DNA from: Alphaproteobacteria bacterium
Lineage (GTDB): Bacteria > Pseudomonadota > Alphaproteobacteria > Micropepsales > Micropepsaceae
Direction: 5' to 3'
DNA: 64,000 nucleotides
Assembly (NCBI GenBank): GCA_019245415.1
Contig: JAFARO010000016.1
Coordinates: 31,389 to 95,388, forward strand
Shown here: positions 1-64,000 of the stretch, piece by piece
How the letters are laid out: the number at the start of each line of letters is the position of its first letter
How positions within the stretch are numbered: position 1 is the stretch's first letter
The notes under the pieces: model-generated
Database searches by the model: none
What the model was told of the DNA's origin: nothing
The model's input: only the letters and a program-made list of their open reading frames with translations
Translations under genes and position numbers: made by a program

Positions 1-356
1 TGATCCAGCCCCTCGAAGCGGCCGCAGAGCAGGATGGCACCCGGGCCTTCGCTCAGGGATTTCACGCGCGACTGCGTCAGCGGCGTGCCCCGCGGCGAAA
101 GATAGATGAGCGGGCGCCCTCTCTTATCCACCGCGTCGAGCGCGGCGCAGGCCACATCGGCGCGCATCACCATGCCGGCTCCGCCGCCGGCCGGAGTGTC
201 GTCGATGCTGCGGTGCCTGCCGATGCCGTGATCGCGGATGCCGCGGACGTCCAGCGACCAAAGGTGCTTCTGCCGGGCCTTGCCGAGCAGCGACACGTCC
301 AGCGGCCCCGGAAACATCTCCGGGAAGAGCGTGAGGACGGTGGCGGACCAGGTCAT
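1..356 (-). CDS. trmD: tRNA (guanine-N1)-methyltransferase, 5' part (runs off window start)
   Basis: Own translation [19 protein letters not shown]...[17 protein letters not shown]...LCGRFEGLD; position downstream of rimM. Confidence 0.95.
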
Positions 357-376
357 TGCCAGAACTGCGTCGCGCC

Positions 377-529
377 GCCCTTCGAGGCTTCGCGCGCGTC
401 ATGCTGAGGTGCGAGCGCCCTTGGTCTCGCGTCATCCTGAGGTGCGAGCGTAGCGAGCCTCGAAGGATGACGCTCGCTCAGGGCGGCGGCGAGCCTCGAA
501 GCACGCGCGCGAAGCACCTCAGGGTGACG
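377..529. repeat. Composite REP/BIME-like palindromic array (CGTCATCCTGAGG...CCTCGAAGGATGACG family)
   Basis: Nested inverted repeats; near reverse-complement homolog of 36027-36250. Confidence 0.85.
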
Positions 530-555
530 GCGTGCTAGGAGGAACGTGCAATTCA

Positions 556-1014
556 TCACAGCTCTTTCTTGAAGCCGAAATGGCTCTGCTCGAAGCCGAG
601 GCGGCGGTAGAAGAGATGGGCGCGGGTGCGCCGCTTGTCGGAGGTGAGCTGCACAAGCCCGCAGCCGCCCTCCCTGGCCCGCCTGATCGCTTCCTTCATC
701 AGCGCCGTGCCGATCGCATGTCCGCGCAAGCGCGAGGCGACGCGCACGCTTTCGATGATCGCGCGCTTGGTGCCCTTGCGCGACAGGCCGGGCACGAAGA
801 CGAGCTGCAGCGCGCCCACCACCTGGCCGTCCTGTTCGGCCAGCAGCATCTTGTTGAAGTGCTCGCCCTGCATCGCGGCGAAAGCCTGCGCATAGCCCTC
901 GGCGGCGCCCGGGCTGGCCTGCTCGCGGTTCTCGGCGAACTCGTCGTCGGCGAGCAGCGCCACGATGGCCGCAAGGTCCTTGTCTTCCGCAAGACGGAAA
1001 GTGACGTCGCTCAT
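556..1014 (-). CDS. GNAT family N-acetyltransferase
   Basis: VRVASRLRGHAIGTALM (motif A, R-x-x-G-x-G/A) and AHLFYRRLGF; ATGA overlap with rimM stop. Confidence 0.9.
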   Translation of the reverse strand: MSDVTFRLAEDKDLAAIVALLADDEFAENREQASPGAAEGYAQAFAAMQGEHFNKMLLAEQDGQVVGALQLVFVPGLSRKGTKRAIIESVRVASRLRGHAIGTALMKEAIRRAREGGCGLVQLTSDKRRTRAHLFYRRLGFEQSHFGFKKEL

Positions 1015-1553
1015 TCCACGCTTCCTTCTTCGCCCGCTTCGACTTCCTCCGGCACCGCGATCACCACCCGCCCGGCCGCAACATCGACCACGGGAACGAA
1101 GTCGCGCGCGAAAGGCAGCATCACGGTATCGTCCGGTCCGCGCGCGATCTCGATGACGTCGCCGGCGCCATAGTTGTGAATGGCGAGCACCTTGCCGATG
1201 ACGCGGCCTTCTTCATCCATTGCCGTGAGGCCTATCAGATCGGCGCGATAGTACTCCTCGCGCGCCGGTTCGGGCAGTGCCGTGCGCGCGACGAACAATT
1301 CAAGTCCCTTGAGGCTTTCGGCCGTGGCGCGGTCGAGCACTTCGGCGAAAGTCACATGCGCCTCGCCCGGCTTGGCCTCTTTGATCTTCGATATGGTGAA
1401 GACGCGGCCGTCGCGCGCATGCAATCGCTTGTAGGCGGCGAGGGCAGACAGGTCTTCTGTGAAGACCTTCGCCCGCACCTCCCCCTTCAGCCCATGTGCG
1501 CCGATCAACGCAGCCATGAGGACGTCGCGTGCGCTTCGAGGCGCGGCCGTCAT
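1011..1553 (-). CDS. rimM: Ribosome maturation factor RimM
   Basis: IGAHGLKGEV, EYYRADLIGL, NYGAGDVIEI, MLPF PRC-barrel motifs; between rpsP and trmD; start chosen at MTAAPR (track ORF start 1997 is spurious). Confidence 0.93.
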   Translation of the reverse strand: MTAAPRSARDVLMAALIGAHGLKGEVRAKVFTEDLSALAAYKRLHARDGRVFTISKIKEAKPGEAHVTFAEVLDRATAESLKGLELFVARTALPEPAREEYYRADLIGLTAMDEEGRVIGKVLAIHNYGAGDVIEIARGPDDTVMLPFARDFVPVVDVAAGRVVIAVPEEVEAGEEGSVE

Positions 1554-1610
1554 GGCGAGGCGCTCCGCGAAACGGAGCCTCGAACCACGGCCGCGCAGCT
1601 CAGCATGACG
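1548..1610. repeat. REP-like palindrome overlapping rimM start
   Basis: CGTCATG...CATGACG termini with internal GAGG/CCTCGAA, related to the 377-529 family. Confidence 0.7.
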
Positions 1611-1621
1611 CGCCCTCGGAA

Positions 1622-1981
1622 TTACGCCGCGGGCGCCTCGGCGGAGCCGGCCGCCTTGGCAGCCGCAGCCGCGCGTTCCTGCGCCTTTTTGCGGGGCTTG
1701 GCCTTGTTGGGATTGTTGTGGACGCGCGCCTTCGCCACGCCGGCATCGGACAGGAAGCGGTGCACGCGATCCGACGCGACCGCGCCCTTGGCGATCCAGG
1801 CCTTGGCCTTGTCGAGATCGAGCTTGAGGCGGTCGGCATGCTCGCGCGGCAGGAGCGGATTGTAGAAGCCGATCTTCTCGATGAAACGGCCGTCGCGCGG
1901 GCTGCGCGAGTCGGAGATGACGATCGAATAATGCGGCCGCTTCTTGGTGCCGCCGCGCGCCAGCCGGATTCTCAAAGCCAT
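1622..1981 (-). CDS. rpsP: 30S ribosomal protein S16
   Basis: [38 protein letters not shown]. Confidence 0.98.
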
Positions 1982-2014
1982 GATGTGTTCCTTTCACGAG
2001 TTAAGAAGATTTCG

Positions 2015-2081
2015 CTCGCGGAGGCGCGCAGGACACGGGGTCCTCGATCGCCTTCTGCGCCACTCCGCGTCTCCGCGTGAG
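2015..2081. repeat. REP-like palindrome (CGCGGAG...CTCCGCG family)
   Basis: Terminal inverted repeat CTCGCGGAGGCGCG / CTCCGCGTCTCCGCGTGAG; same family as 61026-61092. Confidence 0.7.
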
Positions 2082-2087
2082 ATTTTC

Positions 2088-3458
2088 TCATCGCCGGCCG
2101 CCCGGCATCATGGGCGGCATGCCGCCGCCGAACATGGAGGCGAGCCCCTGCAATGCGCGGCCGCCCTTGCCCATCTTCTTCATCACGTCGGACATCTGGC
2201 GGTGCATCTTGAGCAGCTTGTTGACTTCGCTGACCTCGACCCCGGAGCCGGCGGCGATGCGCTTGCGGCGCGAGCCGTTGATGACGTCGGGATTGCGCCG
2301 CTCCTGGCGCGTCATGGATTGGATGATCGCTTCCTGGCGCGTGAGCAGCCTGTCGTCCAGGCCGGCGGCGTCGAGCTGGCCCTTGACCTTGCCCACGCCG
2401 GGCAGCATCGACAGCACGCCCTGCATGCCGCCCAGCTTCTTCATCTGGCGCAACTGCTCGGCGAGATCGTCCATGTCGAACGATCCCTTCTTCATCTTGG
2501 CCGCGATCTTCTCGGCCTTTTCCTTGTCGAGGGTCTCGGCCGCCTTCTCGACCAGCGACACCACATCGCCCATGTCGAGGATGCGCGCCGCGACGCGCGC
2601 CGGATGGAACGCCTCGAGCGCGTCGAGCTTCTCGCCCACGCCCAGGAATTTGATCGGCGCGCCGGTCACCGCGCGCATCGACAGCGCCGCGCCGCCGCGC
2701 GCATCGCCGTCGGCGCGCGTCAGGATGATGCCGGAGAGCGGCACGCGCTCATTGAACGTCTTGGCGATGTTGACCGCGTCCTGGCCGGTCAGGCTGTCGG
2801 CGACGAGCAGGGTCTCGTGCGGCTTGGCGAGATCGCGGATCTGGGCGACCTCGCTCATCAGCTGCTCGTCGACATGCTGGCGGCCGGCGGTGTCGAGGAT
2901 GAGCACGTCGTAGCCGCCGACTTTGGCCGAGGCCATCGCGCGGCGCGCGATCTCGACGGGCGTCTGGCCCGCGACCACGGGAAGCGTGGCAACGCCGGCC
3001 TGCTCGCCCAGCACGCGCAGCTGCTCCATCGCCGCGGGGCGCGAGACGTCGAGCGACGCCATCAGCACCTTTTTCTTCTCGCGCGTCTGGAGCATCAGGC
3101 CGAGCTTGGCGGAGGTGGTGGTCTTGCCCGAGCCTTGCAGCCCCACCATCAGCACCGATGCCGGCGGCGCGCCCAGCGCCAGCGCGGCGTTCTCGCTGCC
3201 CAGGGTTTCGATCAGCGCGTCATGGACGATCTTGACGATCTGCTGGCCCGGGGTGACCGAGCGGATGACGCTTTCGCCCACCGCCTGCGGGCGCACCTTG
3301 TCGATGAAATCCTTGACCACCGGCAGCGCGACATCGGCCTCGATCAGCGCCGCGCGGATGTCCTTCAGCCCCTCTTCGACGTCGCCCTCGGACAATGCGC
3401 CGCGCCCGCGCATGCGGTCGAAGGTGGCGCCGAGCCGGGACTGAAGAGAGTCGAACAT
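2088..3458 (-). CDS. ffh: Signal recognition particle protein Ffh
   Basis: GLQGSGKTTT, DTAGR, DGDARGG, M-domain. Confidence 0.98.
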   Translation of the reverse strand: MFDSLQSRLGATFDRMRGRGALSEGDVEEGLKDIRAALIEADVALPVVKDFIDKVRPQAVGESVIRSVTPGQQIVKIVHDALIETLGSENAALALGAPPASVLMVGLQGSGKTTTSAKLGLMLQTREKKKVLMASLDVSRPAAMEQLRVLGEQAGVATLPVVAGQTPVEIARRAMASAKVGGYDVLILDTAGRQHVDEQLMSEVAQIRDLAKPHETLLVADSLTGQDAVNIAKTFNERVPLSGIILTRADGDARGGAALSMRAVTGAPIKFLGVGEKLDALEAFHPARVAARILDMGDVVSLVEKAAETLDKEKAEKIAAKMKKGSFDMDDLAEQLRQMKKLGGMQGVLSMLPGVGKVKGQLDAAGLDDRLLTRQEAIIQSMTRQERRNPDVINGSRRKRIAAGSGVEVSEVNKLLKMHRQMSDVMKKMGKGGRALQGLASMFGGGMPPMMPGGRR

Positions 3459-3474
3459 TTTCTTCCATCAAGAC

Positions 3475-3553
3475 CGTCATCGCCCGGCTTGTCCGGGCGA
3501 CCCATTTTCCAGCGGCTGGAAAAATGGATCACCCGCATCCGCGGGTGACGACG
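3475..3553. repeat. REP-like double hairpin (GTCATCGCCCG...CGGGCGATGAC family)
   Basis: Two hairpins flanking an A/T-rich core; further copies at 3748, 54506, 58187. Confidence 0.85.
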
Positions 3554-3665
3554 GGTGTAAGAGGCACCCAAAGCACGAACGCCCCAGGGGGCGCACCTGC
3601 GCTGCCTGGGGGCGATCCCCCGCGCCGGGCGAGGGACCGGAAGTCCTTTAGGGCTTCCGGAAGCG
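3554..3665 (-). ncRNA. Putative ffh leader RNA (alphaproteobacterial ffh 5'UTR motif)
   Basis: Between a sigma70-like promoter and ffh; hairpins CCGGAAG/CTTCCGG, GCCCCCAGG/CCTGGGGCG, GGGTG/CACCC; match to the known ffh leader is from recollection, not a covariance-model search. Confidence 0.55.
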
Positions 3666-3670
3666 GGCGG

Positions 3671-3699
3671 GTTTTAGGTGAGCTTCCCGATCAAGTCAA
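3671..3699 (-). promoter_or_regulatory. sigma70-type promoter for ffh
   Basis: TTGACT (3699-3694)-N17-TAAAAC (3676-3671) on minus strand. Confidence 0.7.
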
Positions 3700-3747
3700 A
3701 TGCAGCGGGGTGACGGAGCAGTTGTCGAAGCCTCATCTTCGAAATTT

Positions 3748-3828
3748 CGTCATCGCCCGCTTCCTGCGGGCGATCCAATTTTATTCCGCTTCGGAAAATG
3801 GGTTACCCGGACAAGCCGGGCAATGACA
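3748..3828. repeat. REP-like double hairpin (GTCATCGCCCG family), inverted relative to 3475 copy
   Basis: CGTCATCGCCCGC...CCCGGACAAGCCGGGCAATGACA. Confidence 0.85.
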
Positions 3829-3880
3829 AAAAAGGGGATTGCACCAGAGCTGCACACATTCACGGGTCAGATACCAAAAT

Positions 3881-4264
3881 CTACGTCGCTCCCGTCGTCG
3901 TCCCCGTCCCGCCGCCGGACGGCAACGCTGCGCCGATGGCGTTGCTGATCGCGGTCCACAGCGCGCCGACGAGCGCGTTCCATACTTTCTCGACGGTGAC
4001 GACCACTAGGCCCTTGAGCGTGTTGGCGAAGTTGATGGCGGAGTCCTTGAGCGTCTGCAGAAAATAGTCGCGCATCTCGGTGCTCAGGTCGCCCGACAAG
4101 GTCGCCGCGGCGATCCACTTGGCCTGCTGCGCCATGGCGGCAAGCTGGCGCTCGGAATAGCCCTCGATGGTGGTGACGTCCTGCTGGATGATGCCGCTGG
4201 CAACCGTCTTGAGGTTGGCGATGAGCTGGTTCACGTCGATGGGGGTGGTTGGCATGGCCGTCAT
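3881..4264 (-). CDS. Hypothetical amphipathic helical protein (127 aa)
   Basis: Clean ORF with coding-like GC3 pattern, 3 nt downstream of the lipoprotein gene; hydrophobic C-terminal helix. Confidence 0.8.
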   Translation of the reverse strand: MTAMPTTPIDVNQLIANLKTVASGIIQQDVTTIEGYSERQLAAMAQQAKWIAAATLSGDLSTEMRDYFLQTLKDSAINFANTLKGLVVVTVEKVWNALVGALWTAISNAIGAALPSGGGTGTTTGAT

Positions 4265-4267
4265 CCT

Positions 4268-4819
4268 TCAGCGCTTGAGCGCCATCTCGTAGGTGAGCGC
4301 GCTGTCGAAATTCTGCGTATAGGCGTTCTGGAAGCCGCAGATCAGTGCGGGGTCCAGCGTCGCCGAGCTGCAGCCCACGGTCACCGCCTTGAATCCGCTC
4401 TTCTGGTCCTCGTCGCGCATCTTGGTGAGGACCGAAACGATGGTCTCCAGGCTGCCCTTGGTCGGCGCCGATTCCAGCACCTTCTTCCATTCGGCCAGTG
4501 TCTGCGAATCCGGCAACGAACCCGTCCACAGCGGCTGCGGCATCGGCCGCGCGCTGACTTGCGATTCCAGCGCCGAGAACTGGCCGATCAGTCCGTTGTA
4601 GGTGGCCTGGCGCTGCGCCACGAAGGTGTCGGCCGTCACGCCGGAAGAGAGGGTGGCGAACAGGGTCAAGGTCTGGGTGTTGGCGGCGTTGAGGCCGTCG
4701 ACGATGCTCTGGCTGTAGCTGGGCGCAAGCTGCGTCGCGCAGCCGCACAGCAAGACGAAAATCAGCGTTGCGGCAGAGCGCGCCGCGATCCTGGCCAGGC
4801 CCAAAGCTTCCTCCCCCAT
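4268..4819 (-). CDS. Hypothetical lipoprotein
   Basis: Hydrophobic signal ending in lipobox-like LLCG-C (ATLIFVLLCGCATQ); exact start uncertain. Confidence 0.8.
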   Translation of the reverse strand: MGEEALGLARIAARSAATLIFVLLCGCATQLAPSYSQSIVDGLNAANTQTLTLFATLSSGVTADTFVAQRQATYNGLIGQFSALESQVSARPMPQPLWTGSLPDSQTLAEWKKVLESAPTKGSLETIVSVLTKMRDEDQKSGFKAVTVGCSSATLDPALICGFQNAYTQNFDSALTYEMALKR

Positions 4820-4885
4820 TGGCGGCTAAACCATATATCGAAGTAGTAGGAAATCAACCTAAAGCGCCCGTTGCGCGAACCAACC

Positions 4886-5332
4886 TCACTCGAAAACCCG
4901 CGCCAATACCTTCATGCACTCCGCGCTTTTGATTCGCCGGGAACGAACATCGTACTCGATTTCAAGAATGGGGCATGAACCCTTTCCGCCAGTGTAGAGG
5001 GCGCCGCAGCCGATATGGACCATGGAACCCAATCCCGTCATCTTCAGTTCTTGATACTCCGACAGATCCGGATTGCGGGCGGCGTCTCGCGTCAGAAAAT
5101 CGCCAACGATAAGCGTGCCGTTGTTTGCGAGATCGTAATAGCGCACCCTATTCCGCGCCGGGACGATGCCCTTCGGCACAACCACGGAGTCCAATTTCGC
5201 TTCGACATCTGTGATATCGGGAGGCTGACATTTCCAGGCAGCGTTCGCGGCGGAGTCCGCGGAGTTGGTCGCTGCCAGCAATAGAGCGGCAATCAACGAA
5301 GCGCATAGTGTGCGGCTTCGATTTGTCTCCAT
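4886..5332 (-). CDS. Hypothetical secreted Cys-containing protein (148 aa)
   Basis: ATG overlaps the peptidase stop (ATGA); signal-like SLIAALLLAA; 4 Cys in mature part; visibly lower GC. Confidence 0.7.
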   Translation of the reverse strand: METNRSRTLCASLIAALLLAATNSADSAANAAWKCQPPDITDVEAKLDSVVVPKGIVPARNRVRYYDLANNGTLIVGDFLTRDAARNPDLSEYQELKMTGLGSMVHIGCGALYTGGKGSCPILEIEYDVRSRRIKSAECMKVLARVFE

Positions 5333-7443
5333 CAGTGCAATCCCAGCTTCTGCTTGAAGAATGTATAGCTCAGCGCCCACATGTCGGCCTGCGCCGCGTT
5401 CGTCGAGCCGGGGCCGTGGCCGCCTTCGGCCGCTTCGTTGAACAGCACGTCGTGGCCCTGGTCTTCCATCTTCGCGGCCATCATGCGCGCCCAGATCGGC
5501 GTCACGCGGTCGTCGCTGGTCTCGGTGATGAAGAGCACGGCCGGCGTCTTCATCTCGGGCCTGACGTTCTGATAGGCGGAATATTTTTCGATGAAGGCGC
5601 GTTCCTCCGGTTTGTCGGGATCGCCGTATTCCTCCACCCAGGACGCGCCGGCGCCGTAGCGCGTGTAGCGCAGCATGTCGACCAATGGCCGCTGCACCAC
5701 CACGGCGTTCAGAAGCTCGGGATGCTGCGTCATCGTCACGGTGGTGAGCACGCCGCCATTGGAGGCGCCCACGATGCCCAGATGTGCCGAGGTGGTGAAG
5801 CCGCGCGTCTCGAGATCTTTGGCCACCGCGGCGAAATCGTCGAACGCCTTCTGCCGGTTGGCTTTCAGCGCCGCCTGATGCCAGGCGGGACCGAACTCGC
5901 CGCCGCCGCGGATATTGGCGACCGCGAGCGCGCCGCCCTTGCTCAGCCAAACTTGGCCCGCATCGAGCGGACGATGGCCGTCGTTCCAATACCACGGCGT
6001 GAGCGAAAGCTCGAAGCCGCCATAGGAATAGAGAATGGTCGGCACGTCGCGGGTCAGGTCCTTCTTGTGGATCAGGAAGTACGGCACCTTCACGCCGTCG
6101 CTCGACGTCACCCAGAACTGATCGCTCGTCATGTCGGAGGCATCGAACAATGGCGGCTGCGATTTGATCGCGCGCGCCCTGCCCCGGCCGTCGAATTCGT
6201 AGAGGGTCGGCGGCACCAGAAAACTCTCATAGGTGAAGAGCGCCGCCGGACCCCAATCGTCGGCGCTGACCACGCCGGTCGAGCCGCCCTTGGGCAGATC
6301 GAGCGCCGTGTCGCTCCAGCCTTTCGCGGCCGGGCGAAAGACGTGAACGCTGCCGGTCACGTCGTGATAGAGCGCGGCATAGACCGCGTCGCGGCCCGGC
6401 TGAACGCTGTCGATCGTACCATGCGCGTCGGGTGCCGCCAGCAAGGCGATCTTCGTGCCTTTATGCGCGAGGAAGTCGCGCAGTCCAAAAGCGAGCAGCG
6501 AGCCCTGCATGTAGGTCGTGGCGCCGACCTGCCAGTCGTCGCGCAGGGTGAAAATCAGATTGCCCCTCGTCATGCCTTTCAGATCGGTCCCCAGCGGCAG
6601 CGGCAGCTTGGTCGTCGCGCCGTTCCCAGCCATGACGGAATATTCGTTGCTGAAGAAACTGACGCCGCGCTCGATCAGGACCGTCGCGCCGCGATTGGTG
6701 AGTCCGTCCGGTCCACGCAGGACTTCGGCGCGCACCGCGATGTCGTCGGGGCCGACTTCGAACACGGTCCTCGCAGCGGTGAGAGGCTGGCCGCGATGCC
6801 AGAGTTTCATGATCCGCGGATAGGACGACCTCGTCATCGTGCCGGGCCCGAAATCTGTCGCGAAGACGATGGTGTTGTCGTCGACGTAGGAGGCGCTCGA
6901 TTTGGCGGCGGGCAGCGCGAAGCCCGTATCGAGCAATTTGTGCGTCCTGGGATCGAACTCGCGCACTTCGGACGCGTCGCCGCCGCCGGGCGAGAGCCTG
7001 GCCAGGCAGCGCTTGCCCGAGGGCGTGCATTGCGCACCCTGGAACACCCAATCCTTGTGCTGTTCGGCGTCGAGCTTGTCGACGTCGAGCAGAACTTCCC
7101 ATGTCGGAACGTGCTTGCGGTACTCGGCGAGCGCCGCCCGCCGCCACAGCCCGCGCACATGCGCGGCGTCCTGCCAGAAATTGTAGAGCTTGCCGCGGTC
7201 GAGTTCGCCAGCGGGAATGCGGTCCTTGGTGTCGAGCGAGGCCAGGATCGCGGCGCGGTCGGCGGCGTAGGTGGGATCGGATTTGAGGACGGCGTCGCTC
7301 TTGGCGTCCTGGGTCTTCACCCAGGCCTGCGCTTTCTCGCCATGGATTTCGGCAAGCCAGAGATAGGGATCGTTGTCCTGCGCAGCATAGGCCGCCGCCG
7401 AAACGACCGCCGCCGCCATCGCCATCCCCATCGTCCGCCGCAT
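5332..7443 (-). CDS. Secreted prolyl oligopeptidase (S9A)
   Basis: Signal peptide, DPYLWL, YSYGGFELSL, NIRGGGEFG, GASNGG (Ser), SDDRV (Asp), GGHG (His). Confidence 0.93.
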   Translation of the reverse strand: MRRTMGMAMAAAVVSAAAYAAQDNDPYLWLAEIHGEKAQAWVKTQDAKSDAVLKSDPTYAADRAAILASLDTKDRIPAGELDRGKLYNFWQDAAHVRGLWRRAALAEYRKHVPTWEVLLDVDKLDAEQHKDWVFQGAQCTPSGKRCLARLSPGGGDASEVREFDPRTHKLLDTGFALPAAKSSASYVDDNTIVFATDFGPGTMTRSSYPRIMKLWHRGQPLTAARTVFEVGPDDIAVRAEVLRGPDGLTNRGATVLIERGVSFFSNEYSVMAGNGATTKLPLPLGTDLKGMTRGNLIFTLRDDWQVGATTYMQGSLLAFGLRDFLAHKGTKIALLAAPDAHGTIDSVQPGRDAVYAALYHDVTGSVHVFRPAAKGWSDTALDLPKGGSTGVVSADDWGPAALFTYESFLVPPTLYEFDGRGRARAIKSQPPLFDASDMTSDQFWVTSSDGVKVPYFLIHKKDLTRDVPTILYSYGGFELSLTPWYWNDGHRPLDAGQVWLSKGGALAVANIRGGGEFGPAWHQAALKANRQKAFDDFAAVAKDLETRGFTTSAHLGIVGASNGGVLTTVTMTQHPELLNAVVVQRPLVDMLRYTRYGAGASWVEEYGDPDKPEERAFIEKYSAYQNVRPEMKTPAVLFITETSDDRVTPIWARMMAAKMEDQGHDVLFNEAAEGGHGPGSTNAAQADMWALSYTFFKQKLGLH

Positions 7444-7537
7444 CGCGCACTCCTTCTAATCCCGGGGCCTTGTGCCACGGGAAAACGCGCCGGCGAAAGC
7501 CCTCGCGCGGGATCGTGATCGACCCTATATAGGCGCG

Positions 7538-8398
7538 ATGACGGCCTTCCTGAAAATGCACGGCCTGGGCAACGACTTCGTCGTCTTCGACGGACGCGGC
7601 GGCGGCTTCGCGCTCGACGGCACGACGGCGCGCGCGCTGGCCGACCGGCGCCTGGGCATCGGCTGCGACCAGGTGATCGTGATCCAGGACGGCGGCGGAG
7701 CCGCCGACGCCGCGATGCGCATCTTCAACGCCGACGGCGGCGAGGTGGAGAGCTGCGGCAATGCCGCGCGCTGCGTGGCGCGGCTGCTGATGGAAGAGAA
7801 GGACCGCAGTTCCGTGGCGATCGACACGCCCGGCGGCCTGCTCGCCTGCAGCGACGCCGGCCATGGCGCGGTGACCGTCGACATGGGGGCTCCGAAATTC
7901 GGCTGGCGCGACATCCCGTTGTCGCAGGCAACCGGCGACAAGACCCCGATCCAGCTTCCGCTCGATCTCTTTTTCGGCGAGCGCAACGAGCTGTGGGCCG
8001 CGACCGGTACGCCGGTTTCCGTCGGCAACCCGCATTTCGTGGTGCCGGTGGGGAATGCCGCGGCTACAGCGGTCTACGAATACGGTTCCCATCTCAGCAA
8101 ACATCCCACGTTTCCCCGCGGGACGAATGTCGAGTTCTTCAGCCCGCTCGGAAAGGATCGCATCCGCATGCGGGTCTTCGAACGCGGCGCTGGCGTCACG
8201 CGGGCCTGCGGCACCGGAGCGTGCGCCGCCGCGGTCGTCGCGCATCTGCGCGGCATGACGGGCCGCAAAACCGAAGTCGTGCTCGATGGCGGCTCGTTGT
8301 GGATCGAATGGCGCGAAAGCGACGAGCACATCGCGATGACCGGCCCGGCCAGCCTGTCGTTCCGGGGCGATGTCGCGCTCGAGGATTTTGCGCAGTGA
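7538..8398 (+). CDS. dapF: Diaminopimelate epimerase
   Basis: FLKMHGLGNDF, GIGCDQ, SCGNAARC, GNPH, ERGAG, ACGTGACA. Confidence 0.96.
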   Translation: MTAFLKMHGLGNDFVVFDGRGGGFALDGTTARALADRRLGIGCDQVIVIQDGGGAADAAMRIFNADGGEVESCGNAARCVARLLMEEKDRSSVAIDTPGGLLACSDAGHGAVTVDMGAPKFGWRDIPLSQATGDKTPIQLPLDLFFGERNELWAATGTPVSVGNPHFVVPVGNAAATAVYEYGSHLSKHPTFPRGTNVEFFSPLGKDRIRMRVFERGAGVTRACGTGACAAAVVAHLRGMTGRKTEVVLDGGSLWIEWRESDEHIAMTGPASLSFRGDVALEDFAQ

Positions 8399-9630
8399 TC
8401 GAGGTCGTGACCTTTGGCTGCCGGCTCAACGCCTATGAATCGGAAGGTGTCAAGGCGCGCGCGCGCGATGCGGGCATCGACGACGCCATCGTCTTCAACA
8501 CCTGCGCGGTAACGGCCGAAGCGGTGCGCCAATCGCGCCAGGCGATCCGCAAGGCGCGGCGCGAAAACCCGGGCGCGCGCATCGTCGTCACCGGCTGCGC
8601 GGCGCAGACCGAGCCCGGGACCTATGCCGCGATGAACGAAGTCGATCACGTGCTCGGCAACGCCGAGAAGCTCGATCCGGCGACTTGGCTGACTCTCGGC
8701 GCCGAACGCGTGCGGGTGAACGACATCGGCGCGGTCAAGACATTGGCGCCGCAATTCGTCGACGGCTTCGAGGGCCGAACGCGCGCCTTCCTGCAGGTGC
8801 AGAACGGCTGCGATCACCGCTGCACCTTCTGCATCATTCCCCATGGCCGCGGCAGCGCGCGCAGCGTGCCGATGGGCGCGGTGGTCGAGGAGGCGCGCCG
8901 GCTGACCGAAAAAGGCACCGCAGAGATCGTGCTCACCGGCGTCGATCTGACGTCGTATGGCGGCGATCTGCCGGGCCGGCCATCGCTCGGCCGGCTGGTG
9001 CGCAAGATCCTGAAGCATGTCCCGGAGATCAAGCGGCTGAGGATCTCCTCCATCGATTCCATCGAGGCCGATGACGACTTATGGCGCGCCGTCGCCGAGG
9101 AAGCGCGGCTGATGCCGCATTTCCATCTTTCCGCGCAATCCGGCGACGATCTGATCCTGAAGCGCATGAAGCGCCGCCACAGCCGCGCCGACACCGTCGC
9201 GTTCTGCGAACGGGTGCGCGCCTTGCGCCCCGATGCGGCTTTCGGCGCCGATCTGATTGCTGGCTTCCCGACCGAGAGCGAGGCGATGTTCGACAACACG
9301 CTGAGGCTCGTCGACGATGCGGGCCTCGCGTTCCTGCACGTCTTTCCGTTCAGCGCGCGCAAGGGAACGCCGGCAGCGCGCATGCCCCAGCTCGGCCGCG
9401 GCCTGGTCAAGGAACGGGCGGCGCGGCTGCGGGCCAAAGGCGATCGGGCGCTGGCGGCGCATTTCGCAGGGCTGGTCGGCTCGGAACAGACCTTATTGAT
9501 GGAGACGGACGTGCTCGGCCGCACTCCATGCTTCGCGCCCGCGCGCGTGAGCGTTCCCGGCGGCGGTCCGTTCCGCCGCGTGCGCGTCACCGGCGCAGAC
9601 GCAGCGCATCTTGTCGCGGAGCCGGCATGA
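8395..9630 (+). CDS. mtaB: tRNA t6A methylthiotransferase (radical SAM)
   Basis: GTG start in GTGA overlap; TFGCRLNAYE, NTCAVT, GCDHRCTFC. Confidence 0.95.
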   Translation: MIEVVTFGCRLNAYESEGVKARARDAGIDDAIVFNTCAVTAEAVRQSRQAIRKARRENPGARIVVTGCAAQTEPGTYAAMNEVDHVLGNAEKLDPATWLTLGAERVRVNDIGAVKTLAPQFVDGFEGRTRAFLQVQNGCDHRCTFCIIPHGRGSARSVPMGAVVEEARRLTEKGTAEIVLTGVDLTSYGGDLPGRPSLGRLVRKILKHVPEIKRLRISSIDSIEADDDLWRAVAEEARLMPHFHLSAQSGDDLILKRMKRRHSRADTVAFCERVRALRPDAAFGADLIAGFPTESEAMFDNTLRLVDDAGLAFLHVFPFSARKGTPAARMPQLGRGLVKERAARLRAKGDRALAAHFAGLVGSEQTLLMETDVLGRTPCFAPARVSVPGGGPFRRVRVTGADAAHLVAEPA

Positions 9631-10571
9631 GGGATTTCGGCGAGGCACCGCCGCCGCTGACCCTGTTCGAGCGGTTGAAGGAAGGCCTGTCGCGCTCGAC
9701 ACGCGGCTTGAGCGACAACGTCACGGCGATCCTGTCCGGGCGAAAGCTCGACGCCGCGACGCTCGGCGAGCTCGAGGAGGCGCTGATCCGCGCCGATCTC
9801 GGCGCGGCGCAGGCGCACGCCATCGCCCAGGCCATCGGCAAGGACCGGCACAGCATTGCGATCTCGGACTACGATCTGAAGCGGCTGCTCGCCGCGGAGA
9901 TCGCGAAGATCCTGCAACCCGTCGAGAGGCAGCTCACCGTGGACCGCGCGAAGAAACCGTTCGTGGTCCTTGTCGCGGGAGTCAACGGAGCCGGCAAGAC
10001 GACGACCATCGGCAAGCTGGGCAAGCATTTCGCCCGCCAGAAGCTCAAGGTGATGTTTGCGGCCGGCGACACGTTCCGCGCCGCGGCCATCGAGCAGTTG
10101 CGGATCTGGGGCGAGCGCATCGGCGCCGAGGTCGTGGCAGGCGCGCCGGGCGCGGATGCGGCGGGGCTTGCGTTCGACGCGCTCGCCAGGGCCCGCGCCA
10201 CGGATGCCGACGTGCTCCTGATCGACACCGCCGGCAGGCTGCAGAACAAAGCCGGGCTGATGGCGGAACTGGAGAAGATCGTGCGCGTCCTGCGCAAGCT
10301 CGATCCCACAGCGCCCCACGCCACGCTCTTGGTGCTCGACGCCACCACGGGGCAGAACGCCATCGCGCAGGTGGACGTCTTCCGCAACACCGTGCCGCTG
10401 ACGGGACTGATCATGACCAAGCTGGACGGCACCGCAAAGGGCGGTATCCTGGTCGCGCTCGCCGCGCGCTTCGGGTTGCCCATCCATTTCATCGGCGTAG
10501 GCGAAGGCGAGGACGACCTGCAGACCTTCTCCGCCGAGAATTTCGCCAAGGCCCTGACGGGGGCGGCATGA
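9627..10571 (+). CDS. ftsY: SRP receptor FtsY (short NG form)
   Basis: GVNGAGKTTTIGK, DTFRAAA, DTAGRLQ, TKLDGTAKGG. Confidence 0.97.
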   Translation: MRDFGEAPPPLTLFERLKEGLSRSTRGLSDNVTAILSGRKLDAATLGELEEALIRADLGAAQAHAIAQAIGKDRHSIAISDYDLKRLLAAEIAKILQPVERQLTVDRAKKPFVVLVAGVNGAGKTTTIGKLGKHFARQKLKVMFAAGDTFRAAAIEQLRIWGERIGAEVVAGAPGADAAGLAFDALARARATDADVLLIDTAGRLQNKAGLMAELEKIVRVLRKLDPTAPHATLLVLDATTGQNAIAQVDVFRNTVPLTGLIMTKLDGTAKGGILVALAARFGLPIHFIGVGEGEDDLQTFSAENFAKALTGAA

Positions 10572-11128
10572 ATCCGCAGCTGCGCCGCCTCGCCCTCGAT
10601 CTCGGCCCGCTGGCGATATTTTTCGTCGCCTACCAGTTCCTCGGCCTCTATCCCGCGACCGCGGTGTTCATGGCGGCGGTGCTCGTCGCGCTCGCGCTCG
10701 ACTATGTCTTGGAGAAGAAGCTCTCGCCGGTGCCGATCCTGAGCGCGGTGCTGGTGCTGATCATGGGCGGGCTGACGCTCACGCTGAAGAACGCGGTGTT
10801 CATCTACATGAAGCCAACCGTGCTCTATGCGATCTTCGGCGCGACGCTGCTCGGCGGCATGGCCTTCGACCGGTTGTTCCTGAAATACCTGCTATCCCTG
10901 GGCTTCGAGATGCCCGACAGCGCCTGGCGCAGGCTGACCTTGCGCTACGGTATTTTCTTTCTCGGCCTGGCCGTATTGAACGAGATCGTGTGGCGCAACT
11001 TCCCCGAACCTACCTGGGTTGCGTTCAAGGCATGGGGGGTGATGCCCATCATCCTGCTTTTTTCGCTGGCGCAGGCGCCGTTCCTCATGCGCCATCAACG
11101 CGCTGCCGAGAGCGAGGGCGAGAACTGA
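10568..11128 (+). CDS. yciB: Inner membrane protein YciB (IspZ/septation protein A family)
   Basis: DLGPLAIFF, FIYMKPT, LNEIVWR, WVAFKAWG; follows ftsY. Confidence 0.92.
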   Translation: MNPQLRRLALDLGPLAIFFVAYQFLGLYPATAVFMAAVLVALALDYVLEKKLSPVPILSAVLVLIMGGLTLTLKNAVFIYMKPTVLYAIFGATLLGGMAFDRLFLKYLLSLGFEMPDSAWRRLTLRYGIFFLGLAVLNEIVWRNFPEPTWVAFKAWGVMPIILLFSLAQAPFLMRHQRAAESEGEN

Positions 11129-11219
11129 TCCGGTACAACTCTACGCTCCGCGTCCTGATCTTTTGATCCATGTCCGCATGCCGCATTGCAAGAGCGCCCT
11201 TTGCCGCGACAGAGAAGTG

Positions 11220-11248
11220 TTGTTCCCGGACGCGGACGCGTCTAGTCT
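11220..11248 (+). promoter_or_regulatory. Putative sigma70 promoter for MarR gene
   Basis: TTGTTC-N17-TAGTCT. Confidence 0.4.
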
Positions 11249-11347
11249 TGATCATTATCCGTGAAGGGATCGCCCGGCGTTCACGCGGGATGGGGTGCGG
11301 CCCGCGTCTCAGGCGGGTTTAGGTCGTAGAACACATCCGGGGGTGTC

Positions 11348-11854
11348 ATGAAGGGTCCGCGCAAGCCGAACGGTTTCGATCTTGCACAAGCGCCGTCGCA
11401 TCTCATCCGGCGCTGTCAACAATATTTCGGCGATCTCTATGCGCAGGAACCGGGCGCGCGCGACCTGACCACGCAGCAATTCATCGTGCTCGCGGCGCTC
11501 GAGCAGAACGAAGGCGTGAGCCAGACCGCGCTCGTCGAGATGACGGGCATCGACCGCTCCACCTTGGCCGAGATGGCGCGGCGCATGGTCGAGAAGGGAC
11601 TGCTCTCGCGCGAGCGCACCGAGGAAGACCAGCGCGCCAATGCGGTCGCCATCAGCGCCAGCGGCCGCAAGGCCCTGCGCTCGGCCAGGCTCGCGGCGGA
11701 ACGCGCCGAACGCGCGCTGCTGGAGCCCATCGCGGCCTCGGAGCGCGCCAAATTCATCCGGAATCTGGCCCTGATCGCGCAAGCCGCGGATGCCCATGCC
11801 GCGAGCGGCGGTCCCAAGCCCGGGCGCAAGCCCGCGCGGCGGCGCCGCGGCTGA
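11348..11854 (+). CDS. MarR family transcriptional regulator
   Basis: LTTQQFIVL, GVSQTAL, GIDRSTLAEM, GLLSRER, DQRA winged helix. Confidence 0.92.
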   Translation: MKGPRKPNGFDLAQAPSHLIRRCQQYFGDLYAQEPGARDLTTQQFIVLAALEQNEGVSQTALVEMTGIDRSTLAEMARRMVEKGLLSRERTEEDQRANAVAISASGRKALRSARLAAERAERALLEPIAASERAKFIRNLALIAQAADAHAASGGPKPGRKPARRRRG

Positions 11855-11863
11855 AAACCCGTT

Positions 11864-12049
11864 CTAGATGCGGATATCGAGGGTGCTGCCGGGCCTGGGG
11901 GGACGCCCCGACACGCCGGCCGCGGCGCGCGCCGCGGCGGGTTTCACGTCCGGGGCCTGGCGAAAATCCAGCGGCTCGAACGGTTTCGCCGCGGCCGGCT
12001 TCTGGACCGAGTGCTGCGCGGCAAGAACATTTGCGGCTGCGATCTGCAT
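11864..12049 (-). CDS. Putative small protein (61 aa) MQIAAANVLAAQ...RPGSTLDIRI
   Basis: ATG at 12049 just downstream of ccmG; Ala/Pro-rich linker and compact C-terminal G-S-T-L-D-I-R-I motif. Confidence 0.5.
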   Translation of the reverse strand: MQIAAANVLAAQHSVQKPAAAKPFEPLDFRQAPDVKPAAARAAAGVSGRPPRPGSTLDIRI

Positions 12050-12092
12050 GCGGACAAAATCGCAGAGCATGGTTTCGGAAGGGTAAAGCAGC

Positions 12093-12638
12093 TCAACCGC
12101 CCTTGGCGGCTGCCACTGCGGGCAGGAGCTGGTCCTTGAGCACCTCTTCGGTGATCTCGCCGACGATGCGTGCACGCACGACGCCGTGACCGTCGACGAC
12201 GAAGGTCTCGGGCACGCCATAGACACCCCATTCGATGCTGGCGCGGCCGTCGGAATCCAGCCCGATGCGGGCGAAGGGGTTTCCGTTCTCTGCCAGAAAA
12301 TTGCGGATGTTCGCCGGCGTGTCCTTCTGGACGAGGCCGTAGAGCGCGAAGTCCGCGCGCCCGGCCAGCCGAGCCAGCAGCGGCGCTTCGCTGCGGCACG
12401 GCGCGCACCAAGAGGCGAAGACGTTGACCACCGTTACATGGCCGGCGGCAAGGTCCTTGGGTCCGAAGCCTTGCGCCGCGGCATCGAGCGCCGCCAGTTC
12501 GAGGTCCGGCACCTTCTTGCCGATCAGCATCGAGGGCAGCGGCGCCTCGCCGGTCGCGCCGGTGCGATGCAGGGCGGCGAAGAACACCGCGGCCAGCACC
12601 AGGAAAACCCCGGCGGGAACCACATAGATCCACTTCAC
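12093..12638 (-). CDS. ccmG: Cytochrome c biogenesis thiol:disulfide oxidoreductase CcmG/DsbE
   Basis: NVFASWCAPC, WGVYGVPETF. Confidence 0.95.
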   Translation of the reverse strand: MKWIYVVPAGVFLVLAAVFFAALHRTGATGEAPLPSMLIGKKVPDLELAALDAAAQGFGPKDLAAGHVTVVNVFASWCAPCRSEAPLLARLAGRADFALYGLVQKDTPANIRNFLAENGNPFARIGLDSDGRASIEWGVYGVPETFVVDGHGVVRARIVGEITEEVLKDQLLPAVAAAKGG

Positions 12639-12778
12639 GGCTGCCTCTCCGCGTCCAGCGCCGCAAGCCTTTGGCGCGCGCGCAACCAGCCGCGCACCGT
12701 GAGCAGCACGGCCGCGCCCAATGCCGCCGCCGAGACGGCGTATCCGGCGAGAACATAAGCCGCGTAGGGACCGCTCAT
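12635..12778 (-). CDS. ccmD: Heme exporter protein CcmD
   Basis: MSGPYAAYVLAGYAVS + TM + basic tail; overlaps ccmC stop and ccmG start. Confidence 0.85.
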   Translation of the reverse strand: MSGPYAAYVLAGYAVSAAALGAAVLLTVRGWLRARQRLAALDAERQP

Positions 12779-13485
12779 CCGCCCTCCAGCATTACGGTGC
12801 GCGCGCGGCGCTCGAGGATCGCGGTCTCGATGCGCATCAGCCACAGGCTCACGAACAGCAGCGTGTAGCCGAGCGCCATCAGGAACAGCGGCCAGAGATA
12901 GACGCCGGCGATCAGCGGCCCGCCCGCGCGCACGATGCTCTCGCCCTGGTGCAGGGTCGTCCACCATTGCACCGAGAATTCGATCACCGGCAGATTGACC
13001 GCGCCGACCAGCGCGAGGATGGCGGCGGCCCGCGCGGCGCGGGTCTCGTCTTCGACCGCGTTCCACAGCGCGATGTAACCGAGATAGAGGAACAGCAGCA
13101 GCAGGAACGAGGTCAGCCTGCCGTCCCACACCCACCAGGCGCCCCACATCGGCCGTCCCCACAGCGAGCCGGTCAGCAGTCCGAGCGCGGTGAACAAGGC
13201 ACCCAGCGGCGCCGCCGCCTTCGCCGCCTGATCGGCCAGCGGATGGCGCCACACCAATCCCACCAGCGACGCCGCCGCCATCAGTCCATAGGCCATCATC
13301 GCGGTCCAGGCCGCAGGCACGTGCAGGAACATCAGCTTGACCGTCTCGCCCTGCTGGTAGTCCGGCGGCACGCGCAGGCCGAGCGCCAGCCCCGCGCCGA
13401 GCAGCAGCACCGTGGCGCCGGCAAGCCAGGGCCTGAGGGCTCGCGACAGCGCGAGGAACTTCGTCGGGTTGGCGTAGCGCAGCAT
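12775..13485 (-). CDS. ccmC: Heme exporter CcmC
   Basis: FLHVPAAW, WGRPMWGAWWVWD, WWTTLHQ. Confidence 0.96.
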   Translation of the reverse strand: MLRYANPTKFLALSRALRPWLAGATVLLLGAGLALGLRVPPDYQQGETVKLMFLHVPAAWTAMMAYGLMAAASLVGLVWRHPLADQAAKAAAPLGALFTALGLLTGSLWGRPMWGAWWVWDGRLTSFLLLLFLYLGYIALWNAVEDETRAARAAAILALVGAVNLPVIEFSVQWWTTLHQGESIVRAGGPLIAGVYLWPLFLMALGYTLLFVSLWLMRIETAILERRARTVMLEGG

Positions 13486-13488
13486 CGG

Positions 13489-14145
13489 TCAGCTCCCGAG
13501 ATTGAGCCTGACCGCGGCGGCAGTGGCAAACGGCGAAAGCACGCAGGCGCAGAAGGAAAAGGCCCCAAGCAGACCAAGCGCGCCGTTCGGGATGCCGTCG
13601 AGGACTTCCAGCACCGCCCCGGCGCCGAAGATCACCGCGGGCGCGAGCAGGGGCAGCACGATCAGGGGCAGGATCAGTCCGCCGCGCCGGACCGACAATG
13701 TCAGCCCCGCCCCTACCGCGCCGAGCGCGCTCACCGCCGGCGTGCCGAGCAGCAGCGAGACGAACAGCGCCAGCAAGGCCCGCGGCGGCAGTCCGAACAT
13801 CACGCCCAGCAGCGGCGACAGCAAGGTCAGCGGCAGACCCGTCGCCAACCAGTGCGCGGAGGCCTTGATCGCGGCGACCGCCTCCAGCGACAGCGGGGAA
13901 AGCGCGAGCAGGTCGAGCGAGCCGTCTTCGAAATCGGCCTGGAACAGCCGGTCGAGCGCCAGCAGGGCCGCCAGCACCGCCGCCACCCAAAGGACGCCGC
14001 CCGCGATGCGCGCAAGCCGCGGCAGCTCCGCGCCGACGCCCAGCGGGACCAGGGTGGCGACGCCTGCGAAGAACGCCAGCGCCAGCATCGCGCTGCCGCC
14101 GGCGCGCGCGGCCAGGCGCACGTCGCGCAGAAGCAGCGCGCTCAT
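13489..14145 (-). CDS. ccmB: Heme exporter permease CcmB
   Basis: LFQADFEDGSLD, HWLATGLP, LPLLAPAVIF. Confidence 0.95.
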   Translation of the reverse strand: MSALLLRDVRLAARAGGSAMLALAFFAGVATLVPLGVGAELPRLARIAGGVLWVAAVLAALLALDRLFQADFEDGSLDLLALSPLSLEAVAAIKASAHWLATGLPLTLLSPLLGVMFGLPPRALLALFVSLLLGTPAVSALGAVGAGLTLSVRRGGLILPLIVLPLLAPAVIFGAGAVLEVLDGIPNGALGLLGAFSFCACVLSPFATAAAVRLNLGS

Positions 14146-14744
14146 GCCAGCACCAGCCGGCGGGCCTCGATACCGAGCGGCTCATGCGTCGCGGCGACGG
14201 CGATGCCGCCGGCCGCGCAATGCGCCGCGATCAAGTCCGCGACGACGCGCTTGCCCGCCGGGTCGAGCGCGGCCAGCGGCTCGTCCAGCAGCCACAGCGG
14301 CCGGCCGCAGAGCCAAAGCCGCGCCAGGGCCACGCGCTTCTTCTGGCCGGCAGAGAGATATTGTCCCGGAAGATCGCCGAGCCGCGCCAGGCCGACCTGC
14401 TCCATCGCCCCCTCAAGCGCGCCCGCGCCGCGATGGAGCATGGCAAAGAAGGCCAGCGTCTCGCGCACCGTCATCTGCGGCTTGACCGCATCGTGATGGC
14501 CGAGCCAGCCGACCTGCTTGCCGCGCTCCTCGCCATCCTCGAGCGCCGTACCATCAATCCTTAGACGGACGGTACCGGACGCCGGTGCCAGAAAGCCCGC
14601 CAGCATCCGCAGCAGCGAGGTCTTGCCCGCCCCGTTCGGTCCTTCCACGCTGAGCACCGCCCCGGCCTCCACCGCAAAGCTCAAGTCGCGGAACACCATC
14701 CTCCCGCCGCGGACAGCGGCGAGGCGGGTTGCTTCGAGATGCAA
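14142..14744 (-). CDS. ccmA: Heme exporter ATP-binding CcmA
   Basis: GPNGAGKT, LSAGQKKR, LLDEP; TTG start at 14744 is my estimate. Confidence 0.93.
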   Translation of the reverse strand: MHLEATRLAAVRGGRMVFRDLSFAVEAGAVLSVEGPNGAGKTSLLRMLAGFLAPASGTVRLRIDGTALEDGEERGKQVGWLGHHDAVKPQMTVRETLAFFAMLHRGAGALEGAMEQVGLARLGDLPGQYLSAGQKKRVALARLWLCGRPLWLLDEPLAALDPAGKRVVADLIAAHCAAGGIAVAATHEPLGIEARRLVLA

Positions 14745-14775
14745 ATGTCGCGGCAGTTTTGCCCCGCCCCCTGAT

Positions 14776-14809
14776 CCGTCATGGCCGGGCTTGCGCCCCG
14801 AGCATGACG
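14776..14809. repeat. Truncated REP (CGTCATGGCCGGGCTT family)
   Basis: CGTCATGGCCGGGCTTG...GCATGACG; matches the left arm of 25265 copy. Confidence 0.55.
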
Positions 14810-14817
14810 CTGGTTCG

Positions 14818-15540
14818 TCAATACATATGCTGTCCGCCGTTGATCGACAGGGTCGAGCCGGTGATGAAGCCGGCCTCGTCGGCGACGAGGAAGAGCACCC
14901 CGCGGGCGATCTCCTCGGCATGGCCGAGCCGTCCGACGGGGATCTTCGCCACGATCTTCTCGAGCACGTTGGCGGGGACCGCGGCCACCATGTCGGTGTC
15001 GATATAGCCGGGCGCGATCGCATTGACGGTGATGCCCTTGGGAGCGCCTTCCTGCGCCAGCGCCTTCGTGAAGCCGTGGATGCCCGATTTCGCCGCGGCG
15101 TAGTTCACCTGGCCGTACTGTCCGGCCTGGCCGTTGATCGAGCCTATATTGACCACGCGGCCGAAGCTGCGCGTCAGCATCCCTTCCCACGTCGCCTTGC
15201 ACATGTTGAAGCAGCCGCCGAGATTGGTGTCGAGTACCTCATCCCAGCCCTGGCGCGCCATCTTGCGCATGGTGCCGTCGCGGGTGATGCCGGCATTGTT
15301 GACGACGATGTCGACCGGCCCGAGATCGGCCACGACTTTTGCCACGCCTTGCTGGCATTGCTCGAAATCTGCGACATCCCATTTGTAGACCGCGATGCCG
15401 GTGCGCTCGGCGAAAGCCTTTGCGCGCTCGTCATTGCCGCAATAATTGGCGGCGACGCTGTAGCCGGCATTCTTGAGCCCGACCGAAATCGCCTCGCCGA
15501 TGCCGCGCGTGCCGCCGGTGACGATCGCTACCCGTGCCAT
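14818..15540 (-). CDS. phbB: Acetoacetyl-CoA reductase
   Basis: TGGTRGIG, NNAGITRD, GQYGQVNYAAAKSG. Confidence 0.93.
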   Translation of the reverse strand: MARVAIVTGGTRGIGEAISVGLKNAGYSVAANYCGNDERAKAFAERTGIAVYKWDVADFEQCQQGVAKVVADLGPVDIVVNNAGITRDGTMRKMARQGWDEVLDTNLGGCFNMCKATWEGMLTRSFGRVVNIGSINGQAGQYGQVNYAAAKSGIHGFTKALAQEGAPKGITVNAIAPGYIDTDMVAAVPANVLEKIVAKIPVGRLGHAEEIARGVLFLVADEAGFITGSTLSINGGQHMY

Positions 15541-15612
15541 GCCTTGCTCCTGGAAATGGTGGACCGGCCCGAGCCTAAACCGGATCGCGGGCGCATATCC
15601 ATAACGCGTCTG

Positions 15613-15885
15613 TCAGGCGGGCGGCTTGCGGCTCGCGGACATGACCGCCGCGACCAGGCCGAGCGTCAGGCCGACGCTCAGCGCGATCAGCGCCGAGACG
15701 CCGAGATGCGCATTGATGCGGCGCTGGGTCCGGTGCATCAAGAAACGCGTCTCCGCCGCCACGTCCGCGGCCGAATCCTGCACCCGCCGCTCGAGCTGGT
15801 GGACCAGCCTGCCCATATCGGCGCGAAACTCTTCGAGCGCGCCATGCTGCCCGTCCTGGGGATCTTCGATGTACACGTCGGTCAT
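15613..15885 (-). CDS. Small C-tail-anchored membrane protein (ElaB/YqjD/DUF883-like)
   Basis: Helical N-terminus plus C-terminal TM ALIALSVGLTLGLV. Confidence 0.55.
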   Translation of the reverse strand: MTDVYIEDPQDGQHGALEEFRADMGRLVHQLERRVQDSAADVAAETRFLMHRTQRRINAHLGVSALIALSVGLTLGLVAAVMSASRKPPA

Positions 15886-15910
15886 GGGAACGCCATCTGC
15901 GGGTTGCGCT

Positions 15911-16969
15911 TCATTGTAGCATCCGCCGCTTGAGGTCGCGCGGAGTTTCGCCGGTCCAGCGTTTCACCGCGCGGGTGAATGCCGCGGGGTCGGAAAAGCC
16001 GACGAGATAGGCCGCTTCGGTCACCGACACTTTCCCGGCCTGAAGGTAATCGAGCGCCAGGCGCCGGCGCAGCGCCTCAAGCACCTTTTCAAAAGTCAAT
16101 CCTTCGGCCTTCAGCCGCCGAAACAGGGTTTGCCGGCTCATCCCCATCTGGGCCGCGACGGCCTCCATGCTGGCGGAGCCCTTGTGTAGGACGGGCAACA
16201 GAAGGCGCTCGACCGCGCCGCGCGTTGTCGTGGCGGCCTCGAGCTCCTTGAGCAGCGCATCGGCGCGAGCGCTGAGAACGCCGAAAACGTAGCGCGACGA
16301 ATTGGGGATCGTCATGGACAGGAACGAATCGTCCGCCATCAAAAGCGCGTTGCGGTCGCTCTCGAACACCACGGGCAGTCCGAATACCCTGTCGTACTCG
16401 TCGCGATAGGAAGGCGCCTTGTGGCTGACGTGGATCGCGCGCACGAAGTCGCGCTCGGCGCGCTTGCGCTGAGATGCCGCCGCCATGCGCGCGAACGAGG
16501 ATTCCGTCAGCTCGGGAAATGCGTTGGGATCGCTGCGCGTGTCGACGAGCCAGACCTGGCCCATCTCGCGCTGCAGGACCAGCCGGCGGCCTAGCGGATC
16601 GTCGACGGCAATGTCGATGACGAGCTGGCCGTAGCGCCCGATCTGCTCGAGCGCCTCGCCCATGGTTTGGCAGGACATCCCGATCAGGCCGACGATCGAC
16701 AAGGCGTCCATCGTGAAGGCCTCGCCGAAATGCAATGCCAAAGCGGGGTCGCGCGCGAGCTCCTTGGCGGCCTGCATCAGCGCAACATAGCGCGGCATCG
16801 GAACGCGGAAATCCGGATCGGCAAGTTCTTCCGGCGCGATCGCGGCCCGGTTCAGCAAGACCTCCCGCGGCGCGCCTTTCGCAACTGCGAGATCGCAGAG
16901 CGCCCTGGCGAATCCCGCGGCGATGGTGGGCCTGTTACCTGCGATCAAGGTTTTGGCGCCTCGAAACAT
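15911..16969 (-). CDS. AraC family regulator (large N-terminal ligand domain)
   Basis: C-terminal VAAQMGMSRQTLFRRL and AYLVGFSDPAAFTRA; start approximate. Confidence 0.92.
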   Translation of the reverse strand: MFRGAKTLIAGNRPTIAAGFARALCDLAVAKGAPREVLLNRAAIAPEELADPDFRVPMPRYVALMQAAKELARDPALALHFGEAFTMDALSIVGLIGMSCQTMGEALEQIGRYGQLVIDIAVDDPLGRRLVLQREMGQVWLVDTRSDPNAFPELTESSFARMAAASQRKRAERDFVRAIHVSHKAPSYRDEYDRVFGLPVVFESDRNALLMADDSFLSMTIPNSSRYVFGVLSARADALLKELEAATTTRGAVERLLLPVLHKGSASMEAVAAQMGMSRQTLFRRLKAEGLTFEKVLEALRRRLALDYLQAGKVSVTEAAYLVGFSDPAAFTRAVKRWTGETPRDLKRRMLQ

Positions 16970-17046
16970 GGCGGGACACGGTTTGCGTCCCCACCTTAGC
17001 AGACGCAAGCATTGGGCGCTTCGGGCAAGAGGAAGGCGGCGGGGCC

Positions 17047-17520
17047 ATGGGACGGCTGTTTCCCAGACAATTCGACAATGATTACCGGGGCCTGAGAACC
17101 GGGCTGTGGCTGCTCGTTGCGGTGCTGGCGCTGAAGGCGCTGCAGGGCGCGAACTCGATGTTCGATCCGGTCCGAATCATGACGAGCGCCGACGGCATCG
17201 CGGTTCAGACCTACCCGCCCGAGATCGCGGCGACCGCGATTCAGATGTTCGCGCTGCTGGGCTTATGGCTGCTGGTTCTTCCCCTGATCGGCATTGTCGC
17301 ACTGATCCGCTACCGCGCGATGATCCCTTTCGTCTACCTGATGCTGCTCTTCCAGCAGATCGGCGCACGCGCCCTGCACTATGTCTATCCGGACGATCGC
17401 GCGGCCGGCACACCCATCGGCGTGTTCGTCAATCTCGCGATCCTCGGCGTGACCGTGCTGGGCTTCGCGCTGTCTCTGATACCGAGAGCCCGCGCAGCCG
17501 CGACTGCAGGTGCTGAATGA
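17047..17520 (+). CDS. Hypothetical membrane protein (4 TM)
   Basis: SD GGAAGG region upstream of ATG; hydrophobic helices; ATGA overlap with the next gene. Confidence 0.75.
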   Translation: MGRLFPRQFDNDYRGLRTGLWLLVAVLALKALQGANSMFDPVRIMTSADGIAVQTYPPEIAATAIQMFALLGLWLLVLPLIGIVALIRYRAMIPFVYLMLLFQQIGARALHYVYPDDRAAGTPIGVFVNLAILGVTVLGFALSLIPRARAAATAGAE

Positions 17521-18263
17521 CGCCGTTCCCTCCGCCCGTTCATCCCTACCTCCCGTGGATCGCCGTGCACATCGCTGCGGGCTGCATCGGGATCCTCGCC
17601 GGCTACACGGCCGTGTTGGCTGCCAAGGGCGAGCGCCTGCACCGCAGGATCGGCACGGTCTTCGTCGCGGCGATGCTGACGGCCATGTCCGTCGCCGTCT
17701 ATCTCGCGGTCTCGCTGCTGGGAGTCCTGAAGGGACAGATTCCCAATGTCGCCGGCGGCGCGCTGGGCTCCTATCTCGTGCTCTCGGGCTATCTGACGGT
17801 GAAGCGCAAGGAGGGCACGATCGGCCTTTTCGAGCGCGTCTCCTTCCTCATCCCGCTCGCTCTGGGCGCATTGTTCGTGTTCTGGGGCGCCACAGCAGTG
17901 AACAGTCCGACGCATTCCTTCGACGGATACGGTCCGCCCCTGTTCTTTATCTTCGCGGCGATCTCGGCACTCCTGGCCGCGCTGGATATCAGGGTGCTGA
18001 TCAGGGGCGGATTGACCGGCGCGGCGCGCATCTCCAGGCATCTGTGGCGCATGTGCGGCGCCTTCTTCTTTGCGAGCGGCTCGTTCTTCCTCGGTCAGCA
18101 GAAGGTGATGCCGGTGTGGATGCACGGCTCGCCCGTGCTCCTGGTGCTGGCATTTGCTCCCCTCGCCTTTCTGGTGTTCTGGCTGATCCGCGTCCGGATA
18201 GGCCGCCGGTTCAAAGCGCCCGCCCTCGTAGGCCACGGCGCTCCCGCGCGCCGCCCGCTCTAG
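17517..18263 (+). CDS. DUF2306-like multi-TM protein
   Basis: HIAAG..., KGERLHRRIG, RHLWRM motifs. Confidence 0.75.
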   Translation: MTPFPPPVHPYLPWIAVHIAAGCIGILAGYTAVLAAKGERLHRRIGTVFVAAMLTAMSVAVYLAVSLLGVLKGQIPNVAGGALGSYLVLSGYLTVKRKEGTIGLFERVSFLIPLALGALFVFWGATAVNSPTHSFDGYGPPLFFIFAAISALLAALDIRVLIRGGLTGAARISRHLWRMCGAFFFASGSFFLGQQKVMPVWMHGSPVLLVLAFAPLAFLVFWLIRVRIGRRFKAPALVGHGAPARRPL

Positions 18264-18742
18264 CGCTTGTGCAAGAGGTGCTTCAGCCAGGTCCTGCCCG
18301 GCTTGTGCACTTCGGATGCGACCTGCACGCGCTCCTGCGGTGTAAGCAGCGCCATGGACTCCACCGTGGTCCTCAAGCTTTCCGCTTCCAGAGCGGAATC
18401 GGCCGCCTGCACCGCTTCGCTCGCCTTGGCGAAAGCCTGACTATCGAAGGCCGGCGCGGAGAGCAGCTGGAACAGTTCGGTGCGCGCCTGCATCGCCTGG
18501 CGCCGCAATTCGTGGAGCTTGGGACGATGCGCGTCGAGCACGGCCGCGATCTTGTCCTGCTCGGCGGGGGCCATGCGCATCAGCGCCGCGGCGCTCAGGC
18601 CGCCGCGCGCCTCATGCGCCTCGAAGGGCCGCATGCCGGCGCGGAAGAACATCGCCGCGGCCAGCCCGATCAGCGCGACGTTCAGGCAGAGCGAGACGAT
18701 CAGCAGAATGCTCGGACGGTCCGGGCGGCCTTCCTCGGTCAC
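18260..18742 (-). CDS. Periplasmic Spy/CpxP-like (LTXXQ) heavy-metal-sensor family protein
   Basis: N-terminal TM LLIVSLCLNVALIG; LLSAPAFD; LTPQER; GTG start in GTGA overlap. Confidence 0.8.
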   Translation of the reverse strand: MTEEGRPDRPSILLIVSLCLNVALIGLAAAMFFRAGMRPFEAHEARGGLSAAALMRMAPAEQDKIAAVLDAHRPKLHELRRQAMQARTELFQLLSAPAFDSQAFAKASEAVQAADSALEAESLRTTVESMALLTPQERVQVASEVHKPGRTWLKHLLHKR

Positions 18743-19080
18743 GAATTCTCCCCGATCTCGAAGGCGGGCGGCGCGTCGAGCATGACGCTCGCGGACTGCT
18801 CCGTTGCGGATGCCTCGTCGCCCAGCGGCACGAGCACGCCCATCGCCAGCCCCACCGCAAGCGCTCCGGCAAGCGCGGCTGCCGGCCGCCATGCCGGCGC
18901 GCCCGGCCAGATGGTCTCCAGCAGCGGCGCCAACCAACTGGCCCGGCGCCGTTCTGTCAGCCGGTCGAAGTCGCCCAGAATCCGTACCTCCAGCGCTGCC
19001 GGCACCGGCACCGTCGAAAGGCGACCCAAGGCCCCCCCGACCCACTGCGCATCGTTCTGAAAATCGTCCACGTCCCTCAT
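18739..19080 (-). CDS. Putative single-pass anti-sigma factor
   Basis: Between ECF sigma and LTXXQ gene; PAALEVRIL, then TM AALAGALAVGLAMG. Confidence 0.7.
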   Translation of the reverse strand: MRDVDDFQNDAQWVGGALGRLSTVPVPAALEVRILGDFDRLTERRRASWLAPLLETIWPGAPAWRPAAALAGALAVGLAMGVLVPLGDEASATEQSASVMLDAPPAFEIGENS

Positions 19081-19081
19081 C

Positions 19082-19624
19082 CTATCCGTCCCTCAGATGC
19101 GCGAGCCGCGACCGCAGCGCGCGCCGCCCCCTGGCCAGGAGGGACTCCAATGCTTCAACGCTGACCCCCAGAATCTCCGCCGCTTCGACATTGCCGCGCT
19201 CCTGGTGGTGGCACAGCACGATCGCCGCGCGCTGCCGCTCCGGCAACGCCGCCAGGGCCGCCTCGATTTCCGCCGACATATCGGCGGTTTCGAGCGCGCG
19301 ATCGGCGCGGGGAGCGGGGTCTGGCACATCCGCCGCCTCCTCCAGATTTGCGGCCGGACGCTTGCGCAGCCGGTCGTAGCACTTGTTCATCGTAACCCGG
19401 TAAAGCCAAGTCTCGAACTTGGCCTTGCCCGGCGTCCAGCGCGCGGCGTGGGTCCACAGCTTGAGGAAAGCGTCCTGGACGGCGTCCTCGGCCTCGCTCT
19501 GGCTGCCCAGCATGCGCCGCGCCAGGCTCAGCATCTTGGGCAGGTGCCGGGCCATCAGCGCTTGCGCCGCCGCGCGGTCGCCGGCGCCGGCACGCTTCAC
19601 AAGGTCGGTATCCGGATCGAACAT
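19082..19624 (-). CDS. ECF RNA polymerase sigma factor
   Basis: AEDAVQDAFL, FETWLYRV region 2; LPERQRAAI, EAAEILG, LESLLARGR region 4. Confidence 0.92.
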   Translation of the reverse strand: MFDPDTDLVKRAGAGDRAAAQALMARHLPKMLSLARRMLGSQSEAEDAVQDAFLKLWTHAARWTPGKAKFETWLYRVTMNKCYDRLRKRPAANLEEAADVPDPAPRADRALETADMSAEIEAALAALPERQRAAIVLCHHQERGNVEAAEILGVSVEALESLLARGRRALRSRLAHLRDG

Positions 19625-19756
19625 CCTGGCCGGCTTCCAACCATGGGCTTGGGGCGCGCGCAATCCTGCACCGGAAGCGCAGCCGACCATTCAACGCCGC
19701 ATCCGCGGGCTTCCGTCGCGCGGCCAAGCGGTCGGCGCGCAGCCATCCGGGACGCG

Positions 19757-20839
19757 TCACCGCGGAAGAGGGACCGGCGGCGGCAGGAAAGGCAGCGCCG
19801 TAACCAGCCCAGGCGTGCCGTCGGCGAGGCGCACCTGCGTGTTGGGCGTGCCGAGCCGCGGCTCCAGCATCGCGAGCGCGATCGCCGAGCGCAGAGCCGG
19901 CGAATAGACCGAACTGAGCGTGCGTCCGCCTTCCGCGATGACGGCATTGGCCGCCGGCACATCGCTGTCGAAAACGATCCCCATGCGGACGCGCGAAGCA
20001 GGCAGGCCGGCGCGCGCGGAGCGGCCGTTGAAGCCGACATGGTCCGGATCGACCAGCGAGCCGAGGCCGATATCCTCGGGCGCGGGCATGCTGTCGAAGC
20101 CGCCGCGCGCCGGCCGGTAATCGCGTCCCGGGCGGGGCACGCCGGCCTCCATGTCGAGAATATCCATCGCCCGCATTCCGGCGGGCTCGAGCGCATAAGC
20201 GCGCCCCACTTTGGCGAGACGGTCCCAGACCAGCGGCGCATCTGTGGCGGAACAAGCAATCTCAAAGCCTTCATGCTCGCCGAACCGCGACAACGTCACT
20301 TCGATCCCGCGCCAGAACAGCTTGCGGAAGCGCAGCTGCGCCAAGTCGGGATCGAGGCCAGCGGCGGCGAGAAGCCTGGCGGCGTAGGGACCGACCACCG
20401 CGAGCATTCCCTCGGCTTCGGCGATCTCGTGCACTTTGACATCGAAGAGCGCGGCCGCGCGCGCGATCCAGAGCGGATCGGCACAAGCCGAGACGAGCAT
20501 GAAACTATCTCGGCCGTTGCGCGCGAGCAGGCCAGCGCCGCGCAGCGCGCCCCCGTCGCTCAGCCACAGTGCCTTGAATGCCTCCCCCGGCGCGAGCGAA
20601 GCCGGATCGCGCGTCAGCAGGCGCGCCAGGAACTCTTCCGCGCGCGCGCCGTCGACGGCCACGCGCCAGCGCCAGGAGATGTCGGCCATCGCCACCGTCA
20701 GCCGCGCGGCGAGCGCCTCCTGCGCCGCATCTTCATAGACGGCGGCGACGGTCCAGCCTTCGCGCGGCTCCCACAGATTGAGCCGCGACGCTGCCGCGGC
20801 GGGGCCATGGAACGGCGTGGCGCGAACCTGCAGGCTCAT
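19757..20839 (-). CDS. GcvT-like aminomethyltransferase family protein (divergent)
   Basis: TPFH, ADIS, LAVVGPYA, SRFGEHEGFEI, LDMEAG, SSVYSPAL. Confidence 0.8.
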   Translation of the reverse strand: MSLQVRATPFHGPAAAASRLNLWEPREGWTVAAVYEDAAQEALAARLTVAMADISWRWRVAVDGARAEEFLARLLTRDPASLAPGEAFKALWLSDGGALRGAGLLARNGRDSFMLVSACADPLWIARAAALFDVKVHEIAEAEGMLAVVGPYAARLLAAAGLDPDLAQLRFRKLFWRGIEVTLSRFGEHEGFEIACSATDAPLVWDRLAKVGRAYALEPAGMRAMDILDMEAGVPRPGRDYRPARGGFDSMPAPEDIGLGSLVDPDHVGFNGRSARAGLPASRVRMGIVFDSDVPAANAVIAEGGRTLSSVYSPALRSAIALAMLEPRLGTPNTQVRLADGTPGLVTALPFLPPPVPLPR

Positions 20840-22125
20840 GGCCGAGCCTTGCGTTGCAGTGCCGCCGAGACCATCTCCGCCGCCAACCTTCCCGCGCGGC
20901 CCGAAAGCGCGTCCACCGGCTCGGCATCGCGGCCGCAGAGAAACAGATTGCGGATCGGCGTCGCAATGCGCTCCTGGGCGCTTGCGAGCAGCTTGGGAGG
21001 ACAGAGCGTGCGCGTGGTGAGCGCGATGTCGAGCACGCGGCTTCTGAATTGCGGCGCGAAGCGTTCCAGCTGTGCGACGATGGCGTCGGCCGTGGGAGTC
21101 CCCTTGGCCTTTACGATGAAGCGGTGCTGTCCCGGTGACGGCGCGTCGCTGGCGACGCCTTCCAGGGCCGGTTCGCCTTCCGCGATGACATGGCGCACCG
21201 CTCCGCCCGAGCTGCGCCCGCCGAGACCCGGTTCTCCATTGAGCGTCAGCACCGCGACGGTTTCGCTGCGGCGCGGCGCCGAAGAGAGCAGCCTGAGCGT
21301 CTGCGCGATACCCGCACTTGCCGTCGGCAGCAGGCGCAGCAAGGTGTCGCGCCGCGACAAGCAGGAGACGACGGCGCGCGAGAAAATCTTTTCGCCGCTG
21401 TCGAGCACGACGCCCGCGGCTTCGTCGCCGGCAACCAGGACCTGTCTCACCCGCGCCTTGCTGCGGAAGCTGACGCCCAGCTCGCGTATGGAGGCCATCA
21501 TGGCGTCGGCAAGCGCCGGCACGCCGCCTTGCGGAAGGGCGCGCGCGCCCTGCAGGCCGCACATCTCCTGGCCGGCGCGCCAAAGAAGCGCAAGCGCCGA
21601 CCCCGGCGCGAAGGGCTCCGGCACGTCGAAGCCCAGCGTTGTCCGCACCGCATCGGACTCGAACAAGGCGGCGAGCAGCGCCTGGGCGCTCGCCGCTTTG
21701 TAGCGCTCCGGCAATCCCGCGGGCGCCTCTGCCGTCTCCCACCACCAGGGCCGCAGGCGGCGCGCCAATGCAAAGATCTCCGCCTGGCGGCGCTCATAGG
21801 CGCGCGCGTCTGCCGGCGAGCAGGCGACGATGGCGCGCGCGGCCTTGTGCGGATCGCGCGGGAGGAGGAGGTGGCGGCCGTCCTGGCGCAGCGCGAGCGT
21901 CGGAAGATCGCGCTGGATGAATTTGAAGCCGCGTCGGCTGAGCTTGAGCGTCTTCACCAGCGCCGGATCGAGCGCCTCGAGCACGGGCCAGAACTCGCGC
22001 ACGCCGCTGCCGGCCTCTGCGGCTTCGAGCAGCACGACATGGACGCCTTTGCGCTCGAGGCATGCGGCGGCCGCGATGCCGCCGATACCGGCCCCGATCA
22101 CGATCGCGTCCGCCGGCGCGCTCAT
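20836..22125 (-). CDS. Phytoene desaturase-like FAD oxidoreductase (divergent)
   Basis: IVIGAGIGG Rossmann motif; PQGGVPAL; TPIRNLFLCG. Confidence 0.8.
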   Translation of the reverse strand: MSAPADAIVIGAGIGGIAAAACLERKGVHVVLLEAAEAGSGVREFWPVLEALDPALVKTLKLSRRGFKFIQRDLPTLALRQDGRHLLLPRDPHKAARAIVACSPADARAYERRQAEIFALARRLRPWWWETAEAPAGLPERYKAASAQALLAALFESDAVRTTLGFDVPEPFAPGSALALLWRAGQEMCGLQGARALPQGGVPALADAMMASIRELGVSFRSKARVRQVLVAGDEAAGVVLDSGEKIFSRAVVSCLSRRDTLLRLLPTASAGIAQTLRLLSSAPRRSETVAVLTLNGEPGLGGRSSGGAVRHVIAEGEPALEGVASDAPSPGQHRFIVKAKGTPTADAIVAQLERFAPQFRSRVLDIALTTRTLCPPKLLASAQERIATPIRNLFLCGRDAEPVDALSGRAGRLAAEMVSAALQRKARP

Positions 22126-23489
22126 TTCAGCAGTCCCGCATCCAGATCGGCGGCCAGCGCGCGCGCCGCGGCGACACCGGCCGCGCAGGTCGCGAGAGGT
22201 CCCAGCGGCGCCGACGGTCCGCCGAGATAAAGACCCGTGACCGGCGTGCGGCCGCCGGGACAATCCTGGAAGCCGCGCAGCGCGAACATCTGATCCGGCG
22301 CGATCTCGCCGCCGTCGAGATCGCCCTCGGTCAGCCCCAGCGCGGCTTCGATGTCGGGCGCCACGATCAGTTCGGCGGCGAGCACTTTCGCGCGCGTTCC
22401 CGGTGCGCCGATCTCCAGTGCTGCCAGGACGCGCTCCTTGAGCGCGCTGCGCTTTTCGTTGGTCCAGGGTCCGTCGAACAATTGGTGGGGGATCGCGCCC
22501 AAGGTCGCCGTCACGACCGCTTTTCCCTCCGGCGCGAGGCCAGGGTCGGCGGCGGAGACCGGCCGCAAGGTCATCGGCGGAAGCTCCGGCACCGTGGCGG
22601 CGTGCCAGGCAGCGTAAGCCTCGGCGGGCGATCCCAGTTGCAGCGGAGCATCGAACGGCGCCGGCCCGTCGAGCGCGACGAGCAGTCGCGCGCGCGCGCC
22701 GGCGTGGCGGTACTGCGACACCCGCTCGATCGCTGCGGGCGGCAAGTCCTTCCAGGCGAAGAGAGAGAAGAAGGTCCGGCGCAGGTCGAGCGTCGATATG
22801 ACGGCGCGGCTCTCGATCTCGGTGCCGTCGGCGAGCCGAACGCCGAGCGCGCGCTGCTTGGCATGACGGATGTCGGCGGCTTCCAGCCCAAGCGCGAAGG
22901 CCGCGCCGGCGTCGCGTGCTGCAGCCTCCAGCGCCTGGCCCAGTGTCGCCAGCCCGCCCATAACGATGCCGGAACTGCCGCAGCCCGGCGCCAGGAGGTG
23001 AAGCGCGCTGCCTTCGAGATCGGGGTCGGCGGCGCGGCCTTCGAGCGCGGCTGCGGCGGTGCCTGGCCCAAGATCGGCACAAGCGTCGTTGAGCGACCGG
23101 CTCAGTCCTTCGCTCGCGGGCCAGCGTGAGAGCGTCTTCTCCGCGCGGCCGAACCAGTTGCGTTTCGGCGCGCGCGCAGCCTCGGCCATCGCGTGCGCCT
23201 CGAGCGCGGCGAGCGCATCGGCGAAAAGCGGCGCGCGCGCGCGGGCGAAGATGGCGCCGCGGGAAGCCAGGCCGAGCGCGCGGAAGATTGCGATCGGCAC
23301 GGGCGCCACCTCGTCGCAATAGGGCGAGGCGCGGAAGCCCGGGTGGAATTCGCGCGTGATGCAGCGTCCGCCGCAATGCTCCGCGCGCTCGATGACGATC
23401 GCGCTGCGTCCGGCGCGCGCCAGCGTCGCCGCGGCCGCCAAGCCGTTCGCGCCCGCGCCGATGATCGCCGCGTCGTACCGCACCGCCAC
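22122..23489 (-). CDS. Phytoene desaturase-like FAD oxidoreductase
   Basis: IIGAGANGL, ERAEHCGG, LGLTEGDLDGGE, RTPVTGLYLGG. Confidence 0.85.
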   Translation of the reverse strand: MAVRYDAAIIGAGANGLAAAATLARAGRSAIVIERAEHCGGRCITREFHPGFRASPYCDEVAPVPIAIFRALGLASRGAIFARARAPLFADALAALEAHAMAEAARAPKRNWFGRAEKTLSRWPASEGLSRSLNDACADLGPGTAAAALEGRAADPDLEGSALHLLAPGCGSSGIVMGGLATLGQALEAAARDAGAAFALGLEAADIRHAKQRALGVRLADGTEIESRAVISTLDLRRTFFSLFAWKDLPPAAIERVSQYRHAGARARLLVALDGPAPFDAPLQLGSPAEAYAAWHAATVPELPPMTLRPVSAADPGLAPEGKAVVTATLGAIPHQLFDGPWTNEKRSALKERVLAALEIGAPGTRAKVLAAELIVAPDIEAALGLTEGDLDGGEIAPDQMFALRGFQDCPGGRTPVTGLYLGGPSAPLGPLATCAAGVAAARALAADLDAGLLK

Positions 23490-23621
23490 CCACCTCCGCT
23501 GCCGGCATTCTGCGCCGGTCCCGTTGAAGGCATGCTAACGAAACGGCAGCCTTAACGCGCGCGGCATGCGCGCATTAAGCGGCTTTTCAGGCCGCTTTCC
23601 GCGAAGCTTGGTTAATGGAGA

Positions 23622-24107
23622 TCAGAGAACGCCGCGCTTGTGCTCGCCGACCACGATGCGGCCGGGATTGAACGCGCGCTTGAAGACGCCGAGCGCCTTC
23701 CTGGGTTCGGCATCGCCGCACATGAAGACGTCGAACGCCGCGTAGCCCTTTTCCGGCCAGGTGTGGACGCTGATGTGGCTCTCCGCCAGCACCGCCACGC
23801 CCGAGATGCCGCCGCCATCGGAGAAGGTGTGCAGATGGATATGCAGCAGCGTGGCTCCGGCTTCCTTCACGGCATCGATCAGCGCCTGCTCGATGCGGTC
23901 GCGGTCGTCGAGGCCTTCGGCTTCCCACAGATCGATGATCAGATGGCTGCCGGCGAAGATCAGTCCGTTGCGATTGATGAAGTGGTCTTTGGGCTCCGTG
24001 TTCGCGGGAACGGGAGCCAGTCTTACGGTCTTCGCGGAAGAGCGGACGCGCTGCGTCTTTCCTTCTTTGGTCGCCGCAACAAGTGCGAGTTTAGCCATTT
24101 CGGGCAC
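23622..24107 (-). CDS. speD: S-adenosylmethionine decarboxylase proenzyme
   Basis: GSHLIIDL, GISGVAVLAESHISVHTWPE (pyruvoyl E-S cleavage site), DVFMCG. Confidence 0.95.
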   Translation of the reverse strand: MPEMAKLALVAATKEGKTQRVRSSAKTVRLAPVPANTEPKDHFINRNGLIFAGSHLIIDLWEAEGLDDRDRIEQALIDAVKEAGATLLHIHLHTFSDGGGISGVAVLAESHISVHTWPEKGYAAFDVFMCGDAEPRKALGVFKRAFNPGRIVVGEHKRGVL

Positions 24108-24169
24108 CTACCCCTGTTAAGAGTTGACACCTGCGCCTTGGCCTTTCGGACTTCCGGACGCTTAAGAAG

Positions 24170-24218
24170 AAAGCGGCGGACGGAAGGCCGCCTCGCCGCT
24201 TTGTTCCGTTGCCGGAAC
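24170..24218 (-). terminator. Hairpin pair with U-rich tail in speD leader (candidate attenuator)
   Basis: GTTCCG-GCAA-CGGAAC, then 9-bp AAAGCGGCG/CGCCGCTTT stem followed by CTTCTT on minus strand. Confidence 0.55.
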
Positions 24219-24224
24219 GTCGCG

Positions 24225-24252
24225 AATATAGGCACGTTCCCCCCCCATGCAA
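24225..24252 (-). promoter_or_regulatory. sigma70-type promoter upstream of speD
   Basis: TTGCAT-N16-TATATT on minus strand. Confidence 0.6.
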
Positions 24253-24399
24253 GAAAATTTTCGTCCGAGCATGAAGTTTTCTTGAAGGCGCGTCCCGCCG
24301 GCGACACGCTCGCTGTCACAATTCCCTTCGGGCGCGAGGTGGACAGCGCTCCGTGCACGCCCTATACGAGCGCGCTTTTTTGGATGGCGGGGATCGGCG

Positions 24400-25257
24400 A
24401 TGACGAGCGTCAAAGAGCGTCTGCACAAGGGCTACGCGCAGAGCATGGAGCTCAGCGGCAAGCCGCTCGCCGACGAGAAGAGCCGTTACCAGCGGATCAA
24501 GATCTTCGACACGGTGGCGAACGGGCGCGTCATGACGCTCGACAACATCGTCCAGATCACCACGCGCGACGAGAGCGCCTATGCCGAAATGCTGACACAT
24601 TTGCCGATGCTCGAGCACGGCCGGGTCGAGCGCGTCATGATCGTGGGCGGCGGAGACCTCTCCATCGCCGACGAGGCGCTGAAGCACAAAGGCGTCAAGG
24701 AAGTCGTCCTCGTCGACATCGACGGGCGCGTCGTCGAGCTCTGCCGCGAGCATTTTGCCGAGATCAACGCCAAAGCCTTCAAGGACAAGCGGCTCAAGAT
24801 CGAAATCGCCGACGCCTTCGAATATCTCGGCCGGCCCCAGAGCAAAGGCCGTTTCGATCTGGTGATCGCCGACCGCCCCGATCCGGTCGGCCCCGGCAAG
24901 GCGCTGTTCGGGGAAACGTTTTACGATCGCGTTCGCAACGCGCTGGCCAGGGGCGGCTTCGCGACGTTCCAGACCGGCGTGCCGTTCTATCAGCCTTGGG
25001 AGATCACCGAGGCGCTGACGGAACTCGCCGGGTTCTTTCCGCAGTCGGGACTCTATCTCACCGTCGTGCCGACCTATATCGGCGGCTTCATGGCGCTGTC
25101 CTGGGCCGGCAAAGGCGCGACGCTGGGAACGCCGGCCGGCATCAAACGCGCGGCGGCCGCCTATAAGAAAGCCAGGCTCAAGACCGACTATTACAACCCC
25201 GCCGTCCATGCCGCCGCCTTCGCGCTGCCGCAATGGATCAAGCGGCTGGTGCCGTGA
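24400..25257 (+). CDS. speE: Polyamine aminopropyltransferase (spermidine synthase)
   Basis: SRYQRI, LDNIVQ, YAEMLTH, VGGGD, VDID, DPVGPG, HAAAFALP. Confidence 0.92.
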   Translation: MTSVKERLHKGYAQSMELSGKPLADEKSRYQRIKIFDTVANGRVMTLDNIVQITTRDESAYAEMLTHLPMLEHGRVERVMIVGGGDLSIADEALKHKGVKEVVLVDIDGRVVELCREHFAEINAKAFKDKRLKIEIADAFEYLGRPQSKGRFDLVIADRPDPVGPGKALFGETFYDRVRNALARGGFATFQTGVPFYQPWEITEALTELAGFFPQSGLYLTVVPTYIGGFMALSWAGKGATLGTPAGIKRAAAAYKKARLKTDYYNPAVHAAAFALPQWIKRLVP

Positions 25258-25264
25258 CCCTACT

Positions 25265-25352
25265 CGTCATGGCCGGGCTTGACCCGGCCATCCAGCAAGT
25301 GAGCATGCGCGCACGCCGACTCTGGATGGCCGCCTCAGGGGCGGCCATGACG
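25265..25352. repeat. REP-like double hairpin (CGTCATGGCCGGGCTTGACCCGGCCATCCAG family)
   Basis: Termini CGTCATGGCC/GGCCATGACG; homolog at 60984-61126. Confidence 0.85.
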
Positions 25353-25359
25353 AAATAAT

Positions 25360-25887
25360 ATGGACACGTTGCACCTCCCCTCACCCGACTCCCGCGAAGC
25401 CGCGCTGTACGCGCGGCTCGAGTCGCTGGGTATTGCCTTCACGCGCTTCGAGCACGTGCCGGTGTTCACCGTCGAGGAGGCGGGGGCCGTCAATGCGGGC
25501 CAGCCGGGCGGCCACACCAAGAACCTCTTCCTCAAGGACAAGAAGAGCGGGTTGTGGCTGGTGGTGCTGCGCGACGATTTCCGGCTCGACCTCAACGCGC
25601 TGTCGCGGGCGCTCGGCGCACCCCGGTTTTCCTTCGGTTCCGCAGAACTGCTGCAGGAAAGGCTCGGCGTCCCGGCCGGTTCGGTGACGCCGTTCGCCCT
25701 GATCAACGACCGCGAACGTCAGGTCCGGGTGGTGCTGGACGAAGCGATGCTCGCGCTGCGGCCGCTGAACTTCCATCCCTTGCGCAACGACCGCACCATC
25801 GCGGTTGCCCCGGAAGATTTGTTGCGCTTCATCGCCGATTGCGGTCACACCCCGCTGGTCGTCGCTTTGCCCGAGGCCGCCCCATGA
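25360..25887 (+). CDS. YbaK/ProX aminoacyl-tRNA deacylase family
   Basis: HVPVFTVEE, KNLFLKDKK, GSVTPFAL, NFHPLRND. Confidence 0.92.
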   Translation: MDTLHLPSPDSREAALYARLESLGIAFTRFEHVPVFTVEEAGAVNAGQPGGHTKNLFLKDKKSGLWLVVLRDDFRLDLNALSRALGAPRFSFGSAELLQERLGVPAGSVTPFALINDRERQVRVVLDEAMLALRPLNFHPLRNDRTIAVAPEDLLRFIADCGHTPLVVALPEAAP

Positions 25888-26468
25888 CGCCTGTCCTGCC
25901 GCTGGGCCCGCGCGTGCTCGAAGGCCGCCATATCCGGCTGGAGCCGTTGTCGGACGCTCATCATGCGGGTTTGATCGCCGCCGCCGCCGATCCGCAGACC
26001 TGGACCTACATACCGATTGTCCATTTCAAGGATCGTCTCGGCTGGATGGTCGAGGAAAACGCGCAAGGCCGCATGCTGACCTTCGTCGTGGTTCGGAAGC
26101 TCGACGGTGCGGTCGTCGGCTCGACCTCGTATCTCGCCATCGCGCCCAACGACGCGCGCGTCGAGGTGGGCTTCACCTGGTACATCGCCGAAGCACGCGG
26201 CGGCGCGACAAACCCGGAGGCCAAGTACCTGCTGCTCGAGAACGCCTTCGCGGCGCACTACAATCGTGTCGAGTTCAAGACCGATGCGCGCAATGCGCGC
26301 TCGCGCGCCGCGCTGCTCAAGCTCGGCGCCCGGGAGGAAGGCACCCTGCGCGGCCATATGTGGATGCCGCAGGGCTATTTCCGCGATTCGGTCTATTTCT
26401 CGGTCCTCGCCGGCGAGTGGCCCGCCGTCAGGACGGCGCTCGAGAAGCGACTGGCCGAAATGGCTTGA
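25884..26468 (+). CDS. GNAT (RimJ/RimL-like) acetyltransferase
   Basis: VEVGFTW, NPEAKYLLL, RVEFKTDARN, RDSVYFSVL. Confidence 0.9.
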   Translation: MTPVLPLGPRVLEGRHIRLEPLSDAHHAGLIAAAADPQTWTYIPIVHFKDRLGWMVEENAQGRMLTFVVVRKLDGAVVGSTSYLAIAPNDARVEVGFTWYIAEARGGATNPEAKYLLLENAFAAHYNRVEFKTDARNARSRAALLKLGAREEGTLRGHMWMPQGYFRDSVYFSVLAGEWPAVRTALEKRLAEMA

Positions 26469-26519
26469 CGCTTCGCGCGTTGTGCTATTGTCGAGGCGAA
26501 CGAAAGAGACAAGCGGAAA

Positions 26520-27473
26520 ATGGCTTTGATCGGTCCGGGCGGGCGGCCGCTGACCCAGGCGAAACCCGAGGGCGCCGCGCAGGCGACCGGGGCCGAGGGT
26601 CCCTACATCAAGGATGCCTCGATCGAGACTTTCGCCGAAGACGTCCTGGTCGCGAGCCGCGCCGTGCCGGTAATCGTCGACTTCTGGGCGCCGTGGTGCG
26701 GACCGTGCAAGCAGCTGGGCCCGGCGCTGGAAAAGGCCGTGAACGCCGCCAAGGGGGCGGTGCGCCTGGTCAAGATCAACATCGACGAGAACGAGGAGAT
26801 TGCGCGCCAGCTGCGCATCCAGTCGATCCCGACCGTCTATGCCTTCAAGGACGGCCAACCCGTGGACGGCTTCATGGGCGCCTTGCCCGAAAGCCAGGTG
26901 CGCGCCTTCGTCGAGCAGCTCGCCGGTGGGCATGGCGGCGCGGGCCACACCGAAGAGGTCATGGCCATGGCGGCGGAAGCTTTTGCCGCCGGCGACGTCT
27001 CCGCCGCTGCCCAAGCCTATGGCCACATCCTGCAGGAGGATCCCGGCCATCCCGGCGCGGTCGCGGGGCTGGCGCGCTGCTACTTGAAGAGCGGCGATCT
27101 CGAGCGCGCGCGCAACACCTTGCAGCTCGTGCGTCCCGACGCCGCCGGCGACGAAGCCGTTCGCGCGGTAGAAGCCGAATTGACCTTGGCCGAGAGCGCG
27201 ACGAAAGCGCAGGGCGATCTCGCCGCGCTCAGGGCCAAGCTCGACGCCGATCCCAAGGACCATCAGGCACGCTATGACCTGGCGCTGGCGCTCGACGCGC
27301 ATGGCGATCGCGACGGCGCGCTCGACGAGTTGCTGGAGATCGTGCGGCGCGACCGCAAATGGAACGAGGAAGCGGCGCGAAAGCATCTGGTGACATTGTT
27401 CGAGGCGATGGGCCCCGCCGACCCGCGCACGCTGAGCGCGCGGCGCAGACTGTCCTCGATCCTGTTCTCGTGA
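26520..27473 (+). CDS. ybbN: Thioredoxin-TPR chaperedoxin (YbbN/CnoX)
   Basis: [21 protein letters not shown]-terminal TPR ending [10 protein letters not shown]. Confidence 0.92.
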
Positions 27474-28120
27474 GCGGGCGCTACCACGCGTTGTCGCAGT
27501 TGCCGGAAACGCTCCCGGTGTTCCCGCTTTCGGGCGTGCTGCTGCTGCCGCGCGGCCATCTGCCGCTGAACGTCTTCGAGCCGCGCTATCTGGCGATGGT
27601 GGACTTCGCCTTCTCGTCCACGCGGTTGATCGGCATGGTCCAGCCTTCCGAGCCCGAGGAGAAGACGCTGAAGCCCGCGCTGCACCCGGTCGGCTGCGCG
27701 GGACGGATCACGTCCTATCGCGAGAACGAGGACGGACGCTATCTCATCACGCTGACCGGCATCTGCCGATTCCGCTGCGAGGAGGAGATCGAGGCGGCCA
27801 CGCCGTTCCGCCAGCTGCGAGTGTCGTTTTCGGAGTTCGCCGGAGACCTGGAACCCGCCGACGATTCGGCTTTCCCGCGCGACCATCTGCTCCACGCGCT
27901 GAAAGGTTATCTTTCGCGCCGCGACCTCAAGGCGGATTGGCAGAGCGTGATGAACGCGCCGGCGGAGACGCTGGTGAATGCGCTGGCGATGCTTTGTCCC
28001 TTCGAGCCGGCGGAAAAACAGGCGCTGCTCGAAGCCAAGGGCTGGAGCGAGCGGGTGGCGATCCTGGTGGCACTGCTGGAAATGGCGGGCGCCGCGGCAG
28101 GGCCCGCATCGATCAACTGA
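27470..28120 (+). CDS. LON peptidase substrate-binding domain protein
   Basis: [22 protein letters not shown]; no AAA+/protease domain. Confidence 0.9.
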
Positions 28121-28131
28121 CGGCAGGAGCC

Positions 28132-28323
28132 ATGGAACCCGATCCCAAGCTGCTGGAAATCCTGGTCTGCCCGGTGACCAAGGGGACGCTGGTCTATGAC
28201 CGCGAAGCGCGGGAGCTGATCAGCCGCAGCGCCGGCCTCGCCTATCCGATCCGCGACGGCATCCCGATCATGCTGAGCGAAGAAGCGCGCGAGCTGACGG
28301 AAGCGGAAAGAACCCAGCGATGA
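28132..28323 (+). CDS. Trm112/YcaR (UPF0434) family protein
   Basis: [27 protein letters not shown]. Confidence 0.92.
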
Positions 28324-28667
28324 CGCAAGCGGCGGAGCGCCCTTGGCCGCTGGAGCTGCGCCTCGATGCGGCCAAGACGACGCTGACGGTGAGCTTCGAC
28401 ACCGGCGAGCGCTTCGCGCTGCCGGCGGAATATCTGCGCGTCGAATCGCCGAGCGCCGAAGTGCAGGGTCATGGACCGGGGCAGAAGCAGATCGTCAGGG
28501 GAAAAGAACACGTCGCCATCGCGGCGCTCGAGCCGGTGGGCAACTACGCGGTCCGCATCCGCTTCGACGACGGCCACGACACCGGACTCTTCAGCTGGGA
28601 GTATCTCCTCGAGCTTGGGCGCGAGCACAAACAGCGCTGGGCGGCATACCGCAAGTCCACGGGCTGA
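28320..28667 (+). CDS. DUF971 (GBBH-like N-terminal) protein
   Basis: [40 protein letters not shown]. Confidence 0.9.
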
Positions 28668-28703
28668 TATAAGATTCGACCGACTTCACCGGCTAGGACC
28701 TTG

Positions 28704-29162
28704 ATGCTTCGCACCGATCACATCGTGTTTCCGGTCTGGAACGCGAAGGCGAGCCTGGCCTTCTATCGCAACGTTCTGGGCTTGAAACTCGTGAACGCAA
28801 TCAGCGGCCCGGATTGGGGCGGCTATCCGTGGCTGATGATCGTGCTTGCGACCGCAGACGGGCGCGAGATCGTGCTGGTCAGTCTCAAAGGCGCCAAGCG
28901 GCCGCGGAAGGGCAAGCTCGCGCGCGACGTCCGGCACCTGGCGTTTTCGGAGACCTCGGTGGCGAAACTCGAGGGCTGGCGCCGCAAACTCGCCGCCGCC
29001 AAGGTGGCGTTCTGGGAAGAGAAGCACGGCGCCCAGCACTCCGTGTACTTCGAGGATCCCAACGGCGTGGTTCTCGAGATCACGGCGCCGCCGACGCGCG
29101 TTCCGCGGCGCGAGAATGCAGCCGCGCTGGCGGCCGCCTCACGCTGGATCGCTGCTTCGTGA
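28704..29162 (+). CDS. VOC/glyoxalase family protein
   Basis: DHIVF, FYRNVLGL, RHLAF, SVYFEDPNGVVLEI. Confidence 0.88.
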   Translation: MLRTDHIVFPVWNAKASLAFYRNVLGLKLVNAISGPDWGGYPWLMIVLATADGREIVLVSLKGAKRPRKGKLARDVRHLAFSETSVAKLEGWRRKLAAAKVAFWEEKHGAQHSVYFEDPNGVVLEITAPPTRVPRRENAAALAAASRWIAAS

Positions 29163-30094
29163 GCGAAGCGGACAAACAGCCGGCCTTGCCGCCCTCGCCC
29201 GCGTTCCGGCCCGGAACGTTGCGCGACCGCGAGCGCGTTGCCATCGTTCGCGGCCAGGACGGTGGACGCTACACCGACATCTATCATGCGGTGCTGCGCG
29301 TGCCCTGGTGGGCGTTCTTCTTGGGGTTGGCTGCGGCGTTCGCCGCCGTCAACGCCGTCTTCGCGCTTCTCTACCTCGTGGACCGCGGCGGCATCGAGCA
29401 TGCGCGGCCGGGAAATTTCTGGGACGCGTTCGTGTTCAGCGCCCAGACCATGGGCTCGATCAACTACAGCGTCATGGTGCCGAAATCGGCATACGTGAAT
29501 CTGCTGGTAATCTTCGAGGCGTTCGCGGGCTACGTCGTGCTGGCGCTGTTCACCGGCATGATCTTCGCCCGCTTCTCGCGGCCCTTCGCGCGCATGATAT
29601 TTTCGCGCGTCGCGGTCATCGCGCCGTTCGACGGCGTTCCGACCTTGATGTTCCGCGCCGCCAACCAGCGCGGCAACCAGGTGCTCGACGCGTCCGTGCG
29701 AGTGACTTTGGCCCAGCAGCACCGCAGCCTCGAAGGGCTGGTGATGCGCCGCTTCCAGGAATTGGAGCTGGTGCGCTCGCGCACCTCGCTGTTCGCGCTG
29801 TCCTGGACCATCATGCACAGGATCGACGCGACAAGCCCGCTGCACGGCGTTTCCGACCAGGACATGGCCGAGCGCCAGATGGAGATCGTCGTGCTGCTGT
29901 CGGGATCGGATGCGACCATGGCGGAGACGATCTACGCGCGCCATTCCTATGCGCCGTCCGACATCCTGCGCGGCCATCACTTCGTCGATGTTCTCGGAGT
30001 GACGCCCAAAGGCGTGCGGATGGTCGATCTGACCCGCTTCCACGATACGGTTCCGGTGGAGGGCCTGCCACAGACGAACCCGCAGCAGGACTGA
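29159..30094 (+). CDS. KirBac-like inward-rectifier channel with non-canonical filter
   Basis: Slide helix DIYHAVL, TM1, pore helix FWDAFVFSAQT, TM2 ...FARFSRP, TLMFRAANQR, SWTIMHRIDATSPL, ARHSY, FVDV, RFHD. Confidence 0.9.
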   Translation: MSEADKQPALPPSPAFRPGTLRDRERVAIVRGQDGGRYTDIYHAVLRVPWWAFFLGLAAAFAAVNAVFALLYLVDRGGIEHARPGNFWDAFVFSAQTMGSINYSVMVPKSAYVNLLVIFEAFAGYVVLALFTGMIFARFSRPFARMIFSRVAVIAPFDGVPTLMFRAANQRGNQVLDASVRVTLAQQHRSLEGLVMRRFQELELVRSRTSLFALSWTIMHRIDATSPLHGVSDQDMAERQMEIVVLLSGSDATMAETIYARHSYAPSDILRGHHFVDVLGVTPKGVRMVDLTRFHDTVPVEGLPQTNPQQD

Positions 30095-30121
30095 GACTTC
30101 TCCGCGCGCCGTGCCGCCGCC

Positions 30122-30442
30122 TCAGGCCCCTTTGTCCTTGTGCTCCTCTTCCTGCTCGATTTTTGTGATCGGCGCGGTGGTGAAGAGGTATTCCTTGAGC
30201 TCCTTGTCGAAGCGCGGTTCGTGGCGGCGGATCCATTCGAGCACCATGGCGGCGTGCTCGATCTCCTCATTGGCGTTGTGATTGAGGATCGCCTTGAGGT
30301 CCGGGTCGTCGGTATCGTCGGCGCGCTGACGGTACCAATCCACCGCCTCAAGCTCCTCCATCAGCGAGGTGATGGCGTAGTGCAGATGCAGCGTCTTGCG
30401 GCTCAACCGCTCGCGCGGGACATGAAGAACTTCGCTGGACAT
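30122..30442 (-). CDS. Encapsulin-cargo-type ferritin-like protein (EncFtn family)
   Basis: SLMEELEAVDWYRQR and HNANEEIEHAAMVLEWIRR ferroxidase motifs. Confidence 0.9.
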   Translation of the reverse strand: MSSEVLHVPRERLSRKTLHLHYAITSLMEELEAVDWYRQRADDTDDPDLKAILNHNANEEIEHAAMVLEWIRRHEPRFDKELKEYLFTTAPITKIEQEEEHKDKGA

Positions 30443-30493
30443 GGAATTTCCTTCCTTTGCGGTGGCAACGATACGGATTCGCCGCCGCCTCGA

Positions 30494-31462
30494 CTAGCAC
30501 TCCAGCACGACTTTTCCGATGGCCTGGCGCGACGAAAGCAGCCGCATCGCGTCCACGGCTTTGTCGAGCGGCAGCCGCGCGCCGACATGGGGCTTGAGTT
30601 TTCCTTGCGCCAGCAGCGCGTCGATGGCGGCGATGTTCTCGCGGCCCTGTTGCGGGAAGCGCCGGCCATATTCTCCCGCGCGCAGTCCCATCAGCGAGAA
30701 TCCCTTGATCAGCGCGAGGTTCACCGGCAAGACCGGAATGCGTCCGCCGGCGAATCCGACCGCCACGAGCCGGCCCCCGAAGGCGATGCAATGCGTCGAT
30801 TCGTCGAAGACGTCGCCACCGACGGGATCGTAGATCACGTCGGCGCCCCTGCCGCCGGTCAAGGCCTTCACCGAGTCGCGGAAGCCGTCCGGCGCGAGGA
30901 CGTGCTCCACGCCATAATCCTCGAGGAAGCGCCGCTTGTCCGGCGTCGATGCGGTCGCGATGACGTTGGCTCCGAGGACGCGGGCAAGATCGACGGCGGC
31001 CAGCCCGACGCCGCCCGCCGCGCCATGCACCAGCAGCCACTCGCCTTGCCCGATCGCGGCGCGGCGCACGAGGCCGACATACGCGGTCAAATACGCGGCG
31101 GTGAAGGCGGCCGCGACTGCATCGTCGACACCTTTCGGAATCGCGCGCACCCGCGCCGCCTCGGCTTGCACCTCTTCGGCAAAACAGCCCAGCGCGCTCA
31201 CCATCACGCGCATTCCGGGCGCCAAGGCCTCCACTTCTTCGCCCACAGCCACGATCTCGCCGGCGCCTTCCATGCCAGGCGTGAAGGGAAGCTGCGGCTT
31301 GTGCTGATAGAGACCCTGCACCATCAGCACATCGGGGAAATTGACGGCCGCGGCATGGAGCCGAATCCGCACCTGGCCGGGGCCTGGCGGCGGCAGGCTG
31401 ACCGTCTCGAACGCAAGGCCGTCAAGGCCCGCACTGAGACTGCGGCAGACCAGAGCCTTCAT
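30494..31462 (-). CDS. NADPH:quinone oxidoreductase family (MDR)
   Basis: AVNFPD, PFTPGME, GAAGGVG, DPVGG. Confidence 0.92.
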   Translation of the reverse strand: MKALVCRSLSAGLDGLAFETVSLPPPGPGQVRIRLHAAAVNFPDVLMVQGLYQHKPQLPFTPGMEGAGEIVAVGEEVEALAPGMRVMVSALGCFAEEVQAEAARVRAIPKGVDDAVAAAFTAAYLTAYVGLVRRAAIGQGEWLLVHGAAGGVGLAAVDLARVLGANVIATASTPDKRRFLEDYGVEHVLAPDGFRDSVKALTGGRGADVIYDPVGGDVFDESTHCIAFGGRLVAVGFAGGRIPVLPVNLALIKGFSLMGLRAGEYGRRFPQQGRENIAAIDALLAQGKLKPHVGARLPLDKAVDAMRLLSSRQAIGKVVLEC

Positions 31463-32112
31463 CCGCCGGGCGCCGCCGCCCTCTTGTGCGGCAGGGTGCG
31501 GATGCCGCCGAGGAAGAGCTGGGTCGCGAACACCGCGGCACCGGCCGGATCTGGCACCTCGCGCCGCATCATGCTTTCGGCGACCTCGAAAGCCACCCCC
31601 GCGATCGCCGCCATCAGGTAATCGGCATCGACGGGCGCGAACATGCCGCGCGCCATCGCGGTCTCGATGTCCTCGCGCAATTCGTCGAAGCCCGCGATCA
31701 CCTCGGGCGTGTCGACGCGGACGCGCGTCGTATCGGCGCTATGGCGGATCGTGCGGAAGTCGATGCGGTCGCTGGCGACGAATTCGAAGAACGTGCGGAA
31801 GGTGCCGGAGATGAACTCCTCGACCGTGGTCGCCTTCATGCGCTCTTCGCGCAGCAGCGGGCGGATGGCGAGCGCGACCTCGTCGCGGATTGCCTGGTAG
31901 ATCTCCTCTTTCGACTTGAAATAATTGTAGAAAGTGCCCGAGGCCAGCGGCGTGGCCCGTATGATGTCGCGCACGGTTGCGGCGCCATAGCCCATTTCGG
32001 CAAAGACGCCGCGCGCCGCGTCCAGGATCAGCTGGCGGTTCTGGGCCTTGGTCTGCTCGCGCTTTCCGGCGCTGTTGCGGCGCGGCGCGGGCGTGGGGAT
32101 GGCGGTATCCAT
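31459..32112 (-). CDS. TetR family regulator
   Basis: ILDAARGVF, TVRDII, GTFYNYFKSKE. Confidence 0.93.
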   Translation of the reverse strand: MDTAIPTPAPRRNSAGKREQTKAQNRQLILDAARGVFAEMGYGAATVRDIIRATPLASGTFYNYFKSKEEIYQAIRDEVALAIRPLLREERMKATTVEEFISGTFRTFFEFVASDRIDFRTIRHSADTTRVRVDTPEVIAGFDELREDIETAMARGMFAPVDADYLMAAIAGVAFEVAESMMRREVPDPAGAAVFATQLFLGGIRTLPHKRAAAPGG

Positions 32113-32175
32113 GAGAGTCTCCGCAGGGGAGGCACTCTATCGATCCGTGACGAACCGTCAACTTTTGCGTCGAGG

Positions 32176-32568
32176 CTAGTTCCAGCGCCCGCCGGCGATG
32201 CTGATCCGCCCGGGACCCATCAAGGCGATCGCGATAGCGCCCAAGAGGAACGCCGCTTCGAGTTCGAGGGCATAGCCGCCCATGGGATTGAGCATCGCAA
32301 TCCTGTCCATGCCTGCCAGCGCCACCGCAACGATCATGTTGACCGCGATCAGCAGCGCCCCCACCCGCGCGAAGAGCCCGAGCAGCACCATTGCCGGCGC
32401 CACGATCTCGCCGAGATAGACCCCGTAGCCCAGCATGGCCGGAAGATTGTGCGCGGCGAGCATCGCCTCGATGCCGGATATGCCCGTCAAAAGCTTGTGC
32501 ACGCCATGCGCCATGATGAGGCCCGCCACCATCACGCGCAGCACGAGTTTACCGAGATCTTCCTGCAT
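32176..32568 (-). CDS. DoxX family membrane protein
   Basis: LRVMVAGLIMAHGVHK, GEIVAP, GPGRIS. Confidence 0.9.
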   Translation of the reverse strand: MQEDLGKLVLRVMVAGLIMAHGVHKLLTGISGIEAMLAAHNLPAMLGYGVYLGEIVAPAMVLLGLFARVGALLIAVNMIVAVALAGMDRIAMLNPMGGYALELEAAFLLGAIAIALMGPGRISIAGGRWN

Positions 32569-32645
32569 CGAACGCCCCCGCCGACAACATTGGCGCGCAG
32601 CTTAGCGCAGTGCCGGCACGGCGGCGAGTGTGGCTTGCGTTTACC

Positions 32646-33713
32646 CTAATGGCGCGCGGCGGTTTCCGCGCGAACTGCCGCAGCGACGGCATCCTGGACG
32701 CGAGAATACCCGTCGCGCGCGAGCAATGCACAAAGCTCGCGCTTGATGTCCCGCAGCAGCGCCGGGCCGCGATAGGCGAGCGCCGTATAAAGCTGCACCA
32801 GACTGGCGCCCGCGCGGATCTTCTCGTAGGCATCGGCACCGCTTGCGACACCGCCCGCACCGACCAGAGTGAGCCGCGTCCCCAGCCTCGCACGCATGTC
32901 CTTCAGAACTTGCGTTGAGGGCGCCATCAGCGGCTTGCCGGACAATCCTCCCTGCTCCTTCGCTGCGCGGCTCTTCAGCGTCGCTGGGCGTGCGATCGTC
33001 GTGTTGGAGACGATCAACCCATCGATGCCGGCGGCGAGCACGACAGCGGCGATGTCGTCCATCGCCGTCGCATCGAGGTCCGGCGCGATCTTGAGGAGCA
33101 GAGGGGTGTGCAGCCCGAGCCGGCGGCGCAGCATCGTCAGCTCGCCCAGCAGCCGTGCGAGCTCGTCGCGGTTCTGCAATCCCCGCAGACCCGGCGTATT
33201 GGGCGAAGAGACGTTGACAGCGATGTAGCTTGCGAGCGGCGCCAGCACTTCGAAGCCTTTTGCGTAATCGGAGATGCGATCGACGGAGTCCTTGTTGGCG
33301 CCGATATTGAGGCCGACGATGCCGTGCGCTTGCTTCTTGCGCAGCCGCGCCGCCGCGGCGTCCATGCCGCGATTGTTGAAGCCCATGCGGTTGATCACCG
33401 CCTCGTCTTCGGGCAAGCGGAAAAGACGCGGCTTGGGATTGCCCGCTTGCGGGCGCGGCGTGATCGTGCCGCATTCGACGAAGCCGAAGCCCCATTTCAG
33501 CATCGCCGCCGGCACTTCGGCGTCCTTGTCGAAGCCGGCCGCAAGCCCGATGGGATTGGGAAAGTCGAGCCCGAACGCCTGGACCGCCAGGCGCGGATCG
33601 TCTGCCGCCGGCCCCGATAGCAGCGGCGATGCAGCTCTCACCAAGCGCACGGTCAAGCGATGCGCGGTCTCCGCAGGCAGCAGACGCAGCAGGCCGGTCG
33701 CGGCATCGAGCAT
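32646..33713 (-). CDS. pyrD: Dihydroorotate dehydrogenase (quinone)
   Basis: PAETAH, NPIGLAAGFDK, NRMGFNN, NVSSPNTPGLR, KIAPDL, GGLSG. Confidence 0.96.
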   Translation of the reverse strand: MLDAATGLLRLLPAETAHRLTVRLVRAASPLLSGPAADDPRLAVQAFGLDFPNPIGLAAGFDKDAEVPAAMLKWGFGFVECGTITPRPQAGNPKPRLFRLPEDEAVINRMGFNNRGMDAAAARLRKKQAHGIVGLNIGANKDSVDRISDYAKGFEVLAPLASYIAVNVSSPNTPGLRGLQNRDELARLLGELTMLRRRLGLHTPLLLKIAPDLDATAMDDIAAVVLAAGIDGLIVSNTTIARPATLKSRAAKEQGGLSGKPLMAPSTQVLKDMRARLGTRLTLVGAGGVASGADAYEKIRAGASLVQLYTALAYRGPALLRDIKRELCALLARDGYSRVQDAVAAAVRAETAARH

Positions 33714-33754
33714 GGCGTGGTTCTGCACCGAGTCGGGCTTTCGCAAAACGGCGC

Positions 33755-33796
33755 TTGCGGGTTCGCGCGCATTCGGCCTATTGTAGGAATTATTCC
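33755..33796 (+). promoter_or_regulatory. Putative promoter plus palindromic operator for S24 repressor
   Basis: TTGCGG-N18-TATTGT immediately followed by GGAATTATTCC (33786-33796). Confidence 0.45.
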
Positions 33797-33822
33797 CGCT
33801 ATTCCGGACGAAGTTCTTAACA

Positions 33823-34449
33823 ATGCTGACACATAAGCAGATTTGGACCGCGATCGACGCGCTGGCCGCCCGTAACGGCCTTTCGGCCTCGGGCCTGGCC
33901 AAACTCGCCGGTCTCGACCCGACGACCTTCAACAAGAGCAAGCGCGGCAATGCGGAGGGCAAGCTGCGCTGGCCCTCGACCGAAAGCCTGTCGAAGATCC
34001 TGGCGGCGACCGCGACCGGTTTCGACGATTTCGTCGCCCTGGTGGAGAACCGCGCAGCCAAAGTGCGCATGGTGCCGCTGATCGGACTTGCGCAGGCCGG
34101 TGCCGGCGGCTTCTTCGACGATGCGGGGTTTCCGGCGGGCAATGGCTGGGAGGAGATCGCCTTCCCCGATGCCGCAGACGAGCATGCCTATGCGCTCGAG
34201 ATCAGCGGCGAGTCGATGCTGCCGGTGTACCGCGACGGCGACCGCATCGTCGTCTCGCCGACGATGGCGCCGAGGCGCGGCGACCGCGTGGTGGTCAAGA
34301 CACAGGCCGGCGAGGTGATGGCCAAGCTGCTCTGGCGCATGACGGCGCAGCGCGTCGAACTCAAATCGCTCAATCCTGCCTATGAGGATCGCAGCTTCGC
34401 GCTTGGCGAGATCGTATTCGTCCACCGCATCATCTGGGCGAGCCAGTAA
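33823..34449 (+). CDS. HTH + S24 peptidase (LexA/CI-like) transcriptional regulator
   Basis: SGLAKLAGLDPTTFNKSKR HTH; SGESM (Ser) and VMAK (Lys). Confidence 0.9.
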   Translation: MLTHKQIWTAIDALAARNGLSASGLAKLAGLDPTTFNKSKRGNAEGKLRWPSTESLSKILAATATGFDDFVALVENRAAKVRMVPLIGLAQAGAGGFFDDAGFPAGNGWEEIAFPDAADEHAYALEISGESMLPVYRDGDRIVVSPTMAPRRGDRVVVKTQAGEVMAKLLWRMTAQRVELKSLNPAYEDRSFALGEIVFVHRIIWASQ

Positions 34450-34677
34450 CGCGGTCGGGGTGGCGCCGACCGACCGTCGATCGCGAACCACGAACTATTT
34501 TTGATTTTCACTACCGCCTTGCGCATTTCCGCTCACGCGAATTTGTCGGAAGCGGTAGCGAAAACGGCGTCGTTGCGACAGGTTGAGCAAACTTTTCACT
34601 GCGAAGTGATCTTTGTCGCGAAGCGGCGGCGAAGCGCATCGTTATGATGCGGCGCTTGCGAAGCGAGACCAGATGAA

Positions 34678-35994
34678 ATGATGGCGGAGTCGGCGGCGTG
34701 CGCGCCGGGTGTGGATTCGCGCGTGCGCGCTCTGATAGGACAGGCGCGCCAGCTGCGGGAGCGCGGGCGGCCGCACGAGGCGGAGCCTTTGCTGCGCCAA
34801 GCCGAGCGCGAGGCACCCCGCCATCCGTTGGTGCTGAACGAATTCGCGGCGCGCCTTTTCGCCAAGGGCAATGTCGGCGCGTCCCTCACACTTCTCGAGC
34901 AGGCCGCGCGCGCGGAACCGGACGATGCGGAGATCCTGCACAATCTCATGCGGGCTCTTGAAGCCTTGGGCCGCCACGACGAGGCGCTCGCGGCGTGCGA
35001 GCGGCTGCTGGTCCTCAATCCGCGCCATCTTCCAGGCCTGCTGGCAAAGGCTGCGCTGCAGGAGACGCTGGGGCGTCCGCGCGATGCCGCCATCACCTAT
35101 CGCACCGCGCTGCAATTGATCCCGCCGGCGATTTCGCCGCCGCCGTCGCTCGCGCCGGCTCTGGAACATGCGCGCCGCGCCATCGAGGACAATAATCGCG
35201 CGCTGGAGAGCTATATCGGGGAGGGCTTGGCCCATATCCGCGCGCGCTTCGCCGACGAGCCGCTTTCGCGTTTCGATCAATGCGTCGACACCCTGCTGCA
35301 GAAACGGCGCATCTTCCGTCAGCAGCCGACCTTCCTCTACTTTCCCGAACTTCCCGCGATCGAGTTCTACGACCGCCGCCTGTTTCCCTGGCTCGACGGA
35401 CTGGAGGCGGCGGCCGACGACATCCGGCGCGAGCTCGTGGCGGTGCTGTCGGACGGCGCGGGCGTCCTCGATCCCTATGTCGCCGATCCCAACGGCATGC
35501 CGATGGAGCAGTGGCGCGAGCTCAACAATTCGCGCCGCTGGGGCGTCTACGCGCTGTGGCGCGAAGGACGTCCCTATGCCGAGCATATCGCGCGCTGTCC
35601 CCGCACGGTCGAGGCGTTGGAGGATTGGCCGCGCTGGGACATTCCCGGCAACGGCCCCACCGCGCTGTTCTCGATCCTGGATGCCAAGACCCGCATCCCG
35701 CCGCATACCGGACCGGTCAACACGCGGCTCGTCGTGCATCTGCCGCTGATCGTGCCGCCCGGCTGTGGCTTCCGCGTCGGCGGTCAGGAGCGTCAGTGGC
35801 AGCCGGGCAAGGCTTTCGTCTTCGACGATTCCATCAATCACGAAGCCTGGAACGACAGCGACCTGCCGCGCGCGATCCTGATCCTCGACACCTGGAGCCC
35901 GTATCTCAGCGATGCCGAACGCGCATTGACCCGCGCGCTGACCGAACGCATCGGCGAGTGGTACGGCACCATGTCCAACAGCCGCGGGATTTGA
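34678..35994 (+). CDS. TPR + aspartyl/asparaginyl beta-hydroxylase domain protein
   Basis: N-terminal TPR-like repeats; IPPHTG, HLPLIVP, FDDSINHEAWN, ILDTW. Confidence 0.88.
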   Translation: MMAESAACAPGVDSRVRALIGQARQLRERGRPHEAEPLLRQAEREAPRHPLVLNEFAARLFAKGNVGASLTLLEQAARAEPDDAEILHNLMRALEALGRHDEALAACERLLVLNPRHLPGLLAKAALQETLGRPRDAAITYRTALQLIPPAISPPPSLAPALEHARRAIEDNNRALESYIGEGLAHIRARFADEPLSRFDQCVDTLLQKRRIFRQQPTFLYFPELPAIEFYDRRLFPWLDGLEAAADDIRRELVAVLSDGAGVLDPYVADPNGMPMEQWRELNNSRRWGVYALWREGRPYAEHIARCPRTVEALEDWPRWDIPGNGPTALFSILDAKTRIPPHTGPVNTRLVVHLPLIVPPGCGFRVGGQERQWQPGKAFVFDDSINHEAWNDSDLPRAILILDTWSPYLSDAERALTRALTERIGEWYGTMSNSRGI

Positions 35995-36026
35995 GGAGTG
36001 CAACAATCTGACTGGCTTATCTATAT

Positions 36027-36250
36027 GCGTCATCCTGAGGTGCCCGCGCGCGTGCTTCGAGGTGGGATGCAGCCCTGAGCGAGCGTCATCCTTCGAGGCT
36101 CGCTGTCACCCTGAGCGAGCGTCATCCTTCGAGGCTCGCTACGCTCGCACCTCAGGATGACGCGAGACGAAGGGCGCTCGCACCTCAGGATGACGCGAGA
36201 CGAAGGGCGCGCGCACCTCAGCATGACGCGGGCGGGCCTCGAAGGATGAC
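36027..36250. repeat. Composite REP array with internal tandem units
   Basis: 36-nt unit x2 and 33-nt unit x2 plus a variant; homolog of 377-529. Confidence 0.88.
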
Positions 36251-36256
36251 CGCCAA

Positions 36257-38683
36257 CTACTCAGTCCGCATCGCGTCGGCGATCAGCGATTCCTCCTGCT
36301 CGCGCAGGATGTCCTCATGAGCCTCACCCGCCACCATCTCCTTGGCGATCTCCAGCAGCGCCGGCACCGCGAGCGGCGAGACGCGGTCGAGCCGCTTGGT
36401 CACGATGCGGTGCTTGACGCGCGCCAGCATCTCTCCCAGCCGGGCCACGTCCAGCAGGCCCGAAGCGGCGTCCTCGCGCGTCGCGCGCAGCAGGATGTGA
36501 TCGGGCTCGTGCGCCCGCAGCACGTCGTAGATCAGGTCCGAGGAAAACGTCACCTGCCTTCCGGTCTTCTCCTTGCCCGGGAAGCGCCGCTCGATCAGGC
36601 CGGCGATGATCGCGCAATTGCGGAAGGTGCGCTTGTAGAGATTGGATTCCGCGAGCCACGCTTCGAGATCGTCGCCCAGCATGTCCTCGTCGAACAGCCG
36701 GTCCATGTCGACGCCGCCCATGTCGCGCAATCCCCAGACGGCGAGCGCATATTCATTGGCGGAGAAACCCAGCGGCCGCATGCGCAGCCGTTCCAGCCTG
36801 CGCGTCAGGAGCATGCCGAGCGTCTGATGCGCGAGGCGGCCTTCGAAGGGATAGCAGACGAGATAGTGCTTGGAGCTGCGCGGAAAAGTCTCGACCAGCA
36901 GCTGGCCCGGCTTCGGGATGATCGAGCGCCATTCCTGGATGCGCAGCCATTCGTTCACCGGCGCCGGCAGCACCTGCCAGCTCTCGGGCCGCGACACCAT
37001 CTCGCGCACGCGCTGGGCCAGGAACGTAGACAGCGGAAACTTGCCGCCGTTGTAGGAGGGCACATGCGCTTCCGCGTCCTGGGTGCGCGTAACATACGCC
37101 GCATCCTCGCGCATGCCTTCGAAGCGCAGCACGGTGCCGGCGAAAACGAAAGTATCGCCGGGCAGGAGCTGCTCGATGAAGTACTCTTCGAGCTGGCCGA
37201 GCACCCGTCCGCCGGCGCCGGTCGGACGACCTTTGGCCTGTAAGCGGATGTCGACCATCGGATCCTCGACGATGACGCCGACATTCATGCGGTATTGCTG
37301 GGCGATGCGCGGATGGGCGATGCGCCATTTGCCCTCCGCCGTGCGGCGCAGGCGCGCATAACGGTCGTAGCGCTTGAGCGCATAGCCGCCGGTGGCGACG
37401 AAATCGAGCACCTTGTCGAAATCCTCGCGGCTCAAATGGCGATAGGGCGAGGCCGAACGGACCTCCTCATAGAGTTGCCCGGCATCGAACGGCTCGGCGC
37501 AGGCGCTGCCCCAGACGTGCTGCGCCAGCACGTCGAGGCCGCCCTGCTTGAGCCGCTCGCCGTCGAGTTCGCCCGCCATCACAGCGTCGCGCGCCGCTTC
37601 GCATTCCAGGACCTCGAAACGGTTCGCGGGGACGAGCAGCGCCTGGCTCGGCTCGTCCAGGCGGTGATTGGCGCGGCCGATGCGCTGAACCAGGCGTGCG
37701 GCACCTTTGGGCGCACCGATGCAGATCACATTATCGACCGCACCCCAGTCGATGCCGAGGTCCAAGGTCGAGGTGCACACCACGGCGCGCAACTGTCCGC
37801 GGGTCATCGCGCTTTCGACCTTGCGGCGCTGCGCCGGCGCAAGCGAGCCGTGATGCAGCGCGATGGCGAGATTGTCGTCGTTGAGCCGCCACAGGTCCTG
37901 GAAGGTGCGCTCGGCCTGCGCGCGCGTATTGACGAAGACGAGCGAGGTCTTCGCCTGACGGATCGCATTCAGCACATCCGCCATGGCATGGCGCGCCAGA
38001 TGCCCCGACCAAGGCACATGGGCATCGGAGGCCAGGATCGCGATGCTGGGCCGGGCGCCTTCTCCGCCGCGCACCAGCGCTGTGTCCGCGCCCAGGAAAT
38101 CGAGCAGCGGCTTGGGATCGGCAACGGTCGCCGACAAGCCGACGCGGCGATGTTGCGGAGCGAGCGTGCGCAGCCGCGCCAATCCCAGCGCCAGGAGGTC
38201 GCCGCGCTTGGAGTTGTGCATCGCATGGAGCTCGTCGAGCACGACGGCCTGGAGATGCCTGAACAGGCGCGGCGCGTCGCGCGAGGCGATCAACAGCGCC
38301 AATTGCTCCGGCGTGGTGAGCAGGATGTCGGGCGGGAGCGTCTTCTGCCGCTGACGGCGCGAGGCCGACGTATCCCCAGTGCGCGTCTCGATGCGGACCG
38401 CCAATCCCATTTCCGCGACCGGCGCTTCAAGGTTGCGCGCGACGTCGACGGCCAGTGCCTTGAGCGGCGAGATATAAAGCGTGTGCAGTTCGCGCGGCCG
38501 GCGCGCCGGCAATTGCGCCAACGCGATCAAGCTCGGCAGAAACCCGGCAAGCGTCTTGCCGCCGCCGGTGGGCGCGATCAGCAGCGCCGACTCGCCTTTT
38601 GCCGCGCGCGCCGCGAGCGCCAATTGATGCGGTCTCGGACTCCAGCCGCGCGAGGCGAACCAGTCGCGGAACTGCGCAGGCAA
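36257..38683 (-). CDS. Ligase-associated DNA-damage-response DEXH helicase (Lhr-core type); start uncertain (38683, 38824 or 38842)
   Basis: FRDWF..RGW, APTGGGKT, YISPLKAL, RTGDT, DELH, LSATV, HHGS, STLDLGID, QRIGR. Confidence 0.92.
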   Translation of the reverse strand: MPAQFRDWFASRGWSPRPHQLALAARAAKGESALLIAPTGGGKTLAGFLPSLIALAQLPARRPRELHTLYISPLKALAVDVARNLEAPVAEMGLAVRIETRTGDTSASRRQRQKTLPPDILLTTPEQLALLIASRDAPRLFRHLQAVVLDELHAMHNSKRGDLLALGLARLRTLAPQHRRVGLSATVADPKPLLDFLGADTALVRGGEGARPSIAILASDAHVPWSGHLARHAMADVLNAIRQAKTSLVFVNTRAQAERTFQDLWRLNDDNLAIALHHGSLAPAQRRKVESAMTRGQLRAVVCTSTLDLGIDWGAVDNVICIGAPKGAARLVQRIGRANHRLDEPSQALLVPANRFEVLECEAARDAVMAGELDGERLKQGGLDVLAQHVWGSACAEPFDAGQLYEEVRSASPYRHLSREDFDKVLDFVATGGYALKRYDRYARLRRTAEGKWRIAHPRIAQQYRMNVGVIVEDPMVDIRLQAKGRPTGAGGRVLGQLEEYFIEQLLPGDTFVFAGTVLRFEGMREDAAYVTRTQDAEAHVPSYNGGKFPLSTFLAQRVREMVSRPESWQVLPAPVNEWLRIQEWRSIIPKPGQLLVETFPRSSKHYLVCYPFEGRLAHQTLGMLLTRRLERLRMRPLGFSANEYALAVWGLRDMGGVDMDRLFDEDMLGDDLEAWLAESNLYKRTFRNCAIIAGLIERRFPGKEKTGRQVTFSSDLIYDVLRAHEPDHILLRATREDAASGLLDVARLGEMLARVKHRIVTKRLDRVSPLAVPALLEIAKEMVAGEAHEDILREQEESLIADAMRTE

Positions 38684-38689
38684 TAAAGA

Positions 38690-38806
38690 CTCTCCCTCGC
38701 CCCCGCGCAGCGGGGGAGAGGGTCGGGGTGAGGGGGCGGTCAGGTCCGAGCGCGCTGTCGGCGCCCCCTCACCCTGGCCCTCTCCCCCAAAGTTGGGGGA
38801 GAGGGA
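38690..38806. repeat. CCCTCTCCC...GGGAGAGGG palindromic element
   Basis: Double hairpin CCCTCGCCCCCGC/GCGGGGGAGAGGG and CCCTCTCCCCCAA/TTGGGGGAGAGGG. Confidence 0.85.
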
Positions 38807-38885
38807 ATGCTTTGTCCTCCGCATCCAGTTTCCCGGAACCAAATCTCCTCCTACTCTGCCTCATCGCCATCGAGAGGAACAGATC

Positions 38886-39782
38886 ATGTACGACCTGATG
38901 TTCAAGGACCGGCTCCTGCAAGGCAAGCGCATCCTGGTCACCGGCGGCGGCACCGGGTTGGGCGAAGTCATGGCGGAGGCCTACGCGCAGCTCGGCGCCA
39001 CCGTCTATATCTGCGGAAGGCGGGCGGGCGTGGCGGAAGAGACCGCCAAGCGTATTGGCGATGCGACTGGCTCGAAGGTGGTTGGCCTGGGCTGCGACAT
39101 CCGCGTGGCCGAAGCAGTCGACGACATGATCGCGCGCATCTGGAACGATGGCGGCGCGCTCACCGGGCTCGTCAACAACGCGGCCGGCAACTTCATCAGC
39201 CGCACCAAGGACCTGACGCCGAAGGGCTTCAACGCGATCAGCGATATCGTCTTCCGCGGAAGCTTCTATGTGACGCTCGCCTGCGGCAAGCGCTGGATCG
39301 AAGAGCAGCGCAAAGCCAGCGTGATCTCCATCCTCACCACCTGGATCTGGAACGGCGGGCCGTTCACCGTGCCGTCGGCGATGTCGAAGGCGGGGTTGAA
39401 CATCATGACCAAGTCGCTGGCGACCGAATGGGGCCCCAACGGCATCCGCCTGAACGCGATCGCGCCGGGACCGTTCCCGACCAAGGGCGCGTGGGAGCGT
39501 CTCAGTCCCCAGGCCGCCAGCGGCAATCGCGGCGACTCTGCCGAGCGCATCCCGATGGGGCGCAACGGCGAGATGGTGGAATTGGCGAACCTCGCCGTGT
39601 TCCTGATGGCCGATGGCTGCGAATACCTGACCGGCCAGACGATCGCCATTGACGGCGCCGGTCATTTGGGAGGAACCGGCAACTTTTCCGCTCTCTCTCG
39701 ACTCGACGATGCGCAATGGGAGGCGATCGGGGCGCAGATTCGCGCCGCCAATCAAAAGGACAAGACGCAGCGCACGGCATGA
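38886..39782 (+). CDS. SDR oxidoreductase, 2,4-dienoyl-CoA reductase-like
   Basis: TGGGTGLG, NNAAGNF, PSAMSKAG, IAPGPFPT. Confidence 0.88.
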   Translation: MYDLMFKDRLLQGKRILVTGGGTGLGEVMAEAYAQLGATVYICGRRAGVAEETAKRIGDATGSKVVGLGCDIRVAEAVDDMIARIWNDGGALTGLVNNAAGNFISRTKDLTPKGFNAISDIVFRGSFYVTLACGKRWIEEQRKASVISILTTWIWNGGPFTVPSAMSKAGLNIMTKSLATEWGPNGIRLNAIAPGPFPTKGAWERLSPQAASGNRGDSAERIPMGRNGEMVELANLAVFLMADGCEYLTGQTIAIDGAGHLGGTGNFSALSRLDDAQWEAIGAQIRAANQKDKTQRTA

Positions 39783-39809
39783 ACCGCTCTTAACCGCACT
39801 TATTATTTG

Positions 39810-40090
39810 ACTTGGGACGCGACCGGGCGGATCATCGCTTCAGCGTCGGCCGGCTGCGTGTGCGGCCTTCGCCCGATGCAACGGCACAAAGGGAGGTTCC
39901 GCATGGAAGACACTCCGCCGGGCATAGAACCCGGGCTTCGCTCGCGGAGCCAACGGAGAACGATGTTCTCCGCCGCCGACAATTGAATCCGAATGCAAGC
40001 GGACGAAGGTCCGCGCAAACCCTTAGTGGGCAGGAAAGCTCTCGCTTTCCAAACGGCCCCGCCGCGGACGACGCGGCGGGGTTCGTGTTT
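39810..40090 (+). ncRNA. Candidate structured ncRNA or non-autonomous mobile-element remnant
   Basis: Several perfect stems (39955-39971, 39999-40014, 40033-40050), SD GGGAGG + ATG 27-aa mini-ORF 39903-39986, terminal 10-bp stem. Confidence 0.5.
40057..40090 (+). terminator. Intrinsic terminator-like hairpin
   Basis: CCCCGCCGCG-GACGA-CGCGGCGGGG followed by TTCGTGTTTG. Confidence 0.65.
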
Positions 40091-40100
40091 GTGCGCGGAA

Positions 40101-40277
40101 TGTCATCCCCGGCCGAGCGAAACGAAGTGGAGCGAGGGGAAGGGGACCCAGGTTGAGACGTTTCCTCAGTCTCAAAAAGCAAATTTGGTTCAAAGCAATC
40201 TATTCAAGTACTCACGAGCGTTACGACCTGGGTCCCCTTCCCTCGGCGCGCCGTCGCGCGCCTCGCCGGGGATGACA
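40101..40277. repeat. MITE-like element with long imperfect terminal inverted repeats
   Basis: TGTCATCCCCGGC...GAGGGGAAGGGGACCCAGGT / ACCTGGGTCCCCTTCCCTC...GCCGGGGATGACA around an AT-rich core. Confidence 0.8.
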
Positions 40278-40287
40278 GCGGAGCAAG

Positions 40288-42207
40288 TTACTCCACCACG
40301 AAATCCTTCGGATCGGGCTTGATCGTGGCGTTCCAGTAATCGACCAGCTTGAACGGCCAGTTCTGGCTGACGCGGCCGAGCGTATTCTTGTACCAGCTCT
40401 TGGCATTGGGTACGCCCCAGGCCATTTTCGCGTTCTCGGCGTCGACGCGCGCATTGAACGCGTCGTGCACGTCGGCCTTGACCTCCATCGTCCGCGCCCC
40501 GCTCTCGGCGAGCAGCTTCAGGCAGTTGACGATGTAGCGCACGCTCGCTTCGGTGAAGAAGATGATGGAGCCGTTGACGACGATGTTGGTGTTGGGGCCG
40601 TAGATCACGAAGAAATTGGGGAAGCCGGGCACCGTCATGCCGAGATAGGCGCGCGCATCGCCCTTCCAGCGCTCATGCAGCTCGACCCCGTCCCGGCCGA
40701 CGATTTTGTAGGTGCGCAGGAAATCGCTCGCGTGAAATCCGGTGCCATAGACGATCACGTCCACTTCGTGCTCGCCGCCGTCCTTGGTGCGGATGCCTTT
40801 GGGCGTGATCTCGTCGATGCCCGTGGTGATGAGATCGACGTTCGGCCGCGCCAGCGCCGCGAGATAGACGCCGTTGTCGCGCACCGAGCGCTTGGAGCCG
40901 AAGGGATAGTCGGGCACCACCTTGTCGACGAGATCGGGGCGGCCGGGAAGCTGCTCCTTGATCTTCTCGATCAGCATGCCGCGCAGCATCTCGTTCATCG
41001 GCGAGACGGCGCGCGAGGTGTCGTTCCAGCTTGGGTCGACCGCCACCGCGTCGAGGATGCCGTCGGTCAAGGTCCAGAACAGCCAGAAGCGATACCACTT
41101 GCCGTACGTCGGCACATGCTCGAGCAGCCACTTTTTTCCTTCGGCGACCTTGTCGTGATAATTGGGCGTGGGCCCGAGCCACGGCGCGGAGCGCTGGAAG
41201 ACGAGAAGCTTGCCGACCTGCGGCGCGATCTCGGGGATGACCTGGAAGGCGGTGGCGCCGGTACCGATCACGGCGACACGCTTGCCCTTCAGATCGACAT
41301 CGTGACGCCATCGCGCGGTATGGAAGGCCGGACCTTTGAAGCTGCCGATGCCCTTGATGTCGGGCATCTTGGGCTGGTTGAGCTGACCGACCGCACTGAT
41401 GACGGCGCTCGCTTCGAGTGTTTCTTCCCTGCCGTTCTTGTCGCGGATGAGCACCTTCCAGTGGGACGTTTTCCCGTCGAATGCCGCCTCCACCACCTGG
41501 CTTTCGAAGCGGATGTGCTGGCGCAGATCGTACTTCTCGGCGATGCGGCGGAAATAGTCGTGGAGCACGTCCTGCGTCGAGAAGTGATACGGAAAGGCGT
41601 GATTGGGCTCGAAGGAATACGAATACATGTGGTTGGGATTGTCGACGCGGCAGCCAGGATAGGCGTTCTCGTACCAGGTGCCGCCGACGTCGGGATTCTT
41701 CTCGATGATGGTGAAGGGCACGCCCGCCTGACTGAGGCGGATGGCGGTGAGCAGGCCGGAGAGTCCGGCGCCGACGATCACTACGTTCATCTTCGCCGCG
41801 GCCTGTTTCAGCTTCGGCGCATCCCATTTGACTTCGCGGCTGTCCTCGACCGCGATGCCGAGTTCCTCCTTGAGAAACGGCACGTAGCGCTCGGGAATGT
41901 CGGCGCCGGCGATGAAGTCCATCATTTTGCGGATGGTCGCGGCGTCAGGCGGCGGCGGCAAAGGTTTGCCATCGAGATAGTTCAGGATCGCCGCCTTGGC
42001 CTTATCGCGCACCCATTGCCGCTTCTCTTCGGAAAATCCGCCCTGGCCGTCGCCGAAGAAATCATAGACCGGCTTCATCTCGGGCGTGAGATGGCTCGCG
42101 TCGCCGGTCAGATGCACCAGCGCCATCATCAGGCTGGGGATGTGGGCATCCTTCAGCGCCCACTCGACTTCGGCGGAACGGTCCTGCGGCTTGGCGGCGG
42201 CACTCAT
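40288..42207 (-). CDS. Type I Baeyer-Villiger monooxygenase with N-terminal extension (HAPMO-like)
   Basis: GAGLSG, GGTWYENAYPGCRVD, FKGPAFHTARW fingerprint, GTGATA; N-terminal AHIPSLMMALVHLTGD. Confidence 0.9.
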   Translation of the reverse strand: MSAAAKPQDRSAEVEWALKDAHIPSLMMALVHLTGDASHLTPEMKPVYDFFGDGQGGFSEEKRQWVRDKAKAAILNYLDGKPLPPPPDAATIRKMMDFIAGADIPERYVPFLKEELGIAVEDSREVKWDAPKLKQAAAKMNVVIVGAGLSGLLTAIRLSQAGVPFTIIEKNPDVGGTWYENAYPGCRVDNPNHMYSYSFEPNHAFPYHFSTQDVLHDYFRRIAEKYDLRQHIRFESQVVEAAFDGKTSHWKVLIRDKNGREETLEASAVISAVGQLNQPKMPDIKGIGSFKGPAFHTARWRHDVDLKGKRVAVIGTGATAFQVIPEIAPQVGKLLVFQRSAPWLGPTPNYHDKVAEGKKWLLEHVPTYGKWYRFWLFWTLTDGILDAVAVDPSWNDTSRAVSPMNEMLRGMLIEKIKEQLPGRPDLVDKVVPDYPFGSKRSVRDNGVYLAALARPNVDLITTGIDEITPKGIRTKDGGEHEVDVIVYGTGFHASDFLRTYKIVGRDGVELHERWKGDARAYLGMTVPGFPNFFVIYGPNTNIVVNGSIIFFTEASVRYIVNCLKLLAESGARTMEVKADVHDAFNARVDAENAKMAWGVPNAKSWYKNTLGRVSQNWPFKLVDYWNATIKPDPKDFVVE

Positions 42208-42271
42208 GCGGGTTCGTCCTGAACAGCGGCGGAGACATCCTAGAGAGTGGCCGACAGATATTGAAATGAGA

Positions 42272-42298
42272 ATCCTCCCCCGCTTTGCGGGGGAGGAT
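42272..42298. repeat. Single hairpin (CCTCCCC family), possible terminator
   Basis: ATCCTCCCCCGC-TTT-GCGGGGGAGGAT. Confidence 0.6.
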
Positions 42299-42303
42299 AT
42301 GAA

Positions 42304-43407
42304 TCATCGCGGTTTCCAGGCGAGCGGCGCGAAGCTGACGTAAGGAGGCAGCGCGAAATCGGGCCGCGCCGGCTCGTTGCGGAACCCGGCTGCCGGGCCG
42401 ATGTGGCGGTTGCCGGTGGCGTCCTTCAGCACCATGCCGCGTGCGGCCGTATGCGGATCGTCGAAGGCATCCTTCAACGTCTGGACCGGGGCCCAGCACA
42501 GATCGAGCGGCGCGAGGAATTCTTCCCATTCGGCGCGAGTCTTGCCGCGGAACGCCGCGGTGAAGAATTCGATCAGCGGCTGCTGGGCGGGGCCGGGCTC
42601 GGAAGCGGCCAAATCGACCAGGTCCGGCCGGCCCAGCGTGGCGAGCAGGCTTTGGCAGAACTTTCGCTCGTTGCCGGCCAGCGCGATCAGGCCGCCGTCC
42701 TTCGTCGCATAGAGGCGGTTCATCGCCTGACCGCCATAGTTGCGCATGTAAGCCGGCACCGGCGCTTCGTCCCTGCCCAGCACGCCGCCCGAGATATTCG
42801 GCGTCCAAGCCAGCAGCGCGTCGAACATCGCGACATCGATATAATCGCCCTTGCCGGTGCGGACACGGGCCAGCAGCGCCAGCAGGATGGCGCTGAGCGC
42901 CGTGAGCGATGCCGCCATGTCGGCGGCGACGAGATTGGGCATCGCCGGTTTCACCAGATCGACGGTTCCCGCCAGGGCCTGCACGGCAAGATCGTGCGCG
43001 GGCTTGTCGCGCAGGGGACCGTCCTGCCCGAACGCCGAGATCGCGCAATAGACGATGCCGGGATTGCGCGCGGCGACGGTGTCGTAGTCGATGCCCAGCC
43101 GCTTGACCACGCCGGGGCGGAACGCCTCGACGATCACGTCGGCCTCGTCGGCGAGCGCCAGGAAGAATTCGCGCTGCGCGGGGTTTTTCAGATCGAGCGC
43201 GGTGGCGCGCTTGCCGCGCGCGATGTTGCGGAACCACACGCTGGTGCCGTCCCGGGCCTTCACGCCCATGGCGCGCGTGGGCTCGCCGGTGCCGTTGGCA
43301 GGCTCGACCATGATCACGTCGGCACCGTGATCGGCCATGGTCATGGTCAGATGGGGACCTGGCAGGAACTGGGACAAATCCAGGACGCGGATGCCGGAAA
43401 GCTTCAT
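42304..43407 (-). CDS. CaiB/BaiF family III CoA-transferase
   Basis: LSGIRVLDLSQFLPGP, ARGKRATALDLK, EAFRPG, SAFGQDGP, HDL. Confidence 0.9.
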   Translation of the reverse strand: MKLSGIRVLDLSQFLPGPHLTMTMADHGADVIMVEPANGTGEPTRAMGVKARDGTSVWFRNIARGKRATALDLKNPAQREFFLALADEADVIVEAFRPGVVKRLGIDYDTVAARNPGIVYCAISAFGQDGPLRDKPAHDLAVQALAGTVDLVKPAMPNLVAADMAASLTALSAILLALLARVRTGKGDYIDVAMFDALLAWTPNISGGVLGRDEAPVPAYMRNYGGQAMNRLYATKDGGLIALAGNERKFCQSLLATLGRPDLVDLAASEPGPAQQPLIEFFTAAFRGKTRAEWEEFLAPLDLCWAPVQTLKDAFDDPHTAARGMVLKDATGNRHIGPAAGFRNEPARPDFALPPYVSFAPLAWKPR

Positions 43408-43444
43408 TTGCGGGCCCATGCGGAATCGTGCGAGCGAAGCTGCC

Positions 43445-44134
43445 ATGAAAAGCGCCGATTGGGACAGGCTGGCGAGGGATTTCGAGGCCGAGACCTGCGA
43501 CATCACGCGCGAAGAGAGCGCCGATACGGTGGCGCGCTTCGTCGCCGCGGTGCCGTTGCCCGCGAAGCCGGTGCTCGTCGATCTGGGCTGCGGCATCGGC
43601 AGCTTCATCGCCCGCTTCGGCATGCGCTTCCACGCGATCTACGGCGTCGAGTTCGCGCCGCGCATCATCGCCCGCGCGCGCGCCCGCTGCGGCGACGAGG
43701 TGAACTGGCTGGCGAGCGATATTCCGTGGGCGGCGAAGACCATCGGCCGCGTGGCGCACCTCACCGTGTGCATGAACGTCATCACCCAGGCCACGGCGGC
43801 GGCGCGCGGCCGGCTGTGGCGCAGCCTGGCGGACGTGACCAAGATGCGCGGCCATGCCCTTGTCGTCGTGCCTTCGCTCGAGTCCGAGGAAATGGTGGTC
43901 GCGCTTTCGAGACAGGAGCCGGAATGGCGCAAGGGCGGTCTCGTGCGCCGCGATGGCGTGTGGCAGAAGCATTTCCGGCGCGAGGAGCTGGCCGATGTTC
44001 TCGCAAGCCACGGCTTCCGCGTGACGCGGATCGCGAAGGCTCATTATCCCTGGAGCATCGAGGGCCTGCGCGAAACAAAAGGCCGGCGGGCAAACCGTCC
44101 CTGGGATTGGATTGCGTTGGCGCGGAAGACGTAA
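43445..44134 (+). CDS. Class I SAM-dependent methyltransferase
   Basis: LVDLGCGIG motif I, GVEFA motif II. Confidence 0.8.
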   Translation: MKSADWDRLARDFEAETCDITREESADTVARFVAAVPLPAKPVLVDLGCGIGSFIARFGMRFHAIYGVEFAPRIIARARARCGDEVNWLASDIPWAAKTIGRVAHLTVCMNVITQATAAARGRLWRSLADVTKMRGHALVVVPSLESEEMVVALSRQEPEWRKGGLVRRDGVWQKHFRREELADVLASHGFRVTRIAKAHYPWSIEGLRETKGRRANRPWDWIALARKT

Positions 44135-44138
44135 AATC

Positions 44139-44275
44139 AACCTCCCCCTTGAGGGGAGGTCGAAAAAGCGGCGAACGCAGCGAGCCGGTTTTTCGGGTGG
44201 GGGTCATCGCCCCGCACCGCTCCCCCACCCGAAAAATCCTTCGGATTTTTCGACCCCCCCTCAAGGGGGGAGGTT
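44139..44275. repeat. CCTCCCC...GGGGAGG palindromic element
   Basis: AACCTCCCCCTTGAGGGGAGGTCGAAAAA / TTTTTCGACCCCCCCTCAAGGGGGGAGGTT. Confidence 0.85.
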
Positions 44276-44278
44276 GAA

Positions 44279-45493
44279 CTAACTGAATGCCTGCAATCCC
44301 GTCTGCGCGCGGCCGAGGATCAGGGCGTGGACGTCGTGCGTGCCCTCATAGGTGTTCACCGCCTCGAGATTGAGCATATGGCGGATGACGCCGTATTCGT
44401 CGCTGACGCCGTTGCCGCCGTGCATGTCGCGGGCCTCGCGGGCGATGGCGAGCGCCTTGCCGCAATTGTTGCGCTTCATCAGCGAGATTGCGGCCGGCGC
44501 GGCCTTGCCCTCGTCCATCAGCCGGCCAAGACGCAGCGCACCTTGCAGGCCGAGCGCAATCTCGGTCTGCATGTCGGCGAGCTTCTTCTGGATCAGCTGG
44601 TTGGCGGCGAGCGGGCGGCCGAACTGCTTGCGCTCCATCGTGTAGGTCCGCGCCGCATGCCAGCAGAACTCCGCCGCCCCCATCGCGCCCCAGGCGATGC
44701 CGTAGCGCGCGCGGTTGAGGCAGCCGAATGGACCCGACAGGCCGCGCACGTTCGGCAGCAGATTGGCCTCCGGCACCAGGCAATCGTCGAGCACGATCTC
44801 GCCGGTGACGGAGGCACGCAGGGAGAACTTGCCCTCGATCTTGGGCGTGGAGAATCCTTTCGTGCCGCGCTCGACGATGAAGCCGCGGATATCGCCGTCG
44901 AGCTTGGCCCAAGCCACCGCGATATCGGCAATCGGCGAATTGGTGATCCACATCTTGGCGCCGGTGAGGCGGTAGCCGCCTGCCTCCTTCACGGCGCGCG
45001 TCGCCATCGAACCCGGATCGGAGCCGTGGTCCGGCTCGGTCAGCCCGAAACAGCCGACGAATTCGCCGCTCGCCAATTTGGGCAGATAGCGTCGGCGCTG
45101 CTCCTCGCTTCCATAGGCGTGGATCGGGTGCATCACCAGCGAGCTTTGCACGCTCATCGCCGAGCGGTAGCCCGAGTCGACCCGCTCCACCTCGCGCGCC
45201 ACCAGCCCGTAGCAGACATAGCTCAAACCGGCACCGCCATAGGTCTCGGGAATGGTGGGGCCGAGAAAGCCCATCTCGCCCATCTCGGTCATGATGGCGC
45301 GGTCGAAGGTCTCGTTGCGGAACCCGTCGCGCACGCGCGGCAACAACTTGTCCCGGCAATAGGCGCGCGCGCTGTCGGCAACCAGCCGCTCCTCGTCGGA
45401 GAGCTCCTCCGCCAGAGCCAACGGGTCGGACCAGTCGAAGGAATTGGTCTCGAGATCCTTGCGCTTTTGGGGCTTGTCGGCAGTGAGGGTCAT
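44279..45493 (-). CDS. gcdH: Glutaryl-CoA dehydrogenase
   Basis: [55 protein letters not shown]. Confidence 0.94.
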
Positions 45494-45544
45494 GGCGGCT
45501 CCGGGCCGGACGGCGCCCGCATCATAGCCGCCATGACCTTCAGC

Positions 45545-47548
45545 TCAATTGCCGATATGCGCGGCAAGGAAGGATTCGATCTCGCGCAGTACCGTTGTGC
45601 GCGCGTCCGCGTGATCGAGCGTGTGGTCGCTGCCCTCGAGCCTGACGAAGCGCACCTGCTTGCCCGCCGCCTGCAAGGCGTTGAGTTCGCGCTCGCTCTG
45701 CTGGATCGGTACGACTGTGTCCATATTGCTGTGCAGCAGCAACACGGGCGCCCGAACGTTTTGCGCATGAAACGCCGGCGAAATCGCTTCCAGCGCCGCG
45801 CTGTCGGCATAGCTGACGCCGACGCGATCCTCCCAGAAATGCATGGCGCTGGAATCGGCGCCGGCGCCTCGCGCCATGCCCAGAATGGAACGCACATCGG
45901 CAATGCCGGCATAGCTGACGGCACAGGCATAGAGGTCGGGGGTGAAGGTGGCGCCGGCCAGCGCTGCATAGCCGCCATAGCTGCCGCCGACGATGCAGAC
46001 CTTCTTGGGATCGGCGATGCCGTCGGCGATCAGCTTCTTCACGCCGTCGGTGATGTCGTCCTGCATTTTCCTGCCCCATTGGCCGTAGCCGGCGTTTCGG
46101 AACGCCACGCCGTAGCCAATCGAGCCGCGGAAGTTCGGCTGCAGCACGGCGTAGCCGCGCGACGCGAAGAACTGCGCCCAATAGTCGAAGCCGATGAAGT
46201 CACGGCCGTCCGGGCCGCCATGCGGCAAGATGACCGTCGGTAGATTGTGCGGGGACTTGCCGTTGGGCAGGGTGAGATAGGCATGGATGTCGAGCCCGTC
46301 ACGCGCCTTGTAGGGATAGGTCTTCACGTCGGCCAGGTCGCTGGGCTGCAAACCGGGCCAACCGTTCATCAGATATTCGAGATGGCTGTCGGCGGTGGTA
46401 AAAAGATAAATGCCCGGCGGATCGTGCGGATCCTGCGCGCTCACCAGGAAGGTGTCGCGTTTGCGGTTCCAAGAGGCCAGGGTCACACTTTGCCCGGGAA
46501 GCGCGGCTTCCATGCGCTTCTGGATATGGGCAAGCACGGGATCGAAGAACACGGTTTCGATCTTGTCGTCGACATAGCGGGCGCCGACCACACGCCCCGT
46601 CCAGTCGTCCTGGATGACATCCGAGACGTCGTAGTCCGGATTTTGGTAGATTACGGACGGTTGCGCGCCCGCCTTGATCGGCAGCGTTTCGAGATAGTTC
46701 TTGTCGTGACTGCCATATTTCCAAACCACGAGGCCGCTTCCGTCCATCGATAGGTTTTCCAACGCCGCATAGGAACCGCGCGTGTTGTCGAACGTAGCGG
46801 CTTCGCGCCAGCCCCCATCACGCACAAGAAACGTATCGGTATTCTTGGGCAGTTCCGATTCATCGGTCGCATCGTGACGGCCGACGAGGTTGCCGTGCTC
46901 GTCGAGCCGGTAACCGACGGTGAATCTGTCTCCGGTGTCCACCTGATCGATGCTGTTGTTGACGGCATTGACGGCAAAAATCTCGAGACGGGCACGCCCG
47001 TTGCCCAGACGTGTGTCGGCGTCGCCGGAATCGTAGTAGCGGAAGCCTTGTACGTAGACGATGTCGGGTTTGTCGACATTGAGTCCGACGATCCCGAATC
47101 CCTGGCCGCCGTTTTGCGAATAGACGCGCGTGCCCTCCATCAGGAAGAAGGGCTGGGTCTTCTGCGATATGCTGGCCGACACAATGCGCTCGAACTTGCG
47201 CAAGTTCATGCCGGTGGATTCGTCGTTGAACTTGTTCTGATAAAAGGATCCGATAATCCGATCATTATTGACCCACATCGACCCATTGGCGTCCGCGTCC
47301 TTGAGCGCGTAAACTTGCGGTTTGGCGCCCGGCGGCGGATGCAGCTGGAACACCAGAACGGCATTTCTCCCGTTCACCGGCTCCAGTGCCGAGAAATAGG
47401 TGCCGTCGGCATTGAGGTGCACACTCTGAATCGCCGGCAGATTGCCGAACGCCTCCACCGGCGGCGCGGCTTGAGCTGCGGATGCGGCGAGAAGCGCGGC
47501 AAAAGACGCGGCGGCCAAATGCGCCGCGCGAAGACGTACTGACGTCAT
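45545..47548 (-). CDS. Secreted S9 family peptidase (beta-propeller + hydrolase), copy 1
   Basis: Signal peptide; PHGGP, QPNFRGS, GGSYGG, D(TVVP), DH. Confidence 0.92.
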   Translation of the reverse strand: MTSVRLRAAHLAAASFAALLAASAAQAAPPVEAFGNLPAIQSVHLNADGTYFSALEPVNGRNAVLVFQLHPPPGAKPQVYALKDADANGSMWVNNDRIIGSFYQNKFNDESTGMNLRKFERIVSASISQKTQPFFLMEGTRVYSQNGGQGFGIVGLNVDKPDIVYVQGFRYYDSGDADTRLGNGRARLEIFAVNAVNNSIDQVDTGDRFTVGYRLDEHGNLVGRHDATDESELPKNTDTFLVRDGGWREAATFDNTRGSYAALENLSMDGSGLVVWKYGSHDKNYLETLPIKAGAQPSVIYQNPDYDVSDVIQDDWTGRVVGARYVDDKIETVFFDPVLAHIQKRMEAALPGQSVTLASWNRKRDTFLVSAQDPHDPPGIYLFTTADSHLEYLMNGWPGLQPSDLADVKTYPYKARDGLDIHAYLTLPNGKSPHNLPTVILPHGGPDGRDFIGFDYWAQFFASRGYAVLQPNFRGSIGYGVAFRNAGYGQWGRKMQDDITDGVKKLIADGIADPKKVCIVGGSYGGYAALAGATFTPDLYACAVSYAGIADVRSILGMARGAGADSSAMHFWEDRVGVSYADSAALEAISPAFHAQNVRAPVLLLHSNMDTVVPIQQSERELNALQAAGKQVRFVRLEGSDHTLDHADARTTVLREIESFLAAHIGN

Positions 47549-47641
47549 GGTGATCCCCAGCTCGAGCCTTAAGGCGATCATTTGCAATTTGCACGCAAAA
47601 CGCCAGTCCCAAATACACTCTGCGCGAAATGACGCGCTTGG

Positions 47642-49552
47642 TTAACGGCCGCTGCCGAGGTTTTTGGCGAGAAACCGCTCGGTCTCCGTCAGCAGCCGCG
47701 TCCGCGTGGCGGCGAATTCGAGATAGTGGTCGTCGCCATCGAGAACGACCAATTCCGCCTGTTTTCCGGCACGTCTCAGCGCCTCGTCTTCCAACCGGCT
47801 CTGTTGGATGGGGATGGTGGCGTCCTTCTCGCTGTGGATCAGCAGAACCGGGATCGTCACCTTGTCGGCGAACCGCACGGGCGAGGCCGATTCGAGCTTT
47901 CCCGGTTCGCGGTCCGCGCCTATTCGCCGCCGCCAGACCGACGCAGCCTCCGATTGAAACGTCGTTCCTTCGTCGACCAGCCGGTCGAGATCGGAGATAC
48001 CCGCGAAACTCTCGGCGCAACGGTAGAGATGAGGCGAGAAACTGGCGCCCGCCAATGCGAGATATCCGCCATACGATCCGCCGACGATGCAGATCTTCCT
48101 TGGGTCGGCGACGCCCTCGGCGACCAGCTTGTCGATCCCATCCTGAAGATCGCTCTGCACCTTCGTTTCCCAGACGCCATCACCGGCCCTGACGAAATCG
48201 CGGCCATAGCCGGAGGAGCCGCGATAATTGGGCTGCAGCACCGCATAGCCGCGCGTCGCCATGTACTGCCCCCACCAGTCGAAACGCAGGCTGCTGCGGG
48301 ACTCCGGTCCGCCATGGGGAAAGATCACCAATGGCAGATCGCGCGCCGCCTTGCCGGGAGGCAGCGTCAAATAGGCTTGGATGGCCTGACCGTCGCGCGC
48401 TTTGTAAGGATAGGCGCGGACGTCACCCAGATCTTGAGACTTTAGGCCGGGATAGGCCTCTTGGACGATATCCACGCGGCTATTGGCGACGGTATAGAGA
48501 GAGAACACCGGCGGGTTCTTGGGTCCGTCTGTGGAGATGACATAATGCGCGCCGGCCGCGTCGTGCGATTGGATCTCGACCGATTGGCCGGGAAACGCCT
48601 TTTCCATCGCGTCCTGGACATGCTGCAGGCGGGTATCGAAGTAGCGCGCGCGCGGACGATCGTCGATCCAGGTGACGCCGACGATGCGCCCGGTCCGTTC
48701 GTCGCGGATGACCTGTGCGAGATCGTAGCGTTCGTCTTCGAACAGCGCCCGAGCGATGCCCGCTTGTGGGGTCCAGGCATAGAGTCCCATGGTGCCGGAC
48801 GCGCTGGGTTTGCGCACAGCGAAAACGCCGTCGGCGGTGAGTCCAAGGATGCAGAAATCGTCGACGCCTTTGACCTTGTAGCTGTACACGTCCTGCCCGC
48901 CCATGACGACGTGATCGGTCAGATCCCAATCCTGGTCGAGCCGCCCCAGCACCTTGCCGAAGCCGTCGGTGAAGAAGGCGATGGTGCCGGGTTCGCCATG
49001 CAGGACGAGATGGGCGTTTCCGCTTGCCAGCTCGACGCTGTAGAGATCGAGCAATTGCTTGGAGTCCCAAAGGTCGGTCTCGGTGAGATAGACGTGGGCG
49101 GGATCGGACGCGTCGAGGTCGACCACGGCGCCTCCGCCATGGTTCGATTCGAAAGACGGCGCGTCGTGCATCAGCAGCGCCGCCTTCTTCGTCGCGGTAT
49201 CGACGGCGTAGGCGCGTGTCGAGGCATCGAGCAGGCGGGAATCGGCACCGCCGACATTGGCGTGGAAGACGGCGATGAGCATCGTGTCGCTCTTCCAGTA
49301 CAGCATGCCGGCATTGGCAGCCTTCATGCCGACGATCTGCGGTGGCGCGGACGAGGCAAGGTCATAGATCGCGACCTTCTGCAGACCCTCGAAGGGACCG
49401 ATCAGTGCGAGCTTCTTGCCGTCCGGCGACAGCCGTGCCAGCGACACCCGGGGCAGATCGCCGAACAAGGCTGTCGGCGGTGGCGCCGCGCGCGCCGCCG
49501 ATAGACAAAGAATCGCCGCCGCGGCGCATACCGCATGTCGAATCGATTTCAT
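47642..49552 (-). CDS. Secreted S9 family peptidase, copy 2
   Basis: Signal peptide; PHGGP, QPNYRGS, GGSYGG, D(ATIP), DDH. Confidence 0.92.
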   Translation of the reverse strand: MKSIRHAVCAAAAILCLSAARAAPPPTALFGDLPRVSLARLSPDGKKLALIGPFEGLQKVAIYDLASSAPPQIVGMKAANAGMLYWKSDTMLIAVFHANVGGADSRLLDASTRAYAVDTATKKAALLMHDAPSFESNHGGGAVVDLDASDPAHVYLTETDLWDSKQLLDLYSVELASGNAHLVLHGEPGTIAFFTDGFGKVLGRLDQDWDLTDHVVMGGQDVYSYKVKGVDDFCILGLTADGVFAVRKPSASGTMGLYAWTPQAGIARALFEDERYDLAQVIRDERTGRIVGVTWIDDRPRARYFDTRLQHVQDAMEKAFPGQSVEIQSHDAAGAHYVISTDGPKNPPVFSLYTVANSRVDIVQEAYPGLKSQDLGDVRAYPYKARDGQAIQAYLTLPPGKAARDLPLVIFPHGGPESRSSLRFDWWGQYMATRGYAVLQPNYRGSSGYGRDFVRAGDGVWETKVQSDLQDGIDKLVAEGVADPRKICIVGGSYGGYLALAGASFSPHLYRCAESFAGISDLDRLVDEGTTFQSEAASVWRRRIGADREPGKLESASPVRFADKVTIPVLLIHSEKDATIPIQQSRLEDEALRRAGKQAELVVLDGDDHYLEFAATRTRLLTETERFLAKNLGSGR

Positions 49553-49586
49553 CCGCCAGCCCTGGCCGTCCCGCGAGCAGTTTCCT

Positions 49587-50339
49587 TCATGGCGCCAAAA
49601 AGTCGAGAACCGCCTGCTTATGGACCCTGTCGCCGACGGCGCTCATGTGATCGCGTTTCGCGATCGTGACCGCCACACCCGCCGGAAACGCCGCTGCCAG
49701 CGGCCCCGGCGCCCCGGTGAGCGCGTCCTTCTCGCCGCAGACCACGAGCACCGGTCCTGGCCAGGACTTCAGCTGATCGGCCTGATACACGGTGCGCGCC
49801 TTGCGCATGCATGCCGCCAGCGCCGCAAGGTCCTTGCCTGCCTGGCCCGCGAAAAGGCGGAACTGCTTCTGGACCGGGTCGGTGATGGTCGCGGGGTCGG
49901 GCGCGGCCAGCGCATCGGCGATGGCGAGCCGGCGTTTCGGCGCGTCGCGGAAATAGGTCTCGCCGACGCCGCCGATCACCGCTCGCCTCACGCGTGCGGG
50001 ATGGCGCATCATCATCCCCATGGCGAGCATGCCGCCCATCGAATAGCCCAAGACGTCTGCGCTTGCGACATCGGCCGCATCCATGACGGCAGCGACGTCG
50101 TCGATCATGCGGTCGCCGTAGAAAGCGGGATCGTGCGGCTTGCCGCTTTCGCCGTGGCCGCGACAGTCCAGCGCAACCACCCGATGTCCGGCTGCGGTCA
50201 GCGCCTCGTACCAGCCGGGCGCGCGCCAGTTCTGCTCCCGATCCGAGGCGAAACCATGGATCAGGACGATGGGTGGGCCCTCGCCCAAAGCTTCCCAAGC
50301 GATATGGACGCCGTCGCCGGCCTGGGCATAGTTCGTCAT
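49587..50339 (-). CDS. Alpha/beta hydrolase
   Basis: HGFAS, DCRGHG, GYSMGG, RDHM. Confidence 0.88.
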   Translation of the reverse strand: MTNYAQAGDGVHIAWEALGEGPPIVLIHGFASDREQNWRAPGWYEALTAAGHRVVALDCRGHGESGKPHDPAFYGDRMIDDVAAVMDAADVASADVLGYSMGGMLAMGMMMRHPARVRRAVIGGVGETYFRDAPKRRLAIADALAAPDPATITDPVQKQFRLFAGQAGKDLAALAACMRKARTVYQADQLKSWPGPVLVVCGEKDALTGAPGPLAAAFPAGVAVTIAKRDHMSAVGDRVHKQAVLDFLAP

Positions 50340-50403
50340 GCGCGGAGCTTCGCAAAGCGCGCTGCGGCTGTCTATGATCGCCGGCGGCCGCAAGGATGAA
50401 ACC

Positions 50404-51678
50404 ATGTCTCTCGCAGCGCTCAAGAAAGAGGCGGTTGCCGCCGTCGATGCGATGCGTGCCGAGCTGCTGGCGCTCAGCCACGCGATCCATGGCGAGCCGG
50501 AACTGGCGCTGGAGGAGGTGAAGGCCTCGCAGCGGCTGACCGGCGCGGTGGAGAGCCACGGCGTTGCGGTGCAGCGCGGAGCCTTCGGCCTCAAGACCGC
50601 CTTTGCCGCGGAGTTCGGCAACAGCGCCGGCCCCACCATCGCGGTGCTTTCAGAATACGACGCCCTGCCGGGCATCGGCCATGCCTGCGGCCACAACATC
50701 ATCGCAACCGCCGGACTTGGTGCGGCGCTCGCGCTTTCCAAGCTGAACGGCCTGCCGGGACGGGTACGCTATCTGGGCACGCCGGCAGAGGAACGCTATG
50801 GCGGAAAGGAGCTGATGGCGCGGGAGGGAGCCTTCGATCGCAGCGACGCGGCGATGATGATCCACCCCTCCAATCTCAATCTCGTCACCATGCCCTGCAT
50901 TGCGGTGTGCGACGTGAGCGCGGTGTTCCATGGCCGCGCGGCGCATGCCTCTGCCATGCCGTATCGCGGACTGAATGCGCTGGACGCGGTGATCACGGCC
51001 TATCAGGCGATCGCGCAGTTGCGCCAGCACATCCGCAACACCGACCGCATCCACGGCATCATCACTGAAGGCGGCCTGGCCGCGAACATCGTGCCCGAGC
51101 GCGCCGCCTGCCGCTTTTTCGTGCGCTCGGTGGACGGCAAGGAGCTCCTGGCGCTGAAGCACCGCGTGCAGGCCTGCTTCGAGGCCGGCGCGCTGGCGAC
51201 CGGCTGCCGGGTGGAGACGAAATGGGGCGAGACCAATTATCTCGACCTCAAGACCAACTGGCCGATGGCGGAAGCCTATCAGCGCAACGCCGAAGCGCTG
51301 GGCCTGGAGTTCTTCGCACTCAAGGATCTGCCGCCGGGCTATGCTGGCTCGACCGACATGGGCAATGTCAGCCACCGCGTGCCTTCGATCCATCCCTGCC
51401 TCGGCGTCGCGCCGCTCAATGTCATCATCCACAATGCCGAGTTCGCGCGCCACGCCGCTTCGGACAAGGCCGACCAAGCGGTGATCGACGGCGCCAAATC
51501 GATGGCGATGACGATGCTGGACCTGATGGGCGATGGCGCTTTGCTCGCAAGCGTCAAATCGGACTTCGCGGCGACGGCAGAAGCCTCGAGAGCGGCGCTC
51601 GCCGCCGCCGCCGAGCTGCACGATGTCGCACAAGCCCATGCGCACGGGCACGCCCATGCCGGGTGCGGTTGCGCGTGA
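50404..51678 (+). CDS. M20 family amidohydrolase (AbgB/PM20D2-like) with His/Cys tail
   Basis: EYDALPGIGHACGHN, GTPAEE, HPS, HASA, GSTDMGNVS. Confidence 0.9.
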   Translation: MSLAALKKEAVAAVDAMRAELLALSHAIHGEPELALEEVKASQRLTGAVESHGVAVQRGAFGLKTAFAAEFGNSAGPTIAVLSEYDALPGIGHACGHNIIATAGLGAALALSKLNGLPGRVRYLGTPAEERYGGKELMAREGAFDRSDAAMMIHPSNLNLVTMPCIAVCDVSAVFHGRAAHASAMPYRGLNALDAVITAYQAIAQLRQHIRNTDRIHGIITEGGLAANIVPERAACRFFVRSVDGKELLALKHRVQACFEAGALATGCRVETKWGETNYLDLKTNWPMAEAYQRNAEALGLEFFALKDLPPGYAGSTDMGNVSHRVPSIHPCLGVAPLNVIIHNAEFARHAASDKADQAVIDGAKSMAMTMLDLMGDGALLASVKSDFAATAEASRAALAAAAELHDVAQAHAHGHAHAGCGCA

Positions 51679-52046
51679 GACCCTGGCTGTTCCTTGCCGG
51701 ACTGAACGGCGCGCTTGCAGTCCTGCTCGGCGCAGTGGCGGCACACGCACTGCAGAACCGCCTCGATGCCCATGCGCAAGCGTTGTTCGAGACCGCCGCG
51801 CGCTATCACCTTGCACATGCGCTGGCATTGGGCTTGGCGGCATTCGCGATCGGCCATGGCGGCGGCCGCGCCGCCACGATCGCGGCTGCGCTGTTCGTCA
51901 TCGGCATCGTATTGTTCTCGGGCTCGCTTTATCTCTACGCGCTTGTGGGAGAACGCGCGCTCGCCTTCGTCACGCCCTTCGGGGGAGTCGCCTTGATCGC
52001 GGGATGGATCGCGCTCGCTGCGTCCGCGTTGCGGGTGCACCAATGA
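51675..52046 (+). CDS. DUF423 (YgdD/TMEM256) membrane protein
   Basis: LGAVAAHAL, YHLAHALA, LFSGSLY, TPFGGV. Confidence 0.9.
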   Translation: MRPWLFLAGLNGALAVLLGAVAAHALQNRLDAHAQALFETAARYHLAHALALGLAAFAIGHGGGRAATIAAALFVIGIVLFSGSLYLYALVGERALAFVTPFGGVALIAGWIALAASALRVHQ

Positions 52047-53497
52047 GCGAAGAGGTTCTGGTTGCGGGTGCAGGCATCGCCGGGCTGGGCGTGGCGCTGG
52101 CGCTGGGCGACAGCCGCAGAGTCACCCTGATCGACCGCGATCCGCCGGCGCCGCAAGGCGATACCGAAGACGCCTTCCTGCATTGGGAACGGCGCGGCGC
52201 GACGCAGCTGCGCCACAGCCACGTCTTCCTCGGCCGCCTGACCCGGCTGTTGGAGATGCGCTATCCCGAGCTGCTGCGCGATCTGGTCGATGCCGGCGCG
52301 CGCATCTTCACCTTCGAGGACGGCTTGCCGCCTCCGCTGCGCGCCGGCTACGTCAAGAAGCCGGGCGACGAGGAGCTTTCGATCCTGTTCTCGCGGCGCA
52401 CCACGCTCGAGCTGGTGATGCGCCGGTATGTCGCGCGGATGGGAAACGTGCGGATCCTCACCGATACCGCCGTACGGGGCATCGTCGTCGCGGATGGCGC
52501 GGCGCGGGGGCTGGCGGTAGGGGACGCAGGGGAGACTTTGCGCGCGGACCTCATCGTCGATGCCAGCGGCCGCAACACGGCGTTTCCCGACTGGTTGCGC
52601 GCGCAAGGGCTGAGCGTTCGCGAGGAAACGAGCCCGGCCGGCATCCTCTATTTCACCCGGCACTACCGGATGAACGACGGCGCGCAGGAACCGGTTCGCG
52701 ACGGAACGCCGGGCGCGGGCGACCTCGGCTACATCAAGTACGGCGTCTTTCCCGCCGACAATCGCCATTTCTCCGTGACGCTCGCGGTGCCCGAGATTGA
52801 GAACGAGCTGCGCACCGCGGTGATGCGGCCCGAGATCTTCGACGCGATCTGCAGCCAGATTCCAGGCACGGCGCGCTGGACCGATGCCGCTCGCGCGGCG
52901 CCGGCCAGCAAGGTCTTCGCCATGGGCAATCTGGTGAGCGTCTGGCGCAGCACCGTCGATGCCGGCGTGCCGCAGCTTCTGAATTTCTTCGCCGTCGGCG
53001 ACGCCGCGGTGCGCACCAACCCGCTCTACGGCCGCGGCTGTTCGGCGGGCGTGGTGCATGCCCATGTCCTGCGCCAGTGCCTGAATGCGAGCGCCAATCC
53101 GCGCACCCGCGCGCTGTTGTTCGAAGCGGAGACGCGAAAGGCATTGCGGCCTTACTTCGACTCCATGGTGCGCCAGGACCGCCAGGCCATCCGCCGCGCG
53201 GAAGCCGAGCGCGATCCGCATCACGCTCCTTCTTTTCGCGCGCGCGCGATCAAGTCGCTGATCGAGGACGCGGTCGGACCCGCAGCCCGCGGCGACATCG
53301 AAAGCCTGCGCGCCTTTTCGCGCGCCTTCCACATGGTCGATGTTCCCGATCTGTGGTGGCGCGATCCGGGCCAGGTGGCGCGGCTGCTGCGCTTCTGGTC
53401 CATGCCGAAATCGATAAAGCGCGCGCGCGGCTTCTATCCGCCGAAATTCGGGCCCGACCGCGCCGCCATGCTTAGCCATTTGAAACTCGCAAGCTGA
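52043..53497 (+). CDS. FAD-dependent oxidoreductase/monooxygenase
   Basis: GAGIAG, RRGATQLRHSH, VDASGR, VGDAAVRTNPLYGRG. Confidence 0.88.
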   Translation: MSEEVLVAGAGIAGLGVALALGDSRRVTLIDRDPPAPQGDTEDAFLHWERRGATQLRHSHVFLGRLTRLLEMRYPELLRDLVDAGARIFTFEDGLPPPLRAGYVKKPGDEELSILFSRRTTLELVMRRYVARMGNVRILTDTAVRGIVVADGAARGLAVGDAGETLRADLIVDASGRNTAFPDWLRAQGLSVREETSPAGILYFTRHYRMNDGAQEPVRDGTPGAGDLGYIKYGVFPADNRHFSVTLAVPEIENELRTAVMRPEIFDAICSQIPGTARWTDAARAAPASKVFAMGNLVSVWRSTVDAGVPQLLNFFAVGDAAVRTNPLYGRGCSAGVVHAHVLRQCLNASANPRTRALLFEAETRKALRPYFDSMVRQDRQAIRRAEAERDPHHAPSFRARAIKSLIEDAVGPAARGDIESLRAFSRAFHMVDVPDLWWRDPGQVARLLRFWSMPKSIKRARGFYPPKFGPDRAAMLSHLKLAS

Positions 53498-53510
53498 TTG
53501 GAGAAACGCC

Positions 53511-54476
53511 ATGACGGACTTCCCCCTGCCCACCATGATCAAGACCAACGGCATCGACATGGCCGTCCACGAGATGGGGCCGAAGGACGGCTTGCCGGTG
53601 GTGCTTTGTCACGGCTTTCCGGAACTCGCCTATTCCTGGCGCCATCAGCTGCCGGCGCTGGCGGCGGCGGGCTATCGCGCCATCGCGCCCGATCAGCGCG
53701 GCTATGGACGCAGCGCACGCCCCGCCGCGGTCAATGACTACGACATGGCGCATCTGACCGGCGATCTCGCCGGCATGCTCGATGCGCTGGGACTGAAGGA
53801 CGCCGTCTTCGTCGGCCACGACTGGGGCGGATTGGTCGTGTGGCAGATGCCGATCTACCAGCCCAAGCGCGTCAAGGGCGTGATCGGGGTCAATACGCCG
53901 TTCATGGCGCGGCCGCCGATCGACCCGATCATGGGTTTGAAGGCCATGCGCGGAGAAAACAATTATGTCGTCTTCTTCCAGAAGCCGGGCATCGCCGATG
54001 CGGTGCTGGCCAAGGACGTGGACAAGACCTTCCGCTTCTTCATGCGGCGCGGCATGGTCAAGGCGAAGGACTTCGCCGCGCTGCCGCAGGAAGCCAAGAA
54101 CTTCGAACTGGTGAAGGCGATCCAGGAAGACGAAGCCGGCTGGCGCGGCGAGGTTCTCCTCAGCGAGGCCGAGATGAAGGTCTTCGTCGACGCCTTCCGC
54201 GAGAGCGGTTTCACCGGCGGCATCAACTGGTACCGCAACATCACGCGCAACTGGGAGCAGAGCGGGACCATGGAACAGCGTGTGCACGTGCCGGGGCTGA
54301 TGATCATGGCCGAGGACGACGTCGTTCTTCCTCCCTCCATGACCGACGGCATGGAACGCTTCGTGCCCGATCTGGAGCGCGTGCTGATTGCGGATTGCGG
54401 CCACTGGACCCAGCAGGAAAAGCCCGAGGAAACCAGCCGCGCCATGATCGCGTGGTTGAAAAAGCGGTTTGGGTAG
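53511..54476 (+). CDS. Epoxide hydrolase (alpha/beta fold)
   Basis: HGFPE, GHDWGG (Asp nucleophile), NWYRN (lid Tyr), DCGHWTQQE. Confidence 0.9.
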   Translation: MTDFPLPTMIKTNGIDMAVHEMGPKDGLPVVLCHGFPELAYSWRHQLPALAAAGYRAIAPDQRGYGRSARPAAVNDYDMAHLTGDLAGMLDALGLKDAVFVGHDWGGLVVWQMPIYQPKRVKGVIGVNTPFMARPPIDPIMGLKAMRGENNYVVFFQKPGIADAVLAKDVDKTFRFFMRRGMVKAKDFAALPQEAKNFELVKAIQEDEAGWRGEVLLSEAEMKVFVDAFRESGFTGGINWYRNITRNWEQSGTMEQRVHVPGLMIMAEDDVVLPPSMTDGMERFVPDLERVLIADCGHWTQQEKPEETSRAMIAWLKKRFG

Positions 54477-54505
54477 CAAGCTATGCACCTGACAATAAAA
54501 CGAAG

Positions 54506-54584
54506 TGTCATCGCCCGCTTCATGCGGGCGACCCAATTTTTTACGAAAGAAAGATGGGTCGCCCGGACAAGCCGGGCGATGACG
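54506..54584. repeat. REP-like double hairpin (GTCATCGCCCG family)
   Basis: TGTCATCGCCCGC...CCCGGACAAGCCGGGCGATGAC. Confidence 0.85.
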
Positions 54585-54655
54585 ACCTTATTTTGAACGG
54601 GAGAGGTGCGGCATAGCCCTTCATTCCGACCTGCCCGCCGTGCGATGATGGTGCC

Positions 54656-55540
54656 ATGGCCGAGTCATCGGACGCGCTCGATACCTTCTCCTACGCCTCG
54701 GCGGAGGACCCCAGACTCAAGCGCTTCATCATCCGCGTCATCGAACGGCTGACGGGCCAGCCCTATCTGCGCTGGCTCTATGAGGATTTCCGAGCCAACA
54801 CGTCCGGCGGATCGTTCTGGGATTCCGCGATCGAACGCCTCGAGCTCAAGATCGTCTGCGACGAGGACAAGCTCGCGCAATGGCCGAAGAGCGGACCGCT
54901 GGTCGTCGTCTCCAACCATCCCTTCGGCGTGCTCGACGGCGTCGTGATCTGCCAGCTGGTCAACCGCGTGCGGCAGGATTTCCGCGTGCTGACCAATTCG
55001 GTGCTCTACCGCGCCGAAGAGATCCGGCCCTTCCTGCTGCCGATCGATTTCTCCGAGAGCGAGGAGGCGCTGCGCACCAACCTGAAATCCCGCGCCGAGG
55101 CCAAGGCGCATCTGATGGGCGGCGGGTGTCTGGTGGTCTTTCCCGCGGGCGCGGTCTCGACCACGCCGACGGTGTGGCACAGGCGCGCGATGGACACCGA
55201 CTGGAAGCTGTTCACCGCGCGGCTGATCACCGTGGCGAAGGCGCCGGTCGCGCCGGTGTTCTTCGCCGGCCAGAACAGCCGCCTGTTCCAGCTCGCCAGC
55301 CATGTCAGCATGACGCTCAGGCTGTCGCTGCTGTTCAAGGAAGTGCACGACAAGATCGGCAGCGAGATCCGCATCCGCATCGGCGACGTCATTCCCTATG
55401 ACCGCCTCGCCACCATCTCCGACCGCAACCAGCTGATGGAGCATCTGCGCGACGCCACCTATGCGTTGGGCGAGGGCCTCGCCAATCCGCCGAAATCGCG
55501 CATCAAGCGGCCGCGCCGCGCACCCAAGCCGCAAGCATGA
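54656..55540 (+). CDS. Lysophospholipid acyltransferase family protein
   Basis: NHPFGVLD (HX4D), VFPAG. Confidence 0.88.
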   Translation: MAESSDALDTFSYASAEDPRLKRFIIRVIERLTGQPYLRWLYEDFRANTSGGSFWDSAIERLELKIVCDEDKLAQWPKSGPLVVVSNHPFGVLDGVVICQLVNRVRQDFRVLTNSVLYRAEEIRPFLLPIDFSESEEALRTNLKSRAEAKAHLMGGGCLVVFPAGAVSTTPTVWHRRAMDTDWKLFTARLITVAKAPVAPVFFAGQNSRLFQLASHVSMTLRLSLLFKEVHDKIGSEIRIRIGDVIPYDRLATISDRNQLMEHLRDATYALGEGLANPPKSRIKRPRRAPKPQA

Positions 55541-56259
55541 CAGCGCGTCCCCGCGTCGGGTTGTTCGTCACCTGTCTGGTCGATCTGATCCGCCCCCGCA
55601 TCGCGCGCGCGGCGAAGGCTTTGCTCGAGCGATCCGGCTGCGACGTGGAGGTGCCCAGGGCGCAGACCTGTTGCGGCCAGCCGGCATGGAATTCCGGCGC
55701 CGACAAGCACGCGCGGGAGATCGCGCGCCAGGTGGTCGCGCTGTTCGAGCCTTACGACTATGTGGTGGCGCCGTCGGGTTCCTGCGCCGGCATGATCAGG
55801 CGGCACTATCCGGAGGCCCTGCCCGGCGACGCGAAGGCGCGCGCGCTCGCCGCCAAGACCCATGAGCTGACGTCGTTCCTGGTCAATACGCGCGGCATGA
55901 CGGCGGTGAAGGCCGCCTGCGCCACGCGCGCCTGCTATCACGATTCCTGTTCTTCCCTGCGCGAGATGAAGGTCAAGCGCGAGCCGCGGCAATTGCTGGC
56001 CGGCGTGGAGGGCCTCCGCTTGAGCGAGCTCCGCGATGGCGAAGTGTGCTGCGGCTTCGGCGGCTTGTTCAGCGTCAAATATCCCGAAATCTCGGCACGC
56101 ATGGCGGACGACAAGATCGCCGACGCCATTGCCACCGGCGCGGAGACGATCGTCGGCGGCGACCTCGGTTGCCTGCTGCATCTCGAGCGGCGCATGAAGC
56201 ACACCGCCAAGCGGCTCAAGGTGCGCCACGTGGCCGAAGTTCTCACGGACGAACGATGA
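55537..56259 (+). CDS. lutA: L-lactate utilization protein A (CCG domains)
   Basis: LFVTCLVD, QTCCGQP, SGSC, YHDSC, CCGFGG, DLGCL. Confidence 0.9.
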   Translation: MTARPRVGLFVTCLVDLIRPRIARAAKALLERSGCDVEVPRAQTCCGQPAWNSGADKHAREIARQVVALFEPYDYVVAPSGSCAGMIRRHYPEALPGDAKARALAAKTHELTSFLVNTRGMTAVKAACATRACYHDSCSSLREMKVKREPRQLLAGVEGLRLSELRDGEVCCGFGGLFSVKYPEISARMADDKIADAIATGAETIVGGDLGCLLHLERRMKHTAKRLKVRHVAEVLTDER

Positions 56260-57560
56260 ACGCCGACCCGCGCGATTTCGTCGAAGCCGCGCACGACGCG
56301 CTGGGCGACGCCAAGCTCAGGAGCGCGCTCGGGCGGCTGAAAACCCATTTCGGGCTCAAGCGCCAGCAAGCGGCGGAGCGCTACGGCGATTTCGAAGGCT
56401 TGCGCGAGGCCGGCCGCGCCATCCGAGACCAGGCCGTCGCCAACCTGGACACCTTGCTGGAGACTTTCGAGCGCGCGGTTGCCGCGCGTGGCGGCCAGGT
56501 GCATTGGGCGCGCGATGGCGCCGAAGCACGCGCGATCGTCCTTGGCATCCTGCGCGAGGCCGGCGCCAGGACCGTGACCAAGGGCAAGACCATGGTCGCG
56601 GAGGAGATCGAGCTCAATCCCTTCCTCGAGGCCAACGGCATCGTCCCCATCGAGACCGATCTGGGCGAATACATCATCCAGCTCAGAAAGGAGCCGCCCA
56701 GCCACATCATCGCGCCGGCCTTCCATCTCCATAAGGAGCAGGTGGAAGAGACCTTCCGCGCCGCCCACACCGCGCTCGATCCCACCCGCGCGCTCGACGA
56801 GCGCACCGCGCTGGTCGCGGAAGCGCGGCTGATGCTGCGCGCGGCGTTCGAGCGCGCCGATGCCGGCATCACCGGCGCCAATTTCCTCAGTGCGGAGGAA
56901 GGCGCGGCAGTGATCGTCACCAACGAAGGCAACGGCGACCTGACGCGGCTGCTGCCCAGCACCCATATCGTGCTTACCGGCATCGAGAAGGTCGTCGCCG
57001 ACCTCGGCGATGTCGCGGTGCTGCTGAGGCTGCTGACGCGTTCCGCCACCGGGCAGGAGATTTCGTCCTATGTCAGCGTCATGTCGGGACCGCGCGAGCG
57101 CGAGGACGGCGAGGCGGCAACGGCGTTTCATGTCGTGCTCGTCGACAACGGCCGCTCCAAGCTGATCGGCACGGAGGCCGAGGACGTTCTGCGCTGCATC
57201 CGCTGCGCCGCCTGCCTCAATCATTGTCCGGTCTACGGCGCCATCGGCGGGCACGCTTACGGCGCGACCTATCCCGGACCGATCGGCGCCGCGCTCAATC
57301 CGGGAATGATGGGCGTGGCGCGCGCGGCGCATCATGCCAATGCCTCGACCTTCTGCGGCCGCTGCGCCGAAGTCTGCCCGGTGAAGATTCCGCTGCCCAA
57401 AATCATGCGCCATTGGCGCGCGCGCGAATATGCCGACGGCCTGGCGCCGCGGCCCGTCGTCGCCGGGCTCGGCGTCTGGGCATTTCTCGCCAAGCGCCCC
57501 GCGCTTTATCGCGCCGCCACGGCGCTCGCCAAGCCGTTCGTGTGGATGATGTTGCGATGA
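56256..57560 (+). CDS. lutB: L-lactate utilization Fe-S protein B
   Basis: ETDLGEYIIQL, PSHIIAPA, TNEGN, CIRCAACLNHCP, CGRCAEVCP. Confidence 0.9.
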   Translation: MNADPRDFVEAAHDALGDAKLRSALGRLKTHFGLKRQQAAERYGDFEGLREAGRAIRDQAVANLDTLLETFERAVAARGGQVHWARDGAEARAIVLGILREAGARTVTKGKTMVAEEIELNPFLEANGIVPIETDLGEYIIQLRKEPPSHIIAPAFHLHKEQVEETFRAAHTALDPTRALDERTALVAEARLMLRAAFERADAGITGANFLSAEEGAAVIVTNEGNGDLTRLLPSTHIVLTGIEKVVADLGDVAVLLRLLTRSATGQEISSYVSVMSGPREREDGEAATAFHVVLVDNGRSKLIGTEAEDVLRCIRCAACLNHCPVYGAIGGHAYGATYPGPIGAALNPGMMGVARAAHHANASTFCGRCAEVCPVKIPLPKIMRHWRAREYADGLAPRPVVAGLGVWAFLAKRPALYRAATALAKPFVWMMLR

Positions 57561-58147
57561 GCGCGCGCCAAGACATCCTGGACGCCATCCGCGCCCGGCG
57601 CCGTGGGGAACTGCGCAGGCCGCAGACTTATCGCCCGCCGTCACCGGCATCCGATCCGCTCTCCCTGTTCGTCGACAAGGCGCGCGCCGCCGACACCGAG
57701 GTGCGGATCCTCGAATCCGAAAAGGACATTCCAGCCGCGGTCGCCGAGCTGCTGCGGGCACGCAACCAAGCGGCGCGGGTCCACCTGCCTCCGCTGTCCG
57801 ACCTGCGCGCCGTCGATTGGCGGCTGGAGGTCGAGGCCGCGCCGCCGGGCCCCGACGATGCCGCGGTGACGCGCGCGCCGCTCGCCATCGCCGAGACCGG
57901 CACCCTGGTTCAGCCCTCAGGCGATGCCTCGCCGGCGTCATGGCATTTCCGCCCGGGTCTGGAGATCGCGATCCTGCATGCGCGCGACATCGTCGCCCAT
58001 CTCGAGGACGCGCTCGCCAGGCTCGGCAGGTTGCCCGGGACGGTCAACCTGATCACCGGTCCGTCGCGCACCGGCGACATCGAGCAGACCCTCGAGCTCG
58101 GCGCCCACGGTCCCAAGGCGCTGGCGGTGATTGTGGTGAGGGACTAG
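57557..58147 (+). CDS. lutC: L-lactate utilization protein C (LUD domain)
   Basis: IAETGT, ITGPSRTGDIEQTLELGAHGP. Confidence 0.9.
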   Translation: MSARQDILDAIRARRRGELRRPQTYRPPSPASDPLSLFVDKARAADTEVRILESEKDIPAAVAELLRARNQAARVHLPPLSDLRAVDWRLEVEAAPPGPDDAAVTRAPLAIAETGTLVQPSGDASPASWHFRPGLEIAILHARDIVAHLEDALARLGRLPGTVNLITGPSRTGDIEQTLELGAHGPKALAVIVVRD

Positions 58148-58186
58148 GCCGCGCGCTACTAGGCCAGCGGCGCACTCTTTTCCTAA

Positions 58187-58268
58187 GTCGTCAATGCGCG
58201 GCTTGTCCGGGCAACCCATTTTCGAGAGCGCAAAAATCGGGTCGCCCGCATAAAGCGGGCGATGACGA
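58187..58268. repeat. REP-like double hairpin (GTCATCGCCCG family)
   Basis: GGCTTGTCCGGGCAACCCATTTT...CCCGCATAAAGCGGGCGATGAC; between convergent genes. Confidence 0.8.
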
Positions 58269-58310
58269 TCTTTGGGGAGACATCGCTTGATGGCATCCGG
58301 GGGAGGGGCA

Positions 58311-59921
58311 TCACGTACCGCCCAACGCCCTGCGCGCGAAATCCGCAACCGTCTTGTAGTCGGCCTTGCCGTTGGGGGCGCGAAGCGGGACTTCGGCGAC
58401 AAGGACGCGCTTGGGCGTCTTGTAGCCGGCGAGCTGGCTGCGCACATGGGCGCGCAGGGCGGCTTCGTCGAACGCCGCGCCGCGGGCGAGCACGACCACG
58501 CCGGTCACCGCCTGCCCCCATTTCTCATCCGGTACGCCGAGCACGAGTGCGTCCTCGACGCTCGGATGGGTCTTGAGCGCCTCCTCGACCTCTTCGGGAA
58601 AGACTTTCTCGCCCGCGGTGTTGATGCAATTGCTGCCGCGGCCGAGCAGCATGATCCGCCCGTCGGCCTCCACCACGGCATAATCGCCCGGCACCGAATA
58701 GCGCTTGCCGGCGATGGTTCGGAAAGTGCGCCGGGTCTTCTCTTCGTCCTTGTAGTAGCCAAGCGGCAGCGCGCCGCCGAACGCCACCAGCCCCGCTTGG
58801 CCGCTGCCAGGTTCGATCGGCTGGTCGTTCTCGTCGATGACGATGGCATTCTCGCCGAGCATGAAATCGGCGGTCTTGCCATGCGCGTCCTTGGTGGTCG
58901 TCGCGGTGCCCATGCCCATCGCCTCGGTGGAAGCGAAGCTGTCGGTGAGCACGATCTGCGGCATGTGGCGGATCAGGCCCTCTTTCACTTCCTCGCTCCA
59001 CATCGCGCCCGACGACGTCATCGCCGTCATGCGCGACAGGTCGTAGCGGCCCGGCGCCTCGTCGAGGGCATGCAGCAACGGCTTGGCGAAGGGATCGCCG
59101 ACGATGGCCATCGAGGTGGCGCCGTGCTTCTCGGCGGCCCGCCACACCGCGTGAGGATCGAAGGAATGGCCTCCCACCGTGATGACGCAGCCGCCGGACA
59201 TGAGCGCGGTCAGCGTGGTGATCAGGCCGGTGCCGTGCATCTGCGGGCAGGCCGGAATCGTGCGCGGCTGCATCGGCGCCATCCGCACCATGACCTGGAA
59301 CTGTTCGATCGAGGCGGGCCGGACGCCCAGCGTGCGCTCCATCCGATTGAACCACAGCTCCATCAAATCGCGATGCGCATACATCACGCCCTTGGGCATT
59401 CCCGTGGTGCCGCCGGTGTAGATGAAGAGCTGGTCGTCGGGGTCGCGGTCGATACCGAGAGGCGCGCCGTCGCCGTTCTCGGCCAGCTTTTCATAGCGCT
59501 CGGCAAAGGCGGGCGCCGCGTCGTCGCCGACTTCGATGAAGCAGCGCACGTTGGGGAGCTGATTGTGGATCTGCTGCACCGAGTCGCGGAACTCGCGATG
59601 GTAGACGAGGAGCGCGGAGTCGGAATTGTCGAGGATGTAGCGCACCTCGTCCGGCTTGTAGCGGTAGTTGACGTTGACATGAGTCAGCCGCGCCAGGAAG
59701 CAGGCGCCCAGGCATTCGCCATATTCCGGCGCGTTGCGCAGATAGAAGGCGACCTTGTCGCCCGTCGCGGCGCCCCGCGAGCGCAGCGCGCGCGCCAGGT
59801 TGTTCATCCGCCGCCTGGCCTCGCCCCACGACACCACCGTATCGCCCTGCGCCAAGGCCGGCGCCTGCGGATTCACCGCGCTCGCCACCGCCTCGAGAAG
59901 ATCGCCGTAGTTGAAGGGCAT
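58311..59921 (-). CDS. Acyl-CoA synthetase (AMP-binding, FadD19-like)
   Basis: NVNYRY, YTGGTTGMPKG, GYYKDEEKT, GD, GRGSNCINTAGEKVFPEEVE, YKTP. Confidence 0.92.
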   Translation of the reverse strand: MPFNYGDLLEAVASAVNPQAPALAQGDTVVSWGEARRRMNNLARALRSRGAATGDKVAFYLRNAPEYGECLGACFLARLTHVNVNYRYKPDEVRYILDNSDSALLVYHREFRDSVQQIHNQLPNVRCFIEVGDDAAPAFAERYEKLAENGDGAPLGIDRDPDDQLFIYTGGTTGMPKGVMYAHRDLMELWFNRMERTLGVRPASIEQFQVMVRMAPMQPRTIPACPQMHGTGLITTLTALMSGGCVITVGGHSFDPHAVWRAAEKHGATSMAIVGDPFAKPLLHALDEAPGRYDLSRMTAMTSSGAMWSEEVKEGLIRHMPQIVLTDSFASTEAMGMGTATTTKDAHGKTADFMLGENAIVIDENDQPIEPGSGQAGLVAFGGALPLGYYKDEEKTRRTFRTIAGKRYSVPGDYAVVEADGRIMLLGRGSNCINTAGEKVFPEEVEEALKTHPSVEDALVLGVPDEKWGQAVTGVVVLARGAAFDEAALRAHVRSQLAGYKTPKRVLVAEVPLRAPNGKADYKTVADFARRALGGT

Positions 59922-59940
59922 GCTTTGCTTCCCGCTGAGC

Positions 59941-60969
59941 TCAGTTTACCGGCACCGCCGCGATCCGGCTCACCGAGCGGTTCTTGGCCCAATGGTGATC
60001 GACGTTCTTGCGGAAGTGCGGCGGACGGTCCTCGAGCGCATGCGTCGCCAGCCACAGGCGCTTGAGATGGCGCTTGCGTCCCGACGCGGCATCGTCCGTA
60101 TACGACGTTCGTCCGTGCAGCACGTGATAGTTGTTGATGAACTGCATTTCGCCGGGCTCCAAATCCATGACGACGTTGAAGCGCGGCTCGCGCGCCATCG
60201 CGCTCACCATGTCGAGCGCCTCGAGCACCTGTGGCGTCAGGCGCGGCGCCTCGGCATGGCGCTGCGAGGCGCGGATATAGGCCGGGATGAAGCGGATGAA
60301 GAAGCGGCCACGGTGCTCTGTGAAGACGGGAAAGAGATAGAACGGCTTGCCGCCGGGCGCTTGTTCGCCGCGCAGGTCGTAGGGCTGCGGCTCGAACAGC
60401 AAGGCTGCCAGGTCGGGACGCTTCGCGACCATCTCGTTGTAGATCGCCACCGCGTTGGCGACGCAGGAGAGCCCGCCGCGCGCAGCCTTGCGCAAGCACA
60501 TCAGCCCGATCACGTCGGCGCCGTCGGTGTGGTAGTCGAGCGCGACCTGGCCGAGCTCGTTGCCGCGAAAGGTCGGATCGTCGAGCCGCTTGCCCTGATC
60601 GGTGACGTCGCCCATGACGTGGCCCTTGGCGTTCTGCGGCCAGGGATCGCCCAGATAAAGCCCGATGCCCCAATAGAGCATGGTGAGATCGTCGTCATCG
60701 TAGCGGGACGCATCGAGTGCCGAGATGCGCGTGAAGCCGCGCCCGTCGATCAACTCGCGCGCGATGCCGTCCAACTTATGCGCCAGACCGTCGAGCGGAA
60801 AATGCTCCCGACCGATGTCGAGTAGATTGTCCGACTTCAATTTCGCCCGCGCCAGTGCATGGTCCAGCTCGCGGTGATCCTGCGGCGTCAGCGTCACCGT
60901 CCACACGTCCGGATCGGCCACGTCTTTCGACGTCCAGCCGATATGGGTTTCGAGGGGGCGAGGCGTCAT
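59941..60969 (-). CDS. TauD/TfdA family Fe(II)/2OG dioxygenase
   Basis: YHTD (HxD), NNYHVLHGR, RHLKRLW. Confidence 0.9.
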   Translation of the reverse strand: MTPRPLETHIGWTSKDVADPDVWTVTLTPQDHRELDHALARAKLKSDNLLDIGREHFPLDGLAHKLDGIARELIDGRGFTRISALDASRYDDDDLTMLYWGIGLYLGDPWPQNAKGHVMGDVTDQGKRLDDPTFRGNELGQVALDYHTDGADVIGLMCLRKAARGGLSCVANAVAIYNEMVAKRPDLAALLFEPQPYDLRGEQAPGGKPFYLFPVFTEHRGRFFIRFIPAYIRASQRHAEAPRLTPQVLEALDMVSAMAREPRFNVVMDLEPGEMQFINNYHVLHGRTSYTDDAASGRKRHLKRLWLATHALEDRPPHFRKNVDHHWAKNRSVSRIAAVPVN

Positions 60970-60983
60970 ACGCCACCCCATGT

Positions 60984-61126
60984 CGTCATGGCCGCCCCTG
61001 AGGCGGCCATCCAGTAATTCAAGGATTCACGCGGAGCCGCGGAGATCGCGGAAGAAGAGCTCGACTCCGCGGCCTCCGCGCCTCCGCGTGAAAATCTGGA
61101 TGGCCGGGTCAACCCCGGCCATGACG
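60984..61126. repeat. REP (CGTCATGGCC family) carrying a nested second element
   Basis: Outer termini CGTCATGGCC/GGCCATGACG; inner TTCACGCGGAG/CTCCGCGTGAA at 61026-61092. Confidence 0.85.
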
Positions 61127-61144
61127 AGCTGAGCAAGCAGCTGA

Positions 61145-62854
61145 TCATCCCTGCGCCCCTCTCACCAATTTTCCCGGAAGCGCACCGGTGGCTTGGCCGT
61201 CGCGGTAGACGACTTCGCCCGAGACGATGGTCGCGACATAACCGTCGGCGCCCTGCAGCAGGCGCTTGCCGCCGGCAGGCAGATCGAAGGCCATGCGCGG
61301 CGCCTGGACGCGCAGGCGGTCGAAATCGATCACGTTGAGGTCGGCCTTCATGCCGGGCGCGACGACGCCGCGATCGGTCAGGCCAACGGCACGCGCGGTA
61401 TCGGACGTCTGGCGCTTCACCAGATATTCCAGGGGAAAGCGGCCATGGGAGCGGTCGCGGCCCCAGTAGCTGAGCAGGGTGGTGGGATAGGAGCCGTCGC
61501 AGATGATGCCGACATGCGCGCCGCCGTCGCCAAGACCCATCACCGTATCGGGATGCGCGATCATCTCCCCGCAGCAATCGAGATTGTAGCTCGTGTAATT
61601 GGCGAAGGGCGAGAACAGGAAGGCGCGGCCTTCGTCCTCGAGCAGCATGTCATAGGCGATCTCCGCCGGATCGCGGCCCAGGCGCCGCGCCTGTTCGGCG
61701 ACGGCCGTCTCGCGCGGCGGCTCGTAATTGGGGGGATTGCCGAGCGGATAGATCTGCTCGAACGCCATCACCCGCCGCGCCAGGGGATGGCTCTGCCTGG
61801 CATCGTTCTCCGCCATGATCCGTGCACGGAAGGATGGATCGCGCATCGCCGCGACCTTGTCGGCGAGCGGCTTGTGGCGGATCTCGGCGAAAGCCTCATG
61901 CGCGATGAAGGGATTGATCGTGCCCTGCAGCCCCAGCAGCAAGCCGATCGGACGCGGCGCCACCTGGGCGCGGATCGGCAATCCCTCGCGCGCGGCCTGC
62001 GAGATCAAGTGCAGCAGGCCTTTCCAGCCATCGGCGGATTTTCCCGCCTGCGCCAGGGACAGGGACAGCGGGCGGCCGCTCTCTTCCACGAGGCTCCGCA
62101 CCATCGCGAACTCGGTCAGGGGATCGGGCGTGTCGAAATCGGAGATCAGCTCGATGACGCCGCTGCCCGCGTCCTTCATGCCGAGCGCGATGCCCAGCAG
62201 CTCGGCCTGGCTGGCGCGCAGGCCCGGCGTCGGATCGCCTTTGGCGGTGCGGTGGTTGAGCGTGCGCGAGGTCGTGAAGCCGATGGCGCCGGCGCGCATC
62301 GCTTCCCGCGTCAGCGCGCGCATCTGGGCGATGTCGTCCTCGGTCGCGGCTTCCAGCGACGCGCCGCGCTCGCCCATCACATAGACGCGCAAGGGTCCGT
62401 GCGCGAGTTGGGCACACACGTCGATGTCGTAGGAGCGCTTGCCGAGGGCATCGAGATAATCGCCGAAACTCTCCCACTGCCAGTCCAGGCCCTCATGCAA
62501 CGCGGCGCCGGGAATGTCCTCGACGCCTTCCATCAGCTCGATCAGCAAGTCATGGTCCTTGCGGCGCACCGGCGCGAAGCCGACGCCGCAATTGCCCATC
62601 ACCACCGTGGAGACGCCGTGCCAGCTCGAGGGCTGCATCCGCTCGTCCCAGGTCGCCTGGCCGTCGTAATGGGTGTGGATGTCGACGAAGCCCGGCGTGA
62701 CCAGAAGCCCGCGCGCGTCGATCTCCTCGCGGCCTTTCTCCGCCACCGTGCCTACGGCAGCGATGCGGCCGTCTTTCACCGCGATGTCGGCGTCGCGCAA
62801 CTCTTCACCGCTGCCGTCGGCGAGCATGCCGCCGCGAATGACGAGATCCATCAT
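61145..62854 (-). CDS. N-acyl-D-amino-acid deacylase family amidohydrolase
   Basis: [38 protein letters not shown]. Confidence 0.9.
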
Positions 62855-63630
62855 GCGAACTTCTCCAGTGCTGCGATCACCTTCGCCGTTTGCTCCCAAA
62901 TCGCCATGTGGCCGGCTTCGGGGATGGAGGCGAGGGTGGCGTCGGCGATGCTCTTCTTGAACGCCTGCGCGTAAACCGGCGGGATCAGCCTGTCGCTGTC
63001 GCCCCAGATCAGCAAGGTCTTGGCGCGGATGCGATGGAGCCGGTCCTTCAGCCCGCGTTCGGGAATGGGAAACAACAGCTTTCCCGCCATGCCGAGCTGG
63101 CGCGCATTGGTGACGAGAAAACTCTTGAGCCATTCCAGGTCGTCGAAGTTCACGCCCTTGGTCATCAGCGCGGCGCCGGCTTCGGCGTCGTGGAACAGCA
63201 GCGGCGGATACTCGTAAGGCACCAGCGAGAAGAGATCGGGGATCGGATGGGCGTCCAGCCACAGACCCGCGGGCGCGATCAGCACCAGGCGCGAGAAATC
63301 CTTCGGCGCCAGCGCCGCCATCTCGGCCGCGATCATCCCGCCCATCGAGTGGCCGACCAGGATCGGGTCCTTCACTCCCAACGCGTCCACCACATCGAGG
63401 GTGTGGAGCGTGATATCGAGCATGTCGCGCAATCCGGGCGCTTCCTCGCTGTCGCCATAGCCGGGCAGCAGCGGCGCGGTGACACGGAACTTGTCCGCCA
63501 GCGCCGCGAGGAACGGATCGTCGGCGGTCAGTCCTCCCGCGCCGTGCAGGAACACGAGCGGCCTGCCGCTTCCGCCTTCGAAATGGCGGACGGGGACGTG
63601 GTGGGTAGCGATCGTTTTCAGTTCAACCAT
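62851..63630 (-). CDS. Alpha/beta hydrolase
   Basis: HGAGG, GHSMGG, GDSD, AGHM. Confidence 0.88.
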   Translation of the reverse strand: MVELKTIATHHVPVRHFEGGSGRPLVFLHGAGGLTADDPFLAALADKFRVTAPLLPGYGDSEEAPGLRDMLDITLHTLDVVDALGVKDPILVGHSMGGMIAAEMAALAPKDFSRLVLIAPAGLWLDAHPIPDLFSLVPYEYPPLLFHDAEAGAALMTKGVNFDDLEWLKSFLVTNARQLGMAGKLLFPIPERGLKDRLHRIRAKTLLIWGDSDRLIPPVYAQAFKKSIADATLASIPEAGHMAIWEQTAKVIAALEKFA

Positions 63631-63650
63631 TCCAAAATTCCAAACTCATT

Positions 63651-63680
63651 CCCTCTCCCCCGCTTCGCGGGGGCGAGGGA
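63651..63680. repeat. Single hairpin (CCCTCTCCC family)
   Basis: CCCTCTCCCCCGC-TTC-GCGGGGGCGAGGG. Confidence 0.6.
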
Positions 63681-63689
63681 GGTTCCTTT

Positions 63690-64000
63690 TTACTCCGCCG
63701 CCATCGCCTCCTTCGGCAACGAACCCGGCGCGACCTGCGCAATGGGATGGCACCAGAAGCGACTGTCGTCCTCCCACTCGGGATAGAGGCCGCGCAGCTT
63801 GGGCATCACCCTCTCGGCGAACAGCCGCGTGGAATGCATGCATTTCTCCTTCGGCATGTCGCCGACATGCATGAGGCAGAAGATGTTGCCCACGCGCAGC
63901 GTCTTGATCAGATCCTCCATCCGCTGGCGCACCGTTTCGGGCGAGCCGGCGATGACATGACCGCCTTCGGTGAGCTCCTCCCAGGTGACATTGGCATAGC
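63690..64000 (-). CDS. Luciferase-like (LLM) flavin monooxygenase, 3' part (runs off window end)
   Basis: HVIAGSPETVRQR, STRLFAERVMPKL. Confidence 0.8.
   Translation of the reverse strand, partial: YANVTWEELTEGGHVIAGSPETVRQRMEDLIKTLRVGNIFCLMHVGDMPKEKCMHSTRLFAERVMPKLRGLYPEWEDDSRFWCHPIAQVAPGSLPKEAMAAE

Follow-up and report, generated by a model that had tools for sequence, protein, structure and literature searches.

Few functional motifs are as conserved as T-x-G-Y-G, the signature of potassium channel selectivity filters, and proteins that have naturally departed from it reveal how ion selectivity evolves. The question raised here is what has become of a KirBac-type gene in which both filter glycines are replaced. 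The gene lies in a 64,000-nucleotide stretch of DNA (the window), and a preliminary description had read S-I-N-Y-S at 29447-29470 where T(V/I)GYG is expected. The gene, its parts and its upstream neighbors are as follows:

28132-28323, plus strand: Trm112-like gene (PF03966, 1e-17)
28320-28667, plus strand: DUF971/GBBH-like_N gene (PF06155, 1e-28)
28701..29162, plus strand: upstream VOC/glyoxalase-family gene (PF00903, 5e-17)
29159..30094, plus strand: coding sequence of the KirBac-type channel homologue, 311 amino acids, GTG start (open reading frame and translation)
29267..29299, plus strand: slide helix, residues 37-47 (AlphaFold2 model helix)
29306..29374, plus strand: TM1, residues 50-72 (AlphaFold2 model helix)
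29417..29449, plus strand: pore helix, residues 87-97, including Trp88 and Val92 (AlphaFold2 model helix)
29420-29422, plus strand: Trp88 (TGG)
29432-29434, plus strand: Val92 (GTG)
29453..29470, plus strand: filter segment G99-S100-I101-N102-Y103-S104, replacing (A/G)-T-I-G-Y-G (alignment to KirBac3.1)
29489..29575, plus strand: TM2, residues 111-139, with Glu120, hinge Gly124 and bundle-crossing Phe136 (model helix)
Residues 136-142, plus strand, after TM2: FARFSRP linker (sequence)
29597..30076, plus strand: cytoplasmic beta-rich Kir domain (IRK_C), residues 147-306 (PF17655; beta strands in the model)

The channel open reading frame is intact from a GTG codon at 29159, overlapping the upstream gene's stop within the sequence GTGA, to a stop codon at 30092-30094. 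Use of this GTG as the start is supported by the closest database relative, P0001, which is 97% identical and matches over its full length at 311 amino acids. An antisense open reading frame at 28823-30043 on the minus strand and other overlapping frames are taken to be shadow frames of the kind usual in GC-rich DNA; the plus-strand frame by itself accounts for the homology. A promoter and terminator scan of 27200-30600 gave no signal above shuffled expectation.

In a phmmer search of PDB chains, residues 33-297 align without gaps to residues 29-293 of KirBac3.1 (E 1.7e-69). The Pfam domain IRK_C (PF17655) matches residues 147-306 without interruption, scoring 108.7 bits versus a cut-off of 22.5 (E 3.4e-31), and Ion_trans_2 is matched at 28.0 bits (cut-off 22.5, 2e-6). 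The Pfam IRK transmembrane model reaches only 16.7 bits, under its cut-off of 22.7, and no NCBIfam family matched the channel protein. A Foldseek search with the AlphaFold2 model returned KirBac structures as all of its top matches, with an E-value of 6e-31 and a TM-score of 0.6-0.67 for KirBac3.1. The model is of a monomer and hence silent on pore geometry, and the filter is its least confident part, with pLDDT below 50 at residues 101-103. In a set of 27 relatives, T39, D40, Y42 and H43 of the slide helix are invariant, as are E120, G124, F136, A137, R138, S140, R141 and P142; Phe136 pairs with Tyr132 of KirBac3.1 in the alignment. The slide helix, TM1, TM2, the TM2 glutamate, the ARFSRP linker and the cytoplasmic domain had all been described as canonical, and all are present. 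Among the features of the Kir/KirBac family (TC 1.A.2), the protein therefore has the IRK_C domain and the slide helix with a two-TM/P-loop pore domain; the K+ signature T-x-G-Y/F-G is absent, S-I-N-Y-S occupying residues 100-104. Judged by its sequence, the protein is a Kir/KirBac homologue, but one that should not carry the name of potassium channel.

The filter itself is encoded at 29447-29470 by ACC ATG GGC TCG ATC AAC TAC AGC, which translates to T97 M98 G99 S100 I101 N102 Y103 S104. Alignment to KirBac3.1 sets FSAQTMGSINYSVMVP over FSVQTMATIGYGKLIP, with Thr changed to Ser, the first Gly to Asn and the second Gly to Ser, so codons, frame and alignment all bear out the preliminary reading. 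Two independent metagenome assemblies, one from rock and one from roots, contain contigs with 0 differences to the window DNA over the filter region; a further contig, from a fourth run and 94% identical, has no listed change within 29447-29470. The case of a unique allele whose close relatives retain TIGYG, which had been named as refuting the preliminary reading, was checked and does not apply: the best 120 database relatives (61-97% identity) carry G-S-I-N-Y-S/T in 120 of 120 instances, and 26 species-level genomes have G-S-I-N-Y-S. Sequencing or assembly error is ruled out by the identical DNA in two assemblies, by the motif in these 120 relatives and by the 26 species genomes; the filter change is genuine and neither an error nor a unique allele.

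G99, S100, N102 and Y103 are invariant in the 27 relatives, and G-S-I-N-Y-S is kept in 26 species-level genomes despite turnover of synonymous codons. N102 is encoded by AAC in 16 species and by AAT in 10, S100 by TCG, TCC or TCA, and Y103 by TAC or TAT, while S104 draws on both serine codon families (AGY in 22, TCN in 4). In the wider family (37-62% identity, a few short fragments aside), 143 of 150 representatives have a canonical [TS]-[IVLM]-G-[YF]-G filter, so S-I-N-Y-S lies far off the family norm. Ser in place of Thr is no rarity in itself: 5 of the 150 have SIGYG.

Out of 419 matching stretches we retained a set of 80 species-level loci, 69 of which have a non-GYG filter. Across about 80 genomes of Micropepsales (Rhizomicrobium-like), the channel gene keeps one syntenic position, in the order Trx-LON-Trm112-DUF971-(VOC)-Kir-...-TetR-DoxX-DHODH, and the loci with canonical filters share this order. 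Some genomes retain GTLGYG or GSIGYG at that very site, and the filter has therefore changed within an orthologous gene. The Trm112-like and DUF971 genes precede the channel gene in the same order and on the same strand in about 75 of the 80 loci, those with canonical filters included, and form with it an operon-like string; immediately 5' of the channel gene, 11 of the 80 loci have a VOC gene. A canonical Kir paralogue was also looked for: no other Kir-like gene lies in the 64-kb window, nor does any channel-like open reading frame there have a P-loop of TxGYG type, and no assembly among the 80 best loci has canonical and noncanonical copies together. The one assembly with two channel copies has both of them in matching syntenic surroundings and probably represents a mixed bin. 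A paralogue that arose beside a canonical copy was accordingly rejected, there being none in the window and two syntenic regions in the sole two-copy assembly. The gene is a vertically inherited, intact member of the KirBac fold.

Following the loss of GYG, the 69 species display 23 five-residue filter variants. Asn is found at position 102 in 57 of the 69, and residue 104 bears a hydroxyl in 66. Position 101 may also be A, T, V, L or M, a one-residue deletion is seen, and D-K or N-E can replace N-Y. Rarer filters of the clade include the charged SVDKS and SDNET, as well as SLSYT and SISYT, which have Ser in place of the first glycine, and some members have deletions or duplications in the P-loop. 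One relative, L080, has an in-frame stop. Among the carriers is a cultured organism, Rhizomicrobium electricum DSM 21034.

Estimates of dN/dS (NG86) are 0.28 for non-GYG genes, 0.24 for GTLGYG genes and 0.19 for GSIGYG genes, and the cytoplasmic domain (0.28) compares with 0.27-0.28 for the membrane part. The filter change is common to a large clade of Micropepsales soil bacteria and is kept by purifying selection; whether SINYS-like filters form a conserved clade of this kind had been posed as a check. General decay had been doubted from the outset, and the synonymous turnover in the filter, the dN/dS of 0.28 versus 0.19-0.24, the invariant Gly124, Phe136 and Glu120 and the intact fold agree with that doubt. 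We likewise rejected a pseudogene given the intact frame, the dN/dS value and the invariant gating residues. Relative to flanking proteins, the Kir protein distance in the non-GYG group is ∼1.6 times that in the GTLGYG group, and this together with the 23 filter variants could reflect partly relaxed constraint instead of a single defined new function. Monophyly of the non-GYG clade receives only 7.5% bootstrap in a Kir tree with the P-loop masked. A first neighbor-joining tree put GTLGYG inside the non-GYG clade, a placement that was not reproducible, and in a tree of flanking proteins the GSIGYG species fall inside the group of non-GYG species.

Changes are also found behind the filter. Trp88 is present in 168 of 169 aligned N-Y-x clade proteins and in all other non-GYG variants, and residue 92 is L, I or V in all aligned non-GYG clade proteins. 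In canonical relatives, residue 92 is Phe in 39 of 42 and Trp88 occurs in 3 of 42. The window protein has Val at 92, replacing the middle Phe of the F-F-F-S of KirBacs, and pore-helix residues F93-S94-x-x-T97 are invariant in the clade. In these alignments, Trp88 and an aliphatic residue 92 are tightly coupled to the loss of GYG.

The closest characterized proteins are KirBac3.1 of Magnetospirillum (PDB 1XL4, 2WLJ, 7N9L), which has the same architecture and length and aligns ungapped over 265 residues, and KirBac1.1 of Burkholderia (PDB 1P7B), of the same architecture (E 6e-63); identity to the two is about 42-45%. Common to all three are the slide helix, TM1, the pore helix, the TM2 glutamate and hinge glycine, an aromatic gate, ARF(S/T)RP and IRK_C. 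The window protein differs from both in having S-I-N-Y-S in place of T-I/V-G-Y-G, and Trp88 where KirBacs have a small residue at the start of the pore helix. The general phenomenon of KirBac homologues with altered filters is already published as the NirBac channels, namely NirBac1.1 and NirBac1.2 of Anaeromyxobacter and NirBac2.1 of Gemmatimonas, the last with filter TTGTD (Zubcevic et al. 2015, PMC4607889). Conduction was measured for NirBac1.1 and NirBac1.2 only, tetramers that discriminate little between Na+, K+ and Rb+ as permeant ions and are impermeable to Ca2+ (PMC4607889). The features of that class are found here too: Kir architecture is conserved outside the P-loop and the filter genuinely departs from TxGYG. 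Like the NirBacs, the window protein is a soil-bacterial KirBac homologue conserved except in its filter, which is an evolutionary hot spot between close relatives, and as in NirBac2.1 the overall P-loop is kept and the signature alone is changed, whereas NirBac1.x has the entire P-loop swapped for unrelated sequence. However, comparing with the NirBacs by published description, we note that the present clade belongs to the Alphaproteobacteria (order Micropepsales), carries the motif N-Y-S/T, spans 69 of 80 species-level loci versus three genes, and is accompanied by canonical orthologues at its locus and by co-variation in the pore helix; NirBac flux has been measured, that of the Micropepsales clade is a prediction. 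The host phyla and the motifs differ from those of the NirBacs, and the nearest relatives of the clade in Micropepsales are canonical GYG orthologues, which suggests an origin independent of the NirBacs. Searches of a literature library for a SINYS or GSINY motif, and for an inward rectifier of Rhizomicrobium, returned nothing relevant, and neither the clade nor its motif figures in any paper of that library.

Other departures from the signature bear on what such a filter could do. In GIRK2 (Kir3.2), the first-glycine mutation G154S, called weaver, loses K+ selectivity, and this mutation and filter mutations of KCNJ5 are pathogenic single changes with that effect (PMC9001731). The Micropepsales proteins resemble GIRK2 G154S in that the first G of G-Y-G is substituted in a Kir fold, SLSYT and SISYT members having Ser exactly there, but in the clade such substitutions have become fixed, go together with changes at second sites and are maintained by selection in many species. 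In mouse numbering, weaver is G156S. NaK of Bacillus cereus and CNG channels are tetrameric P-loop channels in which an altered signature goes with fewer ion sites and nonselective monovalent conduction (PMC9822992). NaK keeps both glycines and has lost the Tyr, whereas the window protein has kept the Tyr and lost both glycines. The filter of NaK is TVGDG, and it has no Kir cytoplasmic domain. The Trypanosoma brucei channel TbIRK is, like the window protein, a Kir homologue without TxGYG, and was measured to be K+ selective above 7:1 (PMC5429665). However, TbIRK is eukaryotic and its predicted filter, GGYVG, still has glycines.

The preliminary description had suggested a non-selective, differently selective or regulatory Kir subunit. 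On our analysis, the protein most likely functions as a tetrameric channel that is gated and passes cations with reduced K+/Na+ selectivity, and we consider this probable on balance. Conservation of hinge Gly124, gate Phe136, the slide helix and the cytoplasmic domain suggests that a tetrameric gated pore would still assemble. Lacking both filter glycines, this pore could not build a complete carbonyl cage of four sites, and would therefore conduct monovalent cations with much weaker discrimination between K+ and Na+, as was measured for NirBac channels and for GIRK2 mutated at the first glycine. The two pore-helix residues behind the filter would have been refitted, as Trp88 and as an aliphatic residue in place of Phe at 92. 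Of the L-residues, Asn most readily takes on the left-handed backbone geometry that the first glycine has in the filter. As a structural guess, the strictly kept N-x-S/T may form an Asx-turn substituting for the glycine turn, and the smaller residue 92 would give the Asn side chain space. More tentatively, and with considerable doubt on our part, N-Y-S/T and its co-adapted pore helix might constitute an undescribed filter architecture on the Kir scaffold with an ion preference of its own, beyond a broken K+ filter.

It seems unlikely that the channel is still K+ selective, with Asn102 left-handed like the first glycine and Ser104 like the second, the carbonyls of S100, I101, N102 and Y103 lining four K+ sites and both side chains directed off the pore. 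Work on semisynthetic KcsA reportedly found that nothing but a D-amino acid can take the place of the first filter glycine, which counts against such a filter, and the variation tolerated in the clade (A, T, V, L or M at 101, loss of one residue, D-K or N-E for N-Y) is hard to fit to a precise four-site cage. The retention of Tyr103, Thr97, Ser100 (a hydroxyl like that of Thr) and loop length in an ungapped alignment to KirBac3.1 would speak for it, as would a smaller residue 92 exactly where the Asn side chain would need space and the K+/Na+ selectivity of >7 in TbIRK (PMC5429665), although substitution of the first glycine in Kir channels ends selectivity (GIRK2 G154S, PMC9001731). Gain of a different specific selectivity, for example for Na+, NH4+, H+ or a divalent cation, strikes us as quite unlikely. 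An Asn102 ring and the hydroxyls of Ser/Thr104 would line the outer pore, with variants tuned to soil conditions, and the prevalence of N102 and of a hydroxyl at 104, reached through two serine codon families, argues for a specific chemical role; the charged SVDKS and SDNET at the same place and purifying selection comparable to that on canonical orthologues fit as well. However, no ion-specific transport or regulatory gene is linked at the locus, where the neighbors are housekeeping genes, and the NirBac precedents are plainly nonselective and Ca2+ impermeable.

We hold it very unlikely that the protein conducts no ions and persists in another role, be it that of a sensor or scaffold anchored in the membrane or of a silent subunit modulating another channel. 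Gly124, Phe136, Glu120 and F93-S94-x-x-T97 are invariant and matter only for a conducting, gated pore, no canonical partner exists in the 64-kb window or co-occurs in the assemblies of the 80 best loci, and NirBac channels without GYG do conduct, even though strong remodelling is confined to the filter, dN/dS values show equal constraint on the cytoplasmic and membrane parts, and some members have P-loop deletions or duplications. For an error of sequencing or assembly, or for a gene in decay that mutation has recently inactivated, one could cite the in-frame stop of one relative, L080. We give this explanation practically no credence in the face of identical DNA recovered twice, at least 120 proteins with the motif at identities as low as 61%, 26 species that keep it, a dN/dS of 0.28 and an intact frame.

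The Kir branch has so far offered three NirBac genes from two genera, and to these the clade adds an order-wide spread with one dominant motif, N-Y-S/T. Canonical GYG orthologues at the same site in sister species serve as matched controls, further natural variants are available in the form of the weaver serine, one-residue deletions and D-K, and the cultured R. electricum DSM 21034 makes experiments feasible. If the filter does have its own ion preference, the locus would document, as a natural series, how an orthologous channel gene abandoned GYG and sampled at least 23 filter variants, and the sequence-to-selectivity map of tetrameric P-loop channels would be directly testable on natural, selected proteins. 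Meanwhile, hundreds of database entries that bear the name "inward rectifier potassium channel" or "ATP-sensitive inward rectifier potassium channel 10" probably represent proteins that are not K+ selective.

The channel gene is an uninterrupted open reading frame of 311 codons that starts with GTG, overlapping the stop codon of the upstream gene, and codons 29447-29470 read T-M-G-S-I-N-Y-S, exactly as in the preliminary description. The features discussed here are as follows.

28132-30094 (+), operon-like string of genes ending in the channel gene, with stop/start overlaps at Trm112/DUF971 (ATGA) and VOC/Kir (GTGA)
29159-30094 (+), channel gene, a KirBac-type homologue
30122-30442 (-), EncFtn-like (encapsulated-ferritin-type) gene (PF22277, 5e-39), convergent with the channel gene, 27 nt separating the two stop codons
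28823-30043 (-) and 28846-30168 (+), long reading frames of 406 and 440 aa in other frames over the channel gene, typical shadow ORFs of GC-rich DNA
3574-3626 (-), match to the ffh sRNA family RF01793 at 52.7 bits against a gathering score of 35; the 64-kb window has no tRNA gene

Pfam matched the Kir cytoplasmic domain IRK_C (3.4e-31) and, above its cut-off, the two-transmembrane pore domain Ion_trans_2; the protein scores below the cut-off of the Pfam Kir transmembrane model, and NCBIfam has no model for it. The top solved-structure matches are KirBac3.1 (E 1.7e-69) and KirBac1.1 (E 6e-63), and the KirBac3.1 alignment runs ungapped for 265 residues, placing T-I-G-Y-G under S-I-N-Y-S. An AlphaFold2 monomer model (mean pLDDT 72) contains a slide helix (residues 37-47), TM1 (50-72), a pore helix (87-97), TM2 (111-139) and then a beta-rich C-terminal domain. 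Residues 101-103 form its lowest-confidence internal stretch, and its top Foldseek matches are Kir and KirBac structures only (E 6e-31). Judged by homology, the protein is a member of the Kir/KirBac superfamily. It lacks the TxGYG signature that is the functional hallmark of this family, and annotation as a potassium channel is therefore unwarranted.

Zero-difference copies of the channel DNA are present in rock-metagenome and root-metagenome contigs, and in a contig of 94% identity from a further run no change is listed within the filter codons. A protein search returned 2451 relatives, and the filter was read in 120 listed ones (61-97% identity), most of them bearing the label Rhizomicrobium sp. 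or soil metagenome. G-Y-G is absent from all 120, each of which has G-S-I-N-Y-S or something close to it, for example G-S-I-N-Y-T, so the allele is not a lone exception among TIGYG-bearing close relatives, the outcome that would have refuted the initial interpretation. In the wider family, 143 of the 150 best cluster representatives (37-62% identity, a few short fragments excepted) have the canonical [TS]-[IVLM]-G-[YF]-G.

Scanning one genome per species gave 419 matching stretches, and the best 80 were kept. Nearly all of these 80 loci are from Micropepsales or Rhizomicrobium-like Alphaproteobacteria, including the cultured Rhizomicrobium electricum DSM 21034 (L052, GSINYS), and the Kir gene occupies an identical slot in practically all of them. 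Upstream lie genes for a thioredoxin-TPR protein, a LON-domain protein, Trm112, DUF971 and sometimes a VOC/glyoxalase protein, then Kir; beyond it, on the opposite strand, are an EncFtn-like ferritin, a quinone oxidoreductase, a TetR regulator, DoxX and dihydroorotate dehydrogenase. These housekeeping genes offer no clue to the ion carried. In most related genomes DUF971 is the gene immediately before Kir, and the EncFtn-like gene lies just downstream in roughly one third of related loci. In 12 loci the same slot holds a canonical filter (GTLGYG in nine, GSIGYG in three), and the S-I-N-Y-S gene is therefore a positional orthologue of a canonical KirBac gene and not an extra paralogue. The 64-kb window contains no second Kir-like gene or other potassium-channel-type P-loop. 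One metagenome-assembled genome, DATASL01, has two copies of the syntenic region (L035, SIGHS with a duplication; L064, SANYT), more likely a mixed bin than true paralogues.

Among 26 species-level genomes encoding G-S-I-N-Y-S, the residues are constant while their codons turn over: Asn102 is AAC in 16 and AAT in 10, Ser100 is TCG, TCC or TCA, and Tyr103 is TAC or TAT. Ser104 draws on both serine codon families (AGC/AGT in 22, TCC/TCG in 4), the route between them likely passing through Thr, which is also frequent at residue 104. Pairwise Nei-Gojobori estimates, which are rough because dS is near saturation in many pairs, gave a median dN/dS of 0.28 for orthologues lacking the canonical filter (non-GYG), compared with 0.24 for GTLGYG and 0.19 for GSIGYG orthologues, and were alike for the membrane and cytoplasmic halves. 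Across 27 relatives the gated-pore residues TM2 Glu120, hinge Gly124, bundle-crossing Phe136 and the R-F-S-R-P linker are invariant, as are G99, S100, N102 and Y103. The filter change is thus confirmed and, as far as sequence evidence reaches, the initial interpretation is supported: a Kir subunit that has not simply decayed and may be non-selective, differently selective or regulatory. In a Rhizomicrobium genome (L080, MAG SE1507, ~10001-10813), an orthologue with a SANYT filter has an in-frame stop (...ALSP*GRRVV...), perhaps through pseudogenization or misassembly.

The filter is diverse, with 23 distinct five-residue strings in 69 species-level non-GYG loci: SINYS in 27, SANYT in 9, SINYT in 6, STNYT and SVDKS in 3 each, and SLNYN and SLSYT in 2 each, with SISYT, SIGHS, SIPYS, SIAYT and SDNET among further variants. 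There are also one-residue deletions, and five-residue duplications in the pore helix just upstream of the filter. Asn is kept in 57 of the 69, Tyr in 58 and a last-position Ser/Thr in 66. A VQT(F/I)G duplication directly before the filter (L025, L035 and protein P0100) accompanies the Tyr-less filters SLSQS, SIGHS and SLSHN. Outside the P-loop, Kir distance relative to flanking proteins is ~1.4 for non-GYG versus 0.9 for GTLGYG proteins, indicating that the former evolve faster despite similar dN/dS.

A comparison of 169 proteins with Asn102-Tyr103-any against 42 canonical proteins showed that, apart from the signature itself, the two sets are best told apart by pore-helix positions 92 and 88. 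All non-GYG proteins have Leu, Ile or Val at position 92, where 39 of the 42 canonical proteins have Phe; Trp88 occurs in 168 of 169 against only 3 of 42. Every aberrant filter variant, the most radical included, has Trp88 with an aliphatic residue 92. With the conserved S-x-(E/Q)-T as reference point, we take position 92 to correspond to KcsA Trp67, the aromatic residue packing directly behind the filter; a smaller residue would be expected there if the Asn side chain must fit behind the filter.

This common pore-helix state favours a single origin of the non-GYG clade. In a tree of four flanking proteins, the GTLGYG species form a separate sister clade (96% bootstrap), and the three GSIGYG species fall inside the non-GYG group; in a P-loop-masked Kir tree, the syntenic group as a whole receives 92% but non-GYG monophyly only 7.5%, too little to decide the question. 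Non-GYG filters may also have arisen several times, the filter may have been replaced in the GSIGYG lineage, or the P-loop may have been exchanged by recombination.

The gene is intact, under selection and orthologous to Kir genes; the non-GYG filter it encodes is conserved, and residues of the pore helix co-vary with it. Both glycines of the canonical filter take left-handed backbone conformations; among L-residues Asn adopts this conformation most often, and Asx-turns are common at N-x-S/T, which together would rationalize the joint retention of N and S/T. We infer that the protein would assemble as a gated tetrameric pore without the full four-site carbonyl cage, passing monovalent cations with little K+/Na+ discrimination. 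Besides the left-handed glycines, low selectivity has precedents in NirBac1.1 and NirBac1.2, KirBac homologues with foreign P-loops that are still tetrameric and pass Na+, K+ and Rb+, not Ca2+, non-selectively (PMC4607889), in GIRK2, where first-glycine mutations abolish selectivity (PMC9001731), and in the NaK channel, which has only two sites (PMC9822992). A rival reading is that the K+ cage survives in part or whole: a left-handed Asn with an Asx-turn would allow it, and TbIRK, a Trypanosoma brucei Kir homologue, shows that K+ selectivity is possible without the signature (PMC5429665). The pore may also have a new specific selectivity, or the protein a non-conducting role.

Non-canonical filters on a Kir fold are already known as a general phenomenon. 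The channel resembles NirBac in its architecture and localized filter change. Phylum, motif and scale set it apart, as do the canonical orthologues that occupy its locus in related species. Its closest kin are canonical channels from within the order to which it belongs, and this suggests an origin independent of NirBac. The searched literature held no SINYS, no GSINY and no combination of Rhizomicrobium with inward rectifier. The clade is large, conserved and still diversifying, and its matched canonical controls and cultured representative make it a good experimental system. Among distant KirBac relatives, several proteins of ~700 aa (P0158, P0165 and others) have an N-terminal LtrA (low temperature requirement A) membrane domain (PF06772) fused to a canonical Kir pore and IRK_C, and P0226 (717 aa) has two tandem Kir units.

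Follow-up and report, generated by a model that had tools for sequence, protein, structure and literature searches.

Judged from its sequence, the intergenic element at positions 39807 to 40093 of the window (the whole 64,000-nt stretch analyzed here, from contig JAFARO010000016.1 of a bacterium of the family Micropepsaceae) is a previously undescribed conserved small gene of soil Alphaproteobacteria, which combines a mini-ORF that has a gated start codon and two adjacent proline codons (Pro-Pro) with a series of covarying hairpins. Neither literature searches nor Rfam 15 returned a described equivalent. The reading that we favor, and that we regard as somewhat probable, is that of a small gene that stands alone and is inherited vertically, encoding a dual-function or ribosome-pause-sensing small RNA (sRNA), the mechanism of which we infer.

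The locus and its predicted transcription unit

The element lies in a gap of 505 nt between two convergent genes, an SDR gene upstream (+ strand, ending at 39782) and an FMO-like monooxygenase gene downstream (40288-42207, − strand). A search with a 313-nt query found it to be single copy in this 3.58-Mb genome. The + strand folds with −144.8 kcal/mol, which corresponds to a z score of −5.2 relative to dinucleotide shuffles, none of the 100 shuffles being equal to it. The features of the element, from 5′ to 3′, are listed below.

39807 to 39835, + strand: promoter, with a −35 box TTGACT (39807-39812), a 17-nt spacer ending in GGGCG, and a −10 box GATCAT (39830-39835)
39842 to 39890, + strand: 5′ untranslated region, with a GC-rich hairpin and a GCAAC motif ∼15 nt before the Shine-Dalgarno sequence (SD), from upstream alignments and the fold
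39891 to 39916, + strand: hairpin H1, which buries the SD (GGGAGG, 39891-39896) and the AUG (39903-39905), the latter where the loop meets the 3′ arm
39903 to 39986, + strand: mini-ORF of 27 codons plus stop, beginning MEDTPPGI, with the Pro-Pro codons at 39915-39920
39918 to 39933, + strand: hairpin H2, CCGG/loop/CCGG, weak, which fills the 13-nt spacer between Pro-Pro and H3
39934 to 39951, + strand: hairpin H3, GGCUUCG/CUCG/CGGAGCC, inside the mini-ORF
39954 to 39972, + strand: hairpin H4, CGGAGAAC/GAU/GUUCUCCG
39973 to 39998, + strand: single-stranded segment between H4 and H5, C-rich and then A/U-rich, consensus GCCGCCC-ACAAUYGAA-
39999 to 40014, + strand: hairpin H5, GCGGAC/GAAG/GUCCGC
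40020 to 40050, + strand: variable 3′ hairpins of the fold, CCC/GGG (40020-40030) and GGAAAGC/GCUUUCC (40033-40050)
40055 to 40093, + strand: intrinsic terminator, a 12-pair GC-rich stem with a U-rich tail, from a terminator scan

Several of these parts had been reported in an earlier note, made from the letters of this DNA, and were found directly in the sequence. This applies to the SD and to the ATG at 39903, which opens an ORF of 27 amino acids (MEDTPPGIEPGLRSRSQRRTMFSAADN) with its stop codon at 39984-39986, as well as to the proposed sequestration of both, for which the pairs GGAG 39892-39895/CUCC 39913-39916 and UUCC 39897-39900/GGAA 39905-39908 are present. The stem given as GGAGAAC/GTTCTCC exists in the form of H4, both the H5 stem and the GGAAAGC/GCUUUCC stem are in place, and the terminator stem spans 40055-40083 and is followed by UUCGUGUUUGUG. 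The note had also pointed to a TATTAT at 39801; it exists, but it lies upstream of the −35 box and is not the −10 element.

A consensus scan of 39600-40400 returned TTGACT-N17-GATCAT on the + strand as the sole promoter-like site, which is σ70-like and compares with 0.1 sites expected in shuffles. The pattern TTGAC(A/T)-N17-GAnnAT was matched exactly in 39 of the 79 homologs with enough upstream sequence; in most of these 39, GGGCG or GGGAG ends the spacer and a T-rich stretch follows the −10 box. The same arrangement also precedes distant copies (L159 to L161). Transcription is predicted to start near 39842, which gives a 5′ untranslated region of ∼50 nt in the window, compared with 95 to 175 nt in most relatives, and both the length and the sequence of this region differ by subgroup. 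Fifteen of the 79 homologs carry a palindrome, TCCGTnnACGGA, ∼12 nt upstream of the −35 box, which is a probable regulator binding site; the window copy is among those without it. At the other end, a terminator scan of the gap found one terminator only (40055-40083, + strand), and most homologs whose extracted sequence extends far enough, distant ones included, have a GC-rich stem plus U tail in the aligned position. By these predicted signals, the element is an independent transcription unit, with an RNA of ∼250 nt that runs from its own σ70-type promoter to an intrinsic terminator.

The comparison with Rfam that the earlier note had suggested gave no family: with Rfam 15, the region 39783-40095 had no match at gathering thresholds, and matches up to an E value of 10 were only at chance level. 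RF02471 (Ms_IGR-5) likewise had no match in this permissive scan of the region. The inverted repeat that adjoins the block (40096-40282) does not belong to the element; it is of a dispersed kind, with 70 matches by BLAST throughout this genome, and it accounts for the spurious matches to microRNA models in the permissive scan. An ...AADN* ending had suggested the coding piece of a transfer-messenger RNA (tmRNA). This candidate was rejected, as the alpha_tmRNA of this genome was found elsewhere (G000:C15:34199-34583, 235 bits); it is a two-piece tmRNA on another contig, and ARAGORN detected no tRNA or tmRNA in the window.

Distribution, synteny, and inheritance

A first DNA search in 40 relatives gave matches of ∼50 nt, with the SD, the AUG, and the initial codons at their center. 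When an exact pattern was scanned against 185,579 species genomes, ∼60 loci sharing the downstream architecture were retrieved, nearly all of them labeled Rhizomicrobium or uncultured Alphaproteobacteria, and the matches in other phyla fell inside coding sequence and came without the architecture of the element. For order-level and class-level searches, we built a covariance model from 51 sequences. Within the order, the element was found in 151 of 301 genomes, which belong to two of the eight genera (Rhizomicrobium and one sister genus). The copy number is nearly always one per genome, and the few genomes with two copies hold copies of different subtypes. Since about half of the genomes of the order are without it, the element is dispensable. 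At the class level, the 51-sequence model and a shorter core model of 68 positions together recovered the element convincingly from eight or more further alphaproteobacterial families, the E values from these models being rough owing to a short calibration. One weak match, L169, contains no AUG and is probably false or decayed.

In ∼30 loci from ∼30 species, the element is co-oriented with, and located just 3′ of, the same SDR gene, with an Lhr-type helicase gene adjoining and often a family III CoA-transferase gene convergent downstream. Compared with these loci, the window has the FMO gene inserted in between. A second group has alanine dehydrogenase as its upstream neighbor, and the neighbors of distant relatives (HflX, MscS, or PdxJ, named by eye) are unrelated. 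No shared functional link emerged from the gene neighborhoods across the main group, the second group, and the distant relatives.

These neighborhoods bear on whether the element acts in cis, either as an attenuator of a downstream gene or by antisense interference with a convergent one. The succession of SD, short ORF, hairpins, and terminator is an attenuator-like layout, and at a few loci of some subgroups a co-oriented gene does follow: a UPF0016/GDT1-like gene in L005 and L100, and a putative copper chaperone (named by eye) in L040 and L091. However, the downstream gene is not the same from locus to locus, and in the window, as in many relatives, it is convergent. No anti-terminator alternative appeared with the ORF region held single stranded. 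A leader-peptide attenuator in particular was rejected, as there is no conserved downstream gene and simulated ribosome blocking gave no mutually exclusive folds. We therefore consider a cis-acting leader very unlikely, and, because the neighborhoods vary and the downstream gene is frequently convergent, the element is better described as a gene in its own right.

The synteny and the copy number bear also on mobility. The earlier note had taken the element for a relic of an IS110-family insertion sequence without its transposase, of which bridge-RNA-like noncoding ends would remain. The likeness is one of superficial layout, with a structured noncoding RNA of several hairpins adjoining the SD and lying on both sides of the SD and a few codons. 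Against it, the element is single copy in a genome that has no match to PF01548 (DEDD), for which control genomes were positive; it has no recombinase gene, no sign of mobility, and no repeats; it occupies a syntenic site in ∼30 species; its promoter and coding signatures are conserved; and it matches no Rfam family. We give this origin practically no credence. Rather, given the syntenic site and the nearly always single copy across 151 genomes, the element is by all appearances vertically inherited and not mobile, being common in Rhizomicrobium (Micropepsaceae) and scattered elsewhere. The fallback named in the same note, a standalone sRNA or sORF, fared well, in that the element presents itself as a conserved transcription unit with covarying hairpins and a mini-ORF with coding signatures.

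Covarying hairpins and the conserved start of the mini-ORF

To assess covariation among homologs, which the earlier note had also advised, we wrote the five hairpins as six helices and scored them on an alignment of 51 sequences made by MAFFT from sequence only. In this alignment, 88.9% of the cells were paired, compared with 79.8% after shuffling of columns and no more than 51% in controls with slid partners, and there were 164 cells with a double change versus 54 in shuffles, with none of 500 shuffles as high. H3, H4, and H5 covary strongly in this comparison, and RNAalifold recovered the same three hairpins independently. Compensatory double changes occur in 6 of 8 pairs of H3 (88% of cells paired), in all 7 pairs of H4, and in 5 of 6 pairs of H5 (96% of cells paired); H2, with 73% of its cells paired, has a double change in one pair. 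The loops are freer: that of H3 ranges from 3 to more than 18 nt across copies, that of H4 in relatives usually contains UGA...GAAA or UUGAAAC, and those of H5 are mostly 4 to 6 nt long, with a GNRA-like core in many. At the place of the variable 3′ hairpins, relatives have one to three hairpins of differing sequence. The RNA is thus predicted to consist of independent hairpins in a row, and compensatory changes have maintained three of them (H3, H4, and H5).

Between H4 and H5, the columns of the single-stranded segment are nearly invariant among the 51 sequences, and the window has ACAAUUGAA at 39979-39987. In this genome, the UGA stop codon of the mini-ORF falls inside the ACAAUYGAA segment. 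We regard this segment as a candidate seed or protein-binding site.

The hairpin around the SD and AUG was predicted in all 80 homologs that could be folded, with energies from −4.8 to −10.6 kcal/mol. Its inner stem is invariant among close relatives and hence gives no covariation signal there. In distant copies, it is swapped for compensating pairs, namely, UUUC/GAAA (L153), CUCC/GGAG (L138), AUGC/GCAU (L159), and CAUGC/GCAUG (L161), and the AUG of these variants, too, stays where the loop passes into the 3′ arm. GGA motifs occur in the SD, at the AUG, and in the 5′ untranslated region loops of some subgroups, which prompted the idea of a CsrA/RsmA sponge; this candidate was dropped, as the genome has no CsrA (PF02599) and the controls were positive.

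The start of the mini-ORF is conserved in a different manner. All 81 distinct close homologs have an SD and an AUG followed by codons that spell M-[E/D/K]-x-[T/S/A]-P-P. The conserved part is the start only, approximately M-E-x-T-P-P-G-I (the first six to eight codons). The frames are ∼10 to 50 codons long, amino acid conservation is absent past residue 8 to 13, and downstream of the conserved start all three frames are used through H3 and H4; no slippery heptamer of a programmed frameshift site was seen on reading by eye. Acidic residues are common at positions 2 and 3, with residue 3 acidic in only about three-quarters of the copies. When changes were placed on the tree by parsimony, codons 4, 5, and 6 had 1, 1, and 7; 0, 0, and 17; and 0, 0, and 13 changes at their first, second, and third positions, respectively, which amounts to 2 changes at positions 1 and 2 versus 37 at position 3. 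Entropies agree with this third-position pattern in 20 divergent copies, which had been found by the model and not by the pattern.

The spacing of the start adds to this picture. The loop 5′ of the AUG has gained one or two bases in five lineages, and the AU was always kept. Among the close copies, the AUG and Pro-Pro are 12 nt apart in 80 and 15 nt apart in one; distant copies have 6, 9, or 12 nt, with starts such as MTPPD, MEPPS/T, MEPPGI, MDTPPG, and MHETPPG. The distances from AUG to CCNCCN (6, 9, 12, and 15 nt) are thus in frame without exception. Among 37 diverse sequences, the only invariant columns are the four C's of CCNCCN.

The third-position pattern is to be read with a confounding factor in mind: the third positions of the Thr codon and of the second Pro codon pair in H1 and H2, while that of the first Pro codon belongs to an unpaired linker, and part of the three-base periodicity could therefore stem from RNA structure. 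This does not account for the length variants, which are in frame, or for the invariance of the AUG. Taken together, we consider it likely that the mini-ORF is translated.

The same observations can be weighed for a purely noncoding sRNA, in which the SD-AUG hairpin and CUCC-N-CCGG would be kept as RNA (as a structural module, a docking site for ribosomes or proteins, or a seed) and the frame would be incidental. The universal prediction of H1 in foldable homologs and the covariation of its inner stem in distant relatives agree with this, as does the coincidence of the variable third-codon positions with linker or wobble-tolerant pairs, together with a peptide that is unconserved past residue 8 and read in three frames through H3 and H4. 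Against it, the AUG is invariant despite changes in loop length and in the sequence around it, and the stretch from AUG to CCNCC varies only by multiples of three, in four length classes and several lineages. Likewise, the SD-to-AUG spacing stays proper, and changes of ACU to ACG, ACC, or ACA weaken the pairing in H1 but retain the threonine. We consider a purely noncoding sRNA unlikely.

The opposite reading is an ordinary small-protein gene, with a peptide of 10 to 50 residues acting as the effector through its N terminus, MExTPPG, and with hairpins that merely stabilize the mRNA. It would share the coding signatures described above (SD and AUG with a Pro-Pro start, third-position changes, and in-frame lengths), as well as the unit with its own promoter and terminator, and very small functional peptides do exist, such as the 15-residue SpfP (PMC8916003). 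Yet conservation is limited to about six to eight residues, the remainder being free in length, sequence, and frame, and the compensatory changes in H3, H4, and H5 and the sequence conservation of ACAAUYGAA exceed what a stabilizing tail would need. The fixed distance from Pro-Pro to H3, to which we turn below, would also go unexplained. A gene of this type seems to us just as improbable as the noncoding alternative.

Proposed function and relation to known systems

When H3 was located independently by a stem search, 76 of 89 copies proved to have 12 to 14 nt between the second Pro codon and H3, with a length of exactly 13 nt in 59. The sequence of this spacer varies, with zero indels in the 37 diverse sequences, and its length is near constant while the distance to the AUG spans 6 to 15 nt and the H3 loop spans 3 to more than 18 nt. 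The leading edge of a bacterial ribosome lies ∼15 to 17 nt 3′ of the first base in the P site. With these textbook dimensions, which may not be those of the organisms at hand, the leading edge of a ribosome whose P site is occupied by the second Pro codon would just reach the base of H3.

Our preferred reading, a dual-function or pause-sensing sRNA, builds on this geometry. The mini-ORF would be translated, and its value would lie in the act of translation and not in the peptide. A classic EF-P-dependent pause occurs where neighboring prolines precede G, D, E, or a similar residue. The start M-E-(D/E)-T-P-P-(G/D/E/A) would thus be a sequence that is hard to translate, and the ribosome may pause at Pro-Pro. 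Occupancy by the ribosome would then depend on EF-P activity, on the supply of prolyl-tRNA, or on Mg2+, and it would decide what becomes of the conserved 3′ domain (H4, the ACAAUYGAA segment, and H5) or how accessible this domain is. This domain might in turn act in trans, by base pairing or by binding a protein, which would amount to the logic of a leader peptide that has no gene of its own to control. In its most specific form, the proposal is a stand-alone pause sensor, in which a gated AUG, an acidic and Pro-Pro start, and H3 at the ribosome edge report on EF-P, prolyl-tRNA, or Mg2+, with a 3′ RNA domain that acts in trans providing the read-out through its stability, processing, or accessibility. 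We put this form forward tentatively, as a conceivable but doubtful one.

Several results weigh against a straightforward form of this reading. With the ribosome-covered stretch kept unpaired in 10 representatives, no conserved alternative fold appeared, and H4, H5, and the terminator were unchanged. Concerning targets, the genome holds no complement to the element of 16 nt or more, all matches being at chance level, by which an antisense or long-seed regulator was rejected as a candidate. For the neighboring genes (SDR, Lhr, FMO, and CoA-transferase), the energies of duplexes with their 5′ regions were within the background of random windows.

A leader peptide with some of these properties is MgtL, in the mgtA leader of enterobacteria, where acidic residues and proline near the N terminus pause or destabilize ribosomes in the service of Mg2+ sensing (PMC11282234, PMC6460261, PMC12856214). 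MgtL carries a destabilizing EPDP motif and is EttA dependent (PMC11282234), and it depends on EF-P (PMC6460261). The likeness consists in a very short ORF with an acidic and proline-containing N terminus (EPDP in MgtL versus M-E-D/E-T-P-P here) that is embedded in structured RNA, and in MgtL the act of translating, rather than the peptide, is the signal, which is also what we propose here. The hard-to-translate codons of such a leader are represented here by the two adjacent prolines that are invariant in the 37 diverse sequences. In contrast, MgtL lies in the 5′ leader of the gene that it controls and works with alternative folds and Rho, whereas the element has no conserved downstream gene, no alternative fold, and an intrinsic terminator of its own. 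We claim no sequence homology to MgtL, and there was no Rfam match to an Mg sensor.

sRNAs that also encode peptides of 15 to 30 residues are established (PMC12612679, PMC8916003, PMC8915982, PMC8672173). With Spot 42/SpfP, AzuCR, VcdRP, and SgrS/SgrT, the element has in common a stand-alone RNA of ∼100 to 300 nt with its own promoter and terminator (PMC12612679, PMC8916003, PMC8915982, PMC8672173), the predicted ones here bracketing the element, and a short translated frame (a putative one here) next to conserved noncoding structure. Known dual-function sRNAs differ in having a peptide that is conserved over its full length and has a protein partner, as well as a defined seed and targets. Here, only about six to eight codons are conserved, the sequence is unrelated, and the bacteria are different ones; a conserved single-stranded segment is present in the form of ACAAUYGAA, and its complements in the genome and in the neighboring genes are at chance level only.

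Of the genomes sampled from a lineage that is widespread in soil and peat, about half carry the element, and it recurs in at least eight further families of Alphaproteobacteria. For an orphan RNA, it has an unusually informative anatomy, with an AUG locked in a covarying hairpin, Pro-Pro as the sole invariant of the ORF, and H3 following 12 to 14 nt further on. If the pause sensor holds true, translation-sensing ORFs would not be limited to leaders but could drive a free-standing sRNA, and the element would offer a compact reporter, of natural origin, for elongation that depends on EF-P or on proline. Otherwise, the element would remain a new and well-defined family to propose to Rfam and to include in work on small proteins and dual-function RNAs.

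Genes and repeats flanking the small RNA

In most related species, a CoA-transferase gene immediately follows the small RNA, the conserved element of about 250 nt with a Pro-Pro mini-ORF. In the window, an FMO-like monooxygenase gene and a long inverted repeat lie downstream of the element, while two divergent genes lie on its upstream side:

38793 (start, TTG), + strand, SDR gene, longest ORF
38842 (start), - strand, Lhr-type helicase gene, longest ORF, divergent from SDR
40096-40282, long inverted repeat of 187 nt directly after the small RNA terminator, fold of -96 kcal/mol
40288-42207, FMO-like monooxygenase gene, separating the small RNA from the CoA-transferase gene
42304-43623, CoA-transferase gene, beyond the FMO-like gene

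Given the direct succession of small RNA and CoA-transferase gene in most related species, the FMO-like gene, which the window shares at this locus with the homologous loci L050, L060 and L041, looks like a lineage-specific insertion. The inverted repeat is a member of a MITE/REP-like family scattered through the genome, where BLAST gave 70 matches either to its arms of ~55 nt or to the whole unit. It also accounts for spurious matches to plant and animal microRNA models of Rfam. On the upstream side, the longest ORFs of the SDR and Lhr-type helicase genes share 50 nt (38793-38842), and at least one of their start codons has probably been called too far 5'.

At the distant homologous locus L157, whose copy L056 carries the label Rhodospirillales bacterium, we observed in this single case that the small RNA lies ~180 nt 3' of, and in the same orientation as, a gene whose product, judged by eye, resembles the ribosome-associated GTPase HflX.

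Other RNAs in the window and genome

At the gathering score, the only Rfam match in the entire window was the ffh sRNA; elsewhere in the genome, the Rfam model recovered a two-piece tmRNA:

3574-3626 of the window, - strand, ffh sRNA (RF01793), 52.7 bits
34199-34583 of contig C15, two-piece alpha_tmRNA, 235 bits

ARAGORN (-m) reported no tmRNA in the whole genome even though the Rfam model finds alpha_tmRNA, showing that ARAGORN as run misses the permuted two-piece tmRNA of this genome.

Upstream palindrome and second copies

A palindrome, TCCGT-NN-ACGGA, resembling a GntR-type operator, is kept ~12 nt 5' of the -35 box in 15 of the 79 homologues (for example, L113, L116, L126, L084 and L153). 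Its center falls ~55 to 60 nt 5' of the predicted transcription start, which is where a class I activator site lies. The window copy carries no such palindrome, and the SDR stop codon lies just 24 nt from its -35 box.

Ten genomes (G112, G129, G199, G022, G209, G225, G253, G263, G271 and G278) hold two copies of the small RNA each. In the inspected second copies the 5' UTR is long, and most of them carry an insertion in hairpin H4. Since wherever inspected the second copy was of a different subtype (MEVTPPEI, METTPPDI or MEETPPGIEPGSP), these sequences indicate that the small RNA family has diverged paralogues.
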